From IMG/VR virus record IMGVR_UViG_3300020045_001854, positions 1 through 31,464 of that record: a DNA stretch of 31,464 bases, one strand, 5' to 3'. Origin of the DNA: a virus. Taxonomy: Duplodnaviria; Caudoviricetes. Both the position numbers and the translations under genes were made by a program. Below are positions 1 to 31,464 of the stretch, piece by piece (the first letter of the stretch is position 1; the number at the start of each line of letters is the position of its first letter). A model generated the notes under the pieces. It was not told the origin of the DNA. It saw only the letters and a list, made by a program, of their open reading frames with translations, and did no database searches.

Positions 1-121
1 AGGCATCACAACTTTCCATGCCTTACTCTTTTTGGACTATTGTCTTTTCCAGCCTAATACTAATGCAGCTATTGTGGCGGATAACAAGGACATTGCTAGA
101 GAAATCTTCGTAGACAAGGTT
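1..121 (+). repeat. Exact 121-bp direct copy of 724-844 (inside terminase gene)
   Basis: aggcatcacaac...tagacaaggtt is identical at both loci; sequences diverge at 122/845. Confidence 0.95.
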
Positions 122-271
122 TTCTAATGTATTGTCTGTAGAAATTCCGTTTATATGATAGACATGCTCGTCTTTGTCTAGTTCTCTTCCCAAGTGTTCA
201 GCCATTATGTGTCGATGGATTTTATCTTTCTTTCCATTGATGGTTTTATGTGGATAGAAGTTGTCACTCAT
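23..271 (-). CDS. HNH endonuclease (HNH_3-like); C-terminus runs into the duplicated terminase segment
   Basis: HRHIMAEHLGREL..EHVYHINGISTDNTLENL motif; GGAG before ATG at 271. Confidence 0.75.
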   Translation of the reverse strand: MSDNFYPHKTINGKKDKIHRHIMAEHLGRELDKDEHVYHINGISTDNTLENLVYEDFSSNVLVIRHNSCISIRLEKTIVQKE

Positions 272-382
272 ATTTCTCCAGACTTTTCTTTGTAAGGATA
301 TCAAATTGTACACTTTAGGTGTTGACTTGTTTTTGCAATTTATGTAAGTAAATATTTTAACAACTCAAACAAGGAGTAAAAG

Positions 383-538
383 ATGCCTCTATTACCAGGA
401 AAAAGCGAAAAAGCAATAAAACAGAACATTGAAACAGAGATGAAAGTGGGAAAACGGCCTCAAAAACAAGCTGTAGCTATCGCTCTGAACGAAGCTAAGA
501 AGTCTGGATACAAACCAAAGAGTGCAAAGAAGAAATAA
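383..538 (+). CDS. Small basic phage protein, 51 aa (not in ORF track)
   Basis: AAGGAG RBS; MPLLPGKSEKAIKQNIETEMKVGKRPQKQAVAIALNEAKK, the KQAVAIAL motif is common in small phage proteins near head genes. Confidence 0.8.
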   Translation: MPLLPGKSEKAIKQNIETEMKVGKRPQKQAVAIALNEAKKSGYKPKSAKKK

Positions 539-547
539 TCCTTCTAT

Positions 548-2038
548 ATGACTCTAACTCAAGATAAAGCCTTCGAACTGTTGAGAAATCAAGAGTGGAG
601 GCTCGATAATCTTTACAAGATCAAAGATAAAGAGGGAAATGTAGTCGATTTTCAGCCTAATTGGGCTCAGAAAACGCTTCTTAAGTCTCATAATCTTAAT
701 ATTGTCCTGAAAGCTAGACAGTTAGGCATCACAACTTTCCATGCCTTACTCTTTTTGGACTATTGTCTTTTCCAGCCTAATACTAATGCAGCTATTGTGG
801 CGGATAACAAGGACATTGCTAGAGAAATCTTCGTAGACAAGGTTAAATTCGCTTATGACAATTTACCTCCCTTCGTACGCGACATGTGCCATGCGTACAG
901 AGACAACGTTCATGAAATGCGTTTTGCTAATGGATCCGTCTTTAGAGTGGCAACTTCTTTACGGGGAGGTACTCTCCAGCTCTTACACATTACAGAGTTT
1001 GCAAAGGTTTGCCAGGAAAACCCTACAAAAGCTAACGAAATTATCTCGGGAGCACTCAATGCGGTTCAGGCAGGTCAGTTTGTTTGTATTGAATCAACTG
1101 CACGGGGAAGGGAAGGGCATTTCTATAACTTGTGTAAATCGGCTCAGGCTTTGGAAGATTCTCAGACGCCCTTGGGCACATTAGATTGGAAACTTTGGTT
1201 CTTTCCATGGTGGGAACATCCAGATTATGTATTAGATTCAAAAAATGTCTTGATAAGTAAAGACATGGAAGAGTATTTTAAGGGATTAGAAACTAAAGAT
1301 ATTATTTTAACCTGCGAGCAAAAAGCATGGTATGTAAAGAAAATGCTAACACAGGGTGAATACATGAAGAGGGAATATCCCTCTACTCCTGAAGAAGCTT
1401 TTGAGACAGCCAATGAAGGTTATTACTTCGCTAAGATGATATCAGTAGCTAGACAAGAACGAAGAATATGTCATCTCCCATATGACGAGAACGCGAAAAC
1501 TTACACTTCATGGGATATAGGAATCGGAGACTCGTGTTCTATATGGGTCTTTCAGCTGATAGGAAAAGAAGTTCACTGTATCGACTATTACGAGAACAGT
1601 GATGAGGCTTTAGCGCATTATGTGAAGTGGTTGAAGAGTAAACCATATATCTTCGAGAAGCACTTTTTACCTCACGATGCAGCTGCAAGAGAGAAGGGTT
1701 CTGGTAAGTCATTTGCAGACATAGCCAGAGGACTAGGGCTTAAAGTAGATATACTTCCACGAGATACCAATGAGATGTTTGGTATCGAATGCCTTAGAAG
1801 TATGCTCCCGAGATTCTTCTTTGATCAGCATAAATGTGAAAAAGGTGTTAAAGCAGTTGAGAGCTTTAGGAAAGAATGGAACGAAAAGCTTGGATGTTAC
1901 CGAGAGAAAAGCTATCACGATTGGGCTTCTCACGGGTCTAAAGCTCTCATTTACTGCGCAGAAGCAGTTCAACGCACTGGATCTAGTGCTGGAATGACTG
2001 CTCAGGAGTGGGAAGCTATGAGAAGGGCTTGGTTGTAA
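548..2038 (+). CDS. terL: Terminase large subunit
   Basis: Walker A-like LKARQLGITT, Walker B LLHITE, coupling motif ESTA, nuclease SWDIGIGDS and LPHD motifs. Confidence 0.95.
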   Translation: MTLTQDKAFELLRNQEWRLDNLYKIKDKEGNVVDFQPNWAQKTLLKSHNLNIVLKARQLGITTFHALLFLDYCLFQPNTNAAIVADNKDIAREIFVDKVKFAYDNLPPFVRDMCHAYRDNVHEMRFANGSVFRVATSLRGGTLQLLHITEFAKVCQENPTKANEIISGALNAVQAGQFVCIESTARGREGHFYNLCKSAQALEDSQTPLGTLDWKLWFFPWWEHPDYVLDSKNVLISKDMEEYFKGLETKDIILTCEQKAWYVKKMLTQGEYMKREYPSTPEEAFETANEGYYFAKMISVARQERRICHLPYDENAKTYTSWDIGIGDSCSIWVFQLIGKEVHCIDYYENSDEALAHYVKWLKSKPYIFEKHFLPHDAAAREKGSGKSFADIARGLGLKVDILPRDTNEMFGIECLRSMLPRFFFDQHKCEKGVKAVESFRKEWNEKLGCYREKSYHDWASHGSKALIYCAEAVQRTGSSAGMTAQEWEAMRRAWL

Positions 2039-2092
2039 AAAAATTTTGCTTTGTGTGTAAAGAAATAAATTGAACCAAATAGTACAGGTTAG

Positions 2093-4156
2093 ATGAGCGG
2101 ATACGTATCAGCAGGCACGAATAACGAGAAAGTCTTCCAGTTCACTCAATTCTTCTACGATGCGTATAGAACATGGGGTGTCTATTATGCTGCTGCCTAT
2201 CGCGATTTAAGGGCCTATGCTGGTGATAACTGGACTAACTTAGAGAAGTCTAAGCTTGAAAAGCAAAATAGGATGGTTCTTGAGCTTAATAAGATCCGAA
2301 GAGTTGTGAACTTATACTCAGGTTACGAAAGAGAAAATCGTACCGCTACTGTATGCACTCCTGTTGAGGGTTCTGATGTAGTTACAGCAGATCAGTTCTC
2401 TGATGTTATGTACTACGTGTACGACAAAGCCAATGCTGACTATATTGTTTCCGAAGCTTTTGAGCATAGTCTGAAAACAGGCTTAGCAATCATTGGGATA
2501 TATATGGATTACTCCAATGATAAGATCAATGGCGACATACGCATGTATTGGAAGCCTTTCAATGCTCTTATGCTAGATCCATATTTTACAAAAAGAGACT
2601 TGAGCGATTGTGATCAAGCCTCAACCAGGGATCTTTTGTCAAAAGAGCAAATTAAGTCGATGCTTCCGTGGGTAGATCCTACGGTCATCGATAATCTGCC
2701 TACTGGTATTAGAGACAATAAATACCAATACCTAGGCATCTATCGTCAATATAACTCTACTTACATTGCTAAGAATCTTTGTACCTATGACCAATACTGG
2801 AAGCGTATAAACAAAGAGCAGAAGTACTTAGTGGACATGGAAACAGGTGTCACTGAGGAATGGAATGGAGATAGAGAGGAAGAAAGAGCCCTTCGAGCAC
2901 AATTGAAAGAAGAAACTGCACGACGTGCCGAAGAAGGACTTCCTCCAAGACTTGAGCTGATCTCATCGCATAAGAGAACTGTTGAGCTTAATATAATCGT
3001 CTCAGGACAGCTTCTCTACACAGGACCGGATCCAACAGGCCTAGACACATTCCCATGGGTCCTGTGTCTTCTGTATCACGAACCTCTCATAGATACTTTC
3101 GAGCTGAAAATACAAGGTATCGTCAGAAGCGTGAGGGATGCTCAAAGACAATATAATAGACGCCATAGCCAGATCATTGACCTCATGGAATCGATTATCA
3201 ACACTGGATGGATCACAAAGAATGGTGCTGTACTTGATCCTAATATGCTCATGCAAGCAGGACAAGGTAAGCAAATCGTAGTTAATGAGGGTTATGATGT
3301 TAATACTGACGTACGAGAGATTTCTGCTCCTAACATACCTCCTGGGTACTTACAGTATCAAGACATTATCGATAAGAACATCATGGAAATCCCTGGTGCT
3401 TCTGATGAGCTTCTCGGTCTTTCTTCTGTTGGGGACAGCCAGGTGTCAGGGAAGCTCGCCGAGGTTCGAGCCTCAAACGGTCTCAAAGGTAACAGAGGGA
3501 TATTCGACAACCTTGAACAAACCAAGAAGTACTTAGGAAAGATTGTCATAGAGTGCGTTCAAAAGAACTATTCTCCTGGAAAGATTGGTAGAATCATAGG
3601 TGAAACACCTTCAGATCAGTTCTTCTCAGGACAGTTTGAAGAATACGACTGTGCTATCAAACAAGCCGTTAAGACTGCAACTCAGCGTGAAGCTTACTAC
3701 TATCAATTGCTTCAGATGGCCTCTCTTGGTGCTCCTATTCCTTGGGATAAGATTATGGAAGTTGCTCCTCTACAAGGAAGTATCAAACTTCATGAGATTC
3801 TTGCTCAACAACAAGAACAACAAGCGCAAGCAGCTCAAGTTGAACAACAAGCTATGCAGATGCAGACGGCTCTGGATATGGCAGCCGTTAATCAGTCTAC
3901 AGCACTTGCTGAAGAGCGTAGGGCTAGAGTTCTTGCCGATATCGGTCTGGCTAAAGAAAGAGAATCAGAAGTAGTCCAGAACCACGCAAAAGCTTTCCTC
4001 GACAACGCTAAGACGGTAGCACAGATAAACGATATACCTCAGAAGCGATTGATAGAGGTTCTACAGCTCGCAGCCGATCTTCGGTTGCAAGAGAAGCAAG
4101 AGGCAGAAGCCGAATTGCAAAAGGACATGAAACGGGCAGTAGCCCTTAAACAATAG
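2093..4156 (+). CDS. Portal protein (P22-like)
   Basis: 687 aa directly after terL; NKIRRVVN..GYE, GIVRSVRDAQRQYNRR and Q-rich C-terminal coiled coil. Confidence 0.9.
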   Translation: MSGYVSAGTNNEKVFQFTQFFYDAYRTWGVYYAAAYRDLRAYAGDNWTNLEKSKLEKQNRMVLELNKIRRVVNLYSGYERENRTATVCTPVEGSDVVTADQFSDVMYYVYDKANADYIVSEAFEHSLKTGLAIIGIYMDYSNDKINGDIRMYWKPFNALMLDPYFTKRDLSDCDQASTRDLLSKEQIKSMLPWVDPTVIDNLPTGIRDNKYQYLGIYRQYNSTYIAKNLCTYDQYWKRINKEQKYLVDMETGVTEEWNGDREEERALRAQLKEETARRAEEGLPPRLELISSHKRTVELNIIVSGQLLYTGPDPTGLDTFPWVLCLLYHEPLIDTFELKIQGIVRSVRDAQRQYNRRHSQIIDLMESIINTGWITKNGAVLDPNMLMQAGQGKQIVVNEGYDVNTDVREISAPNIPPGYLQYQDIIDKNIMEIPGASDELLGLSSVGDSQVSGKLAEVRASNGLKGNRGIFDNLEQTKKYLGKIVIECVQKNYSPGKIGRIIGETPSDQFFSGQFEEYDCAIKQAVKTATQREAYYYQLLQMASLGAPIPWDKIMEVAPLQGSIKLHEILAQQQEQQAQAAQVEQQAMQMQTALDMAAVNQSTALAEERRARVLADIGLAKERESEVVQNHAKAFLDNAKTVAQINDIPQKRLIEVLQLAADLRLQEKQEAEAELQKDMKRAVALKQ

Positions 4157-4164
4157 GTAAACAT

Positions 4165-4428
4165 ATGGCTAAAGGTACAGCTACATCTAACAAGATGATG
4201 CCTCGTATGGAGACATATGGTGGACAAAATAACCCAGGTTATCAACCACCACAAGGCTCAGCAGGGGCAAGTGCTTTCGGTGCTTATAGCACAAAAAGCA
4301 ATCCACTAAGCGTTCCAAAGAAAGGATCTTCTATCGGTCCTGGTTATGGTAACTCAGATCGCATGAAGGCGATGAGCGCTAAAGAAGAAGAAGCAAGGAA
4401 AGAATCTCTCAGAGGTCAACCATGCTAA
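4165..4428 (+). CDS. Hypothetical protein, 87 aa
   Basis: AGGT RBS, fills the gap after the portal gene. Confidence 0.7.
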   Translation: MAKGTATSNKMMPRMETYGGQNNPGYQPPQGSAGASAFGAYSTKSNPLSVPKKGSSIGPGYGNSDRMKAMSAKEEEARKESLRGQPC

Positions 4429-4793
4429 TCACTTCGCCTGCTCACCAGCTTCAACAGCATATTGACACAAGGGAAGGTATTACCAACCACTTTAATCATT
4501 TGATGGAGAAGATTCTTAATGAGAACTCTCATAAAGATAAGTACTGGATTTTGGGTAAGGCGAAGATAGAGAAGAAGAAGGGTAAAGATATCATACGTCC
4601 TTTTTTACAAGCGTGTGATGAAAAACCTGGAGTTATCAAAGAAAGCTTTGTCTATGAAGTGGACAATAGACGAGGCGTTAAGACTTTGCTGTGGATTATG
4701 CATCCAGGCGATTTATTAAGTTTTCCCACTTTAGGGAAGTCCATCCGCGTAACCGGCGGAAAGACGGGTTCAACAATCTTGCTACCGAAGTAA
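4422..4793 (+). CDS. Hypothetical phage protein, 123 aa
   Basis: GAGG RBS, overlaps the previous stop. Confidence 0.75.
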   Translation: MLITSPAHQLQQHIDTREGITNHFNHLMEKILNENSHKDKYWILGKAKIEKKKGKDIIRPFLQACDEKPGVIKESFVYEVDNRRGVKTLLWIMHPGDLLSFPTLGKSIRVTGGKTGSTILLPK

Positions 4794-4815
4794 TGGTAGG
4801 AAATACGGGAGTTTT

Positions 4816-5448
4816 ATGACCACAGAAGAACAAGAAGACGTTCAAGCTGCTGTCTCCGAGCAAGCCCAAGTCGAGTCACAGGATGAAAACAAGGAAGAAC
4901 CGACGATGGTTCCTCTAGCTGCTCTACAGGCTGAACGAAGAAAGCGCCAGGAGTTTGAGACGCGTAATAAGATTTACGAAGAGATGATGGCGAAGAAAAA
5001 TATCGAACCTGAAGAAGTTGAAGATCCAGAAGCATTAGTTACTAAAGGATCTTTCAGAGAAGAGAAAGCTCTCACAAAAAGGGAGATTCTTGAGCAGGTC
5101 TACCAAGACATGAATCCTGAGGCTGTTCAAAAGATCGAATTGTATTTGAAACCCATTTTGGACAAGAAGCCTTGGTTAGCTGCTTCGTTAGATACTGCTT
5201 TAAATCGATTGGCCCGTGCCAATGAAATCGTTGATGACTACATGCATTTAGTGGACGGTAAACCCCGTGTTACTAAGACAGAAGCCTCCAACGAAGCTCG
5301 TAGGATAGTTGAGAACGCTAATAAACCCAGATCTCCTATTGAAGTAGGAAAATCTGCGCAACCTAGCGGTACCGAATATCTTAAGAGTATACAGGGGAAA
5401 AAAGAGTTTAGAGAGTACCGAGCGAAGATGTTACGAGGCGAGGCATAA
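4816..5448 (+). CDS. Probable scaffolding protein
   Basis: Acidic N-terminus, VPLAALQAERRKRQ coiled-coil motif, directly upstream of capsid gene. Confidence 0.75.
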   Translation: MTTEEQEDVQAAVSEQAQVESQDENKEEPTMVPLAALQAERRKRQEFETRNKIYEEMMAKKNIEPEEVEDPEALVTKGSFREEKALTKREILEQVYQDMNPEAVQKIELYLKPILDKKPWLAASLDTALNRLARANEIVDDYMHLVDGKPRVTKTEASNEARRIVENANKPRSPIEVGKSAQPSGTEYLKSIQGKKEFREYRAKMLRGEA

Positions 5449-5496
5449 AAAAATTTTGCCGCTCTTGTCAATACATTTTTTGACTAGGAGATAAAA

Positions 5497-6441
5497 ATGG
5501 CCGCCGGAACAACAACGACAGTACAAGTGGACCCAGAAGTCAACTTGTTCTTCGACAACATTCTTCTTGATCGTCACCAACCGTATTATGTTTATGGTTA
5601 CTTCGCTCAAGAGAGACGCATTCCTCAGAAGAACAGCCGTAACGCTATCTTCCGTAGGTTTGACAACCTAGCAGATGCACTTACACCTCTTACTGAGGGT
5701 GTAACTCCAAATGCTGAACAAGTTACTAAGTTCGACATCACAGCTACTGTATCTCAATACGGTAAAGTTGTTGAGCTTAGCGATGATGTAATCATCACTG
5801 TGCAAGACCAGACTGCAAACGAAGTTGCAGATATGTTAGCACAGAACATGGCATCTACTTACGACAAAATCGTTCGTAACATGCTTGTAGCTACTTCAGC
5901 GCAAATCGACTGCCTAAACGGCGTTAACGGGAATGCGATCACAGAAGTTACAACTACTGACTTAGAGTTAGCTGTCGACTACGTCACAGAGAACAACGGT
6001 AAGAAACTATCACCAAACCAAGAAGGTACTAATGCCTTCGGTACTGCGCCAGTTTGGGCAGCTTATTGGATGATAATGTCTACTGATCTACGTACAGACT
6101 TTAAAAACTTAGCTACATTCTTGGCAACAGCTGACTATCCACGTCAACAGTCTGTTCTTGAATCTGAGCTCGGTTCTTGCGACGAAGTTCGCCTTGTAAT
6201 GACTTCTGAAGCTTACAAAGACACTTCAGTAGCACCAGCAGTTTATTCAAACATCTTGTTTGCAGCAAACGCTTACGGTCGAATCATGATCGACGATCAG
6301 TCGATGGAGATGATCATTAAGCCTTTGGGTGCTGGTCAGGATCCATTGAACCAAAGACAAACAATGGGTTGGAAGGGCCGTCTTGGATCAGTGATCCTTG
6401 ATGACTCATGGTGTGTAAACCTCAGAAGTACAAAAGGGTAG
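5497..6441 (+). CDS. Major capsid protein (N4 gp56-like)
   Basis: PLTEGVTP, QYGKVVELSD and DPLNQRQTMGWK motifs; AGGAG RBS. Confidence 0.92.
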   Translation: MAAGTTTTVQVDPEVNLFFDNILLDRHQPYYVYGYFAQERRIPQKNSRNAIFRRFDNLADALTPLTEGVTPNAEQVTKFDITATVSQYGKVVELSDDVIITVQDQTANEVADMLAQNMASTYDKIVRNMLVATSAQIDCLNGVNGNAITEVTTTDLELAVDYVTENNGKKLSPNQEGTNAFGTAPVWAAYWMIMSTDLRTDFKNLATFLATADYPRQQSVLESELGSCDEVRLVMTSEAYKDTSVAPAVYSNILFAANAYGRIMIDDQSMEMIIKPLGAGQDPLNQRQTMGWKGRLGSVILDDSWCVNLRSTKG

Positions 6442-6449
6442 GTGAAATT

Positions 6450-7199
6450 ATGACAGCTCCAGTAGGAACAGCATTGAATGTCTACACCGGTCTTAGAGAG
6501 ATCGGTCAAGTGACAAACACATATGCAGGTTATCTGCAATCAGCAGGTTCAGCATATAACTTAGTCTTACCATGGCAAGCAGATAAGCTTGAATGGTACA
6601 ACTATACAAAATACGCCACTAACGATACGAATCTCCAAGGTGTGTGGTTTAGAGACTTCCCAACGGGGGATGCTTTAATCATCAACCGTGGCACTACTAC
6701 ATTGACTTCTACTTTAGAAGCAACTAACGGTGTCACAATTGCTAATACAACTGGTGGTTTTGCTAATGAACATCTAATCATCAGCGGTATCACTACAGCA
6801 ACACCAGGAGTTGTAACTACTACAACAAATCACAATCTTTCAGATTATGATCGTGTAGTCCTAACTAAGATCATAGGAACAGCAGCATCTGAATTGAACA
6901 ACAATACATATGTAGTAAGAGTTCTCTCTGCAACTACATTTGCATTGTATGACACTTTTGGTCTGCCAATCACAGTAGTTGGCGCTTATACATCTAGCGG
7001 CCAAGTTACTAAGGTTGCTCCTTTACTTGGACAAGTTAGCTCTCAGTCTAACTTCCCAGTACCTCAGAATGCTATTCAAGATTATCCGGTCCAGTACCGT
7101 TTGACTCTTGGCACAGCAGTTATGGGTGCAGACAATGACATAATCTACTTTGTTGCAACTAAGTTTAATGCTTATTTCAACCTTGGAGACGTCGCTTAA
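6450..7199 (+). CDS. Probable virion/decoration protein with E1 FCCH-like beta domain
   Basis: AGGTG RBS before ATG 6450; ISGITTATPGVVT..HNLSDYDRVV..ELNNNTYVV..TTFALYD..YTSSG. Confidence 0.65.
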   Translation: MTAPVGTALNVYTGLREIGQVTNTYAGYLQSAGSAYNLVLPWQADKLEWYNYTKYATNDTNLQGVWFRDFPTGDALIINRGTTTLTSTLEATNGVTIANTTGGFANEHLIISGITTATPGVVTTTTNHNLSDYDRVVLTKIIGTAASELNNNTYVVRVLSATTFALYDTFGLPITVVGAYTSSGQVTKVAPLLGQVSSQSNFPVPQNAIQDYPVQYRLTLGTAVMGADNDIIYFVATKFNAYFNLGDVA

Positions 7200-7204
7200 T
7201 CCAA

Positions 7205-7237
7205 AGGGAGGGGGCGATATGTCCCCTCCCTCTTACT
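7205..7237 (+). terminator. Hairpin/likely intrinsic terminator after capsid genes
   Basis: AGGGAGGGGGC-gatat-GTCCCCTCCCT followed by a weak T tail. Confidence 0.55.
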
Positions 7238-7247
7238 AAGAGGAAAT

Positions 7248-7742
7248 ATGAAGAAAACAGCTAAAGAAAAAGAAGCAGAATATATAGAGGCAGCGGTCCT
7301 TAGAGGGGCTCATGTTCCTGATTCTGAAAAACCAGCGCCTTTTGATTTTGACACATTCAAATTCGAAAAGATATCAGACTTCGAAGTGTATAATGCGCAT
7401 GTGAGAAAACATAACAGATTTTGCCTGCATGAACGCAATAAGATGCCTATAAAAGTTCCTGACGAATCTTTTTACAAGAAAGTGAAAGTTAAGTTTCAAA
7501 GATTCGATCAGCCTGAGAATGTTCTTAAAGTACGCATTAGAAACAAAGACATTGATTGGAAAGGTCAGCTGAAAGCTGGTGGTACCTATGAACTTCCAAT
7601 CCCTGTTGTTAAGTTTCTTAACAATTTATCTGTTCCTGTATTCGCTGAAGTAAAGACTGAACACGGTAGTGCAGTTCATACAGAAACCAAGCAAGTGGGT
7701 GAACGTAACCGATTTGCTTGCAACGTGTTAGAATTTGAATAA
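7248..7742 (+). CDS. Hypothetical phage protein, 164 aa
   Basis: GAGG RBS, within morphogenesis module. Confidence 0.75.
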   Translation: MKKTAKEKEAEYIEAAVLRGAHVPDSEKPAPFDFDTFKFEKISDFEVYNAHVRKHNRFCLHERNKMPIKVPDESFYKKVKVKFQRFDQPENVLKVRIRNKDIDWKGQLKAGGTYELPIPVVKFLNNLSVPVFAEVKTEHGSAVHTETKQVGERNRFACNVLEFE

Positions 7743-7751
7743 GGATTAACA

Positions 7752-8519
7752 ATGGTTAATACTCCCACTGGTCCAGTAATTCCGTGGCCTTCCGACGGAG
7801 ATAATGGTTCAAACATTTTGCAGATTATCCGTAATGTAACGGGCCGTGTCGATAGAAATGATCCGGCCTTTACGGATGCTATCATGTTTGATTATCTTAA
7901 TGCTTTTGTACAACAAGAGCATCCTCAGGAAGTTCAGATATTCGAGAATCGAACCTGGTGGGATTTTACTATCGATCCTACATCGCCTGATCCATATCCT
8001 GTTGATTTAGATGCTTTAGGATTTAGCTCTATTAACTCACCGGCATACGTTTCCTTCTCAGATCCAGCGTTGAATCCTAATACCTTTCAATTGTTCTGGT
8101 ATGAAGACCCAAGACAATTCTATGCAAGATGGCCATGGAATAACGTATTTACTCCTCAGATGCCTACGTATGTGTTGTATTACAACAATGAGCTGACATT
8201 CCGTGGTCCTCCAGATCAGTCTTATGACGTACGAATCTCTGCTTATAAGATTGATTACTCATTCGCAGGTGGTAGCTTAAGTAACTCGGGATCTATTCTT
8301 CAGGGTACAGGAACAACTAATACGGTAAACCTAAAGAACGCTCCAAGGACATATCTAACTCGTTACTTCGCCTATGGAGCAGCTCTAGATATCCTCAGCG
8401 ACTTTGGAGAGATGGATAAATATAACGAAGTGTTTCAAGTATATAGACGGTATAGAGCCCAAGTGTTAGCTAGAACTTGGAATCAATTGCAGTCGCAAAG
8501 AACAGCCCCAGATTTTTAA
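7752..8519 (+). CDS. Probable head-tail adaptor protein
   Basis: Position, size and PTYVLYY..LTFRGPPDQSY..YFAYGAA pattern typical of podovirus adaptors. Confidence 0.6.
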   Translation: MVNTPTGPVIPWPSDGDNGSNILQIIRNVTGRVDRNDPAFTDAIMFDYLNAFVQQEHPQEVQIFENRTWWDFTIDPTSPDPYPVDLDALGFSSINSPAYVSFSDPALNPNTFQLFWYEDPRQFYARWPWNNVFTPQMPTYVLYYNNELTFRGPPDQSYDVRISAYKIDYSFAGGSLSNSGSILQGTGTTNTVNLKNAPRTYLTRYFAYGAALDILSDFGEMDKYNEVFQVYRRYRAQVLARTWNQLQSQRTAPDF

Positions 8520-8527
8520 GGAGTGTT

Positions 8528-9139
8528 ATGAGTTTTAATCCCGCAATACCATTAAACAGCGATTCTCCGTCGATCTTTCCGGCTCAGAGTCAGACGAACT
8601 ACAGTCGTTTGCAGACACTTCTAGGTGCTGATCACCAGTTCAATCTGACAGCAGCTGCAAACGATGGGTATCATAATCTGATTCATATGACAGTACAGGC
8701 TCCTTCAGGAGTTTTGGCTACTACGGGACGTTCTTATGTGAAACTCTCTGCTGCTAGAATTCATCAATTCTATATGGATGATACAGGAGCTGAGTATCAG
8801 ATAACTCCAACTCTACCTATTCGAGCTTCAGTGAACTTTAATGGGACTGGAGCTGTAGGTGCTCAGGTGATAAGAAGTCAATATAACGTAACTAGTGTAG
8901 TAAAGACTACTAACGGCGCTTATACAGTTAACTTCACTACTCCTATGCCTGACGCTAACTACATGGTTCAGATAACAGGCATGAGAGATACAAACTTGTC
9001 GATAATGGGATTTGTTACAGGAAATGCTACATACAGCAATTCTGTGACCACAACGTCTGTAAAGATATCTTTCAATGATGATGCTGGTGCGTTGAAAGAT
9101 GCTCTGATGGGTAACGTAACAATATTTAGTGTAACATAA
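8528..9139 (+). CDS. Tail fibre-like structural protein
   Basis: AAGGAG RBS before ATG 8528; ASVNFNGTG..IRSQYNVTSV..YTVNFTTPMPDANY fibre domain. Confidence 0.7.
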   Translation: MSFNPAIPLNSDSPSIFPAQSQTNYSRLQTLLGADHQFNLTAAANDGYHNLIHMTVQAPSGVLATTGRSYVKLSAARIHQFYMDDTGAEYQITPTLPIRASVNFNGTGAVGAQVIRSQYNVTSVVKTTNGAYTVNFTTPMPDANYMVQITGMRDTNLSIMGFVTGNATYSNSVTTTSVKISFNDDAGALKDALMGNVTIFSVT

Positions 9140-9140
9140 T

Positions 9141-11339
9141 ATGAGCTATCAAGGTTATCTAATATCTAACTATGCAACGGGGTACGACCGAGAGCTTCAG
9201 CCATGGCTTTTGCCAAATGATGCTTTTATCGATCTTTTGGATGGCTATGTCTATAGAGGTGTTACCTACAAGAGAGACGGTTATTCGGGATTTGCTACAG
9301 GGACTAAGTCTACCTACACTGAAAGTCGAATGGTTCATAGTATTGGTAGTGTTGCTCCCGCAACAGGTCTAATCAATGGAATCAATGCTACATATACCTG
9401 GACTCTTACGACTCCTGTGGCACGTGGTCGTGTAGTGATAAATGGTTCTAATCCAGTGCAGATGTTGATAGATGATGGCGTTGGTGGATTCACTGGAAAT
9501 GGAACAGGAACCATTAACTATATTACAGGTGCTGTATCTATAACTTTCACACTCCCTCCGGCTATAGCTTCAACTGTTTTACTTACCTATAGCTACTTTC
9601 CAGGTCTTCCAGTTATGGGAGTGATGAACTTCTATCCAACTAATAATTTAAGACAACTGATCGTAGCCGATACTAGATATGTGAATAGATACAATCCATC
9701 TACTGACAGACTGGATGATATTCCTGCTGGGACTTATACAGGAACTAGCAAAGACTTCTGGTCGTGGGTAAACTATGCAGATGCATCTAGCATACCTAGG
9801 CTTCTATTCTCTAACGGAGTTGTGGGAGATGTTATTCAAGTCTATGATGGATCCACTATCACTGACTATGCTCCTACCTTTGCAGGTGGCACTCTTAATG
9901 CTAGACAGATGTTTGAATTCAAAGGAAGATTGATTCTATTCCAAACTATAGAAGGCGGAACTCTTTTCCCTAGAAGGATAAGGATATCTGGATTTGGAGT
10001 TAACGTTGATAATTTCGATAATACAGCTCCAGGAGCTGGATTCATAGATATCCCTGACAACACATGGTTTTTTGGAGCAGCTTTCAATAGAGATGATATT
10101 CTATTCTTTACTGAATCTTCTACATGGGCATTGAAGTTCACAGGCAATGATGTAACACCTTTCACTCTACAGAAATTAGATGGTTCTAGAGGATCTTCAG
10201 CGGCATTCTCTGTAATCTCTTATCTGAATAGAACTCTGGCTGCAAGTCCTAGAGGATTAATCATTTCCGACGGTTATCAAGTTGATCGTATGGATGACAA
10301 TATCCCTCAGTTTGCTTTCAATGATATTGATGGGGCTAATTTCAATGGATGTTTCTCAGGATTCTTGGATGAAGATAGAGATGTGTATCTCCTATATCCT
10401 TCAGAAGCCACAATCAAACCACCATTAGTTCCTGCGGGATCTTCCGATAGGATACTAGTTACTAATTTCGAAGAAGATAACTTTGCGATCTACCGCATAC
10501 CACTCTCTTGTATGGGTAACTTTCAAGGGGCTTTCACTTTTCTCTGGTCCGATCTTACAGCTGCTAATGGATATCCTAATTGGGAAGCACTAGCTGACAA
10601 GTTTGGTAACTGGAACGCTTTTCCTTTCGATAAGGGTGATCCAGTAGCCATCGGAGGGGGTCATAAAGGTGAGATATGGAAGCTCAATGACACCGAAAGT
10701 CAAGATAATCCTCAGAAAATAAGAGCTATTACAGCTCTAAATGATCAGAGAATACGAGTAACTACTGACTGGAATAACTATGAAGTAGGAGATTTCATAG
10801 TGTTTACTTCAGTTGGTGGTATGGTAGAGATAAACAACAAGCAAGGTCAGATAGTAAACATACAGACGAACTACACTGTCTTTGACGTGGATTTCGGTCA
10901 AAGTCATGGAGGATTCACTGCTTATACCTCAGGTGGTTTAGCATCTAGATGCATTCCTCTAGAGGCAGTAACTAAAAAGTTCAATCCATGGGTTGAGTCT
11001 GATAAGAAAGTTCGATGTGGATGGATCTACTTCTACGTTGAAGTAGCTGATACCGATCTTACTGACTGGGATACAGCACAGACTCCAGTCCCTGCTTTAC
11101 TAAGAATTGATGTGTTAACCAACAACAATGAAGACACAGACTTCTCAAATCCTCAATTTAGCTATTTAATTGACTGTAGTTCGATTAAAAACGAAAAGGG
11201 GGGTAAGAAGTGGGTAAAGATATGGATCAATCAGGTAGGTCAATTCTTGCAGTTTAAGATGAGTAATAACCAAGCAGGTGCGAAGATCCAAGTTCATGCT
11301 ATGATGCCTGGCTTCCAACCTCTAGGAAGGTTGATATGA
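9141..11339 (+). CDS. Probable tail nozzle/DNA-stabilisation protein with inserted FCCH-like domain
   Basis: 732 aa beta-rich protein after adaptor; FKGRLILF..RIRISG propeller-like motifs. Confidence 0.65.
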   Translation: MSYQGYLISNYATGYDRELQPWLLPNDAFIDLLDGYVYRGVTYKRDGYSGFATGTKSTYTESRMVHSIGSVAPATGLINGINATYTWTLTTPVARGRVVINGSNPVQMLIDDGVGGFTGNGTGTINYITGAVSITFTLPPAIASTVLLTYSYFPGLPVMGVMNFYPTNNLRQLIVADTRYVNRYNPSTDRLDDIPAGTYTGTSKDFWSWVNYADASSIPRLLFSNGVVGDVIQVYDGSTITDYAPTFAGGTLNARQMFEFKGRLILFQTIEGGTLFPRRIRISGFGVNVDNFDNTAPGAGFIDIPDNTWFFGAAFNRDDILFFTESSTWALKFTGNDVTPFTLQKLDGSRGSSAAFSVISYLNRTLAASPRGLIISDGYQVDRMDDNIPQFAFNDIDGANFNGCFSGFLDEDRDVYLLYPSEATIKPPLVPAGSSDRILVTNFEEDNFAIYRIPLSCMGNFQGAFTFLWSDLTAANGYPNWEALADKFGNWNAFPFDKGDPVAIGGGHKGEIWKLNDTESQDNPQKIRAITALNDQRIRVTTDWNNYEVGDFIVFTSVGGMVEINNKQGQIVNIQTNYTVFDVDFGQSHGGFTAYTSGGLASRCIPLEAVTKKFNPWVESDKKVRCGWIYFYVEVADTDLTDWDTAQTPVPALLRIDVLTNNNEDTDFSNPQFSYLIDCSSIKNEKGGKKWVKIWINQVGQFLQFKMSNNQAGAKIQVHAMMPGFQPLGRLI

Positions 11340-11617
11340 CATTTAGCTTACCTCTTTATAAGAATTTTGGATCAGAGATTAGGGAATTGTCTCCTATTCT
11401 CTCTAATCAGCTCTCTCAGATGTATACTGACATTGCCAATGCTATGAGTCAGGCGATAAAGAAAGATGTGGTATCTGGAGCTGATCCAGCTGCTGTATCT
11501 CAGAGGAATACATTGTTCTCAGTTGGGGACATAACAGTAAGAACAGATACAGACATGGCCTGGATAATGACGTCTCGTACAGATCCAGAAACCGTGGTAT
11601 GGACTCTCATAACTTAA
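11336..11617 (+). CDS. Hypothetical structural protein, 93 aa
   Basis: ATGA overlap with upstream gene. Confidence 0.7.
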   Translation: MTFSLPLYKNFGSEIRELSPILSNQLSQMYTDIANAMSQAIKKDVVSGADPAAVSQRNTLFSVGDITVRTDTDMAWIMTSRTDPETVVWTLIT

Positions 11618-11628
11618 AGGAAGGATAT

Positions 11629-12297
11629 ATGGCTAAGACTAATTTGGCAGGAGCAGGCAGTGGAGCATTAGGTGGAGCTGGAACTGGCTTTGCTATTGGA
11701 GGTCCAATCGGTGCTGGTATAGGCGGTCTTGTAGGGGGTCTTGCCGGATTGTTCGGTGGAGGACGTAAGAAAAAAAAGAAGATCTCTACTTTAGACAAGA
11801 GACAGCAACAGATTAATGAGAGTCAATATCAAGCTCTTCTAGGAGAAGGACCATTAGCTGACTTGTATAATTACGATCCCAAAGGTGCTAACGAAGTATT
11901 CAATCAGATTACAGCACGTCCCGCTCAGAGGAACTTCAGAGAGAGTACAGTGCCGGGTATCACAGGTGCGTTTCGTAAACAAGGATTGATGGAGTCCTCT
12001 TATGTTGGAGATGCTCTCTCTAAAGCTGGAAGAGATGTACAAGAGAACTTAGATGCTCTAAGAGCTCAAGCTCTTTACGGAGAGAAGCAAGGTGCTCAGA
12101 ATGCCAGAAGGAACGCTGTAGAAAACTTTCAGAATAGACAAACATTTGCTTATGAAAAACCAGCTCCTGGAAGTAATTTTGACATAGGTCAAGTATTATC
12201 TGGAATTACTCCTGATATGATCTCTGGTTTGCAAGGTCTTTTTAGTGGATCAGGAGTCAATGGAAAAGCAGGATCTTCTTTAGGGAGGGCACGATAA
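11629..12297 (+). CDS. Probable DNA ejection protein (P22 gp7-like architecture)
   Basis: Gly-rich hydrophobic N-terminus then RKKKKK and helical Q/A-rich body; AAGGA RBS. Confidence 0.6.
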   Translation: MAKTNLAGAGSGALGGAGTGFAIGGPIGAGIGGLVGGLAGLFGGGRKKKKKISTLDKRQQQINESQYQALLGEGPLADLYNYDPKGANEVFNQITARPAQRNFRESTVPGITGAFRKQGLMESSYVGDALSKAGRDVQENLDALRAQALYGEKQGAQNARRNAVENFQNRQTFAYEKPAPGSNFDIGQVLSGITPDMISGLQGLFSGSGVNGKAGSSLGRAR

Positions 12298-13667
12298 TGC
12301 CAGCAGCACAAGTAATAGATCTAAATCCAGAATACAAGAAGAATCCAGTTCAAGAGAACCTTGAGACATTCTTCACTCGTATAGGAAAAGATTACAGAGA
12401 CAAGAAAGATCGTATGGAAATTGGAAATCTTATTGGTCAGTATCAACAGAATCGCGAAGATGCTAATGCTTGGGAAGATTTACAGATGGGTCTTGAGACA
12501 AGTGATATATCTCCTACTAGAAGACTTGAAACACAAAAAAGTCTTAATGAAGCAAGAAAAGCTATTACAGAAAAAGACAAAGCTTTAAATGCTCAAGTTA
12601 AGAAAGGAATGTTAACTCAAGAAGAAAAGGTAAGACAACGAGATAATCTATTAAAAGCTGGATGGCCAGAATATGCAGCCGATGTTTATCTGGATGCTCC
12701 TCCAGGAGTAAAGGGTAGCTTAGAAAGAGAGCATGAATATTTAGTTCGTCATGGATTGCGTAAGCCTTTAGTTCAAGTTCCAGAAGGAGTCGATGAACAA
12801 ATTCCATCTCCAGAAGCTGTCACAGTTCCGGATCAATCATCTCCATCAGGAGAAAGACCTATTTTAGGAGCTGAGCCAGAAACGCCTCAAGAGAAAACAG
12901 CAGCTAATACTGGTATTGAAATCAAGGAAGATGAATGGCCTGATCCAGTATCTCCTTCTAATATGCCTCCTGATCAGAAAGTTAAATGGGAGAACAATAA
13001 CGAGAAAGAAAATAACAAGGATCTTAGAGAGACAAATGATCACAAAAAAGCTCTTAGGACTAATGACAACCTAATTACTAGTATGACTAAGATTAATGAT
13101 GGAAAGTATCTACCTACTGGTGTGGGAAAGTTTATAACTATTGATCCTTCAACTGGCGACATTAGAGAAGTAGCCAACATTGGAGAGATTGCTAATCCTC
13201 AGACTCAACTTTATATTAAAAACTTGAAACAATGGCAGAAAGGTGCAAAAGAGTTTTATGGAGCTCGAGTAACGAACTTTGACTTACAGTCATTTATGCA
13301 ACAGCTTCCTACTCTAATGAATAGTGAAGACGGAAGAAGGTTAATATTAAAACAGATGAAGTATACCAATGATTTAGAATCTATCTATAATAATACCCTA
13401 AACGATGCTTTGAAACATTATGGTCGTAAAGCTAACTTTAGTCAGGTTTCTCAAGTAGTAGATGATAAAGTGAAGTCCAAAGAAGAGGATTTGATAGGAA
13501 AAATTAACAACATAGTAGAAGCTTCCGATTACATCAACTCTATGGCTGATAATCCTGATAGGTACAAAGGTACTGTTCTTATGCAAAGACCGAACGGATC
13601 ATTTAGAGCTGTTGACAAAGACAGGGTTCAATATCTTAAGAAAGAAAAAGGTTGGAGGGACTTCTAA
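12297..13667 (+). CDS. Probable DNA ejection/internal virion protein
   Basis: Helical charged 456 aa protein with GARVTNFDL motif; coupled to neighbours. Confidence 0.55.
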   Translation: MPAAQVIDLNPEYKKNPVQENLETFFTRIGKDYRDKKDRMEIGNLIGQYQQNREDANAWEDLQMGLETSDISPTRRLETQKSLNEARKAITEKDKALNAQVKKGMLTQEEKVRQRDNLLKAGWPEYAADVYLDAPPGVKGSLEREHEYLVRHGLRKPLVQVPEGVDEQIPSPEAVTVPDQSSPSGERPILGAEPETPQEKTAANTGIEIKEDEWPDPVSPSNMPPDQKVKWENNNEKENNKDLRETNDHKKALRTNDNLITSMTKINDGKYLPTGVGKFITIDPSTGDIREVANIGEIANPQTQLYIKNLKQWQKGAKEFYGARVTNFDLQSFMQQLPTLMNSEDGRRLILKQMKYTNDLESIYNNTLNDALKHYGRKANFSQVSQVVDDKVKSKEEDLIGKINNIVEASDYINSMADNPDRYKGTVLMQRPNGSFRAVDKDRVQYLKKEKGWRDF

Positions 13668-15448
13668 TGACGTCTTCTAAGAATGCTTTTGATTTGGATT
13701 ATGATGAGGGGATTGATATCCAAAAAGGGATTGTTGATGATCAGAATTATGACGAGGGTATCGACATAGCCGCTTATACTAAATCTGATGAGGCAAAAGA
13801 GCCTACGTGGTGGGATGCAGCTAAAGAAGCTGGATTACAATCAGCTGCTGGACTAGGACAAGCTTATACATGGCCTTTAGATATGTTGAAATTAGCAGTT
13901 ATTGGAGAAGGCTTATCGGATATAGATGAATTAGAAGATGCTTTTAAGAAAGCAGGAAAACCTTTCGATAGAAACAAATATATACAGACTGTCATGGAAC
14001 AAGGTGAGTTTATTCCAACTCAAGAACTTCTTGAGAGATCGATAGATGAAAAGTTTGGAACTAATATTGCTGAACCAAAGACAAAAACGGGTAAGTTCTT
14101 TAATAAACTTTTCTTTCTTGGAGGACTTGCAAGAGGTAAGGGATTAGGGAAGGCAGCTAAGTCAGGGGTTACTGGAGCCACAACTACTGCTGCACTAAGA
14201 GAAGCGGGAGCTCCAGAATTGGTTGCAGAACTTGGAGGAGACGTGACTTCTGGATTAGCTACCCTTGAAAAAGAAGCTAGAAAATTTTCTCCTGAGATTC
14301 AAAAAGCAGTTGAACTTGCCGATAAAAGAGGCCTTCCATTGACAGAAGCAATAGTGAGAGAAAGTCTTCCTGAACATGCAAAGATTTCACCTAGAAGAAA
14401 GAAAGCACTAGAAAAAAATCTAGGTACTTCATCAGAAGAAGCTATTCAATCTATTATAGAAGATAAAATACCAGTTGCACAGCTGAGAAAAGAAGGAAAA
14501 GATATTAATGCTCTAGAGGATTTAGCTTACGAGAATGCGAACGAGCTTGCTGCTAAATATCCAGAAAAAATGTCTACTAAGGAATTAGTATCTGATATAG
14601 ATAGAGAGATCAATCGTATAAAATCTTTAGCTCCTTCTCCTAGTGAAGCTCAGAAAGCATCTATTCGTATATTAGAAAATGAAAAAGAGGCATTAGCATC
14701 TTCTCCAGCAAATGCTGCACAATTAATTCAACAGACAAGAAATTATAACTCTAACGTCAAAAGTATCTACAGAAAAGCTGAATATAGTGGTGTAGAGGAA
14801 GAAGTTAAAAATACCTATGCATTTCTAAATGATCGTATACGTAATACTATTGAGAGAGAAGGCGCTGCAGATGTGGTTGCGGCTAATCGGGCAGCTAACA
14901 AATTGTTTGCAGAGAATGCTTCTTTAGCTCGTTCTGAAGGTATTATATCTAAAGCATTCCAAAATGGAGAGTATAAACCTAAAAAACTTAATCAACTTCT
15001 TGAAAACAAGAATACAGGTTCTCAATTAAGAAAAGACTTAGGTGTCGATGGGGTAAAAGAACTAAAACAGATTGCTGAATATGGACAAAAAGCTCAAATT
15101 GCTACTTCTCAGTTTGCTAATTCTGCAAAACATAAATATAAGATTGGTGACTGGGGTCCATTGGCTGGATTTCTTTTAGCTAAGATTCCATTGGTAGGAG
15201 CAGCAGCTATAACAGCAAAGCCAATGTGGGACTACGTAAGAGGATATCTTTTAACGAGACCTGCATCAAGAAAAACATATGCAAACATAGTTAAGAACGC
15301 TGCTCAAGGATCCTTTTCAAATATGGCAAAAGACTTCTCTACTCTAGAAGATCAAATCATTGATGATTTTGGAAGCATTGAAGAATTCATGAAACAAGGC
15401 GTCAAAGAACTTCAGTTTTACCGAGAAGGGGAAGAGGATGAGGATTAA
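13667..15448 (+). CDS. Probable large DNA ejection/internal virion protein
   Basis: TAATG coupling at 13665-13669; helical, Ala/Lys-rich. Confidence 0.55.
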   Translation: MTSSKNAFDLDYDEGIDIQKGIVDDQNYDEGIDIAAYTKSDEAKEPTWWDAAKEAGLQSAAGLGQAYTWPLDMLKLAVIGEGLSDIDELEDAFKKAGKPFDRNKYIQTVMEQGEFIPTQELLERSIDEKFGTNIAEPKTKTGKFFNKLFFLGGLARGKGLGKAAKSGVTGATTTAALREAGAPELVAELGGDVTSGLATLEKEARKFSPEIQKAVELADKRGLPLTEAIVRESLPEHAKISPRRKKALEKNLGTSSEEAIQSIIEDKIPVAQLRKEGKDINALEDLAYENANELAAKYPEKMSTKELVSDIDREINRIKSLAPSPSEAQKASIRILENEKEALASSPANAAQLIQQTRNYNSNVKSIYRKAEYSGVEEEVKNTYAFLNDRIRNTIEREGAADVVAANRAANKLFAENASLARSEGIISKAFQNGEYKPKKLNQLLENKNTGSQLRKDLGVDGVKELKQIAEYGQKAQIATSQFANSAKHKYKIGDWGPLAGFLLAKIPLVGAAAITAKPMWDYVRGYLLTRPASRKTYANIVKNAAQGSFSNMAKDFSTLEDQIIDDFGSIEEFMKQGVKELQFYREGEEDED

Positions 15449-15582
15449 CCTTCTGTTAATACAATGTAGGTAAGTTTGCATAGAAAACCTAAGATAGCAA
15501 CACTAGCGAACAGTCCTGCTAACAGATATCCTCCCATGCATAAACAGATCAATGCAAATCCTAAAAGCCAAATAGTGATCAT
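15445..15582 (-). CDS. Small hydrophobic membrane protein, 45 aa (not in ORF track)
   Basis: MITIWLLGFALICLCMGGYLLAGLFASVAILGFLCKLTYIVLTEG; ATGA overlap with upstream minus-strand gene. Confidence 0.65.
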   Translation of the reverse strand: MITIWLLGFALICLCMGGYLLAGLFASVAILGFLCKLTYIVLTEG

Positions 15583-15797
15583 TTTTTATTCCTCTCTTCT
15601 ATAGCGCATAAACGTCCATGGAAATCTTTAGTTTCATCATGAAGAGCTTGGTATAATTGATCTGAACGTCTATTAACTGCATCAATTCTAGCGGTATTGG
15701 AGACCCATAAACTGATCAACACTGCTGCTATAGCTAAGTTTAGGGCCATAATTGCCATTGTATCAACGTGGTTTCTGAAGAAGCTTTCTTTTTGCAT
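15579..15797 (-). CDS. Single-TM coiled-coil protein, 72 aa
   Basis: AAGGAG RBS; hydrophobic N-terminal segment then helical C-terminus ending DFHGRLCAIEERNKK. Confidence 0.8.
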   Translation of the reverse strand: MQKESFFRNHVDTMAIMALNLAIAAVLISLWVSNTARIDAVNRRSDQLYQALHDETKDFHGRLCAIEERNKK

Positions 15798-15839
15798 GTT
15801 AATCTCCTTTTAAACACATACATATCTTTCTTATACACA

Positions 15840-15869
15840 TATATATCATAAATCCGAGGGAAAAGTCAA
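15840..15869 (-). promoter_or_regulatory. Candidate sigma70-type promoter for the antisense cassette
   Basis: TTGACT-N18-TATATA with TG before the -10 box on the minus strand. Confidence 0.4.
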
Positions 15870-15943
15870 GTTAAAGAAATTTATATACACTTTATGCGAC
15901 ATATATGCTATTCTTAAAGAAAAGGCTTTACAAAGGAGAAAGT

Positions 15944-16870
15944 ATGTCCCTAGCAAGAGGATCAAGACAGTACATGGGTGTAAGGGCTATCCTTCCTCCC
16001 GATTTGCAAACAGCAACAAGAGCACCTACATCAAGCGATAAATCCTATGTTAAAGGGACTTTGTGGCTAGATACAGATGCTGACGCGGCTTACATGTGGC
16101 CAGGAACTGGTGATTGGATTTCTTTAGGTTCAGGAACTACTGGAGCCATTGTAACGCTTACAGGTGATTCTGGAGGTGCTATAGCTCCCGTAGGAGGTAA
16201 TATTGACCTCTTAGGTACAGCCAGCCAAATCACAACTACAGGCACAGCAGGAACCATTACATTCTCATTACCTGCGGCTATCATAGCCCCTGGATCATTA
16301 GCAACTACAACATCATTGACAGTAGGTAACACATTCACAGTGACTGCTGGAACATCAAGTTTGAAAGCAACAACCATTGTTGGAACTACTTCAATCAATG
16401 CTTCTGGAGCTGCTGTAACAACAATTGCAACTGGCGGAACAGGTGCTTTGAATCTTGGTAATGCCACTGGTAACACAGCGGTGACTGGATCATTGACAAC
16501 AACTACAACATTGACAGCAACTTTAGGAGCTATCACAGCGACTAACGGTAACTTAGTTCTTGGAACTGCTGGTAATAAGATTATATCCACAAGCGTAGCA
16601 AGCACTACAACTGCTGGAGCTAACTCTTTCGGTAAAGTAACTCTTGTTGGTGGTACTGCTACAGTAAGTACAACAGCTGTAACAGCAAGCTCAATCATAT
16701 TCCTAACAAGACAAGGTGTTGGTGCTACTGGCGCTAACGATCTAGGTATCTTGAGTGTAGGAACTATAGTAGCATCTACTTCTTTCGTTATCAATGCTTG
16801 GACGGTAACAGATGCCACAGCTCTTCAGGCTGATGACGTTTCTTCAATCGGTTGGATGATCGTTAACTAA
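15944..16870 (+). CDS. Tail fibre-like structural protein
   Basis: AAGGAG RBS before ATG 15944; Thr/Gly/Ala-rich beta repeats. Confidence 0.7.
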   Translation: MSLARGSRQYMGVRAILPPDLQTATRAPTSSDKSYVKGTLWLDTDADAAYMWPGTGDWISLGSGTTGAIVTLTGDSGGAIAPVGGNIDLLGTASQITTTGTAGTITFSLPAAIIAPGSLATTTSLTVGNTFTVTAGTSSLKATTIVGTTSINASGAAVTTIATGGTGALNLGNATGNTAVTGSLTTTTTLTATLGAITATNGNLVLGTAGNKIISTSVASTTTAGANSFGKVTLVGGTATVSTTAVTASSIIFLTRQGVGATGANDLGILSVGTIVASTSFVINAWTVTDATALQADDVSSIGWMIVN

Positions 16871-16878
16871 GGAGTCAT

Positions 16879-17217
16879 ATGTCAGCAAAGAAAGTTTACT
16901 TTGATACCTTACGCTCCCTGGCCTTCGGAAGCATTTCCGGTACTTATGCAGCAGTGGGAACTCCATTAACTGTACAAGGTCGAATCATATGCTTCACCAA
17001 CAAGACTCAGGGAGACATGATCTTTAGCACCGATAGCACGAATGCTACGGGTCAGATCATTGTTCCGGCTAATTCGTTCAAGCTCTACGACTTTGTAGCC
17101 AACTTGATTCCTGGAAAAGATGATAGCTTTGTCGTTGCCGAAGCTACTCAATTCTATGTTAAGCAAGTCGCAGCACCAGTGAGTGGTTCTGTCTATATTG
17201 AAGTCATATACGCATAA
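16879..17217 (+). CDS. Small beta-rich structural protein, 112 aa
   Basis: AAGGAG RBS, in fibre cluster. Confidence 0.7.
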   Translation: MSAKKVYFDTLRSLAFGSISGTYAAVGTPLTVQGRIICFTNKTQGDMIFSTDSTNATGQIIVPANSFKLYDFVANLIPGKDDSFVVAEATQFYVKQVAAPVSGSVYIEVIYA

Positions 17218-17232
17218 AACTAGGGGTGATTA

Positions 17233-17793
17233 GTGAGCCAAGCAGGAATTATAAGCACAGCCGCGGGGCCTCCACCTCCATCAGTGCCAACAGATTTTGT
17301 TACTCAAGACGGAACGGCAGTTCCAGCTCTTAACATTCTTTTGGTTAATGGACTGGATTCTACGCAAAACAATGCCAATGGCATTATTACTAAGGGTGGT
17401 GTTGTAGGGACTGGTACATCTAATGAGATGGACATCGTCATTACAAACCGATTGCAAGGAACGACTTCTACCGTCGGCGTTGCAACTACTCCTATGATAA
17501 CTTTTACTCCCACTGTTATTGGAACCTATGCTGTCGAATGCAGAATTGCAGCCTACAATACAACTGCTTCATTGGGAGCTGGTTATAGCATTTTTGGAAC
17601 TGTTAGGTTTGATGGAGCTAATTCAAATCTATGTGGTACTCCTGATAAGATAGTAAACGAAGAGGGTGCGATGTCAGCTGCGAACGTCACTCTTACTGTT
17701 TCTGGGGCTGACATCCTAGTCAATGGAGTAGGTTATGCAGCTCAAACAATAAATTGGTCCGGTGTTGGTCTTTACACATTTATAGGAGTATAA
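17233..17793 (+). CDS. Fibre-associated structural protein, 186 aa
   Basis: GTG start after GGGGTG; FVTQDGTAVPA module resembles neighbouring fibres. Confidence 0.65.
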   Translation: MSQAGIISTAAGPPPPSVPTDFVTQDGTAVPALNILLVNGLDSTQNNANGIITKGGVVGTGTSNEMDIVITNRLQGTTSTVGVATTPMITFTPTVIGTYAVECRIAAYNTTASLGAGYSIFGTVRFDGANSNLCGTPDKIVNEEGAMSAANVTLTVSGADILVNGVGYAAQTINWSGVGLYTFIGV

Positions 17794-17796
17794 TAT

Positions 17797-20001
17797 ATGG
17801 CGGGTTTTGAAAATGATGTCGTCTACGCTCTAAATGCTGATTTTAGCACAGTCGACAATCAGACTCCTTCAGCAGCAAACGGATTAGCTACCAATGGACA
17901 ACTGTGGATTGGATCTACAGCAGCAAACGCTGGGGGAACTCATATCAACGTGGGCGCTCTTACATCTCCAAATGGTACAATATCTTTTAGTTATTCATCT
18001 CCAAATATCACTGCAGAAGTTGTTAATCAAAACTTTGATCCTATAGGAACTCTTCAATACTTTTCTTCAGGTGGTTCTGATACAACATATCCAGGCCCTC
18101 AATGGCTTAAATGTGATGGCTCAGTTCTTGCTCAAGCAAGCTATACAGTCTTGTTTTCTAGATTAGGCTTACTTAACGGAGCTGGAACAGTATGGACTAA
18201 AAACTCTTCACAACTTATTGACTATGTGTTTACTGGTGTTGCCTATGGAAACTCTACATATGTGCGTGTGTCCAATTCGCTTGGAAATTTTGTTAGTACA
18301 TCTACTGATGGGATTACGTGGGTGAGTAGAACAACTGGTGTTACTTCTGCACTTAGTTCAATTGTTTTTGGTAATGGAATATTTGTTGCAGCAGGAACAG
18401 GTGGTGCAATGGCAACATCTACTGATGGGATTACTTGGACTGCACAGACTAGTGGATCAGTGGCTGCTATCAATGCTTTGGTGTATAACGGAACTCGTTT
18501 TGCATTCCCAACTAGTCAATTTGTCATGTCCAGCTCAACAGATGCTGTAACATGGACTCAATATGCTTCTCCGGTTCAAGTTACAATGAGCCGATTAGCA
18601 GCTAGCAATGGTACTTCTTTTGTAGGATCAACAACTACTTGGTTCTATGTAACATCTACAGATGGAGTGGCGTGGTCTAGCAGAACCCCTACTGTAGCTC
18701 AAGCAATTTCATCATCTGGAACGCGAAGTATTGTCTATGGAGGAGGCCAGTACGTATGCTGTACAGGAGGTCCTTCTGTATCTAACTCACCTGATGGAGT
18801 GGTGTGGACAGCAAGATCCACAGGAGCCACAACACTATCTTTTACTAGTGTTGTTTACGGTGGAAACTATGTAGTAGGTGGTTTTGCAGGTATCGTATAC
18901 AGCTCAACAGATGCTGTAACATGGACTGCTAGAACGAGCAATACTTCATCTTCTATCTTCGCATTAGGATTTGGTGCTTCTACTTATGTATATGGAACAG
19001 CAGCTGGTGGAGGTGGTACGAGTACTGATGGAACTACCTGGGTGGCACATAATACGGGAAGCGCATCGGCAGTAAGAACTATTACATATGGCACTGTATT
19101 TGCTTATGGATTTATTGGAGGCGGTCTTTCAACAAGTACTGACGGCGTCACTTTCACAGCAAGGACTAGCGGAACAGCTTCAGTTATTCAATGTATAAAC
19201 TATCTAAATGGGCAGTACGTTTATGGTGGTGCTGGCGGAGTTTTAGCTACATCTACAGATGCAATAACATGGAATGCCCAAACAAGTGGAACCACATCCA
19301 CAATATTGGCAATGGCTTATGGAAACGAATATGTTTACTGTGGTGTTGGTGGAGCTGTAGCTACATCTACAGATGCTGTTACTTGGACACAGAGATTCTC
19401 TGGAAAAGTATCTAGTCTAGATTCCATAATATGGGACGGTAGTAAATATATTGCAGCTATAGCAACGGGTGGACATGGTTTTATCACATCTACAGATGCA
19501 ATAACATGGACTGTTTATAATCCACCTGGTTTAACGTCTGGGATCCAAGTTCTTTCTTTATACTATGGATCTGAGATCATTGCTGGAGCTTCTGCAGGTC
19601 AGATATATACTACTACAGATACTTTCACCTGGACTTATCGACCTGGATTAACTGGATTTGTCTCTGGCGTTACCTCAATTACTTCTACAGGAGGAAAGTT
19701 TTATGCGGTAGGTAATTACCCCACAACTACCCCTGTTGTTCCTGTTTCATATGCAGGAAGTTCAACAGACGGAAGAACATGGTATCCTGTTTTGATGGGA
19801 ACTTCTACAGATAGTTTTAACTCTTTAGTATATGGAGATAAATTTGTTGCTGTAGGTAATTCTGGTGTTACATGGACAGCTTCCGGAACTTATGGATATA
19901 ACGCAGCCACAAGCTTCCAGCTGCCTGTTGACTTAATTCAAAGATTAACTTATGAATCACAAGATAACTACTCAAAAACTCTATATATAAGGGCGACATA
20001 G
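17797..20001 (+). CDS. Receptor-binding/tail fibre protein with tail-collar motif and 13 Asp-box-like repeats
   Basis: PIGTLQYF..WLKCDGS..YTVLFSRLG collar motif; repeated (S/T)xD(G/A)xxW units about 39 aa apart. Confidence 0.8.
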   Translation: MAGFENDVVYALNADFSTVDNQTPSAANGLATNGQLWIGSTAANAGGTHINVGALTSPNGTISFSYSSPNITAEVVNQNFDPIGTLQYFSSGGSDTTYPGPQWLKCDGSVLAQASYTVLFSRLGLLNGAGTVWTKNSSQLIDYVFTGVAYGNSTYVRVSNSLGNFVSTSTDGITWVSRTTGVTSALSSIVFGNGIFVAAGTGGAMATSTDGITWTAQTSGSVAAINALVYNGTRFAFPTSQFVMSSSTDAVTWTQYASPVQVTMSRLAASNGTSFVGSTTTWFYVTSTDGVAWSSRTPTVAQAISSSGTRSIVYGGGQYVCCTGGPSVSNSPDGVVWTARSTGATTLSFTSVVYGGNYVVGGFAGIVYSSTDAVTWTARTSNTSSSIFALGFGASTYVYGTAAGGGGTSTDGTTWVAHNTGSASAVRTITYGTVFAYGFIGGGLSTSTDGVTFTARTSGTASVIQCINYLNGQYVYGGAGGVLATSTDAITWNAQTSGTTSTILAMAYGNEYVYCGVGGAVATSTDAVTWTQRFSGKVSSLDSIIWDGSKYIAAIATGGHGFITSTDAITWTVYNPPGLTSGIQVLSLYYGSEIIAGASAGQIYTTTDTFTWTYRPGLTGFVSGVTSITSTGGKFYAVGNYPTTTPVVPVSYAGSSTDGRTWYPVLMGTSTDSFNSLVYGDKFVAVGNSGVTWTASGTYGYNAATSFQLPVDLIQRLTYESQDNYSKTLYIRAT

Positions 20002-20721
20002 ATGACTAAAGTTATGATTGTGACTCCGGCATATGACGGAAGGGTGCATGTGCAATTCAGTATAGCATTAGCTGAAACATACTCACTACTTGCTTCTCAA
20101 GGTATAGAATTCTCTATACAGATTCACTGTGCTGGATCTTTATTAACAGCCGAAAGAAATAGATTAATGGAAGCCTTCATAGCCAGTGACGCAACTCACG
20201 TATTATGTGTAGATAGCGATTTAGGATGGCCGGCTGAAGCCGTTATGGGAATGTTAAAACACGATGTTGATTTCATAGCAGGTCTATATCCTACTCGAAA
20301 AGATAACATGTTCCTATTTCGTCCTTACAACAATGAAGATGGATCTCTGGTGAAATCTGAAAATAATCTTCTGAAGATGCAATACATTCCTGCAGGTTTT
20401 ATGCTTTTAAAGAGAGAAGCCGTTCAGAAAATGAGAGATACTTTCCCCGATCTTTACTTTGAACCTAAAGTAAAGAATGAACAGATGTTTGCTGGATATG
20501 CTCTTTTCAATACAGAGGTATGGGAAGGAGAGTTCTGGGGAGAAGACTACTACTTCTGTAGAAAAGCTCGTGAAGCGGGAATAGATATATGGGTAGATCC
20601 TCTTGTTGAGTTCGATCATGCGGGTGCGCGCGGATGTATTATGAGTGTTTTAGGTAATGAGCCAGGAGCTTCACAATCAACGCCTAGAGATGTTTCTAAG
20701 AAGATGTATGTTATAAGCTAA
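20002..20721 (+). CDS. Glycosyltransferase-like protein (GT-A/GT2-like)
   Basis: RNRL..THVLCVDSD (DxD), GFMLLKR, GEDYYFCRKAREAG..VDP..H motifs. Confidence 0.8.
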   Translation: MTKVMIVTPAYDGRVHVQFSIALAETYSLLASQGIEFSIQIHCAGSLLTAERNRLMEAFIASDATHVLCVDSDLGWPAEAVMGMLKHDVDFIAGLYPTRKDNMFLFRPYNNEDGSLVKSENNLLKMQYIPAGFMLLKREAVQKMRDTFPDLYFEPKVKNEQMFAGYALFNTEVWEGEFWGEDYYFCRKAREAGIDIWVDPLVEFDHAGARGCIMSVLGNEPGASQSTPRDVSKKMYVIS

Positions 20722-20733
20722 CAAAGGACCCCA

Positions 20734-23037
20734 ATGAGCAGTCAAGCAGGTTTAAGTCCTAAAGGCCCCAATAACTATGTTGGACCAAATGTTTATCTCC
20801 CTTCCATTGTTTCTAGAAATCGAGAGCCTTTAGGTTCAGATTATCGTCAACCTGAAACAGGAAAGCTATATCCTGTAGGCTCATACTGGATTATTTCTAT
20901 TGATCCTACTACAGGAACGCAAGGGGATCTTTGGTATCTTTCTAAGATAGTGGCTAACGTAGCTTACTGGATTCAACTAAGTTCTGGGGGTCCAGGTACT
21001 CTTCTTGATGTTATTGTACAAGCAGTGACGGCTCCTGGGGTTAATCCTGTTACTCCTGTAGCTGGGGACATTACCTTCCAAGGAGCTGTAGTTGCTAACC
21101 ATTCCGTACCTGTAGAAACAAGAAGTCGTGCTCTTCATGTGATGAACCTTGAAGTTCAATACGCAACATCTGCTGCTGCAACCGATGGAACTAAGAGCGG
21201 ACTGGCGCATTTCAATAGTGCTCAGTTTACTGTAGATTCTAGTGGTTTTGTCTCCACAAGTGGAACAGGGGTTGGAAAGACAATCACTGGAGATACTGGT
21301 GGTGCTCTTTCTCCTACTGCTGGTAACTGGAACATCATTGGACAAGATGGTATCACTACACATGGGGCAGTATCTACTCTTACGATTACTCCTAGAGGTG
21401 CTGGAGTGGCTAACATGTTTCTGGGCCAAGGAGCTGGAAATCTTACACTTTCAGGAAGTGGAAACGTGTCTTATGGCGCTGATACATGCCCAAATATAAC
21501 TACTGGCGATGAGAATGTTTGTATAGGATTCAATGCTGGTAATGACATTACTACTGGGGATTCAAACATATGCATGGGTAACGATGCAGGAATGTCAATC
21601 ACTACTGGTCTTAATAACGTTGCTATTGGCGCAGGTGCTCTTAGAACTGCAATAGGTACTAATGAAAATACAGCAGTTGGTACAAATGCCTTATCTCTAT
21701 CCACTGGAACCGCATGTGTGGCTGTAGGAGCAGCAGCAGCCGCAAACGCTTCAGCTGGTAATGGTACAACCGCAATAGGATGGAATGCATTATCAAACTC
21801 TACAGGAGCTACAAATACTGCTGTTGGATTTAACTCATTGAGTGATGTAACTAGCGGCGTAAATAATACTGGCATAGGTGAAAGTTCTGGCACAGGATTA
21901 TTAACAGGTAGTTATAACATATTTATCGGCAGTACGTCCGGTATGAATTACAACGGAGCTGAAAGTAGCAATATACTTATAAATAACGCTGGTGTTGTTG
22001 GTGAATCCCATGTAATGCGTTTAGGTATACAAGGCTCTGGCAATGGTGGAATTATCAATACATTTGTTGCTGGTATTGTAGGTATAACGGTATCTAATGC
22101 TGTTCCTGTGATGATCGACTCTACTACTGGTCAACTTGGTGTTGGAGTAGGAACTTCTACATTAGTTACCACATATGAACTCGCCGATAGTCCGGGTACA
22201 TGGACCAAAAATGCTAATACAAAATTTGTTGAAGTTATCATGTGGGGAGGCGGTGCTGGTGGTGGTTCTGGAAGAAAAGGAGTCACAACAGCAGCGGGGG
22301 GCGGAGCCGGAGGAAGTGGTGCCGGAAACGTGTGGATGAGAGGTCCAGCGTCATTCTTTGGTGCATCTCAAAACTTTATCGTTGGGGCTGGAGGTGCTGG
22401 AGCTGCGGCACAGACCACAGACAACACTGACGGGATTATTGGTTCTGATGGAACTGCATCTGTTTTTGGAATTCTTTCTACTGCTTCATCCTTAGCAGGT
22501 AATGGTGGAACCGATACTCTAGCAAGCGGAGGTCAATCTGTTAATAACACTGGAGTCGTGGTTACTTTAAGAGCTGGCGAAGGTGGAATAGGAGCAAACG
22601 TAAACGGAGGAGTTTCCGTTGGATCAGGAGGAACTGCTCAAGACTATGGTTATTATGGAACTACTGGCGGGGGTGGCGGGGGTGGATCAGATGTTGCTGT
22701 AGAGAGACCAGGTGGCGATGCGGGAGGTCTTACCAATGTAGATAGCACTGCTAATCTTATTGCTGGATCTGCTGGTGGTTTGGAATCAACAGGTATCAAT
22801 GGTGCCAACGCAGTTCAACCTAGCGGTCAAGCTGCCTTTTTAGGTGGATTCGGGGGAGGTGGCGGTGGTGGATATTCTGTTGGTGCAATGGGAGCTACCA
22901 CAGGAGGCAGAGGGGGAAATGGAGCTATTCCTGGTGGAGGCGGCGGAGGTGGTGGTGGGGGCCTTACAGCTGTAGCTAATAGCGGAGCCGGAGGAAATGG
23001 AGCCAACGGTAGAATCATTGTGATTGAATACCTGTAG
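20734..23037 (+). CDS. Tail fibre protein with NTAVG-type beta-roll repeats and Gly-rich C-terminal domain
   Basis: NVAIGAGAL/NTAVGTNAL/NTAVGFNSL repeats; GGGAGGGSG..GANGRIIVIEY C-terminal domain. Confidence 0.8.
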   Translation: MSSQAGLSPKGPNNYVGPNVYLPSIVSRNREPLGSDYRQPETGKLYPVGSYWIISIDPTTGTQGDLWYLSKIVANVAYWIQLSSGGPGTLLDVIVQAVTAPGVNPVTPVAGDITFQGAVVANHSVPVETRSRALHVMNLEVQYATSAAATDGTKSGLAHFNSAQFTVDSSGFVSTSGTGVGKTITGDTGGALSPTAGNWNIIGQDGITTHGAVSTLTITPRGAGVANMFLGQGAGNLTLSGSGNVSYGADTCPNITTGDENVCIGFNAGNDITTGDSNICMGNDAGMSITTGLNNVAIGAGALRTAIGTNENTAVGTNALSLSTGTACVAVGAAAAANASAGNGTTAIGWNALSNSTGATNTAVGFNSLSDVTSGVNNTGIGESSGTGLLTGSYNIFIGSTSGMNYNGAESSNILINNAGVVGESHVMRLGIQGSGNGGIINTFVAGIVGITVSNAVPVMIDSTTGQLGVGVGTSTLVTTYELADSPGTWTKNANTKFVEVIMWGGGAGGGSGRKGVTTAAGGGAGGSGAGNVWMRGPASFFGASQNFIVGAGGAGAAAQTTDNTDGIIGSDGTASVFGILSTASSLAGNGGTDTLASGGQSVNNTGVVVTLRAGEGGIGANVNGGVSVGSGGTAQDYGYYGTTGGGGGGGSDVAVERPGGDAGGLTNVDSTANLIAGSAGGLESTGINGANAVQPSGQAAFLGGFGGGGGGGYSVGAMGATTGGRGGNGAIPGGGGGGGGGGLTAVANSGAGGNGANGRIIVIEYL

Positions 23038-23050
23038 GCTCCCTAATAGA

Positions 23051-23218
23051 TTACTTCTTTTTCTTTCCCGCTTGAGCCATCTTTTCCATCTTCTCTTTTC
23101 CGTACTTTTTCATTCCTACTGCCGCTGCTACTGCTGCGGGGTTCGAAGCACCTGACTTTGCTGCACTCTTCTCCACTGCTGCAAATCTCGCTCCTGAGCC
23201 TAATTTTGCTTTTGCCAT
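23051..23218 (-). CDS. Small basic phage protein, 55 aa (not in ORF track)
   Basis: AAGGAG RBS; MAKAKLGSGARFAAVEKSAAKSGASNPAAVAAAVGMKKYGKEKMEKMAQAGKKKK. Confidence 0.8.
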   Translation of the reverse strand: MAKAKLGSGARFAAVEKSAAKSGASNPAAVAAAVGMKKYGKEKMEKMAQAGKKKK

Positions 23219-23252
23219 AATATTCACTCCTTAAATTTATATAACACATTCT

Positions 23253-23414
23253 CTACACTTTGCTTTTATACTGACTCATACATCTTCTTATAACTTCTTT
23301 CTTGCCTTTCTTATTAACCTTTCCTTCTTGGAAAATCCTACATAGCCAAGAAGATTCAGCTGCTAACTCTCTGTTAAACTTGTTGTTTTCTTTTTGATTT
23401 TGTGTTAATTTCAT
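23253..23414 (-). CDS. Small basic hypothetical protein, 53 aa (not in ORF track)
   Basis: AAGGA RBS; MKLTQNQKENNKFNRELAAESSWLCRIF...SKV fills the gap in the operon. Confidence 0.55.
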   Translation of the reverse strand: MKLTQNQKENNKFNRELAAESSWLCRIFQEGKVNKKGKKEVIRRCMSQYKSKV

Positions 23415-23424
23415 ACATTCCTTA

Positions 23425-23652
23425 TTATTTTGGCAAGACTTGTACTGGAACTTCTAGACTTGTTTTTATAGTGTTGGTAGCAGCTTCATCTACTACATCG
23501 CTCGCTGTTCCCTCTGTGTGAACCATCGTTATGGTTGATGTACAGGATGGCAACAGAGATAACATAAAGATCAACACTGATAAAGTGACTAGAACCAACA
23601 GTAAACACATCCAGATACCTGGCTTCTTTTCATCATTCTTCTTATTTTCCAT
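23425..23652 (-). CDS. Probable lipoprotein, 75 aa
   Basis: Basic N-terminus, hydrophobic stretch, lipobox-like LPSC. Confidence 0.65.
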   Translation of the reverse strand: MENKKNDEKKPGIWMCLLLVLVTLSVLIFMLSLLPSCTSTITMVHTEGTASDVVDEAATNTIKTSLEVPVQVLPK

Positions 23653-24349
23653 TCTCTTTCTCCTCTTCTTTAACTATTTTTCTCTTGTTCTTCCATGAAT
23701 TAAAATTTTCAATGATAGATTCTTTTTCAAGAAGTTTCTTTACGCATTCTGATTGGGTTAGCTTGAATTTTTCCATCACAAGTTTGATGTATTCCCATAC
23801 GAGACCTTTGTCTTCTTTTTCAAATCTAGCCAATAGTCTTGTAAGGTTTGCTAGATCTTCGGCAGCTTGTGAGTCATCATCTTTAGGCTCTAACTGAGGC
23901 TCAATTGCACCTTTCTTCTTCTGTTGATCATACTTGCCTCTTCCGGATGCTGTTTCTCCGTCATCATCTTCGGAGACTAGGCCGAGCAATGTAGCTATAG
24001 AATATCTACGCATATATGTTACCGCGGCTCCTAGACCTTGACTGTCCAGCTTTGGATTTAATATCGGTAGATATGATTTCAACCATTGACCGCTCTCGGG
24101 ATGGATCAATGTTGCTACAATCATAGGCTCAGAAAAACTTCCATTTCCTGCTTGCACTAAGATCAATCCATTCTCAATCAGATGCTCTTCTGATGCGTCG
24201 ATATAGGCGTTCAAAGAAGCATAGTTGGACTTATGAAAAGGATTCTTGGAATCCTTCTTCACTGTTCCTATCTTTTGCTTTGCCTTCATAAGCTTAGCCA
24301 ATACGATATCGCATTTTGTACTCATCTCTGGCTTCAAATTCTCTGTCAT
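23642..24349 (-). CDS. erf: ERF-family ssDNA annealing protein
   Basis: KDSKNPFHKSNYASL, HPESGQW, QGLGAAVTYMRRYSI..EDDDGE motifs. Confidence 0.92.
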   Translation of the reverse strand: MTENLKPEMSTKCDIVLAKLMKAKQKIGTVKKDSKNPFHKSNYASLNAYIDASEEHLIENGLILVQAGNGSFSEPMIVATLIHPESGQWLKSYLPILNPKLDSQGLGAAVTYMRRYSIATLLGLVSEDDDGETASGRGKYDQQKKKGAIEPQLEPKDDDSQAAEDLANLTRLLARFEKEDKGLVWEYIKLVMEKFKLTQSECVKKLLEKESIIENFNSWKNKRKIVKEEEKENGK

Positions 24350-24561
24350 CGGTATCCTCTGTAAATTGGGTTATTAGCCAGCTCTTGAGCCCAGGCTGCC
24401 TCATCTTTCCTCTCGTAATCTCTTATATCGTCCCCATAATCCCCTTGTGTTGGAACGTAGTTTCCAGGCGATTTTTTCTTTGGGGTACTTTCTTTTGGTT
24501 TTAATTGGCTTTCTCTGAATTTTTCTAGTCGTAGTTGCATAGAAGGGCTTAGATCGCTCAT
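24346..24561 (-). CDS. Hypothetical protein, 71 aa
   Basis: AGGAG RBS, ATGA overlap with erf. Confidence 0.7.
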   Translation of the reverse strand: MSDLSPSMQLRLEKFRESQLKPKESTPKKKSPGNYVPTQGDYGDDIRDYERKDEAAWAQELANNPIYRGYR

Positions 24562-24570
24562 TGGTTACTC

Positions 24571-25107
24571 CTATTGGAAAAAGTGGGCCCAAACGCGGTA
24601 GATGGTCAAAAAAAAACCATCATCGACAGGATACTCATGTATCTTGGCTTCTTTTCCGTTTTTGTTAAGATGCAAGAAATAGATCTTTCGTATGTCATGG
24701 CCTGCTTTGCGCGCTAGATATGCATATGCGCATCCTTGTGCTTGCCACGTCTTAGAAGGACGAGCAGATGTCTTGAGATCTAATACAGCAAGACCATCTG
24801 GAGTGCGTAATATTAGATCAACTTGTCCTGTAATCTGTAGTTCATCATCCCAGAAACGCTGTTCCATCATCACTACATCATGACCAAGCGCCCACCATTT
24901 CTTAAAAGATTCAACGTATCCACGCGTTTCATCATCAACTCCGATTTCACCAAGACCTTCAATGATCGCTTCACATATCTGATGAACTTTTGTACCTCTA
25001 GATGCAGCGTGAGCAACTATTTCTGCATCTATCTTTTCTAAGCCAGAAAACGGATAAAGTATATTCGTAACTCTGGAATAGTTTTCTCTGGTTTTTTTGT
25101 CTTTCAC
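24571..25107 (-). CDS. PD-(D/E)XK exonuclease (RecB/Cas4-like), likely partner of ERF
   Basis: RGTKVH, E..F, GQVDL..LDLKT, QGCAY motifs. Confidence 0.85.
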   Translation of the reverse strand: MKDKKTRENYSRVTNILYPFSGLEKIDAEIVAHAASRGTKVHQICEAIIEGLGEIGVDDETRGYVESFKKWWALGHDVVMMEQRFWDDELQITGQVDLILRTPDGLAVLDLKTSARPSKTWQAQGCAYAYLARKAGHDIRKIYFLHLNKNGKEAKIHEYPVDDGFFLTIYRVWAHFFQ

Positions 25108-25263
25108 GCTTTAAAGTCTATCTGAGTTAGTTCACACATTTGGAGAAACATCTCCATATGTAAAAGTTTATTTTAACTCACCCTAAGTGATTTTGCTTTT
25201 TAGTGACAAGCAAAATTTTTAACCAAATGAAAAAACACGTGGGATGCTGTGTGCTTAAATTTG

Positions 25264-25291
25264 TTGTTTTAAAAAAACCATTTGATATGAT
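25264..25291 (+). promoter_or_regulatory. Candidate rightward promoter of the replication operon
   Basis: TTGTTT-N16-TATGAT with extended TG, in the divergent intergenic region. Confidence 0.35.
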
Positions 25292-25361
25292 ACGCGCACC
25301 ACAGCAGAAAGATGCTATGTATAGAAAAAAGATGACAAGAATAAATAAACACTTTACGGTG

Positions 25362-25398
25362 AAAACAAAAAGCTCCGAAGAATAAACCTCGGAGCCTT
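25362..25398 (-). terminator. Minus-strand intrinsic terminator
   Basis: AAGGCUCCGAGG-uuuauu-CUUCGGAGCUUUUUGUUUU; G-U pairs and U tail only on the minus strand. Confidence 0.7.
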
Positions 25399-25399
25399 A

Positions 25400-25539
25400 A
25401 GATTTCCTATGATGGATCTAAAGAAAAGCTAACACGATTCTTCCCGGAATCGAAAGCTATAGACAGCAACCACTGTCATTTATAGCATGTTATCCTAATT
25501 AGATCCATAGGAAATCTCCAAAGGAGATAAATGGATCTA
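25400..25539 (+). promoter_or_regulatory. Structured 5' leader with two alternative pairings over RBS/AUG
   Basis: 25499-25517 pairs with 25400-25421 (19 bp, 3-nt bulge), or 25500-25519 pairs with 25523-25539 (RBS and start codon). Confidence 0.6.
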
Positions 25540-25806
25540 TATGCCCTTACCTCACAAGAGGTTCTCGAACGCATTTCAAGACATTGTCCTCAAGCATTAA
25601 GTGCTTACTTACAATGCATAAATCGTGCAAACGCCGATGGGTCAATCTTCTTCAACAGGTCTCTTGTTGAGGTCGAAATGTCCGAACGGTGGACACCTTT
25701 CAAAAACCATATCAAAAAGTTAGCCTTAGAAAACCTTTTGCAATGGTCTCCATTCAATGGAGGCATTGCAGTCACCTTGGTACCCCATGATGATGACGAT
25801 GAGTGA
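25531..25806 (+). CDS. Hypothetical protein, 91 aa, possibly winged-helix
   Basis: AAGGAG RBS; first gene of the rightward operon. Confidence 0.75.
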   Translation: MDLYALTSQEVLERISRHCPQALSAYLQCINRANADGSIFFNRSLVEVEMSERWTPFKNHIKKLALENLLQWSPFNGGIAVTLVPHDDDDE

Positions 25807-26077
25807 TAAGGCGTGCTGTTGCGATGATTGTTTTGATTTGATCGCTAAAAGAAGTGCAGATTCAGCCAGACTTTGGCTGGATCTGTGCGATATCTATTAC
25901 AATTCTAATGCGATATTGATGATAGGCAACAGCGCACCAACTCCGTCTATTCGCACTCTAGAAACTCTTGGATTTATCCTGACTACTGAAACCCAGCACA
26001 TGACTTATGTTCGTGTGTTGGGTGAAGTATTCGACGGTGAAGAAAGATATTTCTGCGGAGGTAGATGCCATGAGTGA
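25799..26077 (+). CDS. Hypothetical Cys-containing protein
   Basis: Overlap-coupled start near 25799 (exact Met uncertain); CCCDDC motif. Confidence 0.65.
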   Translation: MSDKACCCDDCFDLIAKRSADSARLWLDLCDIYYNSNAILMIGNSAPTPSIRTLETLGFILTTETQHMTYVRVLGEVFDGEERYFCGGRCHE

Positions 26078-26372
26078 TCAGATGAAAACATGCAGTAGAT
26101 GTCATGAATCAAAGATCATCCATATGGATTTTTACATGTGCCAAGGAATCTACCGGAGCGAGTGCAAAAGATGCACTATAAAGAAAAACACCAGCTATCA
26201 AAAACGAACTCAACCATGGAAGTACAGGGTGGTTGACGAAGATAAGAAGCAATACCGAAAGGAGTACTACGCTGCAAACAAAGAAAAGTTCGCAGCGTAT
26301 CGTACTACCTTTAACGAAAAGAATCCTGAATATCACAAACTTTATGCGAGAAAGAAATATGACAAACAATGA
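26070..26372 (+). CDS. Zinc-binding protein (CxxC...CxxC), no HNH domain
   Basis: GGAGG RBS; KTCSRC..FY..SECKRC then basic helix. Confidence 0.7.
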   Translation: MSDQMKTCSRCHESKIIHMDFYMCQGIYRSECKRCTIKKNTSYQKRTQPWKYRVVDEDKKQYRKEYYAANKEKFAAYRTTFNEKNPEYHKLYARKKYDKQ

Positions 26373-27387
26373 CTCAGAAATAGAGAGAGATCACACAAAT
26401 CTCTCCCCACAAACGAAAGCGAATCCTGATCAAGTTATATCAGAGGTCGCAAACAATGTCAATCAAGACAAGATAAATACTGTATGTCGAGTAGTGCATA
26501 ACAGAGAAAATCCCTTTGTTCAACTTAATAAGAAAGCACTATGGGATACTAATCTTTCTTTGAAGGCTGTCGGATTATGGGCTCGCTGCCTATCTCGTCC
26601 AGATAACTGGACATTCTCTATTGCTGAACTTGTTAAGCACTGCAAAGAAGGAAGACGATCCATAGATGCAGCCATGAAAGAGCTTATAGATTCCGGTTAT
26701 GTTTGCCGAATCGAGTATCATGAAAAAGATACTCAAGGGAAGTTCGTTCCAGGCAGAGGAGGAGTTCAATATATCTTCTTCGAGTTTGCGGCGACTGAGG
26801 AAGAAAAGCAAGAACAACTAGACATATTCAAGAAAAGTTTCCAGCATTGCGGTTTCGGCGATAGCCGTTTCGGCAATAGCCGAAATGCACACCTACTAAT
26901 AAAGAGTACTAAAGAAACAGACTCTAAGGAAATAGAGAACTCCTCCTTAAAGGTTACAGCTGAAGATCAAGCGCCTAGCGGCGCCATGCCAGCTAAAGCT
27001 GGCGAGAAGAAGAAAGACTTCACTCCAGAAGTCATAGCTGTAGCTGCTGAGATGAATGCAATACTCAAGACTCATGAGCCTGACTATTCCCCTCCAGCGA
27101 ATCTCGCTCCGTTCCGAGCGCAGGTAGACTTCATGCTGCGGATAGACAAACGCGAAGCGCAGAAGATCTATGACGTCTTGAATTGGGCTCTCTCGGACTC
27201 CTTCTGGAGATCTCATCTATACAAGCCAAATCCGGCTAAATATCTCCGAGAGAAGTTTATGCAGCTGAAGGTGAAGATGGAAACTAAACCTCCAGAAAGA
27301 AAAATTGATCGTAAAGGATTTGCTCCATGTTCTGACGACGCAAAAGCTATAGAAGAAATGAAAGAAATGGGGAGAAGAGCACTATGA
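26359..27387 (+). CDS. Phage replication initiator (N-terminal HTH)
   Basis: LSLKAVGLW..LSRPDNW..MKELIDSGYV and C-terminal DSFW..PAKYLREKF; directly upstream of DnaC-like gene; start uncertain. Confidence 0.8.
   Translation: MTNNDSEIERDHTNLSPQTKANPDQVISEVANNVNQDKINTVCRVVHNRENPFVQLNKKALWDTNLSLKAVGLWARCLSRPDNWTFSIAELVKHCKEGRRSIDAAMKELIDSGYVCRIEYHEKDTQGKFVPGRGGVQYIFFEFAATEEEKQEQLDIFKKSFQHCGFGDSRFGNSRNAHLLIKSTKETDSKEIENSSLKVTAEDQAPSGAMPAKAGEKKKDFTPEVIAVAAEMNAILKTHEPDYSPPANLAPFRAQVDFMLRIDKREAQKIYDVLNWALSDSFWRSHLYKPNPAKYLREKFMQLKVKMETKPPERKIDRKGFAPCSDDAKAIEEMKEMGRRAL
26376..26428 (-). ncRNA. Candidate ~50-nt antisense RNA ending in a terminator-like hairpin
   Basis: Follows the promoter; 11-bp stem UGGGGAGAGAU/AUCUCUCUCUA (26409-26381) then UUUCU. 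Confidence 0.45.
26434..26462 (-). promoter_or_regulatory. Near-consensus antisense sigma70-type promoter
   Basis: TTGACA-N17-TATAAC with TG before the -10 box. Confidence 0.65.
26837..26885 (+). repeat. Three tandem 15-bp iteron-like repeats, candidate replication origin
   Basis: gtttccagcattgcg / gtttcggcgatagcc / gtttcggcaatagcc inside the initiator gene; dyad tttcggc-aata-gccgaaa. Confidence 0.5.
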
Positions 27388-28226
27388 AACTAATGTCATC
27401 AATATGTGATAAAGAATTAGTCCAAATTAACATCCCAGATAAAGAATATAGATGTGATTATATCTTTGGTCCTTGGGGTTATAGTAAATTAAATGAGACT
27501 ATAATCTCTACCAAACACAAATGCGAATATTGTGAAAAGTCTGAGCATTTCTGTCCCGTCATAGACCCTGCTGTCTCGGACGCTAGAGCATGGCTTTGTG
27601 CAAACCAGCTTTGCGTGGTCAACAGCGCAAAAAAAGGAGTCAAGGCTACCACCATACAGACCCCTACGCGACGAGCGCTAGAATGGCACGTATTTTGCGA
27701 ATTAAACACCATTGGCGATATCCATTATAACGTTCGGTTTGAATCCATCCAACAATCCGAAGGTAAGATTGAATATTTAAAGAAGTATGTCGTTAAACCT
27801 AATGAAATTCTTCTTATGCAAGGTGAGCCAGGTACTGGAAAGACTTACGCATCAATGGCTGTCTGTGAGAAATTTACGCGTACTAATACTTCATGTTTAT
27901 TCATTACTCAGAAGCAACTCTTTAACTCATGGCAAGAAACTTTCAAAGCCGGAAACTCTAGCAATATCGTTAATCAAGTGCTAACAGTTAAACTTCTTGT
28001 TATCGATGATTTTGGAATCAAAGATAACTCTGCTTCTTTCATGGATTTTTTCATGGAAATTATCAACACTCGCATGCAGTGGACAGATCGGGGCACTATC
28101 ATCACCACTAACCTGACCGATGAAGTGTTGGCTCAATTTTGTGGTCGAGCATTAACTGATCGTATCCTTACAGGACAACAATTTAAGTTTCCTCCTGGAA
28201 GTCGAAGAAAAAATCCGGTGTTATGA
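27384..28226 (+). CDS. DnaC/IstB-like AAA+ helicase loader
   Basis: Walker A GEPGTGKT, Walker B LLVIDD, TIITTN, DRI; Cys-rich N-terminus. Confidence 0.9.
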   Translation: MKLMSSICDKELVQINIPDKEYRCDYIFGPWGYSKLNETIISTKHKCEYCEKSEHFCPVIDPAVSDARAWLCANQLCVVNSAKKGVKATTIQTPTRRALEWHVFCELNTIGDIHYNVRFESIQQSEGKIEYLKKYVVKPNEILLMQGEPGTGKTYASMAVCEKFTRTNTSCLFITQKQLFNSWQETFKAGNSSNIVNQVLTVKLLVIDDFGIKDNSASFMDFFMEIINTRMQWTDRGTIITTNLTDEVLAQFCGRALTDRILTGQQFKFPPGSRRKNPVL

Positions 28227-28453
28227 TAAAAAACAAAGAATGCAAGATATGCAATAAGTCTTTCGAAATGAAGATGAAAACAGAAATGTACTGTCCTGGG
28301 TGTAGGGATTATAAGAATGTACACAAATCCAACCAGAATTGGTTAGAAAGAGTTAAGAAACCAAAAACAAAGAAAGGAAGAAGTTCCAATGAGATTGGAT
28401 ACTTGTTCTTTAAAAACAACAGCACAGTTAAAACCAATGTTTATAGAGGATAA
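28223..28453 (+). CDS. Small zinc-finger protein
   Basis: CKIC..F..YCPGC; ATGA overlap. Confidence 0.7.
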   Translation: MIKNKECKICNKSFEMKMKTEMYCPGCRDYKNVHKSNQNWLERVKKPKTKKGRSSNEIGYLFFKNNSTVKTNVYRG

Positions 28454-28456
28454 AAT

Positions 28457-28774
28457 ATGTCATCATTCAAATTTGTTAGCAGTGAAGCATTTCCTGAAGA
28501 TCAATACACAAAAGAAATCGTTTTCTTAGAGATAGATGCTCCTGCAAGAGTTGCTTTCATCCGAAAGACAGCTAAAAACGGAGGAAGCTTTTGGTCTGTT
28601 GCAAGTATAGGAGTTTCACAAAATGGAAAGAAAGAGTATTTCCCAAGTTATGCACAAGACAGCTCTTTCTTAGCCGGAGACATCAAAGACTTTCTAGATA
28701 AGAGAAAGTGGGAAACGCAGAAGACTCAAATACAACAAAAAGCTCCTGCACAAGACATACAGTTTCCATTCTGA
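28457..28774 (+). CDS. Possible ssDNA-binding protein (SpoVG-like core, PF tail)
   Basis: KNGGSFWSVAS..GKKEY core; Q-rich linker ending DIQFPF. Confidence 0.45.
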   Translation: MSSFKFVSSEAFPEDQYTKEIVFLEIDAPARVAFIRKTAKNGGSFWSVASIGVSQNGKKEYFPSYAQDSSFLAGDIKDFLDKRKWETQKTQIQQKAPAQDIQFPF

Positions 28775-29061
28775 TGGATGAGGAATTCAAAGAGCATATA
28801 CTTCGGAAGTATCACGAAGATGTCGAATGGCTAAAGAGATGTGTAAGCCCGGATGATATCTATGATTTTGCTGAGCAAGCATTGATAGCTGCTACATTCT
28901 TCTTATCTCGATGGGATGAGTGGGTAGATATCAATGAAGAAGCAGAAAATGATAGAGCTACGTCTGCATGGATAAGGAACATTCTCGGCATACGAATGAT
29001 GAGAGAGAATGGCTATGAAGGTCCCATAGAGTTTCGTTTTAATGAACCAGAGGAACTATGA
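28774..29061 (+). CDS. Acidic hypothetical protein
   Basis: TGATG coupling at 28772-28776. Confidence 0.7.
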   Translation: MDEEFKEHILRKYHEDVEWLKRCVSPDDIYDFAEQALIAATFFLSRWDEWVDINEEAENDRATSAWIRNILGIRMMRENGYEGPIEFRFNEPEEL

Positions 29062-29648
29062 AGATCATCATTCCAGGTATCCCTGTTCCTCAAGCTAGGA
29101 TGAAGCATTCAAACATACGAGGATTTGTAACAACTTACGATCCCAAGGCGAAAGAGAAAAAACTTATCAGGCATCTTCTTCAGTCTAACATTACAACTAA
29201 TGTATTCGAATTCCCTAGAATCTCATTCCTTTTTCATATGCCTATACCCAAAAGCATAAGAAAAAGGGATGTAGATCTTTATAACTCTGGTAAGCTAAAG
29301 CATGATAAGAAGCCTGATGTTGATAATCTCATAAAGCTTTATCTCGATTGCTTAGATGGCATCGTCATCCATGGAGATCAAAAGGTATCTCTTGGCCCTT
29401 GTATCAAGGTGTACCATCCAGAGCCAAAGACGGTTCTCTGGATCTCAGAAACGGATGCGGTGCTGAACCCTTGGGAATTGGACGGTGTATTCCTAGACGA
29501 GAAAGAATGCGATGTACCGTCATTTTCTGAACAGGATTTCCCTCACGGTTCGTATAACCTCTTTTCTCAAGTTCTCTCTCTATCTCTCCAAAAGTATAAC
29601 CCTGGGTGTATAGTTCCTTCATCAAATTCACCTGTTCTTCCTCTTTAG
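29058..29648 (+). CDS. rusA: RusA-family Holliday junction resolvase
   Basis: IPGIPVPQAR, KPDVDNLIKLYLDCLDGIVIHGDQKV motif. Confidence 0.9.
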   Translation: MKIIIPGIPVPQARMKHSNIRGFVTTYDPKAKEKKLIRHLLQSNITTNVFEFPRISFLFHMPIPKSIRKRDVDLYNSGKLKHDKKPDVDNLIKLYLDCLDGIVIHGDQKVSLGPCIKVYHPEPKTVLWISETDAVLNPWELDGVFLDEKECDVPSFSEQDFPHGSYNLFSQVLSLSLQKYNPGCIVPSSNSPVLPL

Positions 29649-30183
29649 AATCTGGAATTAAAAGATAAGGCTTTCCATATGATCGACAGTTTTCTCGATG
29701 TGTTTGCAGCTTTTCTTCATCGGTTTTATATCCATACCAACACGTTCCTACTTTATGCATCTGAGCTTGTTTACTTTTTAATCCCGCTTTTGTGTTATTG
29801 CTTATGGTATCTCTAGCCATCTCACCCATCATTGCGTAGATATGAATGAAGTTCTTGTCTACCTTTGGTTGGCCTAAAGAATGCAGAATCACTTTCTTAT
29901 TTGTTATCTGCTCTTCATAGATCTTCACTAACTCAGTTCCCGTACGAGCAATACGGGTTAGACAGAATACAACAAGATTGTCACCAGACTTTAGAAATTC
30001 CAACATAGCTTTAAGTACAGGTCTCTTATCCATCTTAAGTCTTGTTGAAGTAGGAGGCTCATTGAACTCTACGACTTCATCGCTTGGCTGTTTGATCTTC
30101 TCAATGTATTCTCTACACATGAATAGCTGACTCTCATCCAACTGCTGATTGCTTGAGACTCGACTGAATATTACGTATCTCAT
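29404..30183 (-). CDS. Serine recombinase (resolvase domain plus short recombinase domain)
   Basis: FSRVSS catalytic motif, RPVLKAML..SGDNLVV..RIAR, YGYK, ELEKRGYTNREG. Confidence 0.88.
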   Translation of the reverse strand: MRYVIFSRVSSNQQLDESQLFMCREYIEKIKQPSDEVVEFNEPPTSTRLKMDKRPVLKAMLEFLKSGDNLVVFCLTRIARTGTELVKIYEEQITNKKVILHSLGQPKVDKNFIHIYAMMGEMARDTISNNTKAGLKSKQAQMHKVGTCWYGYKTDEEKLQTHRENCRSYGKPYLLIPDSKEEEQVNLMKELYTQGYTFGEIERELEKRGYTNREGNPVQKMTVHRILSRLGIHRPIPKGSAPHPFLRSREPSLALDGTP

Positions 30184-30509
30184 TTCTCTACCTTGGTCTT
30201 CTTTGTAAGTTTTCTCGCTAATGTGATCTCTCTTTTCTTTAGCTTATCAATCATACTGTGTTCATTAAAATCATCAGGAACCAATTCTAATACAGAGGAC
30301 AGTTGTTCCATATACAATTTTATATCCCTTCTTAGATCCCATATTATAGTATTAGCCCTACAAGAAAGATCGTCTGGTAAGATACCAATCTCTACGGCTT
30401 TGATATGAAAACTTTCTAGTGTTTTAAGTGAAAGTATCCCCTCAAGAAGTGATTGTGCATAATCTTCAAGAGTCTTTAAACTTTTGCTGTCTACATACGT
30501 AAGATCCAC
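30180..30509 (-). CDS. Hypothetical helical protein, 109 aa
   Basis: ATGA overlap with the recombinase start. Confidence 0.65.
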   Translation of the reverse strand: MDLTYVDSKSLKTLEDYAQSLLEGILSLKTLESFHIKAVEIGILPDDLSCRANTIIWDLRRDIKLYMEQLSSVLELVPDDFNEHSMIDKLKKREITLARKLTKKTKVEK

Positions 30510-30675
30510 TTTTTGCCCTCAGTTCTTTTAGTTCTTTGATATACAAACGAGAAGGAATAACCTTTCCATTTTCCCATCTATTAACACTCACAACAGTTGT
30601 TCCTAATAGTTGTGCAAACTTCTCTTGCGATACGCATAACTTCTTTCTTAACGCCGTTATCTCATCAGGAGTCAT
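30466..30675 (-). CDS. XRE-family helix-turn-helix regulator
   Basis: ITALRKKLCVSQEKFAQLLGTTVVSVNRWENGKVIP. Confidence 0.9.
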   Translation of the reverse strand: MTPDEITALRKKLCVSQEKFAQLLGTTVVSVNRWENGKVIPSRLYIKELKELRAKSGSYVCRQQKFKDS

Positions 30676-30986
30676 CTTCCCTCACTTAGTTTTTTGAAGA
30701 GCTGTGAAGCTCTAGTCCTTCTGAATTCTGTATCTATCTTTGGCCTTTCTCCTTCACTGTTGAAGCAATTGCCAAGATCTATCAATGACCATTTGCATAA
30801 TTCAATAGTCTGGCCTTTGATGAGGCAATCAATCTCATTCTCATCATTGGGGTTTAATGCAAAGATGTAACATGCCCAATCAGATAGTGGGTCTATGAAC
30901 TTTATCTCTGCATAACAATTCAAAGCATCAGCCTTCTCACCCCAATTGCCTTTCAACACCTCTTTAATCTTATCACTCAAATGCAT
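30672..30986 (-). CDS. DUF2958-like protein
   Basis: IKFIDPLSDWACY..P..CLIKG..ELCKWSLIDL..ID..F resembles the DUF2958 pattern as I recall it. Confidence 0.5.
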   Translation of the reverse strand: MHLSDKIKEVLKGNWGEKADALNCYAEIKFIDPLSDWACYIFALNPNDENEIDCLIKGQTIELCKWSLIDLGNCFNSEGERPKIDTEFRRTRASQLFKKLSEGR

Positions 30987-31350
30987 GATAATCCAAATCC
31001 CCTCAAAACAGCTTGTGTTTTATTATTAGCATACATATGTTTGCGAAAGCCCATGCATTCTCTATTTTTCCAACAGAGAGGGTTAAACACCCTCTCAATT
31101 CTTCATCCATTAACTTGTATACAACACTATATCATGAGATATGTATTATATTCAACAGCTTTCTTTTCACAGAGGAGAAAATCACTTTTCAAATATTGAT
31201 TTGACACAAAATCACCATATATGGCATGATAACGTATAATCAGTCTTGAACACAGCCATCGGTCTGCTCAAGACCCATGGTTAATATTAAAGGGGCGTTG
31301 CCCCTTAAACCCCAATCTCGCAAAGCTCGATGAGATGAAGTTAGGAATTA

Positions 31351-31464
31351 ATGCCTTATCCATATCAAGTCAAAAAACTAGACGAATATTTTGAAACCAA
31401 GCAGTCAAAAATGAATTTTAAAACCATTGAAACAAACCCTGATATGAGCAACAAAAAAAGATTA
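31351..31464 (+). CDS. Possible 5' fragment of a gene running off the window
   Basis: AGGA then ATG, open to the end (MPYPYQVKKLDEYF...). Confidence 0.3.
   Translation, partial: MPYPYQVKKLDEYFETKQSKMNFKTIETNPDMSNKKRL

What the first reader, a model, noticed from the sequence alone, without database searches (positions are those of the whole stretch)
25362..25539. Candidate antisense-RNA-operated translational switch at the head of the replication operon
Seen: segment 25499-25519 has two exclusive partners. ON fold: 25499-25517 pairs with 25400-25421 (19 bp, 3-nt bulge), closing a junction with inner helices taaca/tgtta, cgattc/gaatcg and gctata-gacag/ctgtc-tatagc, leaving RBS and AUG free. 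OFF fold: tagatccat (25500-08) pairs with atggatcta (25531-39, containing the start codon) and atctcc (25514-19) pairs with ggagat (25523-28, the RBS). The 9-mer atggatcta occurs both in the upstream arm (25412-20) and at the start codon. The minus strand has an extended -10 (TGcTATAAA, 25487-25479, poor -35) and a clear terminator (25398-25362) with no recognisable gene between. Inference: a ~110-nt antisense RNA would cover the upstream arm and force the OFF fold, giving RNA-based immunity or replication control. Known analogues are P1 c4, P4 CI and plasmid antisense replication control, but I do not recognise this sequence as any of them.
Basis: partly seen in the sequence, partly recalled or inferred. 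Interest (0 to 1): 0.8.

Follow-up and report, generated by a model that had tools for sequence, protein, structure and literature searches.

The report
Phage antisense RNA translation switch
In a family of uncultured 40-kb phages, the leader of the DNA-replication operon carries a conserved opposite-strand promoter and terminator plus two mutually exclusive pairings, so a ~105-base antisense RNA likely refolds the mRNA to hide the first gene's ribosome-binding site, a plasmid-style control sitting where lambda-like phages keep a repressor gene.

Summary
The pairings are present as described and the architecture is conserved. Of 71 non-redundant leaders of the downstream 91-aa gene, 55 carry the full unit: a minus-strand promoter, a minus-strand terminator, and a long ON helix whose 3' arm is also an anti-RBS. 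41 of those 55 also show a plus-strand promoter at the terminator's tail. A TAnnnT -10 lies 17-18 nt from the antisense -35 in 58 of 59 anchored leaders. ON-helix arms are complementary within each phage although their sequences are near random between phages. Blocking the antisense-covered part raises RBS opening cost in 54 of 55 (median 7 kcal/mol). An ON/OFF contrast above 3 kcal/mol occurs in 50 of 55 leaders and 4 of 151 control genes. The mechanism matches pSK41 RNAI translational attenuation more than P1 c4 or P4 CI. No Rfam match; no CI-type peptidase domain in 19 genomes. Not shown: any transcript, formal covariation of the OFF helix, host, lifestyle, or a role in immunity. New variant of a known kind.

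The parts
25332..25360 (+). Predicted promoter of the replication operon (-35 ATGACA 25332-37, 17 nt, -10 TACGGT 25355-60); mRNA start predicted near 25366
   Evidence: Pattern found upstream of the terminator hairpin in 41 of 55 leaders, against a mean of 0.6 (max 3) in 200 shuffles; the pattern was written after seeing the sequences
25361..25398 (-). Intrinsic terminator of the predicted antisense RNA (hairpin 25398-25369, U tail to about 25361)
   Evidence: Hairpin of -12 kcal/mol or better after an A-run in 55 of 59 anchored leaders. Non-WC oppositions read on the plus strand are A-C 35, G-U 3, so it is a minus-strand hairpin
25362..25472 (-). Predicted antisense RNA, about 107-111 nt, complementary to the first ~105 nt of the mRNA; non-coding
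   Evidence: Ends inferred from promoter and terminator (family median 110 nt, range 58-190). Fold z -2.5. 0 of 55 hold an SD-led ORF of 15 codons or more. No transcript seen
25400..25421 (+). 5' arm of the ON helix (anti-anti-RBS); lies inside the antisense-covered region
25430..25492 (+). Inner junction: helices 25430-34/25488-92, 25435-40/25447-52, 25456-66/25473-86; the loop of the first hairpin is the candidate kissing site
   Evidence: Loop motif enrichment in the family is modest
25479..25507 (-). Predicted antisense promoter (-35 TGGATC 25507-02, 17 nt, -10 TATAAA 25484-79 with TG extension)
   Evidence: TAnnnT at spacer 17 or 18 in 58 of 59 anchored leaders; at most 7 of 59 for any pair of offsets that includes neither
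25499..25519 (+). Switch segment: 3' arm of the ON helix and anti-RBS/anti-AUG of the OFF fold; also holds the antisense -35
25522..25539 (+). SD (AGGAG 25522-26) and start codon 25531, paired in the OFF fold
25531..25806 (+). Controlled gene orf91, predicted winged-helix protein, first gene of the replication operon; its stop overlaps the next start by 8 nt
   Evidence: 316 homologues. AlphaFold pLDDT 77. Best folds CodY C-terminal and ArsR/MarR wHTH, E 0.005 at best. HTH_36 look-alikes. Overlap of 4-17 nt in 50 of 51 scorable loci
26233..28226 (+). O/DnaD-like replication initiator and DnaC-like loader, downstream in the same run of overlapping genes
   Evidence: PHROGs matches; ORF overlaps
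23642..25107 (-). Divergent exonuclease and Erf recombination genes; no repressor gene lies between them and orf91

Best explanation
The region is a conserved pair of convergent promoter motifs with a terminator, predicted to make a ~105-nt antisense RNA that would pair with the 5' leader of the replication-operon mRNA and likely switch off translation of its first gene by freeing an anti-RBS segment. Shown in sequence: both promoter motifs, the terminator, both pairings, and their conservation across the phage family. Predicted by folding: without the antisense RNA the nascent leader locks the anti-RBS in the long ON helix before the RBS is made; with the first ~105 nt occupied, the anti-RBS pairs over the SD and start codon. 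Inferred: that both RNAs are made; that binding starts loop to loop; that the block passes to the initiator and DnaC genes through overlapping stops and starts or through polarity; and that the purpose is to hold replication down in a carried state (copy control and/or exclusion of like phages), in a position where lambda-like phages use a CI protein.
For: Antisense promoter: -10 in 58 of 59 at spacer 17-18. Terminator in 55 of 59, with minus-strand wobble bias. Plus promoter in 41 of 55 against 0.6 in shuffles. ON helix: median 22 WC pairs; beats all 30 shuffles in 44 of 55; includes the anti-RBS core in 47 of 55. Own-partner duplex -22.5 against -9.8 kcal/mol for other phages' partners, although the variable part of the 3' arm is only 31% identical between phages. 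Isolated G-U 24 against A-C 11 in the outer helix favours the mRNA strand (p 0.04). Blocking the covered region raises RBS opening energy in 54 of 55, median 4.9 to 11.9. Controls: 53 of 55 truncated leaders cost 9 kcal/mol or more to open against 20 of 151 other genes in the same loci; ON/OFF contrast above 3 in 50 of 55 against 4 of 151. OFF stability exceeds the shuffle mean in 52 of 55 even with the -35 hexamer held in place (median 12.5 against 8.1). It uses the AUG register in 23, the SD register in 28 and neither in 4. All 7 homologues without Asp at codon 2 keep it through the SD register. ON pairing dominates when the RNA is cut just before the start codon in 46 of 55. Three relatives without the unit show no ON/OFF contrast. 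No S24 peptidase (CI-type) domain in 19 genomes.
Against: No transcript was observed. At fixed register only 1 of 14 OFF-helix columns covaries, and on a tree it reduces to 1 independent pair on starred branches. RNAalifold on a 16-sequence MAFFT alignment finds only the 5-bp OFF core with no compensatory change. The OFF core could be partly a by-product of a -35 hexamer facing Met-Asp codons; with the hexamer fixed, the real fold beats the best of 12 shuffles in only 27 of 55. At equilibrium with the start region included, the free mRNA prefers ON in only 33 of 55 and OFF in 16, so the model needs co-transcriptional folding in those. The window's own antisense -10 is non-canonical. The unit is absent in 3 and incomplete by my patterns in 13 of 71 leaders. 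A small HTH_3 gene exists elsewhere in 16 of 19 genomes, so protein control is not excluded. All energies are model predictions at 37 C on related sequences.
Confidence: 0.75

Rival explanations
1. The antisense RNA is real but acts mainly by another route: RNase III cutting of the ~100-bp duplex, or interference between the two convergent promoters. The OFF hairpin would be secondary.
For: Full complementarity over ~105 nt and convergent promoters about 120 bp apart. Formal covariation in the OFF helix is weak.
Against: It does not explain why RBS occlusion is kept through different registers, why it exceeds control genes, or why a long ON helix sequesters exactly the anti-RBS.
Confidence: 0.12
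2. The minus-strand RNA is an independent small RNA with other targets, or the attenuated leader of the leftward exonuclease/Erf operon, and the plus-strand folds mirror it.
For: It has its own promoter and terminator and points towards the recombination genes. The whole region folds slightly better on the minus strand in 38 of 55.
Against: The 3' arm of the ON helix lies upstream of the predicted antisense start, so the helix cannot form in that RNA, and its wobbles favour the plus strand. The RNA body has near-background identity between phages, which is unlike a trans-acting RNA with fixed targets. In 29 of 55 loci a plus-strand gene lies between the terminator and the leftward operon. The minus-strand advantage includes the terminator hairpin.
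Confidence: 0.05
3. No antisense RNA is made. The leader is a cis switch flipped by a protein or by folding kinetics, and the minus-strand motifs are incidental.
For: No RNA data. The window's -10 is atypical. A possible RNA-binding (SpoVG-like, unconfirmed) gene sits just upstream in many relatives.
Against: A correctly spaced -10 in 58 of 59 and a strand-specific terminator in 55 of 59 have no role in a cis-only switch.
Confidence: 0.04
4. pT181/pIP501-type transcription attenuation: antisense binding induces a terminator before orf91.
For: Same layout of antisense RNA, pre-emptor arm and induced hairpin over the RBS (PMC5703833, passages).
Against: No U tract follows the OFF hairpin: at most 5 T in the 8 nt from +9, and 3 or fewer in 47 of 55. 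The hairpin includes the start codon and has large internal loops.
Confidence: 0.03

Closest known systems
pSK41 (staphylococcal RepA_N plasmid) RNAI control of rep translation (PMC5703833, passages)
   Same: Counter-transcribed small RNA (~83 nt there, ~105 nt here) complementary to the mRNA leader away from the RBS; binding is proposed to induce a stem-loop that sequesters the RBS without terminating transcription; the target operon is replication initiation.
   Different: Here it is on a tailed phage with terminase, portal and capsid genes. The controlled gene is a 91-aa wHTH ahead of the initiator, not the initiator. The antisense -35 lies inside the anti-RBS. The RNA's 3' end is predicted to coincide with the mRNA 5' end. 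No sequence homology was shown or tested directly.
pT181 RNAI and pIP501 RNAIII attenuation (PMC5703833, passages)
   Same: An upstream 'pre-emptor' arm competes with a hairpin that contains the RBS; the antisense RNA removes the pre-emptor.
   Different: Their induced hairpin is a terminator; here no U tract follows it.
Phage P1/P7 C4 antisense RNA (PMC8198154, passages; Rfam C4)
   Same: Phage small RNA that represses an early operon after transcription.
   Different: C4 lies in the c4-icd-ant operon, controls an antirepressor and works beside the C1 protein repressor (passages). That it is cut from the same-strand transcript and pairs through short patches is recalled. Here the RNA is on the opposite strand with its own promoter. 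No Rfam match.
Satellite phage P4 CI RNA (recalled; no paper read)
   Same: RNA-based control of a replication operon without a CI protein.
   Different: CI RNA is processed from the sense transcript and causes premature termination (recalled); here a cis-antisense RNA and a translational fold are predicted.
ColE1 RNA I / RNA II (recalled; no paper read)
   Same: Antisense RNA of about 108 nt covering the very 5' end of its target; some antisense loops here read UUGGCG, CUGGUAA or UUGGAA, like those recalled for kissing systems.
   Different: The target here is an mRNA leader that runs into an SD and ORF, not a replication primer, and the phage encodes an initiator and loader.

Membership tests
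pSK41-type antisense translational attenuation | Counter-transcript unit (promoter and terminator) opposite the mRNA leader | tested here: met
   (motifs only)
pSK41-type antisense translational attenuation | Antisense RNA does not cover the RBS | tested here: met
   Predicted +1 lies 51-63 nt upstream of the start in the leaders printed (window -59); coordinates for all 55
pSK41-type antisense translational attenuation | Binding induces an RBS-sequestering stem-loop | tested here: met
   In silico only:
pSK41-type antisense translational attenuation | Controlled gene is a RepA_N plasmid initiator on a staphylococcal plasmid | tested here: not met
   First gene is a 91-aa wHTH on a phage. The downstream initiator resembles staphylococcal plasmid initiators only weakly (26% over half its length)
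pSK41-type antisense translational attenuation | RNA detected and repression shown | not testable with these tools
   Needs RNA data or a reporter
pT181/pIP501 transcription attenuation | Induced hairpin is an intrinsic terminator with a U tract | tested here: not met
P1/P7 C4 (Rfam C4) | Match to an Rfam C4 model | tested here: not met
   0 matches in the window at gathering; none near the leaders of 12 relatives at E <= 1 other than one sub-threshold Hrs1 hit
P1/P7 C4 (Rfam C4) | RNA encoded on the same strand as its icd-ant target | tested here: not met
   Promoter and terminator are on the opposite strand; orf91 has no PHROG or Pfam match to Icd or Ant
P4 CI immunity | Sense-strand processed RNA pairing with seqA/seqC to end transcription (recalled) | tested here: not met
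   Opposite-strand unit; no terminator after the OFF fold
R1 CopA/tap leader-peptide control | Conserved leader peptide coupled to the controlled gene (recalled) | tested here: not met
   SD-led mini-ORF in only 11 of 55 leaders, not in the window. orf91 itself may act like a coupled leader gene
Kissing-loop antisense systems | YUNR U-turn in a recognition loop (recalled) | tested here: inconclusive
   31 of 47 antisense loops against 22.0 expected; sense 16 against 17.2; absent in the window's loop
Lambdoid CI/Cro switch | HTH plus S24 repressor between divergent early operons | tested here: not met
   No such ORF in 25107-25531; PF00717 in 0 of 19 genomes

The most novel reading that the evidence does not exclude
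This is the main lysogeny and immunity switch of a widespread, uncultured family of ~40-kb tailed phages, possibly of environmental Chlamydiae. A plasmid-type antisense RNA replaces CI, holds the phage as a non-integrated low-copy element, and defines immunity groups by sequence alone, since almost every phage's RNA can pair only with its own leader (9 of 2970 non-cognate pairs reach half the cognate duplex energy, 8 of them involving one truncated unit).
Probability: 0.3. Interest if true: 0.82.

Novelty: new variant of a known kind. Interest (0 to 1): 0.64.

Why it matters
Antisense-induced RBS sequestration is described for plasmids such as pSK41. Here it is predicted at the divergent early-control position of a tailed-phage family that lacks a CI-type repressor, in 55 versions with the same shape and nearly unrelated sequence. 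That makes it a ready test of RNA-only control of phage replication or immunity, and a natural set of likely orthogonal RNA switches. One hexamer serves as antisense -35, ON-helix arm and anti-RBS, a compact design. If the single Rhabdochlamydia label holds, it also points to tailed phages of environmental Chlamydiae; my two literature searches on that listed no such description.

Tried and rejected
No RNA holder listed for 21500-31464; this says nothing about expression. Laying DNA run X1 gave only short low-depth pieces, of no use. Rfam: nothing at gathering in the window, three sub-threshold hits in 12 loci. MAFFT plus RNAalifold on 16 leaders did not bring the ON arms into register, so alignment-based covariation failed and I used own-versus-other partner duplexes instead. 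The 'inner helix' line is invalid (the duplex routine returned large positive values) and was dropped; the identity summary was also not used. The fixed-register covariation at codon 3 (34 of 55 against 21 shuffled) follows clades and did not survive the tree test. Faster-than-neutral change of the leader was not shown: median identity 0.49 (background 0.44) against 0.33 at four-fold sites in 171 pairs. Whole-region plus-versus-minus folding is confounded by the terminator. No iteron array was found in the initiator gene. orf91 has no match in 50,697 GenBank phages. Host could not be fixed: one 39-kb contig labelled Ca. Rhabdochlamydia, one 10-kb contig in a Bacteroidales bin. In the viral structured-RNA survey PMC10690425, six IMG sample numbers were not found in 3 of 6 text supplements; 3 were not searched and 3 more were too large, so prior listing there is not excluded. 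No similar stretch among this scan's earlier notes by sequence or place.

Full report
Context. The window is one virus record of 31,464 bases, estimated 79% complete. It encodes terminase, portal and major head protein, a leftward exonuclease and Erf, and a rightward run with an O/DnaD-like initiator, DnaC-like loader and RusA. The finding lies in the 424-base gap between these divergent operons, where lambda-like phages keep CI and Cro; no such ORF is there. The first rightward gene, orf91 (25531-25806), has 316 homologues. It folds as a winged helix with moderate confidence (pLDDT 77; best match CodY C-terminal domain, E 0.005).

Observation. The two folds are close in energy. A transcript starting at 25362-25400 folds ON; one lacking the upstream arm folds OFF at about 0.99. 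No Rfam family matches.

Homologue set. Four scans gave 111 loci. One had no orf91 hit and 6 had under 200 bases upstream, leaving 104 plus the window; removing duplicates left 74, then 71. 59 of 71 have [GA]TC[CT]A 19-33 bases before the start, mostly at -28 to -31, and 55 of those have a strong terminator. Folding tests used these 55; folding was not used to select them. Of the other 16, 8 have a minus-strand promoter pattern, 5 have only a terminator hairpin, and 3 (L029, L093, L102) have a short gap with neither and show no ON/OFF contrast.

Antisense unit. Read on the minus strand, the anchor is a -35 hexamer (TGGACA, TGGACT, TAGACA). Because I anchored on it, only the -10 is an independent test: TAnnnT lies 17 or 18 bases on in 58 of 59, against at most 7 for pairs of offsets that include neither. 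The exception is the window, with TATAAA and a TG extension. The terminator hairpin shows A-C 35 and G-U 3 when read on the plus strand, so it is built for the minus strand. Predicted RNA length is 107 nt in the window, median 110. None of 55 holds an SD-led ORF of 15 codons.

mRNA start. A plus-strand promoter pattern (T[TAG]GAC[AT], 17-18, TAnnnT; written after seeing the data) lies about 41 bases before the hairpin in 41 of 55, against 0.6 in shuffles. In the window it is 25332-37 / 25355-60. The mRNA would start in the A-run that is the antisense RNA's U tail, so the RNA would cover the first ~105 bases of the mRNA and stop about 60 bases short of the start codon.

ON helix. It has a median of 22 WC pairs, beats all 30 shuffles in 44 of 55, contains the anti-RBS core in 47 of 55, and usually begins right after the terminator. 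The variable part of its 3' arm is 31% identical between phages, yet each arm pairs with its own upstream segment at -22.5 kcal/mol against -9.8 for others, and the own partner is best of 55 in 33 cases. Isolated wobbles in the outer helix are G-U 24 and A-C 11 (48 leaders), which favours the mRNA strand. Alignment-based covariation failed because MAFFT could not register the arms.

OFF fold. Forcing the antisense-covered bases unpaired raises the cost of opening -12..+6 in 54 of 55 leaders (median 4.9 to 11.9; window 3.8 to 14.0). Blocking upstream sequence could do this for any gene, so I scored 151 other SD-led genes in the same loci. Their local opening cost is 5.2 against 11.9, and a contrast above 3 kcal/mol occurs in 4 of 151 against 50 of 55. 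The main worry is coincidence, since a -35 hexamer happens to be complementary to Met-Asp codons. With the hexamer held in place and the rest shuffled, the real fold still exceeds the shuffle mean in 52 of 55, though the best of 12 shuffles in only 27. The partner is the AUG region in 23 leaders and the SD in 28, and all 7 homologues without Asp at codon 2 keep 12.5-17.0 kcal/mol through the SD. Window and L001 differ at one base of the switch segment with matching changes in both the upstream arm and the synonymous position of codon 2. Formal covariation is weak: 1 of 14 columns, not independent on a tree. ON pairing dominates in 46 of 55 when the RNA ends just before the start codon, but in 33 of 55 at full equilibrium, with OFF in 16. 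No U tract follows the OFF hairpin.

Recognition loops. The strongest inner hairpin carries YUNR on the antisense side in 31 of 47 (22.0 expected) and on the sense side in 16 (17.2 expected); the window's loop lacks it. This is a hint of kissing-loop initiation, no more. Non-cognate RNA-leader duplexes reach a median 16% of the cognate energy, so cross-talk between phages is predicted to be rare. Accelerated change was not shown.

Purpose. The next gene's start overlaps the orf91 stop in 50 of 51 scorable loci, and the initiator and DnaC genes follow in an overlapping run, so a block at orf91 could pass downstream; this is inference. In 19 genomes or records (16 at least 90% complete): S24 peptidase 0, tyrosine integrase 1, ParA 2, short serine recombinase 16, small HTH_3 16. 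The longest contig among the 120 listed orf91 homologues is 41.6 kb, so none was seen inside a host chromosome. That fits a non-integrated carried state but does not show it. The host is unresolved: one record is labelled Ca. Rhabdochlamydia and one contig sits in a Bacteroidales bin.

Comparison. From passages of PMC5703833: pSK41 RNAI, about 83 nt, is counter-transcribed, complementary to the rep leader about 100 nt upstream of the initiation region, and proposed to induce an RBS-sequestering stem-loop without termination; pT181 uses the same logic to form a terminator. The phage unit works like pSK41 but is not a member: different replicon, different controlled gene. P1 C4 (passages of PMC8198154) controls an antirepressor beside a protein repressor. 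BTP1 STnc6030 (passages of PMC7067206) shows that a phage antisense RNA can exclude superinfection. PMC7157519 (abstract and outline) reports RNA-based origins in extrachromosomal mycobacterial prophages. P4 CI, ColE1 RNA I, R1 CopA and the YUNR rule are recalled. Ten literature searches listed no description of this element; the library omits most subscription papers, and supplements of PMC10690425 were only partly searchable. Earlier unchecked notes of this scan report similar switches in other phages and a plasmid, so the class may be common.

Verdict. Its role in immunity or copy control, and the host, remain open. New variant of a known kind; interest 0.64.

Noticed in passing
L112:18143-18523 (-) and 29 of 55 loci, just upstream of the leader; window 25203-25385: A ~120-aa plus-strand ORF ends at or inside the start of the leader in 29 of 55 loci (9 loci have under 600 bases upstream). 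Structure look-alikes include SpoVG clusters, below the naming bar; no Pfam hit. The window holds only a weak 60-aa remnant (E 0.01).
   Followed up: partly
window 25854-25888: A 16-bp hairpin (-24.7 kcal/mol) inside the second gene of the operon; much stronger than at the same place in the other 50 loci scored (best -18.5), so not conserved.
   Followed up: partly
window 25181-25210 (-): Candidate leftward promoter for the exonuclease/Erf operon (TTGTCA, 18 nt, TAGGGT), back to back with the rightward one; seen by eye, also in L001.
   Followed up: no
window 29404-30986 (-): Leftward block of a short serine recombinase (259 aa), a 109-aa ORF, a 69-aa HTH_3 protein and a 104-aa ORF, kept in order in G002; could be a resolvase plus a regulator or toxin-antitoxin pair.
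   Followed up: partly
G002:C1:7592-8368 and G005:C1:25382-25750: ParA-like genes in 2 of 19 related phage genomes, a hint of plasmid-like maintenance in some members.
   Followed up: partly
L112:4748-6968 (-): G002 carries two adjacent ORFs that look by eye like an RNA ligase and an RtcB-type ligase; not tested.
   Followed up: no
L029, L093, L102 upstream of orf91: Three divergent relatives lack the antisense unit and have only a short AT-rich gap between the exonuclease and orf91; the complete genome of L029 also lacks the small HTH_3 gene.
   Followed up: partly
L021:3751-3940: The leader holds several tandem copies of a TGGACA-containing unit, that is, repeated copies of the ON-helix 5' arm.
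   Followed up: no
proteins P0109 and P0221: Homologues of orf91 and of the serine recombinase are labelled Ca. Rhabdochlamydia sp. on a 39-kb contig; if right, this is a tailed phage family of environmental Chlamydiae.
   Followed up: partly
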